Shown here one piece after another: positions 1 to 64,000 of a stretch of 64,000 nucleotides of DNA (position 1 is the first letter of the stretch; each line of letters opens with the position of its first letter). The DNA is from Treponemataceae bacterium. GTDB lineage: Bacteria; Spirochaetota; Spirochaetia; Treponematales; Rectinemataceae. Below the pieces are notes generated by a model, which did no database searches, was not told the DNA's origin, and saw only the letters and a list, made by a program, of their open reading frames with translations. Location of the stretch: positions 608,001-672,000 of the forward strand of contig CAXXVZ010000005.1 of the NCBI GenBank assembly GCA_963678065.2. The letters run 5' to 3'. The position numbers were made by a program, and so were the translations under genes.

Positions 1-655
1 CGCACTCGCTGCGGAAGGAGAGGGCGGACTTGAGTTTTTCGAGGCGCGCGAGCGAGGATTTCCGGAGAGGCGCCGCCTGCAGGCGGGAATCGGGGAAGCG
101 CTCCTCGTAGGCCACGACGACGAACTGCCTGTTCGCGAGCCCGAGGAGTTCGGCGAGCGAAGAGAGGGCGGCGGGATCGGCATCCTCGGCGATAGCCCTC
201 GCGACGAAGGATTCCTCGAGGAAGGGCCTCGCGAGTTCGAACTTCTCGCGGAAGGCCATGGTTTCGTCGCGCTGTCCGCGCCTGCGGCGGAGGTTTTCCA
301 TGGCGGCCCTGATCGTCGACACGAGGAGGTCCTGAGGAGCCGGCTTGACGAGATAGTCGAAGACGCCCAGCTCGAAGGCCTCGCGCGCGACATCGAAGCG
401 CTCGTAGGCCGTGAGCATGATGGTCGCCACGTCGGTATCCGCCTTGCGGATCTCGCGCAGGGCATCCAGCCCCGTGAGGCCGGGCATTTTCACGTCGAGG
501 AGGAGGATGTCGGGCTTCGTCGCCGCGACGCCCTCGATGGCTTCCCGCCCCGAGGAGGCCGTCCCCGCTATCGTCAACTCCGGCAGGCGCTTGCGGATGA
601 CGACCGAGAGCCCCTCTATGACCGGCTTTTCGTCGTCGACGATGAATATTTTCAT
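1..655 (-). CDS. Response regulator, YesN/AraC-type; runs off the left edge of the window and is absent from the ORF track
   Basis: Manual translation from ATG at 655 gives MKIFIVDDEKPVIEGL...PDILLLDVKMPGLTGLDAL...MLTAYERFDVAREAFELGVFDYLVKP, a receiver domain. The start overlaps the kinase stop (ATGA). Confidence 0.92.
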   Translation of the reverse strand, partial: MKIFIVDDEKPVIEGLSVVIRKRLPELTIAGTASSGREAIEGVAATKPDILLLDVKMPGLTGLDALREIRKADTDVATIMLTAYERFDVAREAFELGVFDYLVKPAPQDLLVSTIRAAMENLRRRRGQRDETMAFREKFELARPFLEESFVARAIAEDADPAALSSLAELLGLANRQFVVVAYEERFPDSRLQAAPLRKSSLARLEKLKSALSFRSEC

Positions 656-2169
656 GCCTTCGCTCCCTCCCCGAAGGGTATGGTCATGCGGACGAGGGTC
701 CCGCCCCGGCTTCCCGCTGCGAGTTCGAGCACATCGCGGCGCCCGGTGAAGAGCCTGAGTCTCTGGATCACATTGACGATACCGACACCTGATTCCGGAG
801 CACGCCCGCTCTCGGGCCGCACGGCATCGGGCTCGCCCGACTCGGCCGACTCCGCCGCGCTCAGCACAAGGCCTCGCTCCTCGTCGCTCATCCCCACGCC
901 GTTGTCCTCGATCTCGAGAACGACGGCATCCCCGAGCTTCCGCGCGCAGACCGAGACGAGGGCCCCTCCGGCCATGTCCCGGAAACCGTGTCTGAAGGAA
1001 TTCTCCACGAGGGGCTGGATGATCATCTTGGGCATGGGGAGGAGCCGAGTCCCCTCGTCGATCCGGATATCGCGCTCGAAGAGCTCGGGGAAGCGGATGG
1101 CCATGACGTTCAGGTAGGAATCGAGGCAGGAGAGCTCCTCGCCGAGGGTGACGGGCGCGTCGAAGTTGCGGAAGGAGTAGCGCATGAGGGCCGAGAGGTT
1201 CTCGAGGAAGACGCGGGTCCGGTCGGCGTCCTCGACGACGGAAAGCTGGATGCCCGCGTTGAGGGCGTTGAAGAGGAAATGCGGATTGATGCGCGCCTGC
1301 AGGGACCGCAGCTCGGCGTTCCGGAGGAGGCCGGACATCTCGAGGTTCTTGACGCGCTCCTCCATCAACCTGGACTCGACGCCCGCCTTGTTCCTGATTT
1401 CTTCGATGTACTCGCTGATGCTCACCTTCATCACGTTGAAGGCCTCGGTCATGGTGCCGGCCTCGTCGGAGGACTCTATCGGAATCGGGGCGGAGTCGAA
1501 CTGACCGGAGGCGATTTTCCTCGCTTCGGCCGAGAGGTGGATGATGGGGTCCGTGATCTTGAGCGAGAAGTAGGCGATGAGGGAGGCGTCCAGCACGAGG
1601 GCGGCGAAGATCATCACGACGGTGAGGGTCCTGATCCGGTCGAGATTCACCGCGAGGCTCGAAAAGGTGACGAGGTTGGAGCCAAGGCCGATGAGGCTGG
1701 CCTCGGAAATGCGCTCGCGGAGGAAGCCGACCAGGCGCTCGCTCCTGCGGAAACTGGCCGTGTACTCGCCGATGTTGCGCCCGCGCTTGTAGTCGACGGC
1801 CTTGTCGGAAACGAGAATGAGTTTGCGCAGAAGGACGGAGATGTTGCGCGCGACGAGGGCGTCGGGCCTGTCCGCGATGCCGGTGTCGAGGGAGGCGGCG
1901 TGCCCCGCCAGCTTGCGAGAGTAGGACATGTAGCTCCTGAGGCTGTCCGAGTCCTTCGTGGCGAGGTAGGCGGCGAGGTGATTCTGCGAGCTCTCGATGT
2001 CCGTCGCCACTTCCTTGAAGAAATAGTCGTTCCGGAAGAGGGCGTTTACGCTCCCGATGGCGGAACCGGCCGCGTAGGCCGTGAGGAAGGCTGACAGTCC
2101 GATCAGGGAGAGGGGAAAGAAGAGGGCGATGATCATCTTGGACCGTATCGATCTCGGGCCCGCTCTCAC
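652..2169 (-). CDS. Sensor histidine kinase, YesM/LytS-type, with HAMP domain
   Basis: Two TM segments, a HAMP region, LQARINPHFLFNALN H-box, MPKMIIQPLVENSFRHG, EDNGVG and GVGIVNV motifs. Confidence 0.93.
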   Translation of the reverse strand: MRAGPRSIRSKMIIALFFPLSLIGLSAFLTAYAAGSAIGSVNALFRNDYFFKEVATDIESSQNHLAAYLATKDSDSLRSYMSYSRKLAGHAASLDTGIADRPDALVARNISVLLRKLILVSDKAVDYKRGRNIGEYTASFRRSERLVGFLRERISEASLIGLGSNLVTFSSLAVNLDRIRTLTVVMIFAALVLDASLIAYFSLKITDPIIHLSAEARKIASGQFDSAPIPIESSDEAGTMTEAFNVMKVSISEYIEEIRNKAGVESRLMEERVKNLEMSGLLRNAELRSLQARINPHFLFNALNAGIQLSVVEDADRTRVFLENLSALMRYSFRNFDAPVTLGEELSCLDSYLNVMAIRFPELFERDIRIDEGTRLLPMPKMIIQPLVENSFRHGFRDMAGGALVSVCARKLGDAVVLEIEDNGVGMSDEERGLVLSAAESAESGEPDAVRPESGRAPESGVGIVNVIQRLRLFTGRRDVLELAAGSRGGTLVRMTIPFGEGAKA

Positions 2170-3191
2170 CGCTTCCTCCCCGCGGAAGTCTCATCCCGTA
2201 TGTCCGCGCCCGTGTCGACGAAGGCGCTCGCGACGCCGCCCTTCCTGAGCCTGACGAGGGAGAGCAGGGCCTCCCGGCCGGCCTTGCCGGGATCGCGCGC
2301 CACCGTGGCCGCGACGACGCCGTTCTTGATGTGCTCGACGATGGTCGGATCGTCGTCGAAACCGACGAGGCTGAGGCGCCCCACCCGGTTGAACTCGATG
2401 ACGGCGCGGGCGGCCTCGGCCGTGTCGCGGGCGCTCGTGAACACCATCACGCCGATGTCGGGCCGCATGTCGAGAACTTCCCGGAGAACCTCCTCGCCGG
2501 AGAGCGCGTCGGGCCCCGTCGATCCCACGAAACCGAGACTGGCCGTGCCGGTTCTGGCCAGAGCGGACTGGAAGCCCATGAGGAAGGAGTTGCGGTTCGC
2601 GTCCCTGCCCGCGTAGCGCTGGGAGAAGACCACGGCGACTTTGGAACCCTGCCTGCCCGCGAGGGCCGCGCTCCGCGACGCGGCCGTCCCCGCGAGAGTG
2701 CCGAGCTGGAACTCGTTGCTGCCTACGAAGACCTTGCGCTTCGATCCGGGCAGGTCCGCCTCGAGGGTGACGACGGGCACGCCGACCGCGACTATGGCGT
2801 CGACAGCCCGCGAGAGGGCCGGGTCGTCCGGGACTGAGACGATGACGCCGTCCAGGTCGAGTTCCGCGGCCATTCCGAGGCGGGTGGCGATGTCGGAGAC
2901 CGCGGCCGAGCCGGGGTAGTCGAAGAACTGGATGGCGGCGTTTCCTTCCGATGCGGCCGCGAGGATGGCTTTGCGCGCCTCCGTGAAGTAGGGTTCGCGG
3001 CTGTCGGAGGGGAGGACGGCGCCGAAATGGAAGACGCGGGCCTCGCGCCCCGTGCTCCGGCCTGATTCAGAGGGGATGGAGCCCTGCACCGCGCGCAGAA
3101 GGTAGAGGTCCGCCGCCACTACGCCCCCGAAAAGCAGGGAAAACAAGCTTATCATGACTACAAGGAATCTGCGCACGCCCTCAGGATACAC
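2166..3191 (-). CDS. Membrane-anchored periplasmic sugar-binding (PBP1) protein, probable sensory partner of the two-component system
   Basis: N-terminal TM segment; FVGSNEFQLG and LVGFDDD motifs; GTGA overlap with the kinase start. Confidence 0.85.
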   Translation of the reverse strand: MYPEGVRRFLVVMISLFSLLFGGVVAADLYLLRAVQGSIPSESGRSTGREARVFHFGAVLPSDSREPYFTEARKAILAAASEGNAAIQFFDYPGSAAVSDIATRLGMAAELDLDGVIVSVPDDPALSRAVDAIVAVGVPVVTLEADLPGSKRKVFVGSNEFQLGTLAGTAASRSAALAGRQGSKVAVVFSQRYAGRDANRNSFLMGFQSALARTGTASLGFVGSTGPDALSGEEVLREVLDMRPDIGVMVFTSARDTAEAARAVIEFNRVGRLSLVGFDDDPTIVEHIKNGVVAATVARDPGKAGREALLSLVRLRKGGVASAFVDTGADIRDETSAGRKR

Positions 3192-3352
3192 TCACGGCCG
3201 GGACAAGTCAAAAGACCGCCTTTCGGTCAGATTTCTGCATGAGGCAACACGAAGACCGCCTGAGCGCAGACCTTCCTGAAACGCCCGTATGCCTCTTCCC
3301 ACATATCTTGTCGATGTTGTTTGGCGCAGATTTTTGCGGGACGGGATCCGGA

Positions 3353-3667
3353 TCAGTCCAGCCGGAAAACCTCGACGAGATCGCGCCTTACGGGTGAGCC
3401 GTCGGGATTCGTCTCCATGAGGTCTTCCATGTGCGCCCACCACTTTTTCATGAGCCCGCTGCCGATGAGCGCAGCGGGATGTCCTGAATCGACGCGCTTC
3501 TGCACGGCGAAGAGGTCGAGGCTTTCCTCGTCGAAGAATATCGAGTAATCGTAAATTCCCGCCGCGCCGAAAGCGGCCTTCAGTTCGGGCCAGATGCGGT
3601 CGTGGCGGGCTTTGTATTCTCCGGCGCAGCCAGGCTTCAGTCTCATGACGAAAGCAATTCGTTCCAT
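3353..3667 (-). CDS. rhaM: L-rhamnose mutarotase (copy 1)
   Basis: EYKARHDRIWPEL, YSIF, KWWAHMEDLMETNPDGSP and EVF signatures. Confidence 0.92.
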   Translation of the reverse strand: MERIAFVMRLKPGCAGEYKARHDRIWPELKAAFGAAGIYDYSIFFDEESLDLFAVQKRVDSGHPAALIGSGLMKKWWAHMEDLMETNPDGSPVRRDLVEVFRLD

Positions 3668-3753
3668 CCTGTACCCCTTTCAGCAGCTTTTTCGCAGATT
3701 TTGCGCCCGAGGCGATTCCCGCCCCCGCTCCGGCCCGGTATCCGAAAGCTTTC

Positions 3754-4587
3754 TCAGCCCTTCACCGCCCCGGACGCGATACCCTTGATGAAGTATCTCT
3801 GGAAAAACAGGAACAGGATCACGAAGGGCAGTATCTGCAGGACCATCGCCGCGCTCAGGGGATTCCAGTCCGTGGAGAATTGGTTCATGAATGCCAAGAG
3901 CCCCACGGCGAGAGTCTTTTTCGCGGGCGACAGTATCAGCACGAGAGGGAGGAAGAAATCGCGCCAGATGTACAGGGAAACGAGTATCGAACAGGTCGCG
4001 ACGGGGACGGTGGCGATGGGGAAAATGATTTTGAAATACGAGCGGAAATATCCACAGCCGTCGATGAGGGCCGATTCCTCCAGCTCGCGCGGAATCGTCT
4101 TGAAGAATCCCGCGAATATGATGAGGCTGATCGGGATGTTGATCGCCGAATACACGAGTACCAGGCTGAAAAGCGTATTGAGGATGTGGAGGGCTTTGAG
4201 CGTTCCGAAAAGGGGAATGATTATCAGCTGGGATGGCACGAACATGCCCGTAATGAACAGATAATACGAGAGCCTGACTTCCCTGAAACTGAAGCGGGTG
4301 ATCGCGTAGGCCGCCATCGAGCAACTCAGGATGTTGACCGCGACCACGGACACGAGAATCGCGACAGTGTTCAGTCCGTATTTCAGGAAATTCGATTTCG
4401 CGAATCCGTCGGTATAGTTCGAGAATCTGGGATTGAGCGACACATGAAGAGGGTTCTTCATGAGATCGGCTTCTGAATTGAGCGACACGATCAGGATGTT
4501 CAATAGCGGGAACAGTATGACGATGGAAACGACGATCAGGAACGCGTACGAAAATATCTTCCAGAGTCTGCCGGCGGTATTCATCAT
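3754..4587 (-). CDS. Carbohydrate ABC permease (MalG-like)
   Basis: Likely start MMNTAGRLWK at 4587; EAA loop IPRELEESALIDG. The longer ORF-track N-terminus overlaps the upstream gene. Confidence 0.92.
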   Translation of the reverse strand: MMNTAGRLWKIFSYAFLIVVSIVILFPLLNILIVSLNSEADLMKNPLHVSLNPRFSNYTDGFAKSNFLKYGLNTVAILVSVVAVNILSCSMAAYAITRFSFREVRLSYYLFITGMFVPSQLIIIPLFGTLKALHILNTLFSLVLVYSAINIPISLIIFAGFFKTIPRELEESALIDGCGYFRSYFKIIFPIATVPVATCSILVSLYIWRDFFLPLVLILSPAKKTLAVGLLAFMNQFSTDWNPLSAAMVLQILPFVILFLFFQRYFIKGIASGAVKG

Positions 4588-5480
4588 CAGAACTCCACTT
4601 CTCGCGATCTCATGTACTTCAGCTGGATGACGCCTATGACCATGACCACCGCGAACAGAACGGAAGAGAGGGCTGTTCCGTATCCCAGCTGGTTCGCGTT
4701 GAATGCCACATTGTAGATCATGGTCGCGACCGTCTCGGTCGCGTTTCCGGGACCTCCGTTCGTCATGACGTAGACATGCTCGAAGATCGTGATCGAATTG
4801 ACCAGGGTCAGGAAGACGTTGATGGTGAGAGCCGGCGCTATCAGCGGGAAGGTTATCTTCCAGAATCTGGCGCTCCCGCTGGCCCCGTCGATCTGCGCCG
4901 CCTCGTGCAGTTCGATCGGGATGGACTGCATCCCGCCTATAAAGATGATCATCTTGTACCCGGTGAACTGCCAGATGATCGTCCCGATCACGGTCCCCAG
5001 GGCCAGCTTCGGATCGCTCAGGAAGTTGATCTTGTCCATGAAACCGACGGACCTGAAGAGGTAGTGCAGCGACCCGACTGTCGGATTCAGGATGTACATC
5101 CACATGTAGCCGATGACGACGGAACTCAGAATCGAGGGGATGAAAAAGAGGGACTGGAAAAATTTCTTTCCTTTGATCGACCCGTCCAGGAGAACGGCGA
5201 GGAAGAGCGCGAGGGAATTCTGCACGACGACATTGACCAGCGTGATCAGGACCGTGTTCCACACGGAAATGCTGAACACGTTGTCGCGCGCCATGCGCGA
5301 GTAATTCTTGAGTCCGATGAAATTGATCCTGTTCGCGAAGCCGTTCCAGTCTGTGAACGAGTAGGTGAATCCGCTCACCGCCGAAACGAGAATGACGATA
5401 GTGAACAGCGCGAGCGCGGGAAGCAGGAACAGGTAGGCTGTCATCCTCTTGCGGTTTTCCAGTTTGCGGAAGGCCATCAT
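4587..5480 (-). CDS. Carbohydrate ABC permease (MalF-like)
   Basis: AGGAG RBS before ATG 5480; YSFTDWNG, FIGLKNY, ELHEAAQIDGA and TNGGP motifs. Confidence 0.93.
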   Translation of the reverse strand: MMAFRKLENRKRMTAYLFLLPALALFTIVILVSAVSGFTYSFTDWNGFANRINFIGLKNYSRMARDNVFSISVWNTVLITLVNVVVQNSLALFLAVLLDGSIKGKKFFQSLFFIPSILSSVVIGYMWMYILNPTVGSLHYLFRSVGFMDKINFLSDPKLALGTVIGTIIWQFTGYKMIIFIGGMQSIPIELHEAAQIDGASGSARFWKITFPLIAPALTINVFLTLVNSITIFEHVYVMTNGGPGNATETVATMIYNVAFNANQLGYGTALSSVLFAVVMVIGVIQLKYMRSREVEF

Positions 5481-5503
5481 GTACTCCTGGACTCGTGGGC
5501 TCG

Positions 5504-5529
5504 GGGCCGCGGCCATGCCGCCGCGGCCC
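5504..5529 (-). other. Intercistronic stem-loop after the SBP gene
   Basis: GGGCCGCGGC-catgcc-GCCGCGGCCC, a 10-bp perfect stem. Confidence 0.6.
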
Positions 5530-5543
5530 ATTTTAATCGGGGA

Positions 5544-6764
5544 TCAGCGGGAAAGGGAATCGTCGGTCTTTTTCTGGAGCTCTTCGACGACCTGCTTCGC
5601 CGATTTGCTGCCCATGAACAGATCCTGGATCGTCTTCCCGAATTCAGTGGCGAGGTATGCGGGTTCCCGGATGAACTGGAATTTCTGGGGATTGTCGTAG
5701 AGCGGTTTGAACTTGGCCGCATCCGGGTGGAAGGAGAAATCCACCGCCTTCGAGGCGGAGAAGGTCCTGTTGCTCACCGACCAGATTCTCTGCCCTTCAG
5801 GAGAAGCCAGCCACTCGAGGAATTTGACCGAGGCCTTGACGTCCTTGCTCTTGGCATTGATGCACAGAAGCGAATTCGACGCAAAATACTCGGTCTTCTG
5901 GGGCTGGCCCGCGTCGTTGACGAATGTGTAGGTGAGGTCCCAGTCGAACTGCGGCTTCATCGTGCCGAAGACGTTGTTCAGCGCGAAGGTGCCGCCGCCG
6001 ATCATCGCCGCGCCGCCCGTGCAGAACACCTTCCAGGCCTGGTCGAAGTTCATGCTGAGGGAATCGGGATGCTGGTATCCCGCCTTGAAGTAGCTTTCCT
6101 TCTTCTGGTACTGCTTCAGCATGATCGGGTCGGTCCACTTGGCCTCCCTCTTGTTGAGCTTGTCGAGCCAGTCGGCATCGTTGTAGAGGACCGTGCTCAG
6201 CTGGTTGAAGCCGCCCGCGTACTTGCCCTGCCAGAGATCGGCCATTCCCTGCACGAGGGCCACGACGCCGTTCTTCTTGAAGGTCTCCGAGGCCTTGAGG
6301 AATTCGTCGTAATTCGTCGGAACCTTGACATTGTACTTCTTGAAAAGTTCCTTGTTGTAGAAGGTGCAGATGACGGTGCTCTCGAGCGGGAAGGCGTAGA
6401 GCCTGTTGTTCCTGCTGTTCAATTTGACCGCGCTTTCGTCGATCGTCTTCACGAAGGGCTCGGAAGTCAGGTCGACGAGGGCGCCCGCGCTGATCTGCTG
6501 GTCGTAGGTCTCGAGATAGTACGGAACGTACAGGTCGGGCAACTCGTTGGCCAGAACACGGGTGTTGAGAACCTTCGCGTAATTGTTGCCGCCCACCTGC
6601 TCGTACACGATGTTCACGTTCGGGTTGACCTTCTTGTACGCCGCGATCACCTCTTTGGGCTCGGGGTACCAGAAAAGCCACGTCAGCTCCGTTTTTGCGC
6701 CCTGGCCGAATACCGGCGACAATGCAAGGAATACCAGTGCGATACCGATTACAAACCGCCTCAT
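5544..6764 (-). CDS. Carbohydrate ABC substrate-binding protein (CUT1)
   Basis: Signal peptide, GAGGAGG RBS, LPDLY and FYNKELFKKYNVKVPTNYDEF motifs. Confidence 0.92.
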   Translation of the reverse strand: MRRFVIGIALVFLALSPVFGQGAKTELTWLFWYPEPKEVIAAYKKVNPNVNIVYEQVGGNNYAKVLNTRVLANELPDLYVPYYLETYDQQISAGALVDLTSEPFVKTIDESAVKLNSRNNRLYAFPLESTVICTFYNKELFKKYNVKVPTNYDEFLKASETFKKNGVVALVQGMADLWQGKYAGGFNQLSTVLYNDADWLDKLNKREAKWTDPIMLKQYQKKESYFKAGYQHPDSLSMNFDQAWKVFCTGGAAMIGGGTFALNNVFGTMKPQFDWDLTYTFVNDAGQPQKTEYFASNSLLCINAKSKDVKASVKFLEWLASPEGQRIWSVSNRTFSASKAVDFSFHPDAAKFKPLYDNPQKFQFIREPAYLATEFGKTIQDLFMGSKSAKQVVEELQKKTDDSLSR

Positions 6765-6821
6765 AGAAACCTCCTCATAGAATCCGACCGCGCGTGCCGG
6801 TCATTAAACCTTTGAAAAGGG

Positions 6822-8273
6822 TCATTCGCCCACGACCACAGCTTCAATATCGAGTATCCTCGCGATCTTCACGATTTCGTCGGCGTGGTGGCCGATGCCG
6901 AGGGCGAAATGATGGGTCGGGCCCTCCGCCATCCAGCGCCTGAGAAAGGTTTTGAGGTCGGGTTTGAAGAAGCCGTGCGTGTTCGTGTTTCCGGTCGGGG
7001 GGATATCCCCCTGCAGGGATTCGCCCTCGGCGACCACGAATTTCAGCCTGCCCGACGCGTTCACGGTGATGCCCAGCATGGTCATCGGGCCTTCCTTTAT
7101 CTTGAACTCGACGCCGGCGCCTGATCCGGGTTTGCCGTGGTACTTGCTCAGCGAGCGGAGCACGGGCTTCCGGTCGGCGATGTTGATGTGGTGCGGGCCG
7201 TCGTGCCCGACCAGTATCGATCCCTGCCTGAAATCCATAGGGTGGAATTCCGCGAAGCTTCCTCCTATTTCCAGGCGGTCCATGATGAGCATGGCCATGC
7301 AGGTCTTGAGATCGAACTCGCCGCACATCGGGAAGCCCGCTCCCGTGAGCAGCGAGTTGCCCACGATGAAATTGGTGACGAGTTTCCGCATATCGGAGCC
7401 CTCTTCCGCCTCGTAGTAGTAGGCGAGGCCGGTGAGGTTCTTCTCTTCTATTGCACGCTCGAGGGCGACGGCGGCGCGGGCCGCAGTGTCGAGATCCTCT
7501 TCCTTGAGGCAGAACGTGATGTTGTCCGAGACGGGATCGGGGGTATCGAAGAAGCTCCTGATGCGCGCGACCATCGAGGCGACGGCCGAAGGGTCCGGAT
7601 CGCGGTAGTGCACCATGATTTCGTCGGGCTCCACCGGCACGATGTGGCATCCGAAGGTCCTCGTGATGAGGGCGGGATCGACGTGCATGTCGTACATGCT
7701 CTCGAGAACGTGGCCCATGAGGCCGATGCGGGCTGTCTTCAGGTCGTGGAGGACGTGGGCGATCCGGCACCAGGATGCGATCTCGGAATCCGCTTCGTCG
7801 TCGCCTTCCAGGATTCCGAGAACCATTTCCGGCGCGCGCTTCCCCATGCGGATGGCGACGGCGCAGAACTCGGGGATGGAGCAGACATCGTCGTTGGAAA
7901 GCTGGATGAAGGTGGTTCCGTGCGCGTAGTCCATGGCCGCGAGCGGCTGGAGAGCGACGAGAACGACCGGAATGCGGAGCGACTGTATGAGGGGCGCAAA
8001 GGTTGCGGAGGTGGCGTAGGTCACCATGTCGACAAAGAGAAGGTCGAGGTTGTGCTTCGGGATCTCGGCGAGAACACGGTAGGCCGCGGCCGAATCATCC
8101 ACCATGCCGAAGTCGACGACGGTGACGGCGTGGCTCTCCACTTTCTTCCTGAATATTTCCATCTTGCCGAGCATGACGTCGAGAAGACCGTCAAACTGTT
8201 TCCAGTACGTCGTATGCCCTACGCCAAGAACTCCGACAGTAGCCTGCAAGGGCTTTCTCCGTTCTATCCGCAT
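6822..8273 (-). CDS. L-fucose/L-arabinose isomerase family protein
   Basis: YWKQFDGL, CGEFD, SFAEF, GHDGP and GPTHHFALGIGH motifs; AAGGAG RBS before ATG 8273. Substrate unknown. Confidence 0.8.
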   Translation of the reverse strand: MRIERRKPLQATVGVLGVGHTTYWKQFDGLLDVMLGKMEIFRKKVESHAVTVVDFGMVDDSAAAYRVLAEIPKHNLDLLFVDMVTYATSATFAPLIQSLRIPVVLVALQPLAAMDYAHGTTFIQLSNDDVCSIPEFCAVAIRMGKRAPEMVLGILEGDDEADSEIASWCRIAHVLHDLKTARIGLMGHVLESMYDMHVDPALITRTFGCHIVPVEPDEIMVHYRDPDPSAVASMVARIRSFFDTPDPVSDNITFCLKEEDLDTAARAAVALERAIEEKNLTGLAYYYEAEEGSDMRKLVTNFIVGNSLLTGAGFPMCGEFDLKTCMAMLIMDRLEIGGSFAEFHPMDFRQGSILVGHDGPHHINIADRKPVLRSLSKYHGKPGSGAGVEFKIKEGPMTMLGITVNASGRLKFVVAEGESLQGDIPPTGNTNTHGFFKPDLKTFLRRWMAEGPTHHFALGIGHHADEIVKIARILDIEAVVVGE

Positions 8274-8321
8274 CCCCGAACTCCTTCGCATGCATCCGGC
8301 CTGTCGCCGGAAGGACAACCC

Positions 8322-8350
8322 AAACTACCATCACTTGCCATATCTGTCAA
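8322..8350 (-). promoter_or_regulatory. Sigma70-like promoter of the isomerase-ABC-rhaM operon
   Basis: Minus strand reads TTGACA-17 nt-TAGTTT with an extended TG motif, next to an AT-rich divergent intergenic region. Confidence 0.65.
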
Positions 8351-8515
8351 TTAAAAACTTTCGATTTTTTCATTTATTGGCGTTTAATGGCATTTAAATA
8401 TTAATAATTTGATTTTATATATGTATTTATTATAAATAATGTTGGTACAATGCATATGTATCAATCGAAGTATTTCTTATTTACAAGCATGATGGGCATG
8501 GATATACTGCATTTC

Positions 8516-10450
8516 ATGGACCTGTCGGAACGGCAGACAAAAATCCTCAAACTTCTGGCCGGCTCCGGCGTCTGGGTCGACAACCACTCCCTCGCGCTCG
8601 CCATCGAGAACACCGGGAGGGAAACACTCCGCAAGGAAATCTCCGCTCTCGAAGAGCTCGGCCTTCTCATACGGGCACACGGCAAGACCAGGATCAGGCG
8701 CGAAAACCTCACGAGAGAGATCCTGAAAGTCATCGGCCTCCTCTCCAAAACGGACCGCCAGGAGGAGATACTCGGGATCCTCGAAAAAACCCATTCGGTC
8801 AGGATCGCGAGCCTCGCGGAAATCTTCCACGTGGCCGAAGCGACAATCCGGAACGATGTCGCTGAACTGCTGCCTTCCGATCGGATCAAATGGCAGTACG
8901 GCAAAGTGCACTACCTGCCGAAGATCCGGACCCCCGGAATGGACATCCTTTCTCCGGATTTCATCTATCCCGATCACGTGCAACACGTCGCCGACCGCGC
9001 TTCCCAGTTCATAACCTTCGGCGACAGCATCTTCCTCGACTCCAGCAGCTACTCGCTCTGCGTCCTCGGCCACATCGACGCCGCGATGGAACTCGTGATC
9101 TTCACGGACAGTTTCCGGATTCCCATGCTGGCGGCACAGAGGAACATGAAGGCGGATATCCGCATCCTCGGCGGAAGCGTCGACCTTGCCGCGCTCACGA
9201 CGGCCGGGCCCTGCCCGGCTCTGGAAACGGCCGACAAGGCTTTCGCAGAAATCGGGAGCACGAAGGAAGGAGAGCTCCGCCATCGGGACGGGCATGCATG
9301 CCGCATCCTTGAAACCCTTCTGCCGGGTTCGTGCAGCTTTTTCTTCTACCTTCCGCCCGAAGCAACCTTTAGCGCAACGCAGGGCGACCTGACCGAAGTC
9401 ACAACCGAAGTCACGACCGAAGCCGCAACCCAAACCGCGGCACCGAGAATCGGCATCCAGGCAGAGCGCATCGGCGAAATCATCCTGTCCGAACCATCCT
9501 CCGCGCTCGCGACCTGCGCGCGCGAAGGAATCCCGACCTCCATCGCCCGCGACAGCCATGTCGTCATGAATCCACTGGGCGAAGTGCGGAGGATCGGCGT
9601 CGCAACGCTGGACGCCTCGCACGAGTTTTCCCAGCGCTTCATCAACAACCTCCAGCTGCACATCCGCGCCCTGCCCGACTACCGCTTCTTCATCGCGGAC
9701 AACCGGATGGACTCAGACACGACCCTGGCCAATCTCGATCTTTTCGTCAGGGAAAAGGCCGACATCATCATCGAGTACCAGCACGAGCACAAGCTGGGCA
9801 GAATCATTTCCGAGAAGATGTGCCGCGCGGGCATTCCCATTCTCGCCATCGACATCGCCATCCCCGGGGCGTATTACTTCGGAGCCAACAATTACGAGGC
9901 CGGGAGGATCGCGGGGACAGAGCTCGCGAGAATCGCCCTGGCGCGCTGGCAGGGAACACAAGGGACTCAGGGAATTCCGGTCAACCTCGTCATCATCACC
10001 GACAAGGGAGCGGGCGAATCGGCGGAAAACCGCGTCGCAGGAACGATCGACGCGTTCCGCGAGCTCGTCCAGATACCGGATCGCAGGATCACGATCCTCA
10101 ACTCCGAAAACGACGTGCTGAGCGCCGAAAAGGTCGTCCTGGACCAGCTTTTCGTGCCCGAAGGATCGGCTTGCGCGATTTCCTGCGTCAACGCAAACCT
10201 CGCGATGGGCACGATCCGGGCCGTCCAGCAGAAAAACCTCAGGAACACAGTGATCGCGGCGCAGAACGACACGCTCGAACTCATGAAAGAGCTCAAGGAT
10301 CCGTCTTCGCGGCTCGCGGGCGTCGTGGCCTACCATCCGGAAAGCTACAGCGACCGCATCCTCAAGCTCGCAAGTATGCTCCTCGCCGGCAAGCCGGTGG
10401 CGCCCGCCACCTACGTGGACCACACCTGGATTCCCTCGACGGCTTCGTGA
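8516..10450 (+). CDS. DeoR-type regulator: two HTH-like segments, a DeoR sensor domain and a fused C-terminal sugar-binding (PBP1) domain
   Basis: RETLRKEISALEELGLLIRAHG and VAEATIRNDVAEL HTH-like segments; GDSIFLDSS; GANNYEAGRIAG. No TM segment. Start uncertain (8450-8516). Confidence 0.78.
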   Translation: MDLSERQTKILKLLAGSGVWVDNHSLALAIENTGRETLRKEISALEELGLLIRAHGKTRIRRENLTREILKVIGLLSKTDRQEEILGILEKTHSVRIASLAEIFHVAEATIRNDVAELLPSDRIKWQYGKVHYLPKIRTPGMDILSPDFIYPDHVQHVADRASQFITFGDSIFLDSSSYSLCVLGHIDAAMELVIFTDSFRIPMLAAQRNMKADIRILGGSVDLAALTTAGPCPALETADKAFAEIGSTKEGELRHRDGHACRILETLLPGSCSFFFYLPPEATFSATQGDLTEVTTEVTTEAATQTAAPRIGIQAERIGEIILSEPSSALATCAREGIPTSIARDSHVVMNPLGEVRRIGVATLDASHEFSQRFINNLQLHIRALPDYRFFIADNRMDSDTTLANLDLFVREKADIIIEYQHEHKLGRIISEKMCRAGIPILAIDIAIPGAYYFGANNYEAGRIAGTELARIALARWQGTQGTQGIPVNLVIITDKGAGESAENRVAGTIDAFRELVQIPDRRITILNSENDVLSAEKVVLDQLFVPEGSACAISCVNANLAMGTIRAVQQKNLRNTVIAAQNDTLELMKELKDPSSRLAGVVAYHPESYSDRILKLASMLLAGKPVAPATYVDHTWIPSTAS

Positions 10451-10469
10451 CAGCCGCTTCGTGACAGCC
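10442..10469 (+). repeat. 14-bp perfect tandem duplication spanning the stop codon
   Basis: GCTTCGTGACAGCC x2. Confidence 0.9.
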
Positions 10470-10542
10470 GCATCCTGACGACCACACCGTGACGACGTCG
10501 CCGTGCGGCCAAAGACGCGGCGCGGCTTACCGGACACCGGGT

Positions 10543-11475
10543 TTACGGGGATGCGGGCAGGTCCATCTGCCTACGCAGCCAGGCCAGGGATTCGACAAGT
10601 TGCGTCTCCAGATGGCTGTCCGAGTAGTCGCGGCCGAGCTTGGGGCCGCCGATTTCGAGGTAACCGACCAGATTCCGGACGGGCCACTCGGACTCATGTT
10701 CGCGGATGAGGGAAAAAAGGCGACGCGCGTCGACGATGCCCCGCGCCCGGTCCGCCTCGGTGAAGCCGAAGGTCGACGAGAACAGCGCGTCGGTGTTCTT
10801 GATATGGAACTCGCAGGTCCAGGGGATTCCGGCGACGAAGAGTTCTTCGTTGGAATAGACCAGCCTGCCGCCGGAATCGGCGTAGCCGTGGGAGATGTCG
10901 CTGCAGAGGTAGACGGGGACCGTATCGCCCGGATGGGCGGCGTGAAACTCGCCGAGCTCCGTCATGAGTGCGGCGATTTCATCGGGAGTCGTCGGGGGTT
11001 CGGCGAGGCAGCTCATGGGCTCGATCGTGAGGGCGCAAAGTCCCAGATCTCTCGCCTTGCGGGCCAGCTCTTTCATATGGCGGATGTAGCGACGAAGCCC
11101 CTCGGCCTTCGACTCCATCCTGTCGCGGTAGAGGGCGCCGGGGTTGGAGCCGACATAGTCAGCGCCGACGAGGGCTGCCACTTCGATAAGACGCTCGTAG
11201 TTCCTGCGCGCGGCCTTCTCCATCCATTCATTGCCCGTGAAAAACCCGCCGAGTTCTCGGTGGGCGGTGAAGACGCTCGATATGCGGATTCCATGATCCG
11301 CCGCAGTTTTTCGCAATTCCCGAAAATACTGGTCGTCGAGATGGTAGAGCTCGAAAAAACTCCCGAGCTGGAGCCTCGTTATGCCCGAGCGGCTCATAAG
11401 CCCGAAAAGCCATTCGAAGGAGTAGCGGTATTCGATGGGGTCACTCTTGAGGCCAAGTTCGATGCTCATGTCCAT
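10543..11475 (-). CDS. Sugar phosphate isomerase/epimerase family (xylose-isomerase-like TIM barrel)
   Basis: Metal-ligand pattern IEPM, DISH, FHIKNTD and YLEI. Confidence 0.78.
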   Translation of the reverse strand: MDMSIELGLKSDPIEYRYSFEWLFGLMSRSGITRLQLGSFFELYHLDDQYFRELRKTAADHGIRISSVFTAHRELGGFFTGNEWMEKAARRNYERLIEVAALVGADYVGSNPGALYRDRMESKAEGLRRYIRHMKELARKARDLGLCALTIEPMSCLAEPPTTPDEIAALMTELGEFHAAHPGDTVPVYLCSDISHGYADSGGRLVYSNEELFVAGIPWTCEFHIKNTDALFSSTFGFTEADRARGIVDARRLFSLIREHESEWPVRNLVGYLEIGGPKLGRDYSDSHLETQLVESLAWLRRQMDLPASP

Positions 11476-11513
11476 TCAGTCTCCTTCCCGGCTCACCGAT
11501 CTGCGCACTCTGT

Positions 11514-12518
11514 TCACAGCGCGAAAACGACTTTGTTGAACCATTCAGCCCTGCCGGCCATCCGGGCGAAGACCTCCGGACCCTCGGCGAGGGTGGGAGT
11601 GTGGCTGACGAGGGACTTGACGTCGATTTCCGAGTCGAGATATCCGAGCACGCGGCTCCACTCGTCCTTGCCTTTGGGCGTCACCTTGGAATTCCATGTG
11701 CCGCGTATCGTGATCTCATTGCGCAGGATGCGGGAAAAATCCTTCTCGGGCACCGAGAAAGTGCCCTGGATGTTGCCCATGAAAACGATCTGACCGAAAC
11801 GCCCTGCGCACTGGATGGCCTGGAGGAAGGTGGCGGGCAGCCCGCAGGCTTCCACGACGCAATCCGCGCCACCGGCGAGGAGGGAGGCCGAAGTGACCGT
11901 CTCGAAGCCGAGTTTTCGCGCGAGGGCGAGCTTACGCTCGTCGACATCGGCCACGTGGATACGGCCGCAGCCTTTGACCCGCAGCCACTGGGCGACCATG
12001 AGTCCGATGGGGCCGCCGCCGATCACGAGAGCGCTCATGCCGGCCTGAATCCGGAGTTTTTCGACGCCGTGCAGGGCGACTGCGCAGGGCTCGGTCATGG
12101 CGGCCGAAAGGAGGTCGACGCGGTCGGGTACCCGGAAGAGGTTGGCCTCGGGGACAAAGACGTACTCGGCGAAGCCGCCATCCCGCCTCGATCCATAATA
12201 ATCGTAGTGTTCGCATTGAGCGTAGTCGCCAGTCTGGCAGGGTCCGCAGATTCCGCATGGGAGGAGGGGGTAGACGACGACGCGGTCGCCCGGCGCGTAC
12301 TCTGAGTCCGCGGGAGCCTCTGCCACTATCCCCGAGAATTCATGCCCCATCACGAGGGGATAATGGTAGGCTTTGCCATGGAAGGCGCGCGGAATGTCGG
12401 AGCCGCAGATTCCCGAGAATTTCACCCGGACGAGGACATCGCGTTCGGAAAGGCGGAGGGGTGATCCCAGTTCCCTGTAGGCGAGCTGGGCGGGGGATTC
12501 GAGCACGAGGGCTTTCAT
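11514..12518 (-). CDS. Zn-dependent polyol dehydrogenase (galactitol-1-phosphate 5-dehydrogenase-like)
   Basis: GICGSD, GHEFSG, CGICGPC...C and GGGPIG motifs. Confidence 0.88.
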   Translation of the reverse strand: MKALVLESPAQLAYRELGSPLRLSERDVLVRVKFSGICGSDIPRAFHGKAYHYPLVMGHEFSGIVAEAPADSEYAPGDRVVVYPLLPCGICGPCQTGDYAQCEHYDYYGSRRDGGFAEYVFVPEANLFRVPDRVDLLSAAMTEPCAVALHGVEKLRIQAGMSALVIGGGPIGLMVAQWLRVKGCGRIHVADVDERKLALARKLGFETVTSASLLAGGADCVVEACGLPATFLQAIQCAGRFGQIVFMGNIQGTFSVPEKDFSRILRNEITIRGTWNSKVTPKGKDEWSRVLGYLDSEIDVKSLVSHTPTLAEGPEVFARMAGRAEWFNKVVFAL

Positions 12519-12561
12519 GCACCCATAATGCACCATTATTCAGGATTAATCAATCTATTTA

Positions 12562-12579
12562 TGATTGTTTTTGATTGAT
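12562..12579. promoter_or_regulatory. Putative DeoR/RhaR operator (copy 1)
   Basis: TGATTGTTTTTGATTGAT, a TGATTG direct repeat with 10-bp period; identical to 29526-29543. Confidence 0.7.
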
Positions 12580-12608
12580 ATTTTTTGGTTTTGATATATA
12601 ATGACTGC

Positions 12609-13397
12609 ATGAGAAACCCTGTCCGACCGATTCTCCTGTCTCCATCCGTCATGTGCGCCGACTTCCTCAATCTTGACAGAGAGATCGAACTTTTCGAGCG
12701 CCTCAAAGTCCCGTTCCTGCACATCGACATCATGGACGGGCACTACGTCCCGAACTTCACGCTGGGGCCGGATTTTTGCGCGCGGCTCGCCGCGCGGACA
12801 AGCATTCCCCTCGATATCCACCTCATGATAGAGGATGTCGATACCTACATCCCGGTCTTCGCGGGTTTCAACTCGCCCTGGATCTGCTTTCACCCCGAAG
12901 TCTCCTACCACCCTCTGCGCACGATCAATCTCATCCGCTCCCGCGGAGCCCGGCCGGGAATCGCCATCGATCCGGCCGCACCGGTGGAGCAGTTCAAGTA
13001 TCTCCTGCCGGAAGTCGACCTCGTCTGTGTCATGACGGTCAATCCGGGATACTCAGGACAGAAACTCATCCCTGCCACCCTCGAAAAAATCGCCGAACTG
13101 CGGGACTACCTCACCCGCGCCAGGCTCGATACCCTCATCGAGGTGGACGGCAATGTCAGCTGGGAACACATCCCCGCGATGGTGAAGGCGGGAGCGGACG
13201 TCCTTGTGGCGGGAACGTCGTCGGTCTTTTCCCGCGAGGCGTCTCGGGAGGAGAACATGCGCAGGATGGGGAAGCTCCTCGGCGAGCTCGCCGCGGGCTC
13301 AGGGGCAGGTTCGGGCTCAGGGGCAGATTCGGGCGCAGGAGCGGGCGGGCAGCCCTGCTCGGAGCCCGCCGGCGCGCACAAGGAAAAAAACAAATGA
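12609..13397 (+). CDS. rpe: Ribulose-phosphate 3-epimerase family (Rpe/AlsE-like)
   Basis: SPSVMCAD, HIDIMDGHYVPNFTLG, DIHLM, MTVNPG and IEVDG motifs. Exact substrate uncertain. Confidence 0.85.
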   Translation: MRNPVRPILLSPSVMCADFLNLDREIELFERLKVPFLHIDIMDGHYVPNFTLGPDFCARLAARTSIPLDIHLMIEDVDTYIPVFAGFNSPWICFHPEVSYHPLRTINLIRSRGARPGIAIDPAAPVEQFKYLLPEVDLVCVMTVNPGYSGQKLIPATLEKIAELRDYLTRARLDTLIEVDGNVSWEHIPAMVKAGADVLVAGTSSVFSREASREENMRRMGKLLGELAAGSGAGSGSGADSGAGAGGQPCSEPAGAHKEKNK

Positions 13398-14572
13398 AAA
13401 ACCTCGTCTACTATCTCGATGCGCCAGGCGGCACATTCCGCCCCGTCGAGGAAGAAATCGGCGACCCGGGACCGGGCGAAATCCGGCTCAAGACTCGGAG
13501 GACATCGGTCTGCCAGTCCGATGTGGTGATCTGGCGCCAGGGACTGCCCCGGATCAGGAAGTGGCCAGCGGTCATCCTGCACGAGGCGAGCTGCATGGTC
13601 GACGCGGTCGGCGCGGGCGTCACGAAGTTCGCTCAAGGCGACCTCGTCGGCCTCGGCTGCGACATCCCTTGCGGGGACAGGTCCTGTGCCTACTGCGGCG
13701 ACGAGGGCACGGGCGACTGGACGAGCTGCCCCAACACGCAGGCTACCGGGCACGAGTTCCCCGGCTTCGCGCGGAAGTTCGCCATCCTTCCCGACTGGTT
13801 CGTCGAACTGGGTCCCATCGTCCGCTTCGATCCTTCGGTGAGTCCTGACCACGCCTGTCAGCTCGAGCCCCTCGCCTGCAACCTGGAAGGCATGACGCGG
13901 GTGTCGGGCTGCATCGAGAGCCGGATCGTCGTCCTCATCGGCTCGGGCTCGCAGAGCAGTTACGCCCTGCAGTGCGCCCTCGCCATGGGCGCCCGCAAGG
14001 TCATCGTGGTCAATCGCGGCGCGAGGCGGCTTGAAAGGGTCATTCGCAGCTTTGGCTGCGACCGCAGCTTCGGCTGCGACCGCAATTTTGACAGCTCCCA
14101 CGGTTCTGGTGTGGGCGCAAGCTCAGGCGAAGGGCGTGTCAGGGGCCTTCTGTGGACGGACGATGTGGCGGAACGGATTCGCGCCGAATGCGCGCCCTTC
14201 AACGAGCCGCATTTCATCATGGTGAACGCCTCTGCGGAAAGCGCATACCGGCTCGCGGTCGGGCTCATGGGCTACGGGACAGTGCTCGATGCCCACGCAG
14301 GAGTGAAAGGCGCGGATGGCAAACCGAGGATAATGCACGAGGTCGATCTCAACAACGACATCCACTACCGCCTGCAGTGCTATCAGGCGACCCACGGATC
14401 GTCGATGCGCGGAATCAGACTCGCCCACAGCCTCATCAACGGAAAAAAGCTGCCCCGCCTCGATCTCATGACCGACAAAACAGAGCGCTTTTCGCACCGC
14501 GAGATCGGGGCGGCCATCGCGCGCGCGGCGGAAGGCGACAGCCTCAAGGTGATCATCGATTGGGATGACTGA
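13394..14572 (+). CDS. Divergent Zn-binding medium-chain dehydrogenase
   Basis: ATG 13394 overlaps the rpe stop; VCQSD, ILHE, structural Cys cluster CGDRSCAYC..C and EPLAC. Confidence 0.75.
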   Translation: MKNLVYYLDAPGGTFRPVEEEIGDPGPGEIRLKTRRTSVCQSDVVIWRQGLPRIRKWPAVILHEASCMVDAVGAGVTKFAQGDLVGLGCDIPCGDRSCAYCGDEGTGDWTSCPNTQATGHEFPGFARKFAILPDWFVELGPIVRFDPSVSPDHACQLEPLACNLEGMTRVSGCIESRIVVLIGSGSQSSYALQCALAMGARKVIVVNRGARRLERVIRSFGCDRSFGCDRNFDSSHGSGVGASSGEGRVRGLLWTDDVAERIRAECAPFNEPHFIMVNASAESAYRLAVGLMGYGTVLDAHAGVKGADGKPRIMHEVDLNNDIHYRLQCYQATHGSSMRGIRLAHSLINGKKLPRLDLMTDKTERFSHREIGAAIARAAEGDSLKVIIDWDD

Positions 14573-14612
14573 AGACTGTCGCAAAGGGGCCACGACATGC
14601 TACCTTTCTCTC

Positions 14613-15392
14613 ATGCTTGAGCGAGAACGGAAACAGACGATTGTCAGATTGCTCGATCTGCACAATTTCGCGACAATCCACGACATCGTCGAGGCGACTG
14701 GGGCTTCCGAGGCCACGATCCGCCGCGATTTCATCGAGATGGAGAAGGTCGAGCTTCTCAGACGAGTCCGGGGAGGCGTGGAAATCGTTCGCGCAGCCGG
14801 GCAGGATGAAGAGTCCGTCGGGGCCGCGGAACCTTCTCTGGACAGCCGGGTCGGCGTCAATCAGGAAAAGAAGCGCCGGATAGCCCGCGAAGCCTGTCAG
14901 AGCATTCAGCCCGGCGACACGATCATGATCGACGGAGGCTCGACGACCTTCCACATGGCCGAATATCTCGCCACGATGGCGATCACCGTCGTCACGAACT
15001 CCTTCGCCATCGCCGAGCACCTCGTCCGGCATTCCGCGTGCACAGTCATACTCCCGGAAGGCGTCGTCAACCCGAAATCCCAGCTCATCCTCAACAACCT
15101 CAGCGCCGATCCCTTCGCCAACTACAACGCCTCGGTCGCATTCATGGGCATCGAGGGCATATCTGAAAACACCCTCACCAACTCGGAGCCCCTCCTCATC
15201 CAGATGGAGCGCGCCATGATCGCCCACTCGCGAAAGCTCGTAATCCTCGCCGACGAGACCAAATTCGGCAAGATCGGCCACCTGACCCTCTGTCCGAGCA
15301 GCCGGGCAACCAGGATCATCACCACGAAGGACGCCGATCCGGAGATAGTCGCGGCGCTGCGCGAAAAAGGGATAGAGATTGTGATCGCGTGA
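14613..15392 (+). CDS. DeoR/GlpR-family repressor resembling alphaproteobacterial RhaR/UlaR
   Basis: TGASEATIRRD, RRVRGG, GDTIMIDGGSTTF, TNSFAIAEHL and LADETKFG motifs. Confidence 0.88.
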   Translation: MLERERKQTIVRLLDLHNFATIHDIVEATGASEATIRRDFIEMEKVELLRRVRGGVEIVRAAGQDEESVGAAEPSLDSRVGVNQEKKRRIAREACQSIQPGDTIMIDGGSTTFHMAEYLATMAITVVTNSFAIAEHLVRHSACTVILPEGVVNPKSQLILNNLSADPFANYNASVAFMGIEGISENTLTNSEPLLIQMERAMIAHSRKLVILADETKFGKIGHLTLCPSSRATRIITTKDADPEIVAALREKGIEIVIA

Positions 15393-15438
15393 GGCCGTTA
15401 CCGTCAGGATTCCATAGTCAAAACTGTGCGGCTGCGGC

Positions 15439-16455
15439 TCATCGCCGATGCCGGGCGGGGCCGGTCGAAGCACGGACGATCAATGACGGCTGGTGCAGAA
15501 GATATCCATAATGGTTCCCGGTCATGGCTTCGCCGAGAAGCTCGAAAGCGGTGCGGCCGATGGTGAAATAATCGGCCCCGATCGTCGTGAGCGGGGGCGT
15601 CACCACGGAGGATAGGTAGATGTTGTCGATTCCGATGACGGAGACATCTCCGGGAACGGCAATGTCTGCCGCGCCGAAGGCTTCGAGGGCTCCGAAGGCC
15701 ATGAGGTCGTTGGTGCAGATGACGGCGGTAAAATCCATGCCGGACTCGAGAAGCCTTCGGGCCATCGCTTTGCCGTCGGCGATGCCGGTGGACAGGGATT
15801 CCGCAGGGGCGAGGACCGAGCACTCATCGAGTCCCAGATTCCGGGCGGCGCTCCTGAATCCTTCTATGCGCCTGTCGTAGATCTCCTTTTCGGCAAGCCC
15901 GCTGAGATACACGATCTTCCTGTGACCGAGCGCCGCCAGGTGCCCGAGGGCCTGCGCCATTCCGGAGGGATAGTCGATCTCGAAACAGGCCGCCTTGTCG
16001 GTCTGTATTCCGTGATTTCCGAACAGGACGATTTTCGTGCCGGACTCGAGGAGCGCGAGGAGTTTCTCGATGTGGAAGCGGTAGGGCAAAACTTCGATCA
16101 GGATTCCGTCGATGCAATGCGTGAGGACGCTTTCGAAATACTTGTCGGCGTGATCCCGTCCGTTGCAGATGTTGACGAGATATCCCTTCATGATCGCGGC
16201 GCTCTCGAATCCCGCGATCATGGGCGAGTAGACGGGATTGGAAATGTCGTTGAGTATCATGGAAAGCTGCATGCTCTGGCGGGTCGAGAGGCTCCGCGCG
16301 ATCTGGCTGGGATGATATCCGAGTTCCAGCGCGGCCGCCCGCACCTGATCGCGTGTCTGTCCGCTGATTTTGGGGCTATCGCTGAAGGCGTAGGAGACTG
16401 TCGCGACCGAAACTCCGGCTTTTTTCGCGACATCGGTCCGCGTCGGGCGCTTCAT
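15439..16455 (-). CDS. LacI-family transcriptional regulator
   Basis: DVAKKAGVSVATVS HTH; CTNDLMAFG, PGDVSVIGID and PPLTT; AGGAGA RBS 9 nt before ATG 16455. Confidence 0.93.
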   Translation of the reverse strand: MKRPTRTDVAKKAGVSVATVSYAFSDSPKISGQTRDQVRAAALELGYHPSQIARSLSTRQSMQLSMILNDISNPVYSPMIAGFESAAIMKGYLVNICNGRDHADKYFESVLTHCIDGILIEVLPYRFHIEKLLALLESGTKIVLFGNHGIQTDKAACFEIDYPSGMAQALGHLAALGHRKIVYLSGLAEKEIYDRRIEGFRSAARNLGLDECSVLAPAESLSTGIADGKAMARRLLESGMDFTAVICTNDLMAFGALEAFGAADIAVPGDVSVIGIDNIYLSSVVTPPLTTIGADYFTIGRTAFELLGEAMTGNHYGYLLHQPSLIVRASTGPARHRR

Positions 16456-16506
16456 CGGCTGCATTCTCCTCAATTTGGCGTCGAAAACGCCCACGGCCCT
16501 TCAACG

Positions 16507-18513
16507 TCACAGTAACCATGCATAGGGATCGAAACCAGGTTTCAGCTCGAGGAGCGTAGAATCTTTTATGTGAAAAAGCAATGAACCCGCGCGGTCGAAG
16601 CTGAGTTTTCGTCTGAACGAAGTCCCTCCGAGATTGATCTTGCACTCCATCTCCATGGCGACGGCTTCTTCCGCATAAGCCCAGCGCAGGGGATAACCGA
16701 CTCCGCGGGACGCGGGATGCGCGATGAAGAGGATGAACTCGTCCCCGTCCCTGCGCACCCAGAAGGGCGGAAGGCCCACCTTCGGCTTTCCGGGTTCGTC
16801 CGGAGAGGAGAGGATCGGAGCAAGGCCGCGCAGCCCGCCGAGAGAATTGCAGCATCCCGGGGAGGCGCCGAGCCGCGCGACAAGCTCCGCGAACTGCGGG
16901 TCCCGCTTCGTCCCCGGCTCGCGGGCTTCCCTTTTCAGGACGACGTGGACTCCCGCTTCGGCCAGCCTGAGGATATCGCGCAGGGTGTCTGAGTCGATGT
17001 ACTCCGAATCGACGTGGAGGGCTTCGAACTCGGCCCCGCCCACGCAAAATCCCGTTCCGCGGGGTTCTGCCCGCGCCAGGAAGGTCGAGTTGATCCAGAC
17101 CGCTCCGTAGGCGAGCGCTTCCACGGGCCGCGTCAGGTGCTGCATTTCCCAATAATGCTGCGCGCTCGGCTTTCTCCGTTCCGGCGGCAGCTCACCCGCC
17201 ATGAGGGAATCGGCGAAGGGATAGAGGCAGGCCACGCGGGCGTAGGTCCTTCCGCGTTTCAATTCGGCCGAGAGCGTCCCGAGGTAGCGGTTGAAATCCG
17301 CGAGCCCCGGTTCGAAGCGGGAATCCGGACCGACATGGACACCGGCATAGAAGTGATTGACCTCTCCTTGTATCTGGAAGGGCATGCCGTGCCAGACGAA
17401 GTGGTTTATTCCGCCTGCGAGCATGGCGTCGGCGGTGATTTTGAGATCGTCGAGGCGCTCTTCTCCCTCCCGGGGAGCGGGACCGGGGTAGGGATTCCAC
17501 CCGTAGAGGCAGGTGAAGGCCTCCGAACTGACGACCCTTTTCCCCGAAAGAAGGGCCGAGGAAGCGGCTATGGACCCGAATTCGGGATCGAAGAGGACGG
17601 CCTCGCTTTCCGGAACGTCGACCAAGGCGTAGGCATCCAGAAGATCGGCGGGCGCGCCGTGGCACTGGACGCGGGAAGCGGCTCCGAGTTTGTGGCACTC
17701 CTCGGTGAAGGGTCCGTAGAACTCGCGAAGGACATACTCGGACAGGAGCGCGCGGTAGTCGTAGCGGAGGTCGACATTGAGGTCGAGCCTGTCCATGAAA
17801 GGGAGGATATCGTAGCCGTAGCGGCGCCGGAAGGATTCTCCGAAGCCATCGGTCCAGAGCCCTTCCGTGTCGACTTCCCAGGAGTCGCAGAAAATGCACC
17901 CTGCGCCTGCGCCGGGGCCGCTCCCCTCCCCCGCGCATTCGGCCGCTGCAGGCCCGGCCGCCGCGGAGGCAGGTTCGAGGTCAGCGCGAACGGGTTCGTG
18001 CGCGGCAAAGGCGGGTTCGTGCGCCGGGACAAGGGCGGGGGCGAGGGCCCGCCCCATGATCCGGGCATAGGCGGCGAGGCTCTCGCGGGAGAGGTGATCG
18101 ATGATCCGGCCCGGCTTTCTCCCTTGGGCGAGTTCCCATGAGCGGCCCAGGCGCTGGGTCGAATAACCTTTCCAGGTCTTGGAAGAGTCCTTCTCCGCCA
18201 CGAAGGAACCGCCGAAGGGCCAGAGCGTGCCGAAGGTGAAGTCGCAGCCGATTCCGGCCATGTCGCAGGCGCGGCGGGCCCGGACGCAGAGTTCCGTCCA
18301 TTCCGGCGACAGAAAGGCGGGACCGGCCGGTTTTCCGGGGAAAGGGTAGACCCAGGCTATCTCGACGCCACCGAATCCTTCGGAGGCCGCCCAGCGGATC
18401 TGGCGATCTATGTCTTCCGGGTCGATCCGCATCGAGAACCACCACCAGCGGACATAAGGCCTCGGATCATGCTCCAGCTTGCTTGTAATTCCGAGAGGGT
18501 TTGGGGTCTCCAT
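16507..18513 (-). CDS. GH106-like glycoside hydrolase (putative alpha-L-rhamnosidase), cytoplasmic
   Basis: RPYVRWWW, GFGGVEI, WPFGG, FCDSWE, SSEAFT and GINHFVWHG motifs; no signal peptide. Confidence 0.78.
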   Translation of the reverse strand: METPNPLGITSKLEHDPRPYVRWWWFSMRIDPEDIDRQIRWAASEGFGGVEIAWVYPFPGKPAGPAFLSPEWTELCVRARRACDMAGIGCDFTFGTLWPFGGSFVAEKDSSKTWKGYSTQRLGRSWELAQGRKPGRIIDHLSRESLAAYARIMGRALAPALVPAHEPAFAAHEPVRADLEPASAAAGPAAAECAGEGSGPGAGAGCIFCDSWEVDTEGLWTDGFGESFRRRYGYDILPFMDRLDLNVDLRYDYRALLSEYVLREFYGPFTEECHKLGAASRVQCHGAPADLLDAYALVDVPESEAVLFDPEFGSIAASSALLSGKRVVSSEAFTCLYGWNPYPGPAPREGEERLDDLKITADAMLAGGINHFVWHGMPFQIQGEVNHFYAGVHVGPDSRFEPGLADFNRYLGTLSAELKRGRTYARVACLYPFADSLMAGELPPERRKPSAQHYWEMQHLTRPVEALAYGAVWINSTFLARAEPRGTGFCVGGAEFEALHVDSEYIDSDTLRDILRLAEAGVHVVLKREAREPGTKRDPQFAELVARLGASPGCCNSLGGLRGLAPILSSPDEPGKPKVGLPPFWVRRDGDEFILFIAHPASRGVGYPLRWAYAEEAVAMEMECKINLGGTSFRRKLSFDRAGSLLFHIKDSTLLELKPGFDPYAWLL

Positions 18514-18514
18514 C

Positions 18515-19414
18515 TTATTTGCCTTTCAATGTCGGGTCGAACGCGTCGCGAAGGCCATCGCCGAAAATGGAAGTCGCGAGGACGGTGAGAGCGAGGAAGA
18601 GCGTCGGAAATACCGGAAGATGCCAATAGTAGAAAATGTAGTACAGCCCGTCGGAGATCATCTGCCCCCAGGAGGGTATGGGCGGATTGATGCCGACACC
18701 GAGGAAGGAGAGCGAGGCTTCCAGCATCATCGCCTGCGGTATCGCGAGGACAAAGCCGACGATGATGGGAGAGATGCTGTTGGGAACGAGGTGATGGACA
18801 ATGATGTGGCGCGACCCCGCGCCCATTGCCCGGGCGGCCTGGACGAACTCCCTGTTCCGCACGCCGAGAACCTGGCCCCGGACAAGCCGCGCGACGCCGA
18901 CCCATCCGAAGGCGGACGAGATGACGATGATGTTGACGATCCCTCCTCCGAGGAGGCTCGCCGCGAGGATGGCGACGAGCAGCGGAGGAATCACGGAGAA
19001 CAGTTCGACGAGCCGGAGGATGAACCAGTCGGCGACGCCTCCGTAATACCCCGCGATGGCGCCGAGGGGCACGCCGACAAGGATGCTGATGAGGGCCGAG
19101 ACGAGGCCGATTCCGAGCGAGACGCGGGCTCCGTAGATGATCCTGGAGAAAAGGTCGCGGCCCACATTGTCGACGCCGAACCAGTGGGCGGCCGAAGGCA
19201 GGGCGAGACTTTCCGTGAGGTACTCCTGCGCGTCGTAGCGGGCCGGAGTGATGAGGGGCGCGCCGATGGCCGCCAGAATGAGAACGAGGAGGAGAATTCC
19301 GGACAGGACCGAGGCTTTGTTGTCGAGGAATCTTCTCCAGGAATAATACAGGGGATTGCGGACCTTTGCGGCCCGCGGGCGGGATGAAACCGCCGCGCCT
19401 GCGTTCGTGTCCAT
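18515..19414 (-). CDS. Opp/Dpp-type ABC permease (OppC-like)
   Basis: HWFGVDNVGRDLFSRIIYGARVSL, EFVQAARAMGA and FGDGLRDAFDP motifs. Confidence 0.93.
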   Translation of the reverse strand: MDTNAGAAVSSRPRAAKVRNPLYYSWRRFLDNKASVLSGILLLVLILAAIGAPLITPARYDAQEYLTESLALPSAAHWFGVDNVGRDLFSRIIYGARVSLGIGLVSALISILVGVPLGAIAGYYGGVADWFILRLVELFSVIPPLLVAILAASLLGGGIVNIIVISSAFGWVGVARLVRGQVLGVRNREFVQAARAMGAGSRHIIVHHLVPNSISPIIVGFVLAIPQAMMLEASLSFLGVGINPPIPSWGQMISDGLYYIFYYWHLPVFPTLFLALTVLATSIFGDGLRDAFDPTLKGK

Positions 19415-19415
19415 C

Positions 19416-20345
19416 TTATTCGATCCCCTTTATGCGCGAGCGCGGATTGAGGTAGTGGTAGGCGAGGTCCGTGATGATGTAGGCGACGCCGACCATGATG
19501 GTCAACAGAAGGATGAGGGCCATCTCGAGGGGATAGTCGCGTTTCTGGATGCTCGTGACGAAATAGCTTCCGAGCCCCGGCACGCGGAACATCTGTTCGA
19601 CGAAAATGGAACCCGTCGTTATGCCGATGAAGATAGGAAAAAAAATCGTGATCATCGGAATCGCGGCGTTCCTGAGGACATGCTTGAACAGGATGATCCT
19701 GAAGGGAAGCCCCTTCGCGAGAAGTACCGTCACGAATGGCTTGTTGAGCGCGTCGAGAACGGCGGAGCGGGTGTAGCGCGCGAAGATCGCGACGGGCCCG
19801 AGCGCGTAGGAAGCCACCGGCAGTATCCATTTTATCGGACTTCCCCAGCCGCTCGTGGGAAGCCATTTGAGCCACACGCCGAAGATGAGCATGAGCCCGA
19901 GACTGATGACATAGACGGGAATCGTGATGCCGATCGTCGAAATTCCCGAGGCTATGTAATCGATGGGCCTGTTGCGCCTGAGCGCAGCCGCCATGCCGAG
20001 GAGGATTCCAAGGGGCGTGCCGATCAGCATGCCCAAGCCTCCGAGCACGAAACTCGGCGGCCAGGCCCGGCCGAGCAGCTGCACCACGGTCTCGCCGGGA
20101 CTCTGGAAGGGAACGCCGAAATCGAAGCGCAGAACACTCTTCATGTAGCGGACATATTGCAGCGGGACGGGGCCGTCGAGCCCGTACTGTTTCATCAGCT
20201 TCGCCTTCGTCTCCTGCGAAAGCGGCATTTTGTCCTCGTCGAAGGGGCCGCCGGGGATGCTGCGCATGAGGGCGAAAATGACAATCGACACGACAATGAA
20301 TGTCACGATGAGGGAAGCCACCCTTTTAAGGATATAGTTCAGCAT
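19416..20345 (-). CDS. Opp/Dpp-type ABC permease (OppB-like)
   Basis: Start MLNYILKR at 20345 with GGAG RBS; IPGGPF, KHVLRNA and PGLG...RDYP motifs. Confidence 0.93.
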   Translation of the reverse strand: MLNYILKRVASLIVTFIVVSIVIFALMRSIPGGPFDEDKMPLSQETKAKLMKQYGLDGPVPLQYVRYMKSVLRFDFGVPFQSPGETVVQLLGRAWPPSFVLGGLGMLIGTPLGILLGMAAALRRNRPIDYIASGISTIGITIPVYVISLGLMLIFGVWLKWLPTSGWGSPIKWILPVASYALGPVAIFARYTRSAVLDALNKPFVTVLLAKGLPFRIILFKHVLRNAAIPMITIFFPIFIGITTGSIFVEQMFRVPGLGSYFVTSIQKRDYPLEMALILLLTIMVGVAYIITDLAYHYLNPRSRIKGIE

Positions 20346-21328
20346 CTCGACTCCTCCCCTGACCCGGGATACAGGCAGGCCGCGAAGTGTCCTCTCTCCA
20401 CTTCCACGCGCGCAGGTATAGCCTCGTCGCAGCCGCGGCCCCTGTGCGCGCAGCGCGGAAAGAAGGGGCATGCCTCGGCCTGCGCGTCCTTGAGGGATGC
20501 CTCCCCCCTGATGCGGCCGCGGGGCCGGCAGCGCGAAGGATCGGGAATGGGCACCGCGTCGAGCAGCGCGCGGGTGTAGGGGTGAGCCGGCCTTTTGAAG
20601 ACCGCCGCCGCGGGGCCGGATTCCATGACCCGTCCCAGGTACATCACCAGGATCGAGTCGCAGACATGCCTGACGACGCTGAGGTCGTGCGAAATGAAGA
20701 TCATGGAGAGCCCGCGCTGTTCCCGTATGTCGCGCAGGAGATTGATGATCTGCGCCTTGACCGAAACATCGAGGGCGCTCGTCGGCTCATCTGCGATGAG
20801 GATCTCGGGATCGAGGGCGAGGGACCGCGCGATCGCGACGCGCTGCCGCTGCCCGCCTGAAAGTTCATGCGGATAGCGCCGGACATAATCGCCCGAAAGC
20901 CCCACTGAATCCAGCAGTTTGGCCGACTCGGTCCGCTGTACATCCCTTCCGTGGATGCCGTGGATTTTCCAGGGCTCCGCGACGGCCTCCCCGAGCGTCA
21001 TCATCGGATCGAGGGAAGCGTAGGGATCCTGGAAGATCATCTGGATCTTCTTTCGGACCAGGGACAGATCCTTTCCGGAAAGGCCGGCCAGATCATTGCC
21101 CCGGTACGCGATCGTTCCGGATGTCGGTTCGAGAAGCCGCACGAGCATCGCGCCCGTCGTGGATTTCCCGCAGCCCGATTCGCCGACGATGCCGAGGGTT
21201 TCATTTTCTCCGAGATCGAAGGAAACGTCCCGCACCGCGTCGACTGTGCGCACCGCGGGTTTCCAGAACGGTCCCGAACGCGACACGAACCGCCGCGAGA
21301 GATTGCGCGCAAAGAGTATGGTCTTCAT
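20339..21328 (-). CDS. Opp-type ABC ATP-binding protein (OppF-like)
   Basis: GESGCGKS, LSGGQRQR, ADEPTSALD and C-terminal CPFFPRC; start MKTILF at 21328. Confidence 0.93.
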   Translation of the reverse strand: MKTILFARNLSRRFVSRSGPFWKPAVRTVDAVRDVSFDLGENETLGIVGESGCGKSTTGAMLVRLLEPTSGTIAYRGNDLAGLSGKDLSLVRKKIQMIFQDPYASLDPMMTLGEAVAEPWKIHGIHGRDVQRTESAKLLDSVGLSGDYVRRYPHELSGGQRQRVAIARSLALDPEILIADEPTSALDVSVKAQIINLLRDIREQRGLSMIFISHDLSVVRHVCDSILVMYLGRVMESGPAAAVFKRPAHPYTRALLDAVPIPDPSRCRPRGRIRGEASLKDAQAEACPFFPRCAHRGRGCDEAIPARVEVERGHFAACLYPGSGEESRC

Positions 21329-22293
21329 GCGAGCCTCCAGCAGCGCGCACTCCGGTCGGAGCCGATGGGCCGTTCTGCCGGCAATTCCGCCGCACAGCGG
21401 GAGTCCGCGAGCGGACAGCGGGGGTGGAATGGACATCCCGATGGCGGGTCCGAGGCGCTCGGAGAACCTCCCGGTATGCTGTAGAGGCGTTGGGAGGGAT
21501 CGGCGTCCGCGCGGGGAATGCTCGCGAGAAGGGCCTTCGTATAGGGATGGACCGGGTCGGCGAAAAGCTCGCGCACGCCGGAGTTTTCCATGACGAGGCC
21601 GCCGTACATGACGACGACGCGGTCGGTCGTCTCGGCTATTACGCCCATATCGTGCGTTATCATGACGAGGGCCGTTCCGCTGTCCTTCTGGAGGTCCTTG
21701 ATGAGGCCGAGGACCTGGGACTGGATGGTGACGTCGAGCGCCGTCGTCGGTTCGTCCGCTATGAGTATGCGCGGATTGCAGGAGATGGCCATGGCTATCA
21801 TCACGCGCTGGCGCATGCCTCCGGAAAGCTGGTGGGGATAGCACGCGAGGACGGAATGGGGATCCGGGATTTCGACCCGCGAAAGGAGTTCGGCGGACCT
21901 GAGCATGGCCGCCTTCTTCTGCATCCCGAGCTTGGCGACGAGAGTCTCGGCCAACTGGTTGCCGACCGTGAAGACGGGATCGAGACTCGTCATCGGTTCC
22001 TGGAAGATCATCGCCATGCCCGTGCCGCGCTGAGACTGGAGTTCCCTGCGCGAAAGCCGTGCAAGATCCCTGCCCGCGAATTCGAGTTTCCGGGCTTCGA
22101 TGCGTGCGAAAGGCGTTGGGAGCAAGCCCATGAGAGCCTGGGAAGTCACGCTTTTGCCGGAGCCGGATTCGCCGACAATGCCGAGGCTCATGCCCTCGTC
22201 GAGATGGAATCCAACTCCCCGCACCGCGTACGCGTCGCCATCCTTGCCGCGGAACGTCACCCGCAGATCGTCAACTTCGAGAAGTCGGGCCAT
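21325..22293 (-). CDS. Opp-type ABC ATP-binding protein (OppD-like)
   Basis: GESGSGKS, LSGGMRQR and GCPFHPRC motifs. Confidence 0.94.
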   Translation of the reverse strand: MARLLEVDDLRVTFRGKDGDAYAVRGVGFHLDEGMSLGIVGESGSGKSVTSQALMGLLPTPFARIEARKLEFAGRDLARLSRRELQSQRGTGMAMIFQEPMTSLDPVFTVGNQLAETLVAKLGMQKKAAMLRSAELLSRVEIPDPHSVLACYPHQLSGGMRQRVMIAMAISCNPRILIADEPTTALDVTIQSQVLGLIKDLQKDSGTALVMITHDMGVIAETTDRVVVMYGGLVMENSGVRELFADPVHPYTKALLASIPRADADPSQRLYSIPGGSPSASDPPSGCPFHPRCPLADSRCAAELPAERPIGSDRSARCWRLA

Positions 22294-22366
22294 GGAACCT
22301 CCACATCATTTCCCGGAAAGGCGGGCTGCCCGCGCGTGGCGGACAGCCCGCGAAAGAGAGCGGTTT

Positions 22367-23965
22367 TTACTTGATTTCGATGCTGCAGTAGGTGTAGGGC
22401 GTCATGACGGGGGTGAATCCGTACTTGTTCGGTTCGGCACCCTCTCCCTTCAGGCGCGGACTGAAGAGGTTGTTTTCCTTGGCATGGACGAGGTAGGTCG
22501 CCGCGGCTTCGTCGACGATGATCTGCTCGGCCTGGCGGTACAGGGGAGCGCGCTTGGACCATTCATTCGTCGCGTCGGCTTTCTTTACAAGTTCGTCGTA
22601 CTTCGCGTTGACCCAGCTGTGCCTTCCTCCGGAGAGGAACATGTCGTAGAAATTGGAGGCGTCGATATAGTCGTAAAGGTAGGGGGCGATGAAGAGCTTG
22701 CCTTCGCGCTTCGTGAGCGCGTCCATCCAGGACTTGAGCTCGAGGCCCTTCACGGCGACATCGATTCCGAGAACGGACTTGAGCTGGGCCTGGATAAACT
22801 CCGCCATCGGCTTGACGATGGGCGCGTGGTATCCGCCCTCGATCCTCCAGAGAAGCTCGACCTTGGGGAAGCCCTTGCCGCCCGGATACCCCGCCTTGGC
22901 GAGGTAGTCGCGCGCTTTCGCTGCGTCGAATCCTGTCTGTGCCTTGATCTCTGGATTGAAGCCTGAGAAGCCGGGGGTTGTGAGCGTATACGCCGGGGCC
23001 GCCACATCCTTCAGGATCGTCGAGGTGAGCTTCTCGCGGTCGAAGGCATACATGAAAGCCTTGCGGACATTGACATCGTTGAAAGGCGCGGTCGTGAAGT
23101 CGAAGGTGAGGTAGTAGATCTGGAATAGAGCGTTGGATTTGACATCGTTCGGGAATTTCTTCCGCGCATAGGCCATCTGGCCGACATTGAGAGGGGTGAT
23201 GTCGATGTCGCCGGCGAGGTAGGCAGGGAAGCCGACTTCGGGGTTGGCGAGCTGGGGATAGAACATGATCTTGTCGATCTTGCCCGGCCAGGGAGCCTTG
23301 TAGTTCGGATTTTTCACGAGCTCGATGCTCTCGTTGAGGGTCCACTTGGAGAGCTTGTACGGCCCTGAGGAAAGCATCGTTTCGGCCTTGGTCGCGTATT
23401 CGTCGCCGTACTTTTCGACCGCGCTCTTGGGAACCGCCCACCAATAGGCGCAGATATCGGGGAAATAGGGCTTCGGGGAATCGGTCGTCACCTGGATGGT
23501 CCGGGCGTCCAGGGCCTTCACCCCGAGACTCTCCAGGCCGAGTTCGCCTTTTTCTACCTTGGTCCAGTTTTTCACGCCGCCGGCCCAGCTCCAGAACCAG
23601 GAAAAGTCATATCCGCTTTTTACGGCACGCTGGAGTCCGAAGACGAAATCGTCGGCCGTGAGCGGCTTGCCGTCCGACCAGAGGAGGCCGGGCCTGAGCT
23701 TTATCGTCCACACGAGGCCATCGTCCGACACCGACCAGCTTTCCGCCGCGATGGGATGCAGCTCGAAGTTCTTGTCGTAGGCGGAGATGGGGATCTGGAT
23801 GAGATCCGGCTGTCCCGCCCTGTTGTAAATCGTCTTCATCATGTCCATGTAGGTACCGCCGAACCCGACCGCCGCGTTGAGCACGGATTCCTTCGGTCCC
23901 GCGGCGAACGCGAGCGTCGCAACCAAAAGCAGCGCAAGGACCATGAAAAGCTTTCTCATTGTCAT
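22367..23965 (-). CDS. Family-5 (Opp-type) ABC substrate-binding protein, probably for oligosaccharides
   Basis: Signal peptide; AESWSVSDDG, WSDGKPLTADDF, SSGPY and AGYPGGKGFP motifs; same operon as the GH106-like gene. Confidence 0.9.
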   Translation of the reverse strand: MTMRKLFMVLALLLVATLAFAAGPKESVLNAAVGFGGTYMDMMKTIYNRAGQPDLIQIPISAYDKNFELHPIAAESWSVSDDGLVWTIKLRPGLLWSDGKPLTADDFVFGLQRAVKSGYDFSWFWSWAGGVKNWTKVEKGELGLESLGVKALDARTIQVTTDSPKPYFPDICAYWWAVPKSAVEKYGDEYATKAETMLSSGPYKLSKWTLNESIELVKNPNYKAPWPGKIDKIMFYPQLANPEVGFPAYLAGDIDITPLNVGQMAYARKKFPNDVKSNALFQIYYLTFDFTTAPFNDVNVRKAFMYAFDREKLTSTILKDVAAPAYTLTTPGFSGFNPEIKAQTGFDAAKARDYLAKAGYPGGKGFPKVELLWRIEGGYHAPIVKPMAEFIQAQLKSVLGIDVAVKGLELKSWMDALTKREGKLFIAPYLYDYIDASNFYDMFLSGGRHSWVNAKYDELVKKADATNEWSKRAPLYRQAEQIIVDEAAATYLVHAKENNLFSPRLKGEGAEPNKYGFTPVMTPYTYCSIEIK

Positions 23966-23997
23966 CCTCCTTTCCGTACATGGGCATCATACGATGC

Positions 23998-24025
23998 CGG
24001 CGAGGTTACCCGGGTAACCTCGCCG
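23998..24025. repeat. Perfect 28-bp palindrome in the 5' leader of the Opp operon
   Basis: CGGCGAGGTTACCC|GGGTAACCTCGCCG. Confidence 0.9.
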
Positions 24026-24031
24026 TTTTTC

Positions 24032-24061
24032 ATTGTAAATGCGCTTTATGGAATCTGTCAA
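24032..24061 (-). promoter_or_regulatory. Sigma70 promoter with an overlapping LacI-type operator
   Basis: Minus strand TTGACA-18 nt-TACAAT; the spacer contains TAAAGCGCATTT, a CG-centred LacI-like site. Confidence 0.68.
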
Positions 24062-24219
24062 ATTCTTTTTCGAGAGTCTTGGGCGAAAGCCGTCGCCGAG
24101 CACCGCACTTCAGGCGTCAAGACTGAAGGTAAAGCTCGCCTACCCTCCGGTGCGACGACACGACGGCGCGGACAAAATCCTCGCCCGGAACCCTCCCCGC
24201 GACGGGCCGCTCAAAAATG

Positions 24220-24537
24220 TCATTCCAGGTAAAACACTTCCTTGAGGGGGATACTCAGGGGCGAGGAGTCGGGATTGGTCTCCATAATGTCGGCCATATA
24301 GGACCACCAGCGCTGCACGATTTCCGTTGCGCCGAGGTCCTGGGATCCGCCCTCGCCGGATATTTTCTGACAGGCGAAGAGGGTGTCCGTCTCCTCATCC
24401 AGGAAGATCGAGTAATCCGACACGCCGCTTTCGCGGATGAGGGCAGCGAGCTCGGGCCAGATTTCATCGTGGCGCTTCTTGTATTCGGCCATGCAGCCGG
24501 GCTTGAGCATCATTTTGAAGGCGAATCGTTTCAGCAT
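24220..24537 (-). CDS. rhaM: L-rhamnose mutarotase (copy 2)
   Basis: EYKKRHDEIWPEL, DYSIFLDEET and RWWSYMADIMETNPD signatures. Confidence 0.94.
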   Translation of the reverse strand: MLKRFAFKMMLKPGCMAEYKKRHDEIWPELAALIRESGVSDYSIFLDEETDTLFACQKISGEGGSQDLGATEIVQRWWSYMADIMETNPDSSPLSIPLKEVFYLE

Positions 24538-24582
24538 CCATATTCTCCTTTTGTCGGGGCCTGTTCACATGCGGATGAACCC

Positions 24583-25575
24583 TCAGCAGGCCTTCCTGCG
24601 CGACAGCTTTTTCCTCTGTTCCAGCACGGCGAACACGATGAGCGCCACGATCAGCATGACACCCAGCGTGAAGTTGAAGATATTGCCACTGAAGTTGAGG
24701 AGGGTAAAGCCCTTTCGCAGGACGCCGATGATGAGAACGCCGATCAGGGTGCCCGCGACGCTTCCCACTCCGCCCGTGATCGAGGTTCCGCCGAGAACGA
24801 CGGCCGTTATCACCTGCAGGTTGAGGTCGTTGCCCATGCTGGTCTTGGCCGCCGAAAGCCGGCCGAGATAGATGAGAGAGGCGAAGGCGGCCATCAGTCC
24901 TGACAGAGTGTAGATCGACAACAGGACATTCTTCGTCCTGATTCCGGAGAACATGAGTGCATTTTCATTGTAGCCGATCCCCTTCAGGTTCCTGCCCAGC
25001 CTGCCCCGCGTATACAGAAGGTTGAAGAGAAAAAACAGGGCCAGGAGGTAGGTAAACTGGATGGGAACGATGCCGCCGAGCAGCGTCGTCGAGATTTTCT
25101 TGAACCCGTCCGGAAAGCCGGAGTAGGAATTCGTGCCGGCGATTATCATGGAGAGCCCGCGGAAGAGATTCATCGTGGCGAGGGTGGTGACGAGGGGCGG
25201 TATCCTGGTCCGCGAAATGATGAGCCCGTTGACCAGGCCGCAGAGGGTTCCGCAGGCGAGGGCGGCGAGGATGGCCAGAATGACGCTTCCGGATTGCGCG
25301 AAAACGGCGCCGAAGACGATGGCGGAGAGCTGGAGGTTGTAGCCCACAGAGAGATCGATGCCGCCCGTCGTGATGATGAAGGTCATCGCGAGGGCCATGA
25401 TTCCGATCTCGCCGATGATGGATGTCACGTCGAAGAGCACATCGGGATAGAAAAACACCGGTTCGATGAGGCCGAAGGCGATAATCAGGGCGACAAGGAG
25501 GACGGCGAGGGCGGACTGGTAAGTCATCCTGAATCGTCCACCGCTTCGGTTCCTGTTGTTGTTCGTCATGTTCAT
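24583..25575 (-). CDS. Monosaccharide ABC permease (RhaQ/LsrD-like)
   Basis: Start MNMTNN at 25575; GGIDLSVG and ITAVVLGGTSITGGVG motifs. Confidence 0.9.
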   Translation of the reverse strand: MNMTNNNRNRSGGRFRMTYQSALAVLLVALIIAFGLIEPVFFYPDVLFDVTSIIGEIGIMALAMTFIITTGGIDLSVGYNLQLSAIVFGAVFAQSGSVILAILAALACGTLCGLVNGLIISRTRIPPLVTTLATMNLFRGLSMIIAGTNSYSGFPDGFKKISTTLLGGIVPIQFTYLLALFFLFNLLYTRGRLGRNLKGIGYNENALMFSGIRTKNVLLSIYTLSGLMAAFASLIYLGRLSAAKTSMGNDLNLQVITAVVLGGTSITGGVGSVAGTLIGVLIIGVLRKGFTLLNFSGNIFNFTLGVMLIVALIVFAVLEQRKKLSRRKAC

Positions 25576-26585
25576 TTTCCTTGTCCCGCCCGCAGGCCGG
25601 TATGTGTACGCTTCCGTGCGCCGGAAGAGAGGCGGGCAATGCGCTTTCTGAGAGAGGCGAAGTCCGTGACCGTGATGAAGACGGCGATCAGAATGATTAT
25701 CCCCTGGAGAGCGAACTGGAAGTAATCCTGGAAGCCCAGGTAGATCATCGCGATGCTGAGGAGGTAGACGAGGACGGCCCCGAAAACAGAGCCCAGCAGG
25801 GTTCCGCTTCCGCCCATGATGCTCACCCCCCCGACGACAGCCGCGGCTATGAACACCATCTCCCGGCCCTGAAAAGCCGAAGGCATTATTTCGTTGGAAG
25901 TCGTCGCCTTGAGGATGCCGGCGATGCCAAGGAGGAGCCCCTCCACCACATAGACTGCGAGGACCGTCCTGTCGGGATCGATGCCCGCGTAGATGGCGGC
26001 CTGGCGGTTCCCGCCGACGGCATAGAGTCGCTTGCCGAATCGCGTGTTTTTCATCAGGTACATGAACACGGCGGCCACGACGAGGGCTATCACGAAGATG
26101 TAGGGCACAATGTCGAAGAAACGTCCGCGCCCGAGCCAGGTGAAGTTGTCCTTGAGGTTTTCTACCCAACCCGCGTTGGGCAGGAAGGTGGCGTAGAATC
26201 CGAGGTGGACCATGTTCATGGCGAGGGTCACGACGATGGAAGGGACCTTGAAGGTCACGCTCAGCCATCCGTTGAGACCTGCCAGGAACATCCCCATCAG
26301 AAGGCCTGCGGGGATGAAAATGAGCGGGGAGAGTCCCGACTTGGCCAGGGAACCCGCCACAAAAGCGACGAAGCCGAGTATCGTGCCCGCCGAAATGTCG
26401 ATGTTGCCCGTGATGATGACCAGCGAGAGGGCGATTGCTCCCACTATCATGGGGCTGACATCCAGCATCATGCTGTAGAGTCCGCTCTTGCTGTTGAAGT
26501 TGGTGGCCAGGGACAGGAACAGCATGAAGGCGACGACAATGGCGCCGAGCATGGATTCCCGTGATATGACGCGCTTTTTCTTCAT
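25572..26585 (-). CDS. Monosaccharide ABC permease (RhaP/LsrC-like)
   Basis: GNIDIS, GKRLYAVGGN and AAAVVGGVSIMGGSG motifs. Confidence 0.9.
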   Translation of the reverse strand: MKKKRVISRESMLGAIVVAFMLFLSLATNFNSKSGLYSMMLDVSPMIVGAIALSLVIITGNIDISAGTILGFVAFVAGSLAKSGLSPLIFIPAGLLMGMFLAGLNGWLSVTFKVPSIVVTLAMNMVHLGFYATFLPNAGWVENLKDNFTWLGRGRFFDIVPYIFVIALVVAAVFMYLMKNTRFGKRLYAVGGNRQAAIYAGIDPDRTVLAVYVVEGLLLGIAGILKATTSNEIMPSAFQGREMVFIAAAVVGGVSIMGGSGTLLGSVFGAVLVYLLSIAMIYLGFQDYFQFALQGIIILIAVFITVTDFASLRKRIARLSSGARKRTHTGLRAGQGK

Positions 26586-26601
26586 TATCCTTCTCCCGCC
26601 T

Positions 26602-28131
26602 CTACAGCGCCATCTGGAGAATTTTCTCCTGGCTCAGCTCGCTCCGCATGAGTTCGCCCTGTTTCTTCCCCGCCTTCATGACGAGGACTCTGTCGCTCAT
26701 CCCGAGAATTTCCGGAAGGTCGCTCGAGATCATGATGATGGATTTGCCTTCCTGCGCAAGTTTGCCGATGAGTCTGTGGATTTCGCTTTTGGCGCCGACA
26801 TCGACGCCACGCGTCGGCTCGTCGAGGATCAGAATCCTCGGCTCGGTGGCGAGGGCCTTGGCGACAGAAACCTTCTGCTGGTTGCCACCGGAGAGATTGT
26901 TGACGATGAAGTCCGCGTCCGGCGTCTTGATCGCGAGATCAGCGATATATGTTCCGCTGATCTGCGCTTCCTTCGCGTGGTCGATGAGCCCGAGGACTCC
27001 CGAAATCCGTCCGAGGAGGGGCATGGTGATGTTTTCCTTTATCGACATCGGAACGACAAGGCCATATTTCTGTCTGTCCTCCGAGATGTAAACGATTCCG
27101 TGATCCATCGCCGTCTGGTAGTTGCGCAGTGGAACAGGTTCCCCGTCGATGAGGATTTCCCCCGAATCAGGCGGCGCCAGGCCCGTGATGGCGAGGGCGA
27201 GTTCGGTGCGCCCTGCCCCGGCGAGACCGGCAATGCCGAGGATTTCACCTTTGCGCAGGGTCAGATCGACCCCGGCAAGTACGCCTTCCTGACTGATGCC
27301 GCGCGCCTCGAAAACCACCTGGCCCACCGAGACTTCTTCCTTCGGGTAGAGGTTGTGCAAGGTGCGTCCGACCATCCAGGACACGAGCTGGTCCTTGGTG
27401 ACCGCCCCGACATCTTCGGTGGCGACATATTCGCCGTCCCGGATGACAGTCACCCGGTCCGCGATCTGGAATATCTCGTCGAGGCGGTGACTGATGTAGA
27501 GCATCGAGACGCCCTCGGCCTTCAGCCTGGCGATCGTCGAGAAGAGGGTTCCGACTTCCTTGCTGGTGAGGGCGGCCGTCGGCTCATCGAGAATGAGAAT
27601 GCGGGAATCGAAAGAAAGGGCCTTTGCGATTTCCACCATCTGCTTGGTCGCGACGCCGAGCTCGGAAACCTTCGTGTCGAGATCCACGTCCATGCCGAGC
27701 CGGCTGAAAATTTCCTCGGCCTTGGGGCGCATGGCCTTGTAATCGAGGACGGGCGCAAAGCGGACGAGCCCTGCAAAGGACCGCATGAGTTCATGCCCCA
27801 TGAAGATATTCGCGAGGATGCTGAGGTCGGGAAAGAGGCTCGTCTCCTGGAAAATGATGGCGATGCCTTTCGCGTAGGCATGGTTGGGACTCCGGACCTT
27901 GAGCGGCTCACCGTTCAGCTTCATGCTCCCGGAATCCGGCTGGTAGACCCCCGTGATCAGCTTCATGAGGGTGGATTTACCCGCCCCGTTCTCTCCGCAG
28001 ACAGCGTGGACTTCTCCCTCTCTGAGATCGATGGTCATATCCGAAAGGGCCCTTACGCCGGGGAATGACTTGCAGATGCCTTCGATGTGAAGGATCACCT
28101 TTTCTTTTCGTGCTGTGCTCGCTGTTTCCAT
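26602..28131 (-). CDS. Monosaccharide ABC ATP-binding protein (RhaT/RbsA-like, two ATPase domains)
   Basis: GENGAGKS, LSGGNQQK and DEPTRGVDVGAK motifs; likely start METAST at 28131. Confidence 0.93.
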   Translation of the reverse strand: METASTARKEKVILHIEGICKSFPGVRALSDMTIDLREGEVHAVCGENGAGKSTLMKLITGVYQPDSGSMKLNGEPLKVRSPNHAYAKGIAIIFQETSLFPDLSILANIFMGHELMRSFAGLVRFAPVLDYKAMRPKAEEIFSRLGMDVDLDTKVSELGVATKQMVEIAKALSFDSRILILDEPTAALTSKEVGTLFSTIARLKAEGVSMLYISHRLDEIFQIADRVTVIRDGEYVATEDVGAVTKDQLVSWMVGRTLHNLYPKEEVSVGQVVFEARGISQEGVLAGVDLTLRKGEILGIAGLAGAGRTELALAITGLAPPDSGEILIDGEPVPLRNYQTAMDHGIVYISEDRQKYGLVVPMSIKENITMPLLGRISGVLGLIDHAKEAQISGTYIADLAIKTPDADFIVNNLSGGNQQKVSVAKALATEPRILILDEPTRGVDVGAKSEIHRLIGKLAQEGKSIIMISSDLPEILGMSDRVLVMKAGKKQGELMRSELSQEKILQMAL

Positions 28132-28306
28132 GATGTGCGCTTCCAGGATTTCCGCGGACGTTGGGATAAGACTATCCGGCCGGGGGATGCCGGCCGGATA
28201 CTGTACTTGACTGCTTCGGCGATTCAAGGCCATGCAGGACCGGCTTCCGCGTGCCCTGGATCCGATATGCGAGATCCCGGGTCCTGGCGGCAGCCGGTGG
28301 GAGGGT

Positions 28307-29428
28307 TTATTTCCGGAACCCCGACATTCCTGAGTCGGCATTGGGATAGCCGCGGAAGGCATCGATGTTCTTGAGATTCCAGACGAGGGGTTCGCCGAGG
28401 ATGATGACGTTGTTGGCGAGGATCATGTGGCCGGAGGCGGGATACTTGACCGGGGTCTTTCCGTCCATGAAGCTCGGGGCCATGGTGGTGCCGGAGAGCG
28501 GGGACTTGAAGGCGGATCCGGCCGGAGCCTTGCCCTGGAGGACAGCGGAGGTCACGTAGAGGGTGAGGTAGCCGAGGTCGAAGGGCTGCCAGAGAACGAC
28601 GCCGGACATCTTTCCTGCCTGCATATCCTTGCGCGAGGATTCGGGAACGCTGACGCCGACGATCTTGATCGCGTCCTTGATGCCGAGCTGGTCGCGGGCG
28701 GAGGAGACGGCGGGGACCGTGTTGGAGGAGAGGGCTACGATTCCCTTGATCGCCTTGTTGGCGGACAGCAGGGACTTGATCTTCTCGTCGGCCGTGCCCT
28801 GATCGTTTCCTGCGTAGACGATCTGATTGGCTTCGGCCATCAGGTTGATGTGCTTGTACTCCGTGGTCTTCTTAGCGTTGTACTCGTTGATGATGGCCTT
28901 GAGCCAGGCATTCTGGTTGGGAGAATCGTTCGTGGTGGACACGAGGGCGATGGTCGCCTTGCTGGACGCCGTGTAGGAGGCGAGATCTCCCGCGAGGCCC
29001 TTGAGGAGCTGGATGGCGATCTGGTCGCTCTCGACCTGGTTCACGAAGTAATCGCGGGCGGCGACATTGACGTCGGCGTCCCAGGTGATGACCTTGATGC
29101 CCTTGGCCCGCGCGGCCTTGAGGGTGTCGGCGTAGCTCTCGGGATCGAGGGCAGAGACGAGGATGGCATCGTAGCGCTTGTCGATGAAGCTCTGGATGTA
29201 GTTCTTCTGGTTCGCGGCCGAGGTCTGGGACATCGGATCGCCGATCCAGTCTACCTTGATGTTGCCGAGTTCCTTTTCGGCCTGGCGGAAGCCGCGCTCG
29301 CAGGCGATGAAGTAGTCTTCCGCGATGAACTTGGGAATGACGCCCACCTTGTAGGTCTTCTGGGCGAACACGGGGACGGCGGTCGCGAGAACCATGAGCG
29401 CCATCACTGACCAGAACAGTCTCTTCAT
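28307..29428 (-). CDS. Monosaccharide ABC substrate-binding protein (RhaS/LsrB-like)
   Basis: Signal peptide, GGAGG RBS; IPK...YF, KVITWDAD, YFVNQ, NQNAW and LWQPFDLGY motifs; operon ends in rhaM. Confidence 0.85.
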   Translation of the reverse strand: MKRLFWSVMALMVLATAVPVFAQKTYKVGVIPKFIAEDYFIACERGFRQAEKELGNIKVDWIGDPMSQTSAANQKNYIQSFIDKRYDAILVSALDPESYADTLKAARAKGIKVITWDADVNVAARDYFVNQVESDQIAIQLLKGLAGDLASYTASSKATIALVSTTNDSPNQNAWLKAIINEYNAKKTTEYKHINLMAEANQIVYAGNDQGTADEKIKSLLSANKAIKGIVALSSNTVPAVSSARDQLGIKDAIKIVGVSVPESSRKDMQAGKMSGVVLWQPFDLGYLTLYVTSAVLQGKAPAGSAFKSPLSGTTMAPSFMDGKTPVKYPASGHMILANNVIILGEPLVWNLKNIDAFRGYPNADSGMSGFRK

Positions 29429-29525
29429 ACAAACCTCCTATACCTTTTACAGGATCTACATCCTGCGGTCGACAAAAATACATTCACATCATTATCGATA
29501 CTTGTCAAGTTTATCAATGTTCATT

Positions 29526-29543
29526 TGATTGTTTTTGATTGAT
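29526..29543. promoter_or_regulatory. Putative DeoR/RhaR operator (copy 2)
   Basis: TGATTGTTTTTGATTGAT, identical to 12562-12579, upstream of the rhaS-like operon. Confidence 0.7.
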
Positions 29544-29577
29544 TTTGAATAGTATCGATCCATTTCATCTCATCCTG

Positions 29578-30684
29578 CTAGGCAAGGGCGAGCGCCCTGA
29601 CGGCATCGCAGAGGCCCGTGACTGTCTCCGGGCTCACGTCGGCCTGAATGATGTGGGCCGGCGCCATGAGGTAGCCGCCGCGGGAGCCCATGATCCGGGC
29701 CCTCATACTGACCTCGGCGCGGATGGCCTCGAGATTCCCTCCGGGCAGAAGTTCCTGCTGGTCTATTCCTCCGAAAAACGCGATGCGGCCGCCGTATTTT
29801 TCCTGCAGTTCCCGCGGATCGGAGCCGGGAACGTTGGGCTGAACCGGGTTGTAGATGTCGACACCGAGCTCGATGAAATCCTCGATGAGGGGAGCGACCG
29901 CGCCATCGGAGTGGAAGGCGACGAGGAGGCCGGGGTTGGCCGCCTTCAATCGGGCGATGAGCCGCGCGTACCTGGGCTTGAAGCGATCGCGCCACATATC
30001 GGGGGAAATGAGCATCGAGGTCTGCGTGCCGAGATCCTCGCCGAGCCAGATCGCGTCGACCCCCAGAGAAACCAGCTGGAGCGCTATCGCCGTCGTCCAC
30101 TCCTCGACACGGTCGTTCAACTTCTCGATCCAGGGCTCTTCCATGGCGAAATCCATGAGGTACTTTTCCATTCCGACGAGATGCCAGGCGAGTTCGAAGA
30201 GCGAGAGTTCGACATCGCCGATGACGAAATGGCTGCCGCCGAAGCGGGCGATATCGCGGAAGGCTGCGTCGAAGCGGCCGGGGGCGAAGGGATCGGGAAA
30301 TCCATGGCGGGCGAGGCTCTCCTCCGAATCGACATCGGCGAGCGGACATTTCACGACTTCCATATAGAGCGGCGTTGGCTTCATCCACATCCCGAACTCG
30401 TTGAGCGAGGCCCCTTCCCCGACGGGAAGGGCGCGAAAACCGCGAGCCACCGTGGCCCCCACGACGACGCAGTCGGAGCCGAGCGCGGTGCGTATCTCAT
30501 TGGCGGAAATTCGGTAGGTCAGGTCCTCGTAATAGGAGAGGGCGTATTCGGGCCTGATCCCGAGGCGGCGGCCGAACTCCTCGGTCAGACTCCGGCAGAG
30601 GTCGAACTGGAGGGGGACCCTGTCCGGCAGTCCTTCCATTTTGCCAAAAGCTTTCAGTACCCGTTCCCGGCTCGTCATCATCAT
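29578..30684 (-). CDS. Uroporphyrinogen decarboxylase (URO-D) superfamily protein of unknown function
   Basis: PDRVP, GEDLGTQ, FHSDG, NPVQP, GGIDQQ and GGYLMAPAH motifs. Confidence 0.85.
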   Translation of the reverse strand: MMMTSRERVLKAFGKMEGLPDRVPLQFDLCRSLTEEFGRRLGIRPEYALSYYEDLTYRISANEIRTALGSDCVVVGATVARGFRALPVGEGASLNEFGMWMKPTPLYMEVVKCPLADVDSEESLARHGFPDPFAPGRFDAAFRDIARFGGSHFVIGDVELSLFELAWHLVGMEKYLMDFAMEEPWIEKLNDRVEEWTTAIALQLVSLGVDAIWLGEDLGTQTSMLISPDMWRDRFKPRYARLIARLKAANPGLLVAFHSDGAVAPLIEDFIELGVDIYNPVQPNVPGSDPRELQEKYGGRIAFFGGIDQQELLPGGNLEAIRAEVSMRARIMGSRGGYLMAPAHIIQADVSPETVTGLCDAVRALALA

Positions 30685-30811
30685 CGATTCTCCCAGCGTA
30701 TAACTTTCCCGGCCACCCGTATGGGTCGCTCTGGCCTGAGTCTTGCATTCTGGAAATTGGCGCGAACCCGGGCCGGGGAACCGGATTTTCCATCCCCGCC
30801 CGCGCACTCCG

Positions 30812-32593
30812 CTATCCCGACGACACCATCACATCGACGTCGACATATTCATAGGGCGGCACAGGCTGCCCGTTCATGAGAGCGCATGCCATGGGGACGA
30901 TATGCGCTCCGTACCGTTCAGAGTGGTAGTCGACGGCTCCGTCGACGGCTTTGCACCGCAGCTGCGCGATGCCGAGTTCGTCGCAGCCGTGCGATACGGA
31001 TATGAAGCGCCCGGCATCCCAGATTCCGTTGCCACAGAGCGCGTCCAGAGCGCCCTGCATCGATTCCGCGTTGACGGATGTGAGAACGTAGCGGCCGGAG
31101 GGATCAAGTTTTCCGAGAAGGGAGAGGATGGCCGAGTTGGCGGTTCCGTATTCATTTCCGCCTTCCAGCCGGATGATCTTTCCTTCGGCCTCTTCGCCGA
31201 AGACCGCCTCCAGCGAAGCCGCGAAGCCTTCGGTCCTGAGAAGGATGGACTCGCCGCCCGTCGAAAGCTGGAGGAGAATCGCTTTGTCCACGCAATCCCA
31301 GCCTCCGAATTTGGACTGGACAAGGCCGGCGGCGAAGTCTCCCGCGAGGGTTCCCGCCCGCCAGTTGTTCGTGCCGACATAGGGAGCGGAGGGAATCTGC
31401 CCTTCCAGGGCAAGAACCTGCATGCCAGCCTCCCTGCAGAGGTCCCCGATTATGTGGTTGGACCTCGAATCGGTGTTGAATTCCACGAGGACATCGGCCT
31501 TCCATGCGAGGACACGATGGGCGTTCGCGGCAGCCACCTCCGGATCGTAGGCATTGTCGAGCACAAGGATATTCTCTGGCGCAAATCCGGCGAGAGCTGC
31601 CTGGGAGAGAAATCCGCGCTCCACCGAGTTGCAGAACGGTTCGGAGCGGTTTCCGCTGGCGAAAGCGATGCGCCTGCCCTTCCCGGGCATAAATGCGTAG
31701 GGGATTGCATCGCGGGCGCAGGAATAGTATTCGCCGAAACGGGGATAGCCTGCATTTTCCGTCCTGCCGCGTTCGGTCTTCACGATTCTGATACCTTCCC
31801 GGTGCAGGACTTCGGCCATCACGGCGGAAGCATTCACGTCGGTGACGACGATATCGACAGCGGAGAGGGCGGCGAAAGGAGCGAGGGAATGCGATCCCCA
31901 GCGGGAAGACTGCATGAGGACGATCGTCTCCCCGGCCCTTCCCGCGACGATGCGCTTGACGGCGGATTCCTCGGGGGATGAATCGGTGAAACCCGTTTCG
32001 GGAGAAGCCCCGTCGGCCCCGAAAAACGCCCGCGTGATGAAGAAATCAGAAAAAACGGGATGCCCGGAGGCCCCCGACGCGGTCATGGTGGCACAGTCCA
32101 CCTTGCCTCCGGAGAGGTACACGGCGAGATCGCTGACACGCGCCAGCTTGTACGCGATCGCGACACTCGTCGTGACGACGACGACGTTCCGCATTTTCGC
32201 GATATTCCCGGCCAGGAGCCGCGACTCGGGGCTGCCGTCAAGGAAGACAACATCGCCTTCCTTGACGAGGGACGAAGCGGCTCTGGCGATGGATCTGGCC
32301 TCGAGAGGGGGAGGGTCGGCTTTGCCCGCATGGACGGACTTCGGCGCGGCGGAGTCCGGGGACTGTCCGAGTTTTTCCGGCACGAGGGATGCGCCGCCGT
32401 ATTTCCTGATGACGAGTCCCTGGCGCTCGAGCCCGCCAAGATCCGCACGGACAGTAACCTTTGAGACCCCAAAAAGGATGGCGAGTTCATTGACCGAAAC
32501 CGTTCCCCGTTTCTTGAGGACGAAAAGAATTTTCTGGAAGCGCTGTTCCTGGGTGAGTTCCTTTTCGGAAGCATTGCCGGTTCCGGAATCCAT
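30812..32593 (-). CDS. DeoR-type regulator fused to a C-terminal sugar-binding (PBP1) domain
   Basis: VSKVTVRADL...RKYGGA HTH; GDVVFLDGS; VGTNNWRAG; no TM segment. Confidence 0.82.
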   Translation of the reverse strand: MDSGTGNASEKELTQEQRFQKILFVLKKRGTVSVNELAILFGVSKVTVRADLGGLERQGLVIRKYGGASLVPEKLGQSPDSAAPKSVHAGKADPPPLEARSIARAASSLVKEGDVVFLDGSPESRLLAGNIAKMRNVVVVTTSVAIAYKLARVSDLAVYLSGGKVDCATMTASGASGHPVFSDFFITRAFFGADGASPETGFTDSSPEESAVKRIVAGRAGETIVLMQSSRWGSHSLAPFAALSAVDIVVTDVNASAVMAEVLHREGIRIVKTERGRTENAGYPRFGEYYSCARDAIPYAFMPGKGRRIAFASGNRSEPFCNSVERGFLSQAALAGFAPENILVLDNAYDPEVAAANAHRVLAWKADVLVEFNTDSRSNHIIGDLCREAGMQVLALEGQIPSAPYVGTNNWRAGTLAGDFAAGLVQSKFGGWDCVDKAILLQLSTGGESILLRTEGFAASLEAVFGEEAEGKIIRLEGGNEYGTANSAILSLLGKLDPSGRYVLTSVNAESMQGALDALCGNGIWDAGRFISVSHGCDELGIAQLRCKAVDGAVDYHSERYGAHIVPMACALMNGQPVPPYEYVDVDVMVSSG

Positions 32594-32760
32594 TCACGCC
32601 GCCTCGTCGTTCTTTCGTTTCCACAGCATGCTTTCGTTTATCTTGCGATTGGAAAGCATAGGAATTTTATCGCACGACTTTCCGGATCTGTAAAGGAAAA
32701 AAATGCAAATCTTCCAAATTTTCTTACAGACAGGGCAGAGTGGCGGATGGCCGGAAAATT

Positions 32761-32793
32761 GCGAACGGCCCGCCACAATGGCGGGCCGTTCGC
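32761..32793 (-). terminator. Rho-independent terminator-like hairpin
   Basis: 15-bp perfect stem GCGAACGGCCCGCCA-caa-TGGCGGGCCGTTCGC, followed by AATTTT on the minus strand. Confidence 0.7.
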
Positions 32794-32873
32794 GCAGCGA
32801 GAGAGACTGATGCCGGTTCGGACTGGAAGTTCCGGATTTTCTCCGGTTTCCCCGGAGAAAATCCGTCCTGAAC

Positions 32874-33416
32874 TCACTTTCCGCCGACGGGCTTGCGCTT
32901 GTTCCAGGCGTCACGGATAAGGCCGACCATGCTGCCGTGGGCATCGTTGAGGCTCATCGTCGCCCCGGTGCGGACATCGGCGAGCATCGCCTTCTCCTCG
33001 GCGGAGAGGGGGGCTACCTTCGCGGCATCCTTCGAATTAGTGCTGGCGGTGACGACGGGATTGAGGGGGCGGCCATTCACGTCGCTGAGATAGCGGGCAG
33101 CCCAGGCTTCGACTTCATCCACGGTCTTGCCGATGAAGGCTTTCTCGTAGTTGTCCATCTGATGGTACCAATCGTTCTTGGGATTCATGCCGTAGGAGTC
33201 GCCGCGGTCGCGCTTGGTCTTCCAGGATTCCACGGCGGCGGTCACGGATTCGACCGTCGTGGGCATGGTGCCTGCGACTTTCTTGGAATCATGGTCGGTA
33301 AAATTGTAGGGGGCGCTGCCCGGCCAACCGGGGAAATGGGGCATCGTCGGACCATCGTAGTTCGGGGTGGCGACTTCGAGCCCGTCGATTTCGAGGTCGA
33401 GGATCCTGCCTCCCAC
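32874..33416 (-). pseudogene. N-terminally truncated FMN-binding (flavinylated) extracytoplasmic protein remnant
   Basis: LEVATPNYDG..MPHF, KTKRDRG, QMD.YEKAFIGKTVDEVE and DVRTGATMSLND resemble clostridial FMN-binding proteins (recalled, not searched). No signal peptide; an in-frame stop lies 7 codons upstream of the GTG. Confidence 0.55.
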
Positions 33417-33427
33417 ACGAGACCGAC

Positions 33428-33823
33428 TCAGTCGTCATCTTCGACATCGTCGCCCTTGTCTTTTTCCTCATTTTTTACCGTCGCATCATGACCGGAGGCT
33501 CCCGGAGTCGGTCTTCCCGAGGCGACGCTCGCCGAGGACGTGACATCGACCGGAGTGGACCCAGGGCCGGAAGGGCCTGAAACGGCAAGGCTGGCGCCTG
33601 AAGTCGCGTCGGAACCCAAGCCCGCGGCTGAACCCGAGGACATCGATTGACTCGCGCTGGCCCCGGATACCGAGTCGGCAGCGCTGGACGCCACGAGAGT
33701 GGTCGTGGCTTTCGCTGTCTTGCTCGCCGAACTCACGGCATCGGTCGCGCACGACGTTATGGCAAACAGCGAGACAAGAGCCAGACAGAGAATCCCGATT
33801 CCCGACGCGTTCTTTTTGTTCAT
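33428..33823 (-). CDS. Small Ser/Ala/Gly-rich lipoprotein with four putative flavinylation motifs
   Basis: GAGGAG RBS; signal peptide with lipobox AITS-C; DAVSSAS, DSVSGAS, DATSGAS and DVTSSAS; acidic tail. Confidence 0.7.
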   Translation of the reverse strand: MNKKNASGIGILCLALVSLFAITSCATDAVSSASKTAKATTTLVASSAADSVSGASASQSMSSGSAAGLGSDATSGASLAVSGPSGPGSTPVDVTSSASVASGRPTPGASGHDATVKNEEKDKGDDVEDDD

Positions 33824-34000
33824 CCTTCTTCTCCTCATAATATTTGCAGTTTTCTATAAAACCAAAGTTTTATATATGGAAATAGTATCGCGTTTATCGA
33901 CGAATTCAATTTAAATAATTTTTATCTAAATTCCCTTGACACAGTTAGTAAATTTCGGTAAATACATATCTATATTTTTTTATCTAAAGGAGTGATCATC

Positions 34001-36640
34001 ATGTTCTTCGAAAAGGACAGTGTGGCGGGAGGCTTCATACCGGCCGCAGGCCCGGACAATTCCGGGGATCTCGACGGCATTGTCGCGAAGACTCAGGCGG
34101 CGCAGGCACTGTTCGCCTCATTCGGTCAGGACAAGGTCGACGCCATATTCAAGGCCGCTGCCGCCGCCGCGAACCGCGAGAGGATCAGACTCGCAAAGAT
34201 GGCTGTCCTCGAAACGGGTATGGGAGTCGTCGAGGACAAGGTGATCAAAAATCACTTTGCCTCCGAAACAGTGTACAACAAATACCGGGACATGAAGACC
34301 TGCGGCGTAATTTCTCGCGATAGCGTGAACGGCATCATGAAGATCGCCGAGCCGGTCGGCGTCGTGGCTGGCGTCATTCCAACGACGAATCCCACCTCGA
34401 CGGCCATCTTCAAGTGCCTTCTCGCCCTGAAGACACGCAACGGCATCGTACTCTCCCCCCACCCCAGGGCCAGGATGTCCACGGTCGAAGCAGCGCGCGT
34501 CGTTCTCGCCGCCGCAGTGGCCGCCGGAGCTCCGGAAGGTATCATAGGCTGGATCGCCGACCCGAGCGTCGAAGACACGGACAGGCTCATGAAGCATCCG
34601 GGCATCGCCCTGATCCTCGCGACGGGCGGGCCGGGTATGGTCAAGGCGGCCTACAGCTCGGGCAAGCCGGCCCTCGGTGTCGGCGCGGGCAACACGCCCG
34701 CCATCATCGACGAGACCGCCGACATCGAGAGCGCAGTATCTTCCATCATTCTTTCGAAATCATTCGACAACGGCGTCATCTGCGCCTCCGAACAGTCAGT
34801 CATCGTCCACGAGGCGGTCTACGAGGCGGTGAAGGCCGAGTTCGCCCTGCGCGGCGGACACTTCGTGGCTGGCGGCGTGACCGATGGCGGGGACAGGGAG
34901 AAGCTCGGCGCCATCATCCTGAAGAACGGAAGAATCAACGCGGGCATCGTGGGACAGAGCGCGATGAAGATCGCGGCGATGGCGGGCATCAAGGCGCCGG
35001 AAGGTACAAAAGTCCTCATCGCGGAAACGACAGGAGTGGGACCGGCCGAGCCCTTCTCGTACGAGAAGCTCTCTCCCATCCTCGCCATGTACCGCACCGC
35101 GTCCTTCGAGGAGGGCTGCGAGATCGCAGGACGCCTCGTCGACTTCGCGGGGCTCGGACACACGGCGGTCCTCTACACGGCTCCGGAAAACCGGGATCGG
35201 ATCGAAGCCTATGCCTCGCGCGTCAAGACTGCCCGCGTTCTCGTCAACATGCCGAGCTCCCAGGGGGCGATCGGCGACCTCTACAACTTCCGTCTGGAGC
35301 CCTCGCTCACCCTCGGCTGCGGGAGCTGGGGAGGCAACGCAGTCAGCGAGAACGTAGGCCCGCGCCACCTCCTCAACATCAAGACTGTGGCCGACAGGAG
35401 GGACAACATGCTCTGGTTCCGTACGCCGCCGAAGGTCTACTTCAAGCCGGGAGTCCTCGATCCGGCCCTGCGCGAATGGGCGGGCAAGAAGCGTGTCGCC
35501 GTCGTCACCGACCGCTCCCTTTTCGAGCTCGGACTGGCGCGCCGCGTCACGGATGTGCTGGATTCGATGGGCATCGCCTGGGACATCATAAAGGAAGTCG
35601 ACCCCGACCCCACGCTCGACGACGCCCGCTCGGGAGCCGCGCGAATGCTCGCCTTCAGGCCCGACCTCATCGTCGCCGTCGGCGGAGGCTCGGCCATGGA
35701 CGCGGCCAAGATCATGTGGGTGCTCTACGAGTACCCCGGGACCGACTTTGCCGACCTGTCCATGCGCTTCATGGACATACGCAAGCGCGTCTGCCCCTTC
35801 CCCCCTCTCCGGAAGAAGGCGAACCTCGTCTGCGTGCCGACGACATCGGGCACGGGCTCGGAGGTGACACCCTTCGCCGTGATAACCGACGCGGCCACCG
35901 GCACCAAGTATCCCCTCGCCGACTACGAGCTCACGCCCGACATGGCCATCGTCGACTCCGACCTCGCGGTCGGGCAGCCCGCGGGACTCACGGCGGCCTC
36001 GGGCTACGACGTCCTGACCCACGCGGTGGAAGCCCTCGCCTCGACCTGCGCGAGCGAGTACTCCGACGCGATGGCCACGGAGGCTGCACGCCTCGTATTC
36101 GAATACCTGCCACGAGCGGTGCAAAACGGGCGCGACCTCGAGGCGAGAGAGAAGATGCACAACGCCGCGGCCATGGCCGGGATGGCCTTCGCGAACGCAT
36201 TTCTCGGACTCTGCCACTCGATGGCGCACAAACTCGGCTCGGCGCATCACATTCCGCACGGCGTCGCGAACGCCCTCCTTCTGGACCGGATCGTGCGCTA
36301 CAACGCGACGGAGAACCCGACCCGCCAGGCCGCCTTCTCCCAGTACGACCACCCGATGGCTATCGCGCGCTACGCGAGGCTCGCGGAGAGCCTGGGCATC
36401 GGTGGAAGCGACCCGGCCTCCAAGGTCGAGAGACTCATCGGGCGCTTCTGCGAACTCAGAACCGAGGTCGGCATCCCCTCGTCGATACGCGAGTGGGGCG
36501 TCGACGAGAGTGCCTTCCTCGCAGGGCTCGACGAGTTGTCGGAGAAGGCATTCGACGACCAGTGCACGGGCGCCAATCCCCGCTACCCGCTCATCGCGGA
36601 GATCAGGGAGCTCTACCTCGACGCGTACTACGGCCGTTGA
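34001..36640 (+). CDS. adhE: Bifunctional acetaldehyde-CoA/alcohol dehydrogenase
   Basis: EDKVIKNHFASE, PTTNPTST, FDNGVICASEQS, LTLGCGSWGGN linker, PTTSGTGSEVT, CHSMAHKLG and DDQCTGANPR; AAGGAG RBS; TTGACA at 33936. Confidence 0.97.
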   Translation: MFFEKDSVAGGFIPAAGPDNSGDLDGIVAKTQAAQALFASFGQDKVDAIFKAAAAAANRERIRLAKMAVLETGMGVVEDKVIKNHFASETVYNKYRDMKTCGVISRDSVNGIMKIAEPVGVVAGVIPTTNPTSTAIFKCLLALKTRNGIVLSPHPRARMSTVEAARVVLAAAVAAGAPEGIIGWIADPSVEDTDRLMKHPGIALILATGGPGMVKAAYSSGKPALGVGAGNTPAIIDETADIESAVSSIILSKSFDNGVICASEQSVIVHEAVYEAVKAEFALRGGHFVAGGVTDGGDREKLGAIILKNGRINAGIVGQSAMKIAAMAGIKAPEGTKVLIAETTGVGPAEPFSYEKLSPILAMYRTASFEEGCEIAGRLVDFAGLGHTAVLYTAPENRDRIEAYASRVKTARVLVNMPSSQGAIGDLYNFRLEPSLTLGCGSWGGNAVSENVGPRHLLNIKTVADRRDNMLWFRTPPKVYFKPGVLDPALREWAGKKRVAVVTDRSLFELGLARRVTDVLDSMGIAWDIIKEVDPDPTLDDARSGAARMLAFRPDLIVAVGGGSAMDAAKIMWVLYEYPGTDFADLSMRFMDIRKRVCPFPPLRKKANLVCVPTTSGTGSEVTPFAVITDAATGTKYPLADYELTPDMAIVDSDLAVGQPAGLTAASGYDVLTHAVEALASTCASEYSDAMATEAARLVFEYLPRAVQNGRDLEAREKMHNAAAMAGMAFANAFLGLCHSMAHKLGSAHHIPHGVANALLLDRIVRYNATENPTRQAAFSQYDHPMAIARYARLAESLGIGGSDPASKVERLIGRFCELRTEVGIPSSIREWGVDESAFLAGLDELSEKAFDDQCTGANPRYPLIAEIRELYLDAYYGR

Positions 36641-36674
36641 CCGCAGGCTTCTGCGAGGCGTATATCTGTGAGGG

Positions 36675-37628
36675 ATGACTGTACTTCTGTCGATCCTCTC
36701 GGCCGCTCTGTTCGGGGCGGCCGATTTTTTGTGCGGGCTCTCCGCGCGCGGCTTTTCCACGCTCAGGGTGCTTCTGTACTCGCAGATAGTCGGGGGAGTC
36801 CTGGCGATCGCGCTCGCTCCGGTCCTGGGGCCGGGGCTGCCAGCCCTGGCCGATCTCGGCTGGGGAGCTCTCGCGGGACTCGCAGGTCTTTCGGGACTGG
36901 CGTTTCTCTACACAGGGCTCGCGAAAGGAAGGGTCGCCATCGTTTCGCCGCTGTCGGCCCTGGTTTCGGCCCTCATTCCGGCCTTGTACGGCGCGCTGAC
37001 CGGCGAGAGACCAGGCATTTTCGCCCTGGTCGGCGCGGCCCTCTGCATTCCGGCGATCTTGCTTCTCGCATGGGAGAGCGAGGGTGCCGACCGGCCGGTC
37101 AGGCGCTCGGCGGATGATTCGACCGACCAAGCGCCCAGGGACACGAAAACAGGACCGGCGAGCGCGCGCACGAGACTTTCGCTCGCGCTAGGGACGACCG
37201 CGGGCGCTTTCCTCGGGTGCTTCTACATTTTCATATCGAAGTGCGCAAAGGACTCGGGGCTCTGGCCGCTCGCGGGGGCGAGGATGGCGTCGCTCTTTGT
37301 CCTGGCCTGGATTTTCGCGCTGAGGCGCCCCGCGGGGCCGGGGAAAAGACCGAAGCCCGACGACGGGATTCCGAAAACCGGACCTGGCAGGAGGGCGGCG
37401 AGGGTCGCGGCCCTCGCCGGCGGATTTCTGGACATCTCTGCCAATTTCGCCTTCCTGTACGCCTCCCGCACGGGGCTCCTCATGATCGTGTCGGTGGTGA
37501 CCTCGCTGTATCCGGCGCCCACCGTCATCCTCGCGCGGGTTTTCCTCAAGGAAAAACTGCCGCCCCGCAGGATGGCGGGACTCGCGCTGGCGCTCGCGGG
37601 CATCGTCCTCGTCGGCTTGAAGGCATAA
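36675..37628 (+). CDS. DMT/EamA family transporter
   Basis: About 10 TM segments; FGAADF.CG, VSPLSAL and SLYPAPTVILARVFLKE motifs. Confidence 0.85.
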   Translation: MTVLLSILSAALFGAADFLCGLSARGFSTLRVLLYSQIVGGVLAIALAPVLGPGLPALADLGWGALAGLAGLSGLAFLYTGLAKGRVAIVSPLSALVSALIPALYGALTGERPGIFALVGAALCIPAILLLAWESEGADRPVRRSADDSTDQAPRDTKTGPASARTRLSLALGTTAGAFLGCFYIFISKCAKDSGLWPLAGARMASLFVLAWIFALRRPAGPGKRPKPDDGIPKTGPGRRAARVAALAGGFLDISANFAFLYASRTGLLMIVSVVTSLYPAPTVILARVFLKEKLPPRRMAGLALALAGIVLVGLKA

Positions 37629-37731
37629 AGTGACAACACCGGCCGGAGCACCGACAAGGAAGGCCGGGCAGGCCGCCGGAAGCGATGAACGACCTCGCGG
37701 CGGGCCGCGGGGCATTCGACCCGCGTTCGAA

Positions 37732-38073
37732 TCAGGTCTTGGAGACTGGTTCGGGAACCGGCGCTCCATCAGCCGGAGCGCCCGGGGCAGCCGGAATGGC
37801 CAGGACTTTCGTCCGCAGGTCGGCAAGCTCCGTTTCCGCGGCGGCGAGCTGCTTCTCGAGCTCTTTCATCCGCTTCTTTCCCTTTCGCCTCGACATGAGG
37901 TCGAGGGTGTAGCCCGCCGCCGCGCCCAGAAAGAGCGGGAAGACGATGATGATCGCGAGGGAAACCTGCACGCTTCCAAACAGGAGATTGACGACGACCG
38001 GCGACGCGTTCAGCACTGCGAACAGCACAAACACGAGGGCTGTGAACAGCCAGATTATCAAAGTTTTCTGCAT
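37732..38073 (-). CDS. LapA (DUF1049)-family membrane protein
   Basis: LFAVLNASPVVVNLLFG, a second TM segment and a coiled-coil tail. Confidence 0.75.
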   Translation of the reverse strand: MQKTLIIWLFTALVFVLFAVLNASPVVVNLLFGSVQVSLAIIIVFPLFLGAAAGYTLDLMSRRKGKKRMKELEKQLAAAETELADLRTKVLAIPAAPGAPADGAPVPEPVSKT

Positions 38074-38178
38074 CGATTCCCGAAGCTCCTTTTTGCTCTA
38101 TGAGAATGGATCATCATAGCACAAAGCTTCAATCAACTACTTCGCAGCAGGCGGCGGGCTATGAAAACCATTTCCGGA

Positions 38179-39393
38179 TCAGAGGTACTTCTCGAGGCCG
38201 TCCGCCATGAGCTGGTCGAATTTGGGCACGCCCTCCATCATGATGGGCTTATCCGGGCTGTTGGCGTTGTTCGCGTCGAAGACCGCCATGATCGTCGAAG
38301 TGTGGCGCCCCACGCGCGCCTTGAGCGGCCAGCCGTTCTCGTCGTAGGGAACGAAGAGCCGGCCGAGCTTGACCGCCTTCAGGTACTTGTCATCCTTCCC
38401 CTCGATGACGAGCTTCTCGTCTGTCTTGCCGCGAAGCCGGCCCTGGCTCGGGTTCGGCGCCTCGAAGAGCAGCGCGAGCGTGTCGGTCGCGTCGCCGAGC
38501 TCGCGGTGGGTGAGGCCGCGCAGATTGACCGGCGAGGGCTCGAGGCCGATCTTGATGTTCTCGAACTCGAGGTTGAGGACGGCCTCGGAGGCCAGCGGCA
38601 TCGCGCGCTCGTGGGCGACGATGGCGTTGATGACGGGGTACTCGGGCGATGCCTCGTGGAGGTCCATCGTGATGCCGATCTTCTCTTTTTTGATGAGCTC
38701 GGTGATCGCGTAGGCGACCTTCTCGGTGAAGGTGCCGTCGGGCCTGCCGGGGTAGGCCCGGTTCAGGTTGCGCGTCTCGGAGCCCGACAGCCGCTGCCCC
38801 GAGGAGGCGTGGATGTAGATGTCCGGGTCCGGCCACTGGTCCGCGGGGCTTGTCGCCCTGGAGCCGTAGCGGAAGTGCCTGATCCCCGAGGCCGCGTTGA
38901 AGGTGAACGATCGCGGAGAACCTTCCATATAATCCGTGTGCGTGAGCCCCGAGGCGTTGGCGTAGGGGATGACAAAGAGCTTGCCCGCCGTGAGTTTCGC
39001 GTTCTCCACGAGGACGACGGCCGTCATGTAGCCGGCCGGCTCGTTTCCGTGCGTACCGCCGAGCACGAGGGCGCTCCCGCCGGGAACTCCCGAATCCAGA
39101 ATGTAGACCTCCGTGTCACCCCGAGTCCCCGCGATGCCGGGAAAGTAGTCGGAGAGCTTTTTGACCTCCGTGACGCCGGGGCCTTTTCGCACCGTGTCGG
39201 GGATCTCCTGCCTGAGGTAGCCGGGCACGACGATGGCGAAGACCACCGCGACCACGGCCAGGATGACGATCGACTGGATGAGACTCGTCTTTTTCTGCGC
39301 GGGCGTCAGGGCCGCGGATGTCGGCGCGGCGGAAGCAGGATTCTCGGGAGCACAGCCCGTCGCAGGGACTGGTTTCTTTTTCATGCCGGCCAC
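38179..39393 (-). CDS. Membrane-anchored succinylglutamate desuccinylase/aspartoacylase (M14) family deacylase
   Basis: GGTHGNE, NLNR and DLHE Zn-carboxypeptidase motifs; N-terminal TM segment. Start may be 39384. Confidence 0.85.
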   Translation of the reverse strand: MAGMKKKPVPATGCAPENPASAAPTSAALTPAQKKTSLIQSIVILAVVAVVFAIVVPGYLRQEIPDTVRKGPGVTEVKKLSDYFPGIAGTRGDTEVYILDSGVPGGSALVLGGTHGNEPAGYMTAVVLVENAKLTAGKLFVIPYANASGLTHTDYMEGSPRSFTFNAASGIRHFRYGSRATSPADQWPDPDIYIHASSGQRLSGSETRNLNRAYPGRPDGTFTEKVAYAITELIKKEKIGITMDLHEASPEYPVINAIVAHERAMPLASEAVLNLEFENIKIGLEPSPVNLRGLTHRELGDATDTLALLFEAPNPSQGRLRGKTDEKLVIEGKDDKYLKAVKLGRLFVPYDENGWPLKARVGRHTSTIMAVFDANNANSPDKPIMMEGVPKFDQLMADGLEKYL

Positions 39394-39395
39394 CC

Positions 39396-39548
39396 TTACG
39401 CGATCATGAGCGCGCGCAGGACCAGAGGGATGAGAACCAGTCCCGCGTTGATCTTGAGCTTGAGGTTTTTCTGATGGAACAGCTCAACCGTCACGAGGAC
39501 GGCGGCCAGAGCGATCAGAAGTCTGTATATGATGGTGATCATGGTCAT
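39396..39548 (-). CDS. Small 50-aa membrane protein, hidden at the end of a spurious long ORF
   Basis: MTMITIIYRLLIALAAVLVTVELFHQKNLKLKINAGLVLIPLVLRALMIA; ATGA overlap with the permease stop; ends 2 nt before the next gene. Confidence 0.72.
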   Translation of the reverse strand: MTMITIIYRLLIALAAVLVTVELFHQKNLKLKINAGLVLIPLVLRALMIA

Positions 39549-40834
39549 ACTCCCAGGAATTTGGCGATCTGGTTGGGGAAGGCCAGCATGAGGACGCCGA
39601 CGGCGACAGCGAAGAGCGCGGGCACAAGACAGCGCTTCACGATCTCGAAGTAGTTCTTCTCTCCGATAAGCTGGGCCGTGACGACGGGCGTCAGGGCGAC
39701 AGGCGGCATGTAGCTTCCCATGGCCCCGATGAGCGAGAGCGCGGACAGGACGATGATCTGGTTGCCGCCGAGCAGGGCCAGGGCGAAGGGAACGCCGAGG
39801 ACGCTCGCGCCGCCGTAGACGGAAATCCCGCCGAAGAGCGGCATGATGACGGCGATGCCGAGAAGGATGAGGGCCTTGGGCAGGGAAAGGGCTCCGACCA
39901 CGATCGCTCCGCGGAGTCCGGTCAGGGTGAGTATCTCGATGAGCATTCCCACGCCGAAGAGAATGCCGATGACGGGCAGGATCTCGCTCACGGCATCCCG
40001 CGAGGCCTTCACGATATCGATCCTTTTGCCGGTCACGAGGCCGACGAGGGCGCCGATGAAGAAGGTGAGCGGGAGCCTCGGATCGGGGAACCACTTCGGG
40101 AAGGCCTTCGGCCCGATCATGAGCACGAACACGACGATGAGGGGCAGGTAGGAAATCCATCCGCCCTTCCAGCCTTCCGGAGGCCGGATCCTGCGGTTCG
40201 TGCTCACGACCACAGCCAGTTTGGACTTGTCGACCCACTTGGTCGCGAGGAAGAGCGTCGTCGCTATGGCGAGGGGGAATGTGATCAGGATGAGAATGAG
40301 GTCGAAGCCGATGTAGGGTAGATCGATGCCGCCGCCCATGATCATGACGAGGACGTTGACAGGCGGGGCTATCATGCCGTACACGGCCGAGCTCGAGATG
40401 ACGGCGCCGGCCACGGCGAGGGGCAGGCCCATCTGCATGAGGACGGGGGCGACCAGGGCGCCCGTTCCGAGCACCGATGCCGTGCAGGAACCCGTGATCA
40501 TGCCGGGGAACATGATGATGACGGTCAGGGCGACGAGGAGGAGGATGGGCGAGCCGCCCAGGGAGACGATGATACGGCGGGTCAGCTCGCCGAGGAGGCC
40601 GTTTGCCTCGATCACTTTCATGAAAATCATGGCCATGACGAGGACGAGGCCGACGTCGATGTAGCCGAACATGCCTTCGACGAGCTTGTCCACTGGCAAA
40701 CCATTGCCCGCGACCAGGGCGAGGAATATCGACGCGGCGGCGAGGCTCAGGGAGACGGGCATCTTGAGCCACACCACCAAGGCGACGAAGATGGCCACGA
40801 CGGCCGCGAGAAGCATTGCATCTATCGGAGTCAC
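39545..40834 (-). CDS. DctM-like / ion-transporter superfamily permease
   Basis: GTG start at 40834 with GGAGG RBS; about 12 TM segments; MITGSC, GMIAPPVN and YMPPVALT motifs. Confidence 0.78.
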   Translation of the reverse strand: MTPIDAMLLAAVVAIFVALVVWLKMPVSLSLAAASIFLALVAGNGLPVDKLVEGMFGYIDVGLVLVMAMIFMKVIEANGLLGELTRRIIVSLGGSPILLLVALTVIIMFPGMITGSCTASVLGTGALVAPVLMQMGLPLAVAGAVISSSAVYGMIAPPVNVLVMIMGGGIDLPYIGFDLILILITFPLAIATTLFLATKWVDKSKLAVVVSTNRRIRPPEGWKGGWISYLPLIVVFVLMIGPKAFPKWFPDPRLPLTFFIGALVGLVTGKRIDIVKASRDAVSEILPVIGILFGVGMLIEILTLTGLRGAIVVGALSLPKALILLGIAVIMPLFGGISVYGGASVLGVPFALALLGGNQIIVLSALSLIGAMGSYMPPVALTPVVTAQLIGEKNYFEIVKRCLVPALFAVAVGVLMLAFPNQIAKFLGV

Positions 40835-40847
40835 GTCCGGCCTCCGC

Positions 40848-41426
40848 TCATTTAAGGAAGGCTGCGGCCAGGGGTGCGGCCCCGCCGGAAATCTTCTCGA
40901 CCTTGTCGAGGGGTATCTTCCCGCCGCAGAGTTTGTCGAAGAGTCCGTCCTTGTTGCCTTCCGAGACGACGATGACATAGTCGCAGGAGGCCACGGAGGC
41001 CACGATGAACTTGTCGGAGAGCTCGCCGCGGCGGGCCTCGCCGCCCACATGGAGCCCGATGATCTTCATGCCGAGCTTCTTCGCCTCGGCGATTACGGCC
41101 TTGGCCCTGTCGATTTCGGCTTCCGCCGAAATTCCCGCCGCGCCGAGGCCCTTGGAGGACCCACCGATGGCGAGGACGAGGGTCTTGACCCCGGAGGCTT
41201 TGAGCTTGTCGGCCTTGATCTGACCGTCGAGGGTGAACTGAAGTTTGGCGCGGGTCATGAGGACCTTGACCATCTCGACATCGGCGCTCTGTCCGACGGA
41301 GGTGAGGAGGGCGGGCTGGGCCGCGATAGGCGCCTTCAGCGCGGAGGCCGCGGTCTGAGCGAAAGAAGGGACTGCGATGGCAAGGAGTGCAAGGCATGCG
41401 ATGGAGAGGGAAAAGATGCGTTTCAT
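40848..41426 (-). CDS. Exported DUF6305-like protein
   Basis: Signal peptide; LTSVGQSAD, GGSSKGLGAAG, HVGGEARRG and GNKDGLF motifs. Confidence 0.7.
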   Translation of the reverse strand: MKRIFSLSIACLALLAIAVPSFAQTAASALKAPIAAQPALLTSVGQSADVEMVKVLMTRAKLQFTLDGQIKADKLKASGVKTLVLAIGGSSKGLGAAGISAEAEIDRAKAVIAEAKKLGMKIIGLHVGGEARRGELSDKFIVASVASCDYVIVVSEGNKDGLFDKLCGGKIPLDKVEKISGGAAPLAAAFLK

Positions 41427-41536
41427 GTTCTGTTTCCTGGGGCCGCCGGAACGGCCGGTAATGAATTGATCGAGGGACCTGAAGCGACCGGCAGCACACC
41501 TGCGCTGCCGGCCGCTTCGTCATTGGCAGAAAAAAA

Positions 41537-43258
41537 TCAATACGCGACGGCCTGTCCATCGCGGCGGGGATCGCCGCCGCCGTAGAGGATGCCCTTGTCG
41601 TAGTCGTACATACAGCCTTGGGTTACACCCTGCGAGGGATAGTAGTAGTCCTGGATCTGCACCTTGTGCCCCATCGCGATGAGGCCATTGATGGCCAGGA
41701 CGGGGATGCGTCCCTCGACGCCGTAGTCGGTGGTATTCGTTCTGTAAACGCGCGGAGAGCTTATCGCGTCCTGGATCAACATGCCGTGGTCGATCACACA
41801 GGATATTACCTGGGCGACGCCTGTGATGATGCGGGTTGCGCCCGCGGCGCCGACGGTCATGAAGGAGCGGCCCTGGGGGTCGAGAACGAGGGTCGGGCTC
41901 ATGGAGGAGAGGGGGCGCTTGCCGGGTTCGACGGAGTTGATCGAACCGGGCTTCGAAACGAAATCGTCCATGTGGTTGTTCATGATGATGCCGGTGCCGG
42001 GGATGATTACTCCGGAGCCGAAGTGGTAGTTGACGGACTTCGTGCAGGCCACCATGTTGCCATCCTTGTCCATCACGGAGAAGGAGGTCGTGTTGCCCGA
42101 CTCGTACTTCCAGGGATCGCCGGGGCCGACGGGCAGGGGAAGGATCTTGTCGAGCGAAATCTGGGAAGCGAGTTCCTTGGCGTAGGCCTTGGAGGTCAGA
42201 CCGGTGATGGGAACCTTCACGAAGCCTGTGTCGGCCATGTACTTGGAGCGATCCGCGTAGACGAACTTCATCGCCTCGCCCCAGAGGTGGAGGGACTTCG
42301 TCGTGTTCAGGCCGAGAGACTTCATGTCCCAGTTTTCGAGGATGTTGAGGAGCTCGATGATGTGGGTACCGCCGGAGGAGGCGGGGGGCGTGGAGAAGAT
42401 CGTGTAGCCGCGATAGGTTCCGACAGCGGGCGTGCGGGCTTCGGGCTTGTAGTTCTTGAGATCCTCCACGGTGATGATGCCGCCCTGGGCCTGGACTTCG
42501 GCGGCTATCTTCTTCGCTATGTCGCCCTCGTATATGGCTTTGGCTCCATCTTTGGCGATAGCTTTGAGTGTGGCCTGGAGATCCGGGTTCTGGATCGTGT
42601 CGCCCACCTCATAGGGAAGGCCGTCTTTCAGATAAATCTTGGCGGCCGCCGGGAACAGCATGATCTTGTCGAAATTATCCTTGATCATCCCGTTCAGATT
42701 GGTGGTGACCGGCACCTTCATCGTCCAGTCGATCGCGGGCTGGATTATCTGAGCGCGGGTAAGTTTGCCGGAACCGTAGTGCTCAAAGGCATAGAGAAGA
42801 CCGGCGACATCCCCGGGCACGCCCGACGCGAGGCCGCCGACCTGGCTGGCCGCGAAGGGGAAGGGCTTGCCGTCCGGGCCGACAGCGCCGAGCATCTTGC
42901 CTTTTGCGTCGAACTTGTACATGTCGGGTTTCGAAGCCGCGGGGGCTATCTCGCGGAAGTCGATGACAATGGCTTCCTTCATGTCGGCGAGCTTGATGGT
43001 CATGAAACCGCCGCCGCCAATACCGTTGGCGTTGGGCTCGAGAACTCCCTGCGCGAAACCGACAGCGACCGCGGCGTCGACGGCGTTTCCGCCCGCCTTC
43101 AGGATATCGATGCCCACCTGGGCAGAGTCGGGCTTGGCCGTGGCAACGACGCCGTTGGTGCCCTGAGCTCCGCGGCCGTAGAGATTGAACGGGACCTGTG
43201 CGGAAACAAGTCCGATCCCCGCTACGAACAATACCGCGAGGGCGAGAATTCGTTTCAT
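41537..43258 (-). CDS. ggt: Gamma-glutamyltransferase (divergent paralog), exported
   Basis: GGNAVDAAVA, GIGGGGF, DFRE, ESGNTTSFSV, PGKRPLSSMSP and DPRRDG motifs. Confidence 0.93.
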   Translation of the reverse strand: MKRILALAVLFVAGIGLVSAQVPFNLYGRGAQGTNGVVATAKPDSAQVGIDILKAGGNAVDAAVAVGFAQGVLEPNANGIGGGGFMTIKLADMKEAIVIDFREIAPAASKPDMYKFDAKGKMLGAVGPDGKPFPFAASQVGGLASGVPGDVAGLLYAFEHYGSGKLTRAQIIQPAIDWTMKVPVTTNLNGMIKDNFDKIMLFPAAAKIYLKDGLPYEVGDTIQNPDLQATLKAIAKDGAKAIYEGDIAKKIAAEVQAQGGIITVEDLKNYKPEARTPAVGTYRGYTIFSTPPASSGGTHIIELLNILENWDMKSLGLNTTKSLHLWGEAMKFVYADRSKYMADTGFVKVPITGLTSKAYAKELASQISLDKILPLPVGPGDPWKYESGNTTSFSVMDKDGNMVACTKSVNYHFGSGVIIPGTGIIMNNHMDDFVSKPGSINSVEPGKRPLSSMSPTLVLDPQGRSFMTVGAAGATRIITGVAQVISCVIDHGMLIQDAISSPRVYRTNTTDYGVEGRIPVLAINGLIAMGHKVQIQDYYYPSQGVTQGCMYDYDKGILYGGGDPRRDGQAVAY

Positions 43259-43523
43259 GAGTTCCTCCATTTCATACAAGATTTTGAATATTTTGAAACA
43301 ATATGCGAGATAAGTCAAGCTTAATGCATCAAATAATAAATATATTATAGTAATATTTTTATACAACCACATCGTTCGCATGGACGTATTCATGGCTGCC
43401 CGGGCGCCCACAGGGCGAGCCCTGAAGGCGCGTCCGCAGGGCGCTACGGTCAGTCAAGTCTGGAAGCGGGATCTGCCGCCCCGCGCGATCCGGCAAACCG
43501 GAACGCGCAGGACAGCGTGCAAG

Positions 43524-45209
43524 TCAGAACGCGGCGGCCTGGCCGTCGCGACGGGGATCGGCGCCGCCCATCAGCATTCCCTTTTCGTAATCGTAGAGAA
43601 TGGCGTGGACTCCGCCGAAGTAGGCATCGTAGTCGAGCTTGAGGGTGATCGTGTGGCCGAGCTTCTTGAGGGCTTCGTAGGAGTTGATGGAGTAGCGGCC
43701 TTCCATGTTGAGGGCGCCGGAGGCCATCTGGAAGAGACGGGGGGCCATGATCGCCTGCTGGATCGGCATGCCGTGATCGATGACGTTGGAGATGACCTGG
43801 GCGACCGTCGGGAAGATGCGGGTAGCTCCCGGGGATCCGATGGTCATGAAGGAACGACCCTGGGGATCGAGGACGAGGGCCGGACTCATGCTGGAGAGCG
43901 GGCGCTTGCCGGGCTCAACGGAGTTGACCGAGCCGGGAGTAGGAACGAAGTCATCCATCTCGTCGTTCATGATGATGCCGGTTCCCGGAACCACGACGCC
44001 GGAACCGAAGAAGTAGTTGATCGTCTTGGTGAGGGCGACCATGTTTCCGGCCTTGTCCATGACGGAGATGTGGGTGGTGGAGCCGGACTCGTACTTGGAG
44101 GGATCGCCGGCGGTGACGGAGGCCTTCGGTTTGTTCGGGTCGATCTTGGCGGCGAGGGTCTTGGCGTAGGCTTTGCTGGTGAGTCCCTCGATGGGAACCT
44201 TCACGAAGTCGGTGTCGCCCATGTACTTGGCGCGATCGGCGAAGGCGAGCTTGAAGGTCTCGGCCCAGAGGTGGGCTGTAGCGGGAGTGCCCTCGCCGGT
44301 CTTGGCGGGGTCGAAGTTCTCCATGATGTTGAGCATCTGGATGAGGTGGGTGCCGCCCGAGCTGGCGGGGGGAACGGACATGACGGTGTAGCCGCGGTAG
44401 GTCCCCACGACTGGTTTGCGGATCTTGATCTGATAGTTCGCGAGGTCGGCCATGGTCATGATGCCACCGCGTTTCCGGACTTCCGCGACGATCTTTTCGG
44501 CGATCGGGCCTTTATAGATGGCGTCGGCGCCCTGTTCCTGGATAGCGCGCAGCGTTCCCGCGTAGTCCGGCAACTTGATCACGTCGCCGATCTCGTAGGG
44601 CAGTCCGCCGTCGAGGTAGATCGTGGCGCCTTCCTCGAAATGAACGAGCTTGTCGAAGTTGTCCTTGATGATGCCAGCGAGATTGACGGTGACGGGGATG
44701 CCCTTCTCCGCCCAGTCGATGGCAGGCTGGATGATCTGGGCGCGGGTAAGCTTGCCGGAGCCGAAGTGGTCGAGAGCGTAGAGGAGGCCCATCGAGTCGC
44801 CGGGAACGCCGACGGCGAGTCCGCCTTCATAGGTCGATTTGGGGATAACCTTGCCGTCGGCGCCGAGGTACATGGTGGGCGTGGAGGCGCCGGGAGCCAT
44901 CTCGCGGAAGTCGATGACGACGGCTTCCTTCATGTCGGCCATCTTGATGATCATGAATCCGCCGCCGCCGACGCCGTTGGCGTTGGGCTCGAGGACTCCC
45001 TGCGCGAATCCGACCGCGACGGCCGCGTCCACCGCATTGCCGCCCGCCTTGAGTATGTCGATGCCGATCTGGGATGTTTCGGGCTTGGCCGCGGCCACGA
45101 CGCCGTTTGCGCCCTGGGCGGATCGGCCGTAAAGATTGAGCGGAACCTGGGCGGTCGCAAGACCGATCGCGGCCACAAACAATACCGCAATGGCAAGAAT
45201 TCGTTTCAT
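43524..45209 (-). CDS. ggt: Gamma-glutamyltransferase, exported
   Basis: ESGSTTHISV (canonical nucleophile context), TINYFFGS, NDEMDDF, PLSSMSP and GSPG motifs. Confidence 0.95.
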   Translation of the reverse strand: MKRILAIAVLFVAAIGLATAQVPLNLYGRSAQGANGVVAAAKPETSQIGIDILKAGGNAVDAAVAVGFAQGVLEPNANGVGGGGFMIIKMADMKEAVVIDFREMAPGASTPTMYLGADGKVIPKSTYEGGLAVGVPGDSMGLLYALDHFGSGKLTRAQIIQPAIDWAEKGIPVTVNLAGIIKDNFDKLVHFEEGATIYLDGGLPYEIGDVIKLPDYAGTLRAIQEQGADAIYKGPIAEKIVAEVRKRGGIMTMADLANYQIKIRKPVVGTYRGYTVMSVPPASSGGTHLIQMLNIMENFDPAKTGEGTPATAHLWAETFKLAFADRAKYMGDTDFVKVPIEGLTSKAYAKTLAAKIDPNKPKASVTAGDPSKYESGSTTHISVMDKAGNMVALTKTINYFFGSGVVVPGTGIIMNDEMDDFVPTPGSVNSVEPGKRPLSSMSPALVLDPQGRSFMTIGSPGATRIFPTVAQVISNVIDHGMPIQQAIMAPRLFQMASGALNMEGRYSINSYEALKKLGHTITLKLDYDAYFGGVHAILYDYEKGMLMGGADPRRDGQAAAF

Positions 45210-45372
45210 GAGCTCCTCCATATAACAAGATTTCCACAGGATGAAACACTCCCCATGAAAAGTCAAGTTTACTATTTATAGTGCAAAGACATGTATAGCC
45301 GCAAAACAAACAGTGGCATACAGGCCTTTTCGGCAGGCTTGCGGGAGAACAGCGGCAGAACGCGGCAATGAC

Positions 45373-47034
<1,662 letters not shown>

Positions 47035-47150
47035 TCAGAAAACCGGGGCGCTGTCCAGGTTCACCTGCGGCATTCAGCCCAACTTTTGCCATTATATAAA
47101 ATTCTGATACTTCTCGCTTGACAGATCGGAGAAGTGGATCATTGATGGTA

Positions 47151-47172
47151 TCATATGGTACCTACCATATGA
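47151..47172. promoter_or_regulatory. Palindromic operator upstream of the AraR-like regulator
   Basis: TCATATGGTA-cc-TACCATATGA, a perfect 10-2-10 inverted repeat downstream of TTGACA at 47118. Confidence 0.75.
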
Positions 47173-47185
47173 AGGAACAATCGAC

Positions 47186-48307
47186 ATGGGAACACTGGAC
47201 ACCATCAAACGGAACATACTGGATTCGATGCAGTCCCAGGTTGAGAATTTCATCCTCGGAAAGATCGAATCGGGGGAATGGCCGGCTGGTTCGAAAATTC
47301 CCTCGGAGCGCGAGCTGTCGACGAGGCTCGACCTGAGCCGCACGACGGTCAGGAACGCCGTCCAGGCCCTCACGAACAGGGGACTCTTCGACAGAAAGAT
47401 CGGCCAGGGCACCTTCGTCATGCGCCAGCCCGACAAATCCGAGGGGCCGAAGGCCTCGAAGGGCATGCTCGGCTATGTGATCTGCAAGGAAAGGTCGGCG
47501 CGCAAGCCTATCTCGTCTGAAGCCTTCTATTTCGACATATTCGCGGGCATCGAGGAAGAGACGGTCCGTTCAGGCCGGCACATGCTCTTCACCTACCTCG
47601 ATGACTCCAACGCCGAAGAAATCGCCGCGTTCCGCGGATTCATGGACAAAGTCGACGGAATCGTCGTGGAGGAGGCGAGGAACACCGGCCTCCTCGACAT
47701 GATCGTCTCAGACGGCACTCCGGCCGTGCTTCTCGCGCCCACGGCCACGCACGACCGCCTCGACTCGGTGACCATGGACCTCGCCTCGGGTGTCCGCAAG
47801 GCGGTCCGCAGTCTCGTCGCCCTGGGCCACAGGAAAATCGGCATCGTGAACGGACCCCTCCACCTTGAATCGGCTCGGATCAGATTCTCCGCCTGGAAGG
47901 AAACGATGGCCGAATCGGGCCTGGCGCCTGAGGCCGGCTGGTCGGAGGGCGGAGAAGGATGGTCGGCCGAGGCCGGATACGCGGCGACGGAGAAGCTGAT
48001 CGCGCAGAGCCCCGAACTCACCGCGATATTCTGCGCGAACGACCTGCTCGCCGTGGGGGCCCTCTCGGCGCTGGCACGGAATGGCCTGCGCGTGCCGGAA
48101 GACATCAGCGTCATCGGCTTCGACGATACCGAACTCGCGCGCCACACGTCGCCACCTCTCACCACCATGAAAATTTACTCCCGCGACATGGCCCGCTCGG
48201 CGGTCCGACGCCTCGTCGAGCGCATTGAAAACGAAAACCTGCCGCCGGTCAGACTGGAGTTTCCCATCGACCTGGTGACGAGAAATTCATGCAAGGAGGT
48301 GAACTAG
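47186..48307 (+). CDS. GntR-HTH plus LacI-type sensor regulator (AraR-like)
   Basis: KIPSERELS...SRTTVRNA...GQGTFV; FCANDLLA, PEDISVIGFDD and PPLTT; divergent from abfA. Confidence 0.9.
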   Translation: MGTLDTIKRNILDSMQSQVENFILGKIESGEWPAGSKIPSERELSTRLDLSRTTVRNAVQALTNRGLFDRKIGQGTFVMRQPDKSEGPKASKGMLGYVICKERSARKPISSEAFYFDIFAGIEEETVRSGRHMLFTYLDDSNAEEIAAFRGFMDKVDGIVVEEARNTGLLDMIVSDGTPAVLLAPTATHDRLDSVTMDLASGVRKAVRSLVALGHRKIGIVNGPLHLESARIRFSAWKETMAESGLAPEAGWSEGGEGWSAEAGYAATEKLIAQSPELTAIFCANDLLAVGALSALARNGLRVPEDISVIGFDDTELARHTSPPLTTMKIYSRDMARSAVRRLVERIENENLPPVRLEFPIDLVTRNSCKEVN

Positions 48308-48469
48308 GATTTTTTCGGCAGAAAAGGCCAACAGCCGCAGTCCCGGAGGGTAAGTGTGACGGCAATCCCCCGATACCGCAAGCCGCCGGGTGCGCCGATT
48401 ATTGCCAGAGAGGCGGTCGCGCGTACAGATATTCAGCGATCCTTCCCGATAAGGGTTGGCATAGCCGGT

Positions 48470-49333
48470 GCCGCGGCCGCGGAGAAAGTCGAAGTCACCT
48501 ACATGTGCTGGTACAACAACACCGAGTCCGAGGCGCAGACCAACCAAGCCCTCATCGACAAGTTCAACGCCTCGCAGGACAGGATCCACGTGACCATGAT
48601 GGCGATTCCGCGCGAAGGCTACGAGATGAAGGTCAACACGATGGCCGCTGCCGGCCAGCTTCCGGACTCGACACAGCTCTCCGAAGCAATGACGATAGAG
48701 TTCGCCGCCAACGACCTCCTCGCCGACGTGAGCACGATGTACCCGCCCACCGCGGCGCCCCTCAAGTCCCTGACTTTCACCTATAAAGGGAAGCCGGTCG
48801 GCTACAGCTCGGGCAACGAGGTCCTCCTCCTCTACTACAACAAGAAACTCTTCGACGCCGCGAAGCTCCCCTATCCTCCCGCCTCGGCCGACAAAGCATG
48901 GACCTGGAAGGAATTCGTCGAGGTCGCGAGGAAGCTCACGAAGGACAAGAACGGCAAGACCCCGAACGACAAGGGCTTTGACGCGAAGAACATCGTCACC
49001 TACGGCGTCGATTTCAACCGGCTCTGGTGGATGTGGCCCATCGTCACCTACTCCAACGGCGGCGGCTACATGAGCCCCGACGGCAAGGAACTCTGGATCA
49101 ACAAGCCCGAATCCACCGAGGCCATGCAGATGCTCGCCGACTCCCTGAAAGACAGCCTCGAGTACGGAATCGGTGTCCTCCCCAAGATGAAGAAGGCCGT
49201 GACCTACAACATCGGAGCGCCCTTCGGAATCTTCAAGAGCACCAAGCACCTCGCGGAGGCGATGGAGTGGATCAAGTGGTGGGCCGACGAGAAGAACCAG
49301 TGGAGCCGGAGCGCGAGTGCGGGTTCCCTCTGA
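48470..49333 (+). pseudogene. Truncated sugar ABC substrate-binding protein
   Basis: LYYNKKLFDAAKLPYPP and WTWKEF motifs, but no signal peptide or start in the SBP-like part, and it ends in foreign sequence after about 49300. Confidence 0.72.
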
Positions 49334-49878
49334 AGCTCAGGATTCCGGACTGGTGCGGGAAACAAAGCTGCGCGGTGAACGGCGAGGCTCCGGAAATCGT
49401 CCGTCTTGCCGCAGGCTATCTGGAAATCGCGAGAATATGGAGACCGGGCGACGTGGTCGAGCTGGACATGGAGATGCCTGTCCGCATCATGTTCCCGGAC
49501 CCGAGAATCCAGGAACTCGCGGGAAAGGCGGCGATCCAGCGCGGCCCCCTGGTCTACTGCGTCGAATCCGTCGACAACGGCGTGGGGCTTCACCGTCTCA
49601 TCCTCGACCCCGAAGTCCCGGCTAAGGCCGAGTTCGAGCCCGAACTCATGGGCGGCAGCGTGCGCATCACCCTGTCCGGCTTCAGAGACGAATCAGAGCT
49701 CCTGTTGCCAAGATCGGAGGGCGAGGGACGCGTGCCATACGGTTCGGGCTGGGGCGCGGCGCGCGGCCTCGTCCGTGCGAGCATCGTCACCGTGCCCTAC
49801 CACCAGTGGGGCAACCGCGAGCCGGGCGGCGAAATGCGTGTCTGGCTGAACTGCGCCCGGGCCATTCCGCGCGGGTGA
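49299..49878 (+). pseudogene. 3' fragment of a GH127 (beta-L-arabinofuranosidase) gene
   Basis: FPLKLRIPDW, GYLEIARIWRPGDVVEL, RGPLVYCVE and VPYHQWGNR..GEMRVW motifs; the catalytic barrel is absent. Confidence 0.78.
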
Positions 49879-49912
49879 GTCGTGCCCTGTGCCGACTCAT
49901 CCCGCACCGGGA

Positions 49913-52000
49913 TTACCCGCGCCGGCTCATCACGCGCGTCGAGTTCAGCACGGCGAGCAGAGCGACTCCCGTGTCGCCGAAAACAGCCTCCCACATCGAG
50001 GCCAGGCCCAGGAAACCGAGCACGATGAAGGCAGCCTTGACCGACAGGGCGAAGACGATGTTCTGGACCAGTATTTTCCGGGTCTTGCGCGCGATGCCGA
50101 TGGCCTCGGCCACTTTGGAGAGGGAGTCGTTCATGATGACGACGTCCGAGGTCTCGATGGCGGCCTGCGAACCGGCGCCGCCCATGGAGATTCCGATATC
50201 AGCCCGGGCGAGGACGGGAGCGTCGTTGATGCCGTCGCCCACGAAGGCGGTCTTGCGGCCGGCCTCCTCTTCCTCCGCTATCGTCTCAAAGAGGGAGACC
50301 TTGTCGTCGGGTAGAAGCCCTGAGTGGTATTCCGCGATCCCGACCCGGGCGGCGATATCGGCGGCCGAGCTTTCGTTGTCGCCCGTGAGCATGACTATGC
50401 GTCCGACGCCGGCGGCCTTCATCCCCGCGATCGCATCGGCGGAATCTTCCTTTATCATGTCCATGATCACGAGATAGCCTGAGTACAGTCCGTCCACGGC
50501 GACGTGGACGACGCTTCCGGGAATGTCGCAGCGATCGTGCGCGATGCCGTATTCGTGCAGCATGCGGTCGTTCCCGGCCAGCACGATTTTTTCGCCCACG
50601 CGGGCCCGCACGCCGAGACCGCCGAGCTCCTCGTACTCCGCGGCCTCGGGCAAAAGGCGGCAATCCTCGTCGGAATAGCAGCTCTGCCGTATGGAGAGGG
50701 CGATGGGATGGTTCGAGTGGGCCTCGGCCTGCGCCGCCATCTCGAGGAGATCTTCCTTGGAGAAACCGTTGGAAGTCACTATCTCGGCGACGCGGAATTT
50801 ACCCGAGGTTATTGTCCCTGTCTTGTCCATGACGACCGTGCCCACGCGGCCGAGAGCGTCGAGATAGTCCGAGCCTTTGATCAGGATGCCGCGGTGCGAG
50901 GCCGCGCCGATTCCTCCGAAATACGCGAGCGGAATGCTCACGACCAGAGCGCAGGGGCAGGAGATGACGAGCATGATGAGGGCACGGTAGACCCAGTCGG
51001 CGAGGCTCTGTCCCGGGATGAGAAGCGGGGGCAGGATGGCGGTCGCGAGGGCGATGCCGACCACGGCGGGGGTGTAGTACCGGGCGAAGGTCGAGAAGAA
51101 GCGCTCGGTCCTGGCCTTGCGGTTGGTCGCGTTCTCGACGAGGTCGAGGATTCTGGCCACCGAAGACTCGCCGTAGCTGCGGGTGGTCCTGATGACAAGG
51201 AGCCCCGAGATGCTGATCATGCCCGCCAGCACGGCATCGCCGCCTGTCTCGGCGCATCCTGAGCATTCGGAGCGGTCCGTGTCGCCCTGGGCGCCGGAAG
51301 GGATGGCGGGGAGATCGGCAATCATGGATGTCCCCGCGGTTCCGTCGTCTACAGCGCGCGGCATCGATTCGCCGGTCAGCGCCGATGTGTCGACGAGAGA
51401 ATTCCCCGCGACGATCACTCCGTCCAGCGGGATTTTTTCGCCGGGCCGCACGACGATCGTCGAGCCGACGGCGACTTCCTCGGGCGCAACCCTGATGAGG
51501 CCCGAGCCCGTGTCGAGCGTCGCGAATTCTGGTCTGATGTCGAGCAGCGCCTTGACTCTCGCCCGCGAACTGTTCACCGCTCTGTCCTGGAAATACTCGC
51601 CTATCCTGAAAAAGATCATGACCCCGGCGGCTTCCGGCAGGGCATGGACGGCGATAGCCCCGACCGTCGCGATGGCCATCAGGAAATTCTCGTCGAAAAC
51701 CCTGCCCCGGACGATATTGCGGAGCGCGGAAGCCAGCACGTTCCGTCCCGCGAAGAACCAGAGCGAGAGGAAGAGCGCGTATTCGGCGAGATGCCAGGGA
51801 GTCCTTTCGAGCGCGGGCTGGAAAATGATCCCAAGGAGCAGGAGGACGAAGCCCGCGCCCATGACGAGGACTTCGCGGCTGAAAATTCCGGGCCCGGCAG
51901 AGGCTCCGGCCGATTCCGCATGAGCGGTCGGTTCAGCATGCGTGGCCTTGTCCGCGCAGGAATCGCAGCAGTGATCGACGGGGTCGTATTTGCGAGTCAT
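49913..52000 (-). CDS. cadA: Cd/Zn/Pb-translocating P1B-type ATPase
   Basis: FDENFLM, TGES, ISCPCALV, DKTGT, SNHP and GDGINDAP motifs; start MTRKYD at 52000 with GGAGG RBS. Confidence 0.93.
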   Translation of the reverse strand: MTRKYDPVDHCCDSCADKATHAEPTAHAESAGASAGPGIFSREVLVMGAGFVLLLLGIIFQPALERTPWHLAEYALFLSLWFFAGRNVLASALRNIVRGRVFDENFLMAIATVGAIAVHALPEAAGVMIFFRIGEYFQDRAVNSSRARVKALLDIRPEFATLDTGSGLIRVAPEEVAVGSTIVVRPGEKIPLDGVIVAGNSLVDTSALTGESMPRAVDDGTAGTSMIADLPAIPSGAQGDTDRSECSGCAETGGDAVLAGMISISGLLVIRTTRSYGESSVARILDLVENATNRKARTERFFSTFARYYTPAVVGIALATAILPPLLIPGQSLADWVYRALIMLVISCPCALVVSIPLAYFGGIGAASHRGILIKGSDYLDALGRVGTVVMDKTGTITSGKFRVAEIVTSNGFSKEDLLEMAAQAEAHSNHPIALSIRQSCYSDEDCRLLPEAAEYEELGGLGVRARVGEKIVLAGNDRMLHEYGIAHDRCDIPGSVVHVAVDGLYSGYLVIMDMIKEDSADAIAGMKAAGVGRIVMLTGDNESSAADIAARVGIAEYHSGLLPDDKVSLFETIAEEEEAGRKTAFVGDGINDAPVLARADIGISMGGAGSQAAIETSDVVIMNDSLSKVAEAIGIARKTRKILVQNIVFALSVKAAFIVLGFLGLASMWEAVFGDTGVALLAVLNSTRVMSRRG

Positions 52001-52383
52001 TTGCCGGCCTCCATCTCCCTGAGATGACCGAGGCCCGATTCGTAGATGGCTGCGACGTGATCGTCGTCGAGACGGTAATAGACCACCTTGCCCTCTTTTC
52101 GGTAACGGACCATCCGGGCCTGTTTGAGTATCCGGAGCTGATGGGAAACCGCGGACTGGCTCATGTCGAGGACCGCGCAGATATCGCAGACGCACATCTC
52201 ATCTCCGGCCAGCGTGTTGATGATCCGGATGCGCGTCGGATCCCCGAGAACCTTGAAGAAATCGGCGACATCCCGCAGGAGTCTTTCGTCCGGAAGCCGC
52301 GCGCGGGCCGCTTCCACCTTTTGGGGATGGATGACGAGAACCTGGCAGTCGCCCGAACAGAGCTCGATATCGTTTGTGCCCAT
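51997..52383 (-). CDS. cadC: ArsR/SmtB-family metal-sensing repressor (CadC-like)
   Basis: FKVLGDPTRIRI, EMCVCDI, SQSAVSHQL and DDDHV motifs; N-terminal Cys pair. Confidence 0.88.
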   Translation of the reverse strand: MGTNDIELCSGDCQVLVIHPQKVEAARARLPDERLLRDVADFFKVLGDPTRIRIINTLAGDEMCVCDICAVLDMSQSAVSHQLRILKQARMVRYRKEGKVVYYRLDDDHVAAIYESGLGHLREMEAGK

Positions 52384-52407
52384 AGAACATCCTTCAATCA
52401 AAGTATC

Positions 52408-52427
52408 ATATGAACATGTATTCATAT
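52408..52427. promoter_or_regulatory. SmtB/CadC-type operator
   Basis: ATATGAA-catgta-TTCATAT inverted repeat directly upstream of cadC. Confidence 0.82.
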
Positions 52428-52472
52428 ATACCATAATCCGGCCTTGATCAAGTGCCACCTGGCCCACCGCCG

Positions 52473-52515
52473 CGAAAATCTTAACGCCTTTTTAATACCC
52501 TGCCCGAAAATCTTA
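52473..52515 (+). promoter_or_regulatory. Direct repeats upstream of the trk operon, a candidate KdpE (OmpR-family) site
   Basis: CGAAAATCTTA at 52473 and 52505; TTAA at 52481 and 52492 (11-bp period). Confidence 0.5.
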
Positions 52516-52652
52516 GCGGCTTCCGAATTGGCCACGGTGGCCTCTCCGTGGGATCTTCTGTCTGTAGTCCGAATGCTGCCTGACAGGGGCGAACAGCTCT
52601 GTCGGCGAAGCTCTCCGCCGCGTATCCGACGGAAATGGAAACAGGAGTCAAA

Positions 52653-53057
52653 ATGTTCATGATGGTTGCGGGTTGCGGGAAACTCGGCGCGGGCCTCGCG
52701 CGTGTCCTTTCCGCCCAGGGCCACGATGTCGTCGTTGTCGCCGAAGAAATCGATCCCAAACGGCTCGGAGGAGAGTTCGACGGAGTGACCGTCGCCGGAA
52801 GCCCGATAGATGAAGACGTTCTCGAGTCGGCCGGGGTGAAAAAAGCCGACATGTTCGTCGCGGCCACCGCAGATGACGCCGTGAACGCGATGGCGGTCCA
52901 GATGGCCAGGGAACTATTCCACGTTCCCGTGACCCTCGCGCGCATCACCGATCCGGGTATGGAAGCATTTTACAGAGAGCTCGGGCTCGACACGGTGTGC
53001 CCGACCTCGACTTCCATAGCCCAGATCCTCGCGCTGATCGAGAGGAGGTCGGCATGA
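52653..53057 (+). CDS. trkA: Short TrkA-family protein (RCK-N domain only)
   Basis: AGGAG RBS; GCGKLG, ADMFVAAT.DD..N, ARITDP and VCPT motifs. Confidence 0.85.
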   Translation: MFMMVAGCGKLGAGLARVLSAQGHDVVVVAEEIDPKRLGGEFDGVTVAGSPIDEDVLESAGVKKADMFVAATADDAVNAMAVQMARELFHVPVTLARITDPGMEAFYRELGLDTVCPTSTSIAQILALIERRSA

Positions 53058-53722
53058 CCTACGTACTCATCATCGGCGGGGGGAAAATCGGCTATTACCT
53101 GGCCAGGACCCTGCAGAAATCGGGCTACCTCATAGGCATCGTGGAGGCCGACGCGGGCCGGAGCGCGCGGATCGCCGAGGACCTGGGCATCACCGTGATC
53201 AACGGCGACGGCACGGATATCGACATTCTCCACGACGCGAACGCCGAAGCGGCGAAGTACTTCGTCGCAGCGACAGGCAGGGACGAAGTGAACCTCGCCC
53301 TCTGCCAGATGGCCAAGCGGCATTTCAAAGTGCCGGTCACCGTGGCCCGGGTCATCAACCCGAAGAACGAGGGAATATTCAAGACGCTCGGCATCGACGC
53401 GACGATCAGCACGACGGCGATGGCCGCCCAGATGATCGAGAACGTCCTTCCGGCCAACGGGATGCGACTTTTCACCCTGTTCAGCGGGGGGGACGTGGAG
53501 CTCGCCGAAGTCGAGCTCCACAAAGGCGGGCCCGTGACCGGCCTGGCCGTGTCGGAACTCAGGCTTCCGGAGGAGTGCCTCCTCATTTCCATCATGCGGG
53601 AGGGAAAGATCTCCTTTCCCCGGGGCAAAACGGTCCTGCGCGAAGGAGACCGCGTCTTCGCGCTCGCACGGCGCGGTTCCGTCGATGCGCTCAAACACGT
53701 CCTCATCGGGGGCAGATCATGA
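53054..53722 (+). CDS. trkA: TrkA-family protein (RCK-N plus RCK-C)
   Basis: GGAGG RBS; IIGGGKIG, GDGT, TGRDEVN and PRGKTVLREGDRV motifs. Confidence 0.9.
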   Translation: MTYVLIIGGGKIGYYLARTLQKSGYLIGIVEADAGRSARIAEDLGITVINGDGTDIDILHDANAEAAKYFVAATGRDEVNLALCQMAKRHFKVPVTVARVINPKNEGIFKTLGIDATISTTAMAAQMIENVLPANGMRLFTLFSGGDVELAEVELHKGGPVTGLAVSELRLPEECLLISIMREGKISFPRGKTVLREGDRVFALARRGSVDALKHVLIGGRS

Positions 53723-53850
53723 GTCCCATTCTGCCCGACCGCACAGGCGTGGGATTGAAAACGCTCAGGGGCATCCTCGCGGAGGCGGGATTCGTGATGG
53801 CGATCATCGGGTTCAGCTATCTCATCTGTATCGCCGTCGTCGCGGTGTAA
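53719..53850 (+). CDS. 43-aa single-TM small protein inside the trk operon
   Basis: MSPILPDRTGVGLKTLRGILAEAGFVMAIIGFSYLICIAVVAV; ATGA overlap with the trkA stop; ends 3 nt before trkH. Confidence 0.65.
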   Translation: MSPILPDRTGVGLKTLRGILAEAGFVMAIIGFSYLICIAVVAV

Positions 53851-53853
53851 ATC

Positions 53854-55359
53854 ATGATCGTCAAACCGGGAATCGAAGACCTCAAACTGATCTGCTCGTA
53901 CACGGGCAAGGTCGTCATCGGTGTGGGGATGCTCCTCCTCGTGCCCATCGCGACGGCAGCCGTCTGCGGCGAGTGGGCCGCAGCGGCGGATTTTGTCCTC
54001 TCCCTCGGGGCCTCGCTCTGCGTCGGCTTCCTTCTGACGCTGTTCGGAACCACATCGCGCCGGGCAACCTGGATGCACGGGATGGTCACGGCCGGCGTTT
54101 CCTGGCTCGTCGTCATGGCCGTCGCGGCCCTTCCCTACTGGCTCTCGGGCAATTACCGGAGCTACCTCGACAGCATGTTCGACGTGATGTCGGGTTTCAC
54201 GACCACGGGCCTCACCCTCATCCAGAACCTCGACCACGCCTCGAACAGCCTCAACATGTGGCGCCACCTCCTGACATTCGTGGGCGGCCAGGGCGTGATA
54301 GTCCTCGCCCTCAGCTTCCTCGTGAAGGACTCGGCCGGCGGCTACAAGCTTTATGTCGGAGAGGGCAAGGACGAACGCCTCTTCCCCAGCGTCTTCCACA
54401 CCGCGAAGGCGATCTGGAGAATCAGCCTCATATATCTCGTCGTCGGAACGACGGTCTTCTTCTTCGCCGGTCTCGCGATCGGACTTCCGGCCGGCCACGC
54501 CTTCCTCCACGGCCTGTGGATCTACATGGCAGCATGGAGCACGGGCGGCTTCGCCCCCATGTCCCAGAATGTCCTGTATTACCACTCGAGCCTCTACGAG
54601 GCTGTCACCCTCGTCTTCTTCATCATCGGCTCCTTCAACTTCGCCCTCCACCACGCAGTCTGGAGCGGCAACCGCAAGGAAGTGTTCAAGAACATAGAGA
54701 ACGTCTCCTTCGCGACCACCCTGAGCGTCCTGACCCTCCTCGCCTGCTGGGGGCTCATGAAGCTGCACGTCTACCCCGGAGCTGTCGCGCTTTTCAGAAA
54801 AGGTTTTTACCAACTGGCCTCGGCGCACACGACCACCGGCTTCATGACTCTCTACCCGCGCCAGCTCGCCCTCGAGTGGGGCGATGCGGCCCTCCTCGCG
54901 ATGATAATCGCCATGCTGATCGGCGGTGGGGCCTGTTCGACGGCCGGTGGCTTCAAGGGTCTGCGCGTCGGCATTCTCTGGAAAGCCGTCGTCCAGGAGA
55001 CGAAAAAGATGCTCAAGCCGGGCTCTGCCGTCTTTGTCCAGCGCTTCCACTACCTCGAGGACAGGACGCTCGGAGAGCAGCAGGTCAGGAGCGCCGCCCT
55101 CATAGTCCTCATGTATGTCGCCATATTCGCCATCGCGACCATGGCGGGAACGCTCTGCGGATATCCGCTTCTCGACTCGGCCTTCGAGTCCGCCTCCGTC
55201 ACGGGCAATGTCGGGTTCTCGATCGGCATCACGGCGGCCTCGATGCCCGACCCCCTCAAACTTGTCTACATATTCAACATGTGGGCGGGAAGGCTCGAAT
55301 TCATGGCCGTCCTCGCGACCTTCGGCTTCGTCGCGGCCTTTTTCAGGAAAAAACGATGA
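53854..55359 (+). CDS. trkH: TrkH potassium uptake membrane protein
   Basis: Four P-loops SGFTTTG, STGGF, TTTGF and GNVG; GGGACSTAGGFK and WAGRLE motifs. Confidence 0.93.
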   Translation: MIVKPGIEDLKLICSYTGKVVIGVGMLLLVPIATAAVCGEWAAAADFVLSLGASLCVGFLLTLFGTTSRRATWMHGMVTAGVSWLVVMAVAALPYWLSGNYRSYLDSMFDVMSGFTTTGLTLIQNLDHASNSLNMWRHLLTFVGGQGVIVLALSFLVKDSAGGYKLYVGEGKDERLFPSVFHTAKAIWRISLIYLVVGTTVFFFAGLAIGLPAGHAFLHGLWIYMAAWSTGGFAPMSQNVLYYHSSLYEAVTLVFFIIGSFNFALHHAVWSGNRKEVFKNIENVSFATTLSVLTLLACWGLMKLHVYPGAVALFRKGFYQLASAHTTTGFMTLYPRQLALEWGDAALLAMIIAMLIGGGACSTAGGFKGLRVGILWKAVVQETKKMLKPGSAVFVQRFHYLEDRTLGEQQVRSAALIVLMYVAIFAIATMAGTLCGYPLLDSAFESASVTGNVGFSIGITAASMPDPLKLVYIFNMWAGRLEFMAVLATFGFVAAFFRKKR

Positions 55360-55952
55360 AATACTCACTGTCTCTCCTGCTGATCATTCTTTTCGTCCCG
55401 GCTGGCCTGGCCTCTGGCCAGACAGCTAGTCTGCCTTCCGGTCCGCCAGCTGATCTTCAGACCCCGGCGGCGACGGGGCAGGCGGTCCCCCAGGCGACAC
55501 AGGCGGTCGCCGTACAGAGCGCGGATCTCGTCGAGAAAGCGAAGCTCTACGACGGAAAAGAAGTCCTTTTCGAGGGGGAAGCCATCGGCGATCCCCTGGC
55601 CCGGGGCGATCACGCCTGGGTCAATTTCCTCGGGGAGAACTACGCCATCGGTGTCTGGATGAGCGAGAAGGACAGAGCGACAATCCTCCGCTACGGGTCC
55701 TACGCCTCGGACGGCGACCGCGTCGCGATCCGGGGAACCTTCCACCGCGCCTGCCCGGAGCACGGAGGCGACATGGACATCCACGCGGACTTTGCCTCGA
55801 TCATCAGCCGCGGAAAGTCAGTCACCCACGCGAGCCCGGCCGCACGGTTGGTCATCGCTCCGCTTTTGCTTGTCCTCGCGGCTTTTCTTTACCGTCTGTG
55901 GAAAAAACGCGAATCGCTCCTGCATCAGGAAAACGGGAGGAGGCCGATATGA
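55356..55952 (+). CDS. Exported, C-terminally anchored OB-fold-like protein
   Basis: Start MKYSLSLL at 55356 (ATGA overlap); signal peptide; YDGKEVLFEGEAIGD and GDRVAIRGTFHRACPEHGGDMDIHA; C-terminal TM segment. Confidence 0.72.
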   Translation: MKYSLSLLLIILFVPAGLASGQTASLPSGPPADLQTPAATGQAVPQATQAVAVQSADLVEKAKLYDGKEVLFEGEAIGDPLARGDHAWVNFLGENYAIGVWMSEKDRATILRYGSYASDGDRVAIRGTFHRACPEHGGDMDIHADFASIISRGKSVTHASPAARLVIAPLLLVLAAFLYRLWKKRESLLHQENGRRPI

Positions 55953-56143
55953 CGATAGACTCGGAAAAACTGGAGGCCCGCATCGATGAGGCAGTCCTCC
56001 AGGCGAGGCGATTTGCCAGGGAGAGCGGGAAAAACGTCGACTATGAGAATGGGCGAGCTTCCGGTCTTGAACTGGCCAAATACTATCTCGAGGATCTGGC
56101 CGACCACGAGCGCGAGATGAAGAGGGTCAGGAACGGAGTTTGA
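55949..56143 (+). CDS. 64-aa hypothetical helical protein
   Basis: GGAGG RBS and ATGA overlap; MTIDSEKLEARIDEAV... Confidence 0.65.
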   Translation: MTIDSEKLEARIDEAVLQARRFARESGKNVDYENGRASGLELAKYYLEDLADHEREMKRVRNGV

Positions 56144-56147
56144 GGCT

Positions 56148-56849
56148 TCACGGGGAATCGGAGTCCTGCGCAGGAGCGGGAGACAGAAGCCGGTATCCGA
56201 CTCCAGGTTCGGTCAGAAGGAGCTCGGGGTTGACGGGATCGGACTCTATTTTCTTTCGCAAGGAACTGATGTAGACGCGGAGGTTCCCCTCCTCGGCATC
56301 TCCCGAAGGTCCCCAGACTTCCCGGAGTATGCGATCCCGCGTCACGATCTTTCCCGAATTCCGGGCGAGCAGTTCCAGAATGGCATACTCCGTCGGCGTC
56401 AATCTGACGGGCGATTCGCCGATGGCGACCTCGTGCGACTCCCTGTCGATCCGGAGACGGCCGCACACGAAGACGATTTCCCTCTCGGGAGCGCGCCGCC
56501 GGTGAACAGCCTCGATCCGGGCGATCAGTTCGCCGGTATGGAAGGGTTTGGTCACAAAGTCATCGGCGCCGCGGTTCAAAAGCGCCACAATGACATCCTG
56601 GGCGTTCCGGACGGAAATCACGATCACGGGCACGGTGCTCCATTCCCTGAGCCTCAGAAGGACCTCCTCTCCCGTCATGTCCGGCAGATTGAGGTCGAGC
56701 AGCACGACATCGGGTTTGGACCCTTGAGCTGTCTGCAGCCCTTCGTACCCGTCCTCGGCAAGAAATACTTCCCAACCGCGACTCGCGAAGGTAATTTCGA
56801 GAAGTCGCCTGATCTGTGCTTCGTCGTCGATGACAAGAATGCGCATCAT
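56148..56849 (-). CDS. kdpE: KdpE-type OmpR-family response regulator
   Basis: ILVIDDE, LLDLNLPD, LREWSTVPVIVIS, LTPTEY, LRVYISSLRKKIE and TEPGVGYR motifs. Confidence 0.9.
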   Translation of the reverse strand: MMRILVIDDEAQIRRLLEITFASRGWEVFLAEDGYEGLQTAQGSKPDVVLLDLNLPDMTGEEVLLRLREWSTVPVIVISVRNAQDVIVALLNRGADDFVTKPFHTGELIARIEAVHRRRAPEREIVFVCGRLRIDRESHEVAIGESPVRLTPTEYAILELLARNSGKIVTRDRILREVWGPSGDAEEGNLRVYISSLRKKIESDPVNPELLLTEPGVGYRLLSPAPAQDSDSP

Positions 56850-59515
56850 TCCTTTCCTTTTATGCAATCGGGAAAGACGACGGTGATCTCCAATCCGCCG
56901 TCCTGTGCGTTGCGGGCGGCGATCGTTCCGCCGTGCGCTTCGGCTATACCTCTGCAGATCGCGAGACCGAGGCCCAGTCCCCTGCCCGGCGCGGCGGCCC
57001 CCCTCCGGAATTTGCCAAAAAGAGAAGCCATCTGACCGTCCGGAATCCCCGGGCCATGGTCCCGGACCGTAATCACGAGGTCCTTTCCGGAAATTTCGAA
57101 ACCGAAGGCGATCTCCGTTCCGGCCGGAGAGTACTGCCCGGCGTTCCGGAGGAGATTCGCGGCAAGCTTCGTCGCCAGGGCGACATCGAGCTCGGGAGAA
57201 GCCGCGTCGTTTTCGATCATGACGCGGATCGGATGAGCTTTGATTTCCGGACCTGCCTGATCCATCGAGGCCCGGGCGATCTCCTGGATATCGGAGGGCT
57301 CGCGCTTCAATCTGAGCATGCCGGCCTCGATCCTGCTTATCGAAAGAAGGTCCTCCACGATGCGGTTGAGGCGCTCCGCCGCGCCCAGGGCCCCCGCGAG
57401 AAGATCGTGGCGCGCCGCGGGATTGCCGGCGAGCAGATCGTCTCCGAGAGCCGAAACGGAGCCGACGATTGTCGTGAGCGGAGTGCGGAGTTCGTGGGAG
57501 ACGGAATCGAGGAGAACCCGCGCCAGACGGTCGGATTCGAGCTCGCGGGCGATGCGCCGGCTTTTCGCCTCGACGGCGGCGCGGCTTATGGTGAGGGCGA
57601 GCGTATGCCCGAGGGAGAGGACCAGATCGTCGTCGCCGCGAGTCCAGGTTTTCCCTTCGGGAACGCGAACGCCTATGACCGCCGCCGTCTTGCCACCCGC
57701 AGATGCCGGAAAATAGCGCAAGGCGCAGCCGGACATGGAGCCCGTGGCTCTCCCGCAGATCGTGCCTGAGGTCCAGGCGTAAGTCGCGGCCTCGAATTCC
57801 ACCGATGAATGGGCAGATGATTCTCCGTACGGCCTCTCTCCCGGCCGGCCTGTTCCTGAATCGACATATACGACGGCTCCGGGCGCGAAATGCTTTTCCA
57901 CCATACCGGCGGCGACAGCCGCCGCCTCCGCGATTGTCGAACACTCGGCGAGTTGCTCCGCCGCGTTGAACAGGAAATCGGTCCGCCTCTCCCGCTCGGT
58001 CACCATCCGCTCGCTGGCTTTCAGCCGCGAGACAAGGGATCCCGTGACGAAGGCGACAAGAAAGTAGACGGCGAAGAGTATCCAGTCCTCAGGAGTGCCT
58101 ATGGTGAAGGTAAAAAGGGGCGGTATGAAAAGGAAGTTGAAGGTGAGGGCCGACAGGACGGCGAAGCCCGCGACGGCGGCCGGGCTCGTAAAAAAGGACA
58201 GAACCAGGACGACCGCGAGATACATGAAGGCGATCGACCTGTATCCGAAAACGGGGACCACGGCTTTCCCGACAGCCGTGACCGCGAGGAAGGCGGCGAT
58301 GAAGACGAAGTACGGCCGGGGCCAGGTCGGAAGAGATATCCGTGGCCCCGGACCGGCAGCGGAAGGGGTAGTGGCCGCGTCCTGCACGACCGTGACGTCG
58401 ATGGGACCGGCGTCGCGGACGATCCTGTCCGAAACGGTGAGACGGCCTGGTAGTGAATTCCGCGAAGAGAGGCCGGAACGACCGATCACGATCATCGAGA
58501 CATTCCTCGATCGGGCCGCCTCGAGAATCGTGGCGGCGATGTCCAGTCCCTGAATCACCTGAGTCTCGGCCCCGAGACGCCGGGCCAGGTCGAGGTTGGC
58601 CTCCAGCCGGGACAACTCGGGTGCGGAAAGTTCGGCGCCCGAATCGATGTGGACGGCCGTCCAGTCGGCCCGGAGCGCGTAGGCTGTCCGCCGCGCCCAG
58701 CGAATAAGGTGAGCGGAGCTGGGAGACGGTCCGACAGCCACCAGGATCCGTCCTCCGAGCGCAGGCCTTGGCGGCGAACCGTTCTCGGCCCGGACATAGG
58801 CGGTCAGATTGCGTTCGGCCTTCCCCGCCGCGTACCGGAGCGAAAGCTCCCGGAGAGCCCCCAGATTGCGCCTGTTGAAAAAACCTTCCACGGTCAGGTT
58901 CGGGATGCCGGGAACGAAAACCTTCCCGGCCTTCAGCCTGTCGAGGAGGTCGTCGGGATCGAGGTCGATGAGCCGCAAGTCGTCGATCCGGTCGAAAACC
59001 GAATCGGGCACCCGATCGGGGATGCCGACTCCGGTCAGATCCTCCACCACTTCCGCGAGGCTCTCCATGTGCTGGATGTTGACGGAAGTCCAGACCGGGA
59101 TGCCCCGGTCCAGCAACTCGATGACATCCTGCCATCGCTTCGCGTGCCGTGAGCCGGAACGATTGGTGTGGGCCAGATCGTCGACCACGACAATGGCCGG
59201 TTTCCGCTCCACTATGGCGTCGACATCGAGTTCGCCGGCATGGGAGAGGCCGTATCCGGACTCTCCGCGCGACAGCGTCTCCAGGCCTTCGAGCAAGGCT
59301 TCGGTCTCCGCCTGCCCGTGTGTATCGACGACAGCGACGAGGACTTCGATCCCTTGCGCCCGCAAGGCGCGCGCGTCCTGGAGCATGGCGTGGGTCTTTC
59401 CCACGCCGGCGCACATCCCGAGGAAGGCTTTAAATTGCGGACGGACAGTCGAACGCTCTTCTTCCTTTATCAATTCGACCAGCCGATCGGTATCGGAACC
59501 GGTTTTCGCATCCAT
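56846..59515 (-). CDS. kdpD: KdpD sensor histidine kinase
   Basis: GMCAGVGKTHAML, DDLAHTN..GSRHAKRWQD, a Usp domain, four TM segments with FNFLFIPP, and SHELRTPL. Confidence 0.94.
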   Translation of the reverse strand: MDAKTGSDTDRLVELIKEEERSTVRPQFKAFLGMCAGVGKTHAMLQDARALRAQGIEVLVAVVDTHGQAETEALLEGLETLSRGESGYGLSHAGELDVDAIVERKPAIVVVDDLAHTNRSGSRHAKRWQDVIELLDRGIPVWTSVNIQHMESLAEVVEDLTGVGIPDRVPDSVFDRIDDLRLIDLDPDDLLDRLKAGKVFVPGIPNLTVEGFFNRRNLGALRELSLRYAAGKAERNLTAYVRAENGSPPRPALGGRILVAVGPSPSSAHLIRWARRTAYALRADWTAVHIDSGAELSAPELSRLEANLDLARRLGAETQVIQGLDIAATILEAARSRNVSMIVIGRSGLSSRNSLPGRLTVSDRIVRDAGPIDVTVVQDAATTPSAAGPGPRISLPTWPRPYFVFIAAFLAVTAVGKAVVPVFGYRSIAFMYLAVVLVLSFFTSPAAVAGFAVLSALTFNFLFIPPLFTFTIGTPEDWILFAVYFLVAFVTGSLVSRLKASERMVTERERRTDFLFNAAEQLAECSTIAEAAAVAAGMVEKHFAPGAVVYVDSGTGRPGERPYGESSAHSSVEFEAATYAWTSGTICGRATGSMSGCALRYFPASAGGKTAAVIGVRVPEGKTWTRGDDDLVLSLGHTLALTISRAAVEAKSRRIARELESDRLARVLLDSVSHELRTPLTTIVGSVSALGDDLLAGNPAARHDLLAGALGAAERLNRIVEDLLSISRIEAGMLRLKREPSDIQEIARASMDQAGPEIKAHPIRVMIENDAASPELDVALATKLAANLLRNAGQYSPAGTEIAFGFEISGKDLVITVRDHGPGIPDGQMASLFGKFRRGAAAPGRGLGLGLAICRGIAEAHGGTIAARNAQDGGLEITVVFPDCIKGKE

Positions 59516-59634
59516 CGTACACTCCCTCTGCCAGGACCCGGGATTTCATTGTACCGCGCTGGCCTTTTTTAGCACAGCTCTTCGCCGCCCAGGGCGTTAT
59601 TGACAGGATAGCGCGTCAGTACGGAAATCAGATT

Positions 59635-60012
59635 ATGAGCGCATGGACGCGGACCCTGAAATTCATCGCGACCGGAACGATTTCCCTCCTTCTTACCTCA
59701 TGCTACGGGACCATACAGGCCATGTATGGGGTGCCGTTCCGCCTGCGCGAAGCCACGATCCGCGCGAGGACGGGGGACAATCGCCCGATTCCGGGGCTCT
59801 CTGTCGTGATTCACGGAGACCATTTCCTGGAATCGGGCAAGACCGACGCTTCAGGCGAGGCGGTCCTCACAGCAGACCCCGACGTCGATCTTTCGTTGCT
59901 CATACGGGATATCGACGGCGCGGCCAACCTCGGCGAGTTCGCCGACCAGGAAGAGCCCGTTCCCAAAATCGGTGGCGATATCGAGATGAACGTGACAATG
60001 ATTTCCAAGTGA
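59635..60012 (+). CDS. Radical-SAM-associated putative lipoprotein (TIGR04134-like)
   Basis: Lipobox LTS-C followed by YGTIQAMYGVP; beta-sandwich-like PIPGL, TDASG and DIDG..N.GEF; GTGA overlap with the rSAM gene. Confidence 0.75.
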   Translation: MSAWTRTLKFIATGTISLLLTSCYGTIQAMYGVPFRLREATIRARTGDNRPIPGLSVVIHGDHFLESGKTDASGEAVLTADPDVDLSLLIRDIDGAANLGEFADQEEPVPKIGGDIEMNVTMISK

Positions 60013-61088
60013 ATCTGTTCCCCGTTTCCTTCAGGCAGAAGGCCTATGACCGTCACAGGGAAATCGAGACGGATCGGCATATCCTCCTCTACCTCTTCTT
60101 CGAACTCACGCGGCGATGCAATCTCCGCTGCCGGCACTGCGGTTCGGACTGTTCGAGCGAAACGGCGCGTGGAGAACTCGACACGGCGAGCTGGCTCAAA
60201 ATCGTCGATTACCTCGCGAAGAATGCTTCGCCGAAACCCGCGATCGTGCTGACTGGAGGCGAACCGCTCGTCCATCCCGGATTTTTCGACATCGAGCTCG
60301 CCCTGCGCGACACAGGGTTCACGTGGGGCATGGTCACGAACGGATTCTCCCTCAACGAGGACAGACTCGCGCGCATCACCGAGGCGGGCATCTCGAGCAT
60401 CACGGTCTCCTATGACGGTACAGAGGAAGCCCACAGCTGGCTGCGCAATCACCCCCATGCCCATGAAAGAGCGATCGCGGCCATGAGGCTCATCGGAAAA
60501 TCATCGATCCCGACGCGTGACGCGGTCACCTGCGTCTTCCCCGCCAATCTGGACCGCCTCGACGAAACGGCCGAGCGCCTGGCTGGACTCGGCATGAACA
60601 GCTGGCGACTCTTCCGCATCTTCCCGAAGGGGCGCGCAGCGGAGGAACCGGAGCTCTCGCTGTCGCGAGGACAGAGTCTCGAACTCGTCGATTGGATAGC
60701 GGGAGCACGGACACGCTGGGCTCCGAAGGGATTCGACATTTCCTTCAGCTGCGAAGGCTATCTACCCTTCGCCATCGACCGGAAAGTCAGGGCCGAACCC
60801 TTTTTCTGCCGCTCGGGCATCAGTATAGCCTCCATTCTCTGCGATGGAATCGTATCGGGCTGCAACAACAACGGCCCCGAGTATGCCCAGGGCAACCTCC
60901 TCGAACGGGACTTCTTCGACATATGGGAGCGGGGCTTTGCAGAATATCGCGGCCGCGAATGGATGCGAACCGGCATTTGCGCGGACTGCGACGAGTGGAA
61001 GCACTGCCGCGGCGGATCCATTCATTTGCGGAGGAAAAACCTTCCGGGCCCCGGCTTCTGCTATATCAAGGACTGCCCTTCGGGCTAG
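60009..61088 (+). CDS. Radical SAM/SPASM-domain protein (TIGR04133-like)
   Basis: GTG start at 60009; CNLRCRHC, TGGEPL and WGMVTNG; SPASM Cys pattern FFCRSG...GC and CADC...CRGG...C. Confidence 0.88.
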   Translation: MNLFPVSFRQKAYDRHREIETDRHILLYLFFELTRRCNLRCRHCGSDCSSETARGELDTASWLKIVDYLAKNASPKPAIVLTGGEPLVHPGFFDIELALRDTGFTWGMVTNGFSLNEDRLARITEAGISSITVSYDGTEEAHSWLRNHPHAHERAIAAMRLIGKSSIPTRDAVTCVFPANLDRLDETAERLAGLGMNSWRLFRIFPKGRAAEEPELSLSRGQSLELVDWIAGARTRWAPKGFDISFSCEGYLPFAIDRKVRAEPFFCRSGISIASILCDGIVSGCNNNGPEYAQGNLLERDFFDIWERGFAEYRGREWMRTGICADCDEWKHCRGGSIHLRRKNLPGPGFCYIKDCPSG

Positions 61089-61141
61089 AATCTCCGCAGG
61101 TCCGGCAGGACACAAACCTCCCGCACTGAAGGCGGCTCGAC

Positions 61142-61957
61142 ATGGCATTCGGCATTCCACCGAGAAAACCGGAAAAACACATGCCCTTCTACAAGATGCT
61201 CGACATCTTCGACGAGGAGGGGTGCCCCGTCTGCAATCTCGTGAACCGCGCGGTGGAAGGCTACTTTGCCGATCTCCTCTACGAAAACGTGAATGACAGG
61301 ACGCTCAGGGCGCGCTTCGCGCGCGACGTCGGACTGTGCAACCGACACGTCCACCAGCTCGGCGGGTACAATGACGGGCTCGCCATCGGGATTCTCTACA
61401 GAGACATCATCGCGAAGACAATCCGCGCGCTCGGCGGCCCCGACGGCGGCGCGGCTTCGGACATGGTCACGGAGCTGCCGCTCCACCGGGGGCACTGCCT
61501 TGTCTGCGACTACGAGCGGGATACCGAATCCCGCATGATCGGCATCATCGCCGATTTCGCCTGCGATGATGAGTTCCGCGCGCGGTTTCTCCGATCGCGG
61601 GGCCTCTGCATTCCCCATCTCGCGCGCATCGCTTCCGCTCTGCCAGGAAAGACTCTCCCCGCATGGCTGGCCGATTTCCACCGGGAAAAATACGCGACTC
61701 TCCTCTCCGACCTCGACGTCTACCTCGAATCGTGCAACTTCACGCGGGACAGGAGCAGGCCGCAGCCGGACAGCGCTCAGAGCCGCGTCTGGAAGAAAAT
61801 TCCGGACCGCGTCGCGGGGTATGCGGGGCTGCCGAGGTACACCGACGCGAGAGTGAAAAAGGGGATCGCCCACGCGCTGTTCGGGACGAAGCGTGGAACA
61901 GGACTAAGCGGCAACTCCGGGGGCTCCGATTCCGGAGACAAGGATGGACAGCGATGA
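61142..61957 (+). CDS. DUF6062-like Cys/His-rich protein
   Basis: Duplicated CPVC...GLCNRH and CLVC...GLCIPH modules; LLYENVND. Confidence 0.7.
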   Translation: MAFGIPPRKPEKHMPFYKMLDIFDEEGCPVCNLVNRAVEGYFADLLYENVNDRTLRARFARDVGLCNRHVHQLGGYNDGLAIGILYRDIIAKTIRALGGPDGGAASDMVTELPLHRGHCLVCDYERDTESRMIGIIADFACDDEFRARFLRSRGLCIPHLARIASALPGKTLPAWLADFHREKYATLLSDLDVYLESCNFTRDRSRPQPDSAQSRVWKKIPDRVAGYAGLPRYTDARVKKGIAHALFGTKRGTGLSGNSGGSDSGDKDGQR

Positions 61958-63180
61958 AGCATGCTGAAATCGTCTATTACACCGGCACGGGCAACACGCT
62001 CCGCGCACTCACAATTGTCGCGCAGGAACTCGAAAAAAACGGATGGACCGTCTGTATGACGGACATCGGGACAGGCCAAGTCCCCGCCGCCCTGACGCGC
62101 ACTCCCGGATGGGCGCCGGACTCAGGCGACATGCTCATCGTCGGCTTCCCGACTCTGGGATTCTCGGCTCCGGCTTCGCTATTCCCGTATCTGGGACGTC
62201 TTTTGTGCGCAGGATCGGCCGCGGCGGCCCATGTGGCGTCTGAAGCGGCGATGCGGGCCGAATCGCCTGAGGCAGGTCCGCCGCAGACGGCGCTGCCTCA
62301 GGTGGCACTGCCGCAGGCAGCCATCCTCTGCGCCTGCGGATCGAGCGCGACGAAAGGCGGCAGGATAGTGAACGGATGGAGCGGAACCGCGTCACAGAAA
62401 GTGGCGTCCGAACTCTCGCGACTGGGTTACCAGACCGTCGCGAGCGCCGACATCTCCTACACGGAAAACTGGACTCAGGTCACCAGTCCGCAGGATGGAA
62501 AAATCCGCGAAGCCATGACTGCCAGGGGCGACGCCCAGGCGGCGGCATTCGGCGCCGATCTGGCCGCAGGACGATTTTGCAGGCTGAAGCGCGGACTCGC
62601 GGCAAAGGCCTTCGGGCAGCCGGTCGGATGGATATTCCGCACTCTCGCCCGCAAGGCCCTCGCGAGGATGTTCGGCGCCGACTCCTCGTGCACCGGCTGC
62701 GGCCTGTGCGCGCGCACCTGCCCCGCGGGCGGCATCGACATGAAGGGCGAAAGGCCGGCCTGGAATCTGAACTGCACTGCCTGCAACCGCTGCATCAACG
62801 CCTGCCCCACGCACTCCATACAGACCACGACCGCGCGGCTCGTCCTCATGGCGGGGCTCAACATATTCTTCTTGATAGCGTCCTGGCCTGCCGCGAAGGC
62901 CATCCTGCGGGCGCTGCTTCCCGCTCTCATGGGACAGCTCTCCGCGGGCGCCCCACCGGCGTTCCCGGGCGCAGGTCTCGCGGCATTCCTCCTCACCTTC
63001 GCGCTCGCCTTCGCCCTCTTCGCGCTCGCCACACTCTTCCAGGTCGGCCCCCTGGACGGGGTCCTGCGAGGCCTGGAGCGCAACTCCGTCACAGCCCGTC
63101 TCTTCGAAGCCTCGTACACGAAGAAATTCAGGCGATACCTCGCCCCCGGATTCAGGCCGGGCGAGAAACCCTACAGATAA
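61954..63180 (+). CDS. EFR1-family flavodoxin-fold plus 2[4Fe-4S] ferredoxin protein with a C-terminal membrane segment
   Basis: Start MKHAEIVYYTGTGNT at 61954; CTGCGLCARTCP and CTACNRCINACP. Confidence 0.85.
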   Translation: MKHAEIVYYTGTGNTLRALTIVAQELEKNGWTVCMTDIGTGQVPAALTRTPGWAPDSGDMLIVGFPTLGFSAPASLFPYLGRLLCAGSAAAAHVASEAAMRAESPEAGPPQTALPQVALPQAAILCACGSSATKGGRIVNGWSGTASQKVASELSRLGYQTVASADISYTENWTQVTSPQDGKIREAMTARGDAQAAAFGADLAAGRFCRLKRGLAAKAFGQPVGWIFRTLARKALARMFGADSSCTGCGLCARTCPAGGIDMKGERPAWNLNCTACNRCINACPTHSIQTTTARLVLMAGLNIFFLIASWPAAKAILRALLPALMGQLSAGAPPAFPGAGLAAFLLTFALAFALFALATLFQVGPLDGVLRGLERNSVTARLFEASYTKKFRRYLAPGFRPGEKPYR

Positions 63181-63328
63181 TCAGGATCAGAGTTCCGGAA
63201 ACTTTGCGAGTTCAGTGTCGCCCAACTCTGTCAGCTTGGAATACCTCATTTGTGGCATCTTCTGTTTACAATAGAGTTTCTATGGCATAGACTATAAAAA
63301 ACTAAACGCCGTCAGGAGGATTAAAGTT

Positions 63329-64000
63329 ATGAGAAAGACAATATTATTTATTATCTCATGCTTTATGCTGCTGTACGGAGCCATCGCCCAGACGAATGAC
63401 GAAAAAGCGCGAACTGCGTACATGTCCGCCATGGAATTGGTAAAAAACGCGAAGCATACAGAGGCGATCGCAAAATTCGACGAGACAATCCGTCTCCTCG
63501 GATCAACGAATGTCAAAATCCAGCCACAGCTTATCCGCTCGCTCGTGGCGATCAAGGATTTCCAGCGAGCCCGCGCGGAAATCGATATTTTCTTCGGCCT
63601 GAAACCGAATAAGTCCCTCGCCGATTACGCCGAGATAACTACTCTGTGCGATTCGCTCGACGCGATCCTTGCCAAAGAAGAATTGGCGTATAGAGCGGCG
63701 ATGGCTCAGAATGACGACAACCTGTACGCCGAATACCTCTCCGCCTATCCTTTCGGGCACTATGTTGAAGATGCAAAACAGAAACGCGACGACGCGGCCT
63801 TCTCTCGCGCAGCGGTCGATGCCTCAAGGAATTCTCTGACAGGGTATCTCGCAGCCTATCCTGCCGGTCTTCACGCACAGGAGGCGAAGGACAAAATCAC
63901 GGCCATTGAAAACGCCGCCTTCGATCGCGCCTCGGCTGAGAATACGTCCGTCGCGTGGGAGTTGTATATCAGGGAATACGCCGGCGGGTCGAGAATCGAC
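63329..64000 (+). CDS. Exported helical-repeat protein; runs off the right edge and is absent from the ORF track
   Basis: AGGAGG RBS; MRKTILFIISCFMLLYGAIAQ signal peptide; TPR-like start; repeats YLSAYPFG, YLAAYPAG and YIREYAGG; open to the window end. Confidence 0.8.
   Translation, partial: MRKTILFIISCFMLLYGAIAQTNDEKARTAYMSAMELVKNAKHTEAIAKFDETIRLLGSTNVKIQPQLIRSLVAIKDFQRARAEIDIFFGLKPNKSLADYAEITTLCDSLDAILAKEELAYRAAMAQNDDNLYAEYLSAYPFGHYVEDAKQKRDDAAFSRAAVDASRNSLTGYLAAYPAGLHAQEAKDKITAIENAAFDRASAENTSVAWELYIREYAGGSRID

Follow-up and report, generated by a model that had tools for sequence, protein, structure and literature searches.

A YG-motif lipoprotein and its adjoining radical SAM/SPASM enzyme as a candidate splicease-like pair in a Treponemataceae bacterium

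Does a radical SAM/SPASM enzyme encoded by a Treponemataceae bacterium modify the lipoprotein encoded directly upstream of it and, if so, does it act like the spliceases, by excising tyramine at a Tyr-Gly (YG) site? The question is raised by a locus in a 64,000-nt stretch of contig CAXXVZ010000005.1 (assembly GCA_963678065.2, forward-strand positions 608,001 to 672,000), which is referred to here as the window and by whose positions all coordinates are given. From comparisons of sequences and structure models, we favour a splicease-like lipoprotein-modifying pair in which tyramine would be excised from the lipoprotein, with a probability of roughly 0.58. The features concerned are listed below.

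59600..59628, forward strand: weak promoter-like site (TTGACA, 17 nt, GGAAAT), read from the sequence
59635..60012, forward strand: predicted lipoprotein gene, 125 aa, TIGR04134-like though under the cut-off (ORF, NCBIfam profile and structure model); likely substrate
59635..59700, forward strand: predicted type II signal peptide (residues 1-22), for which the model gives a helix (sequence and model)
59701..59709, forward strand: Cys23-Tyr24-Gly25, the lipobox Cys and first YG (sequence; present in 14/14 partners of the closest enzyme clade)
59722..59736, forward strand: Met30-Tyr31-Gly32-Val33-Pro34, the second YG (sequence; matches the family consensus Y-G-x-P)
59746..60009, forward strand: transthyretin/carboxypeptidase-regulatory-like beta-sandwich that spans about residues 38-121 and includes a D-x-D-G loop (structure model and homolog comparison)
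60009..61088, forward strand: radical SAM/SPASM enzyme, 359 aa, TIGR04133-like though under the cut-off (ORF, Pfam, NCBIfam and structure model)

The original prediction of a lipoprotein with C-YG-TIQA-MYG-VP at its predicted mature N-terminus was borne out by the ORF at 59635-60012. The N-terminus of the encoded protein was basic, then hydrophobic, and then carried the lipobox L20-T-S-C23, from which the sequence continued Y24-G25-T-I-Q-A-M30-Y31-G32-V33-P34. Lipidation of Cys23 is predicted from the lipobox rule and from the presence in the genome of genes for Lgt and of two LspA matches. When the mature protein was shuffled 200,000 times, two YG motifs within 12 residues of the Cys appeared only 17 times, which indicates more than chance. 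Of 119 lipobox-like ORFs in a rough genome scan, three had a YG no more than 19 residues from the Cys and two had C-YG, and the ORF at 59635-60012 was the only one with two YG motifs near the Cys. A second lipobox-like C-YG ORF (150 aa, G000:C1, minus strand) could be a distant second substrate or a chance occurrence. The structure model of the lipoprotein consisted of a signal helix (residues 3-23), an unstructured core (residues 24-37) and, behind it, a transthyretin/carboxypeptidase-regulatory type of beta-sandwich. Both YG sites would thus be in an unstructured stretch between the signal helix and the folded domain, which was counted for the favoured reading. Matches in the ESM Atlas were confined to unnamed and CarboxypepD_reg-like clusters, and the beta-sandwich was variable among partners and missing from some. 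On one contig at a depth of 3 (run X11), the Gly25 codon carried a G>T change, which may be an error.

The predicted translational coupling of this lipoprotein gene to a radical SAM/SPASM gene likewise held. The enzyme gene began with GTG at 60009, overlapping the TGA stop of the lipoprotein gene (GTGA), and ended at 61088; this start was assigned from the overlap and from the lengths of homologs, and the open frame extends further upstream. The radical SAM motif CxxxCxxC (C37, C41 and C44) read CxxxCxHCGS, Pfam scores were over cut-off for both Radical_SAM (82 bits) and SPASM (25.4 bits), and the SPASM residues were C267, C285, C324, C327, C333, H339 and C351. The structure model was confident (pLDDT 93.7), and its fold matches were generic radical SAM/SPASM structures only. 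A search of the PDB by sequence and by fold returned no solved splicease or close relative; the best matches, SkfB, SuiB and anSME, are uninformative as to the chemistry of the modelled enzyme. The nearest named match was a Salinispira MAG (57%), and the genome is that of a spirochaete.

Whether the lipoprotein is the substrate was judged from homologous loci found by the enzyme alone. There were 112 such loci, the query's own included, of which 94 were usable after 18 had been dropped (15 with too little upstream DNA, two in which the enzyme was not recognised and one without an ORF); 60 loci of other SPASM enzymes and of AhbD-like enzymes served as controls, 51 of them usable. An upstream lipobox-like gene was found in 88 of the 94 homologous loci as opposed to 3 of the 51 control loci, and a YG at most 19 residues from the Cys in 71 as opposed to none, counts that come from related and thus not independent loci and from a script that favoured any upstream lipobox ORF in both sets and made wrong picks at L024, L134, L148 and L178. 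C-YG occurred in 45 and two YG motifs in 11 of the usable homologous loci. Within the 88 partners, YG lay within 50 residues of the Cys in 80, and Y-G-x-P was present in 71. The YG motif was thus kept in homologs; its loss there would have spoken against the original prediction. Given this coupling of YG to a lipobox beside homologous enzymes, and its absence from all 51 controls, the enzyme very likely has the lipoprotein as its substrate.

Co-occurrence was also noted among 401 genomes of the phylum, with the enzyme in 22, the lipoprotein profile (partly built from these genomes) in 24 and both in 19. Two of the three enzyme-only genomes had short YG partners, and in two of the five partner-only genomes an enzyme, cut or divergent, adjoined the partner. 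Among five partner homologs with no TIGR04133-type enzyme in the 3-kb locus (L195, L196, L216, L219 and L220), none had YG after the Cys; one had Y-M-P and another C-Y-S-G. The homolog at L196 (G438:C62:1420-4773), which has no Tyr after the Cys, lay immediately upstream of another radical SAM gene, a more distant one. The nearest partner homologs, P0006 and P0007, kept 17-18 of 20 signal residues, 11-12 of 12 core residues and 26-27 of 91 domain residues (about 29%) of the query, although both were retrieved through exact-word matches, a route that may favour the conserved end. Since these homologs conserved the signal much better than the mature domain, the signal possibly serves as a leader as well. 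No tracking of signal-peptide identity with enzyme identity was seen over all 87 loci (rho 0.14, p 0.19), which was counted against the favoured reading.

The proposed assignment to the TIGR04133/TIGR04134 pair was correct as to the best-scoring models but not as to their curated cut-offs, which neither protein reached. Thus, the enzyme scored highest with TIGR04133 (346.5 bits against a cut-off of 425, with the next model at 109.7), and TIGR04134 was the only NCBIfam match of the lipoprotein (26.9 bits, E 4e-6, against 39.8). From these scores and the trees described below, the enzyme is filed as a divergent member of the wider TIGR04133 clade and not of the equivalog. Gene order, with the lipoprotein directly upstream, was shared with the hypothetical equivalogs TIGR04133 (rSAM_w_lipo) and TIGR04134 (lipo_with_rSAM); unlike these, the subclade of the query had an invariant C-YG and a Gly at -9, and the query itself had two YG sites. 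Scoring against TIGR04103 and TIGR03913, also put forward originally, placed the enzyme in neither family (101.5 bits against a cut-off of 725, and 87.7 against 591.75), and models for AhbD, NirJ and TIGR04053 scored it at about 109 bits, above TIGR04103. We take TIGR04103 to be the family of PlpX (IPR026482). The TIGR04103 and TIGR03913 models span only part of the range of spliceases.

The relation of the enzyme to PlpX-like spliceases was assessed with a tree of 44 rows (eight long-branch rows omitted from 52) and a small outgroup sample. The clade of the query was sister to, and not nested in, seven PlpX-like enzymes (97/79, just under the star threshold of the tool), namely a Nostoc enzyme that passes TIGR04103 (853 against 725), enzymes assigned to TIGR03913 by annotation or score, and unnamed relatives, none of them an experimentally proven splicease. 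The originally suggested kinship with PlpX would, from this tree, be that of sister clades. A 12-row clade (97/85) and an 18-row clade (100/99) each contained the query and L031, which is over the TIGR04133 cut-off (607.9 bits), and the query lay in a mostly spirochaete subclade (100/100) inside the wider TIGR04133 clade. Joining either clade to the heme/NirJ group was rejected (p-AU 0.022 and 0.021, the groups having been named after inspection of the tree), and clustering with radical SAM enzymes that do not modify peptides, which would have spoken against the original prediction, was not seen. A FastTree run with five outgroups did not settle the deep branches.

Motifs of the enzymes gave a divided picture. 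CxxxCxxC-G[SA] was present in 93/112 enzymes of the query clade, 7/8 PlpX-like enzymes and 0/37 outgroup enzymes, and Trp199 in 95/112 and 8/8 of the first two groups. The SPASM pattern CxxCx5Cx3C, a diagnostic of our own, was found in 8/8 PlpX-like enzymes but in only 2/112 of the query clade and not in the query; 104/112, the query included, had CxxCx5Cx5H, in which His replaces a Cys ligand. Cys48 was present in 94/112 of the query clade, the query had Arg200 and Arg209 where PlpX-like enzymes have Gln and Asn, and its identity to one TIGR04103 member was 26%. Of the splicease features tested, a radical SAM enzyme with a SPASM domain and an adjacent precursor with a conserved XYG were found at the locus. 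The residue preceding YG varied among partners (C 48, E 14, M 13, K 3, A 3, R 1, P 1), and this XYG-type variation, together with the sister position and the shared CxxxCxxC-G[SA], was counted for tyramine excision. Counted against it were the 26% identity, the AhbD, NirJ and TIGR04053 scores above that of TIGR04103, the His SPASM ligand, Arg200 and Arg209, and a basal subclade (L024, L027, L028, L029, L109, L217 and L223) whose partners, often in tandem, had Y-M-x-P, Y-A-x-P or Y-I-G-P and no YG. On balance, tyramine excision appears probable from these comparisons, provided that the lipoprotein is the substrate.

The alternative that survives best accepts the lipoprotein as substrate and Tyr as target but supposes other chemistry, such as a crosslink centred on Tyr, removal of its side chain or cleavage of the backbone. 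Sister clades of radical SAM/SPASM enzymes often differ in chemistry, and the low identity, the Y-M, Y-A and Y-I partners and the clade-specific His339, Cys48, Arg200 and Arg209 are all consistent with such a difference, whereas the free X position, the Y-G consensus and the CxxxCxHCGS and Trp199 common to PlpX-like enzymes argue against it, as does a similar YG/YM/YA spread among peptides beside TIGR03913-like enzymes. We regard other chemistry as rather unlikely, though as a serious competitor. Of its forms, a Cys23-Tyr24 thioether is disfavoured because it would consume the lipidation thiol and because in many partners the YG lies 27-68 residues away from the Cys. Several genomes held both YG-type partners and partners of the basal Y-M, Y-A or Y-I type.

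As to which YG would be used under tyramine excision, C-YG was present in all 14 partners of enzymes that share 45% identity or more with the query, and Gly nine residues before the Cys in 13 of these 14 as opposed to 4 of 73 partners outside this closest clade. Pro at +4 was noted in 34 of the 45 C-YG partners, and three of the 11 that lacked it (the query, L004 and L106) had a second Y-G-x-P. From these counts, MYG-VP best fits the family consensus while CYG is never lost in the closest clade; either site, or both, may be used.

The mechanism that we propose for the splicease-like pair begins in the cytoplasm, where the enzyme would bind the unexported precursor by its N-terminal part, perhaps via the conserved signal helix in the way that RhaX is engaged by its leader helix. 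A radical formed at Tyr would lead to excision of tyramine (C8H9NO) at Met30-Tyr31-Gly32 and possibly also at Cys23-Tyr24-Gly25. Modification would precede export, an order that we infer, and Lgt and LspA would then act, with lipidation of Cys23, to give a membrane-anchored protein that bears an alpha-keto-beta-amide next to its anchor. The XYG rule, tyramine excision and activation of RhaX by its leader helix are described in PMC11414181 (see also PMC10533398, PMC11002830 and PMC10114670). As in the type I spliceotide system PlpX/PlpY/PlpA, a radical SAM/SPASM gene adjoins an XYG precursor here, and as in the binary type II systems RhaX/RhaA, RcsX and RasX, there are two genes and no Y protein. 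Unlike spliceotide precursors, the query precursor is a predicted lipoprotein with N-terminal YG and a folded domain behind it. A precedent for cytoplasmic modification followed by lipidation, and one that was counted for the favoured reading, is provided by the DAG-RiPPs DybA/DybH (PMC13056109), the precursors of which have a type II signal peptide. The DAG-RiPP criterion of a type II signal peptide with a lipobox describes the predicted query precursor as well. The DAG-RiPP enzyme is an MNIO that acts on a C-terminal Cys motif, as opposed to a target that would here abut or include the lipidated Cys, and neither 'radical' nor 'rSAM' is mentioned in the main text of PMC13056109. Splicing at C-YG would alter the residue handled by Lgt, LspA and Lnt, which was counted against tyramine excision from this lipoprotein.

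Two other alternatives are far less probable. In one of them, splicing is real but the product is a short peptide or lipopeptide, the signal helix serving mainly as leader and the beta-sandwich as a dispensable carrier, so that a surface lipoprotein is perhaps never made. Five partners with signal and YG had fewer than 60 mature residues and no domain, the signal was unusually conserved in the closest clade (the Gly at -9 noted above), and the binary splicease RhaX is known to need its leader helix for activation (PMC11414181); yet the lipobox-like Cys was kept in 88/94 loci regardless of the position of YG, the domain and D-x-D-G loop were kept in 54/88 partners, and no protease or exporter gene was conserved beside the pair among the loci listed, so that we consider this very unlikely. 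The remaining alternative, in which the enzyme's product is a small molecule and the lipoprotein, regulated together with the enzyme, serves as a partner for binding or export, draws on heme-pathway HMM scores that equal or exceed that of TIGR04103 and on the different compartments that the enzyme and mature lipoprotein would occupy, but it is marginally less probable still, given that signal and YG were the only strongly conserved parts of the partner, that homologs away from the enzyme had no YG and that the grouping with heme enzymes was rejected.

A splicease-like pair of this kind would extend tyramine splicing from free peptides to membrane-anchored proteins, and it bears on whether a cysteine with a rewritten backbone still passes lipoprotein maturation. 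The query copy is a handy test case, since both site types, CYG and MYG-VP, occur in one small protein. By analogy with free spliceotides, which inhibit proteases according to PMC11626197 and PMC9811515, the ketoamide might serve in protease inhibition, although we put this forward as a tentative and somewhat doubtful suggestion. That TIGR04133-like enzymes in general are protein spliceases which arm surface lipoproteins of spirochaetes and Bacteroidota, with a His-containing set of SPASM ligands, would be a still bolder and unlikely generalisation.

The pairing itself is already catalogued and widespread, and its occurrence at this locus is unsurprising. At least 577 confirmed metagenome stretches carried the pair, which was also present in records of Treponema and Parabacteroides, and a genome of the same order had the partner protein found in a Treponema saccharophilum record. 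Distribution was patchy at closer range: 36 genomes from the same family included two with the pair, and the query genome had one copy. The survey method for spliceases described in PMC10849128, YG frequency beside SPASM genes with 27 confirmed pairs, would catch the TIGR04133 family, so this family, and with it the pair, may have been included in the 2022 splicease survey. No published functional test of the TIGR04133/TIGR04134 family was found in the literature searched, the scope of which left aside the Scott 2022 splicease survey. Four proteins of 730-850 aa (P0036, P0042, P0073 and P0075) each had two matched radical SAM stretches, the second being TIGR04133-like in P0036 and P0042.

Upstream of the pair, the promoter-like site ended 6 nt before the ATG, and a Shine-Dalgarno sequence was not evident there; the lipoprotein transcript is possibly leaderless, as judged from the sequence. 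A consensus scan for promoters and terminators gave nothing above chance, and this site was not among its matches. Three sequencing runs read A at 59624, a closer match to a -10 element. Coverage by RNA run X20 was confined to the flank of the pair and speaks neither for nor against its expression. Between 52635 and 59515, KdpD-like and KdpE-like genes on the reverse strand faced two TrkA-like genes and one TrkH-like gene on the forward strand, with no genes of KdpABC size between the two sets and with the KdpD-like gene divergent from the pair. Downstream, at 61142-63180 and on the same strand as the pair, were a DUF6062 gene and an EFR1-like flavodoxin/ferredoxin gene; a redox partner of the latter kind would suit a radical SAM enzyme. 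The DUF6062, EFR1-like ferredoxin and KdpD-like genes were dropped as parts of the system when they proved not to be conserved beside homologs.

Two alleles of the region 59586-61030 were noted in a groundwater metagenome (run X9), in which the intact cassette had a depth of 9.85 and its flanks about 20. The second allele, a 160-nt contig at a depth of 8.3, joined 59585 to 60884 and 60922 to 61031, so that the pair was almost wholly missing. This contig, the only one of its kind, from one run and with a short side of 25 nt, suggests that a co-occurring strain has lost the pair by deletion. At the first joint of the deletion allele lies a 9-bp repeat (59587-59595 and 60885-60893).
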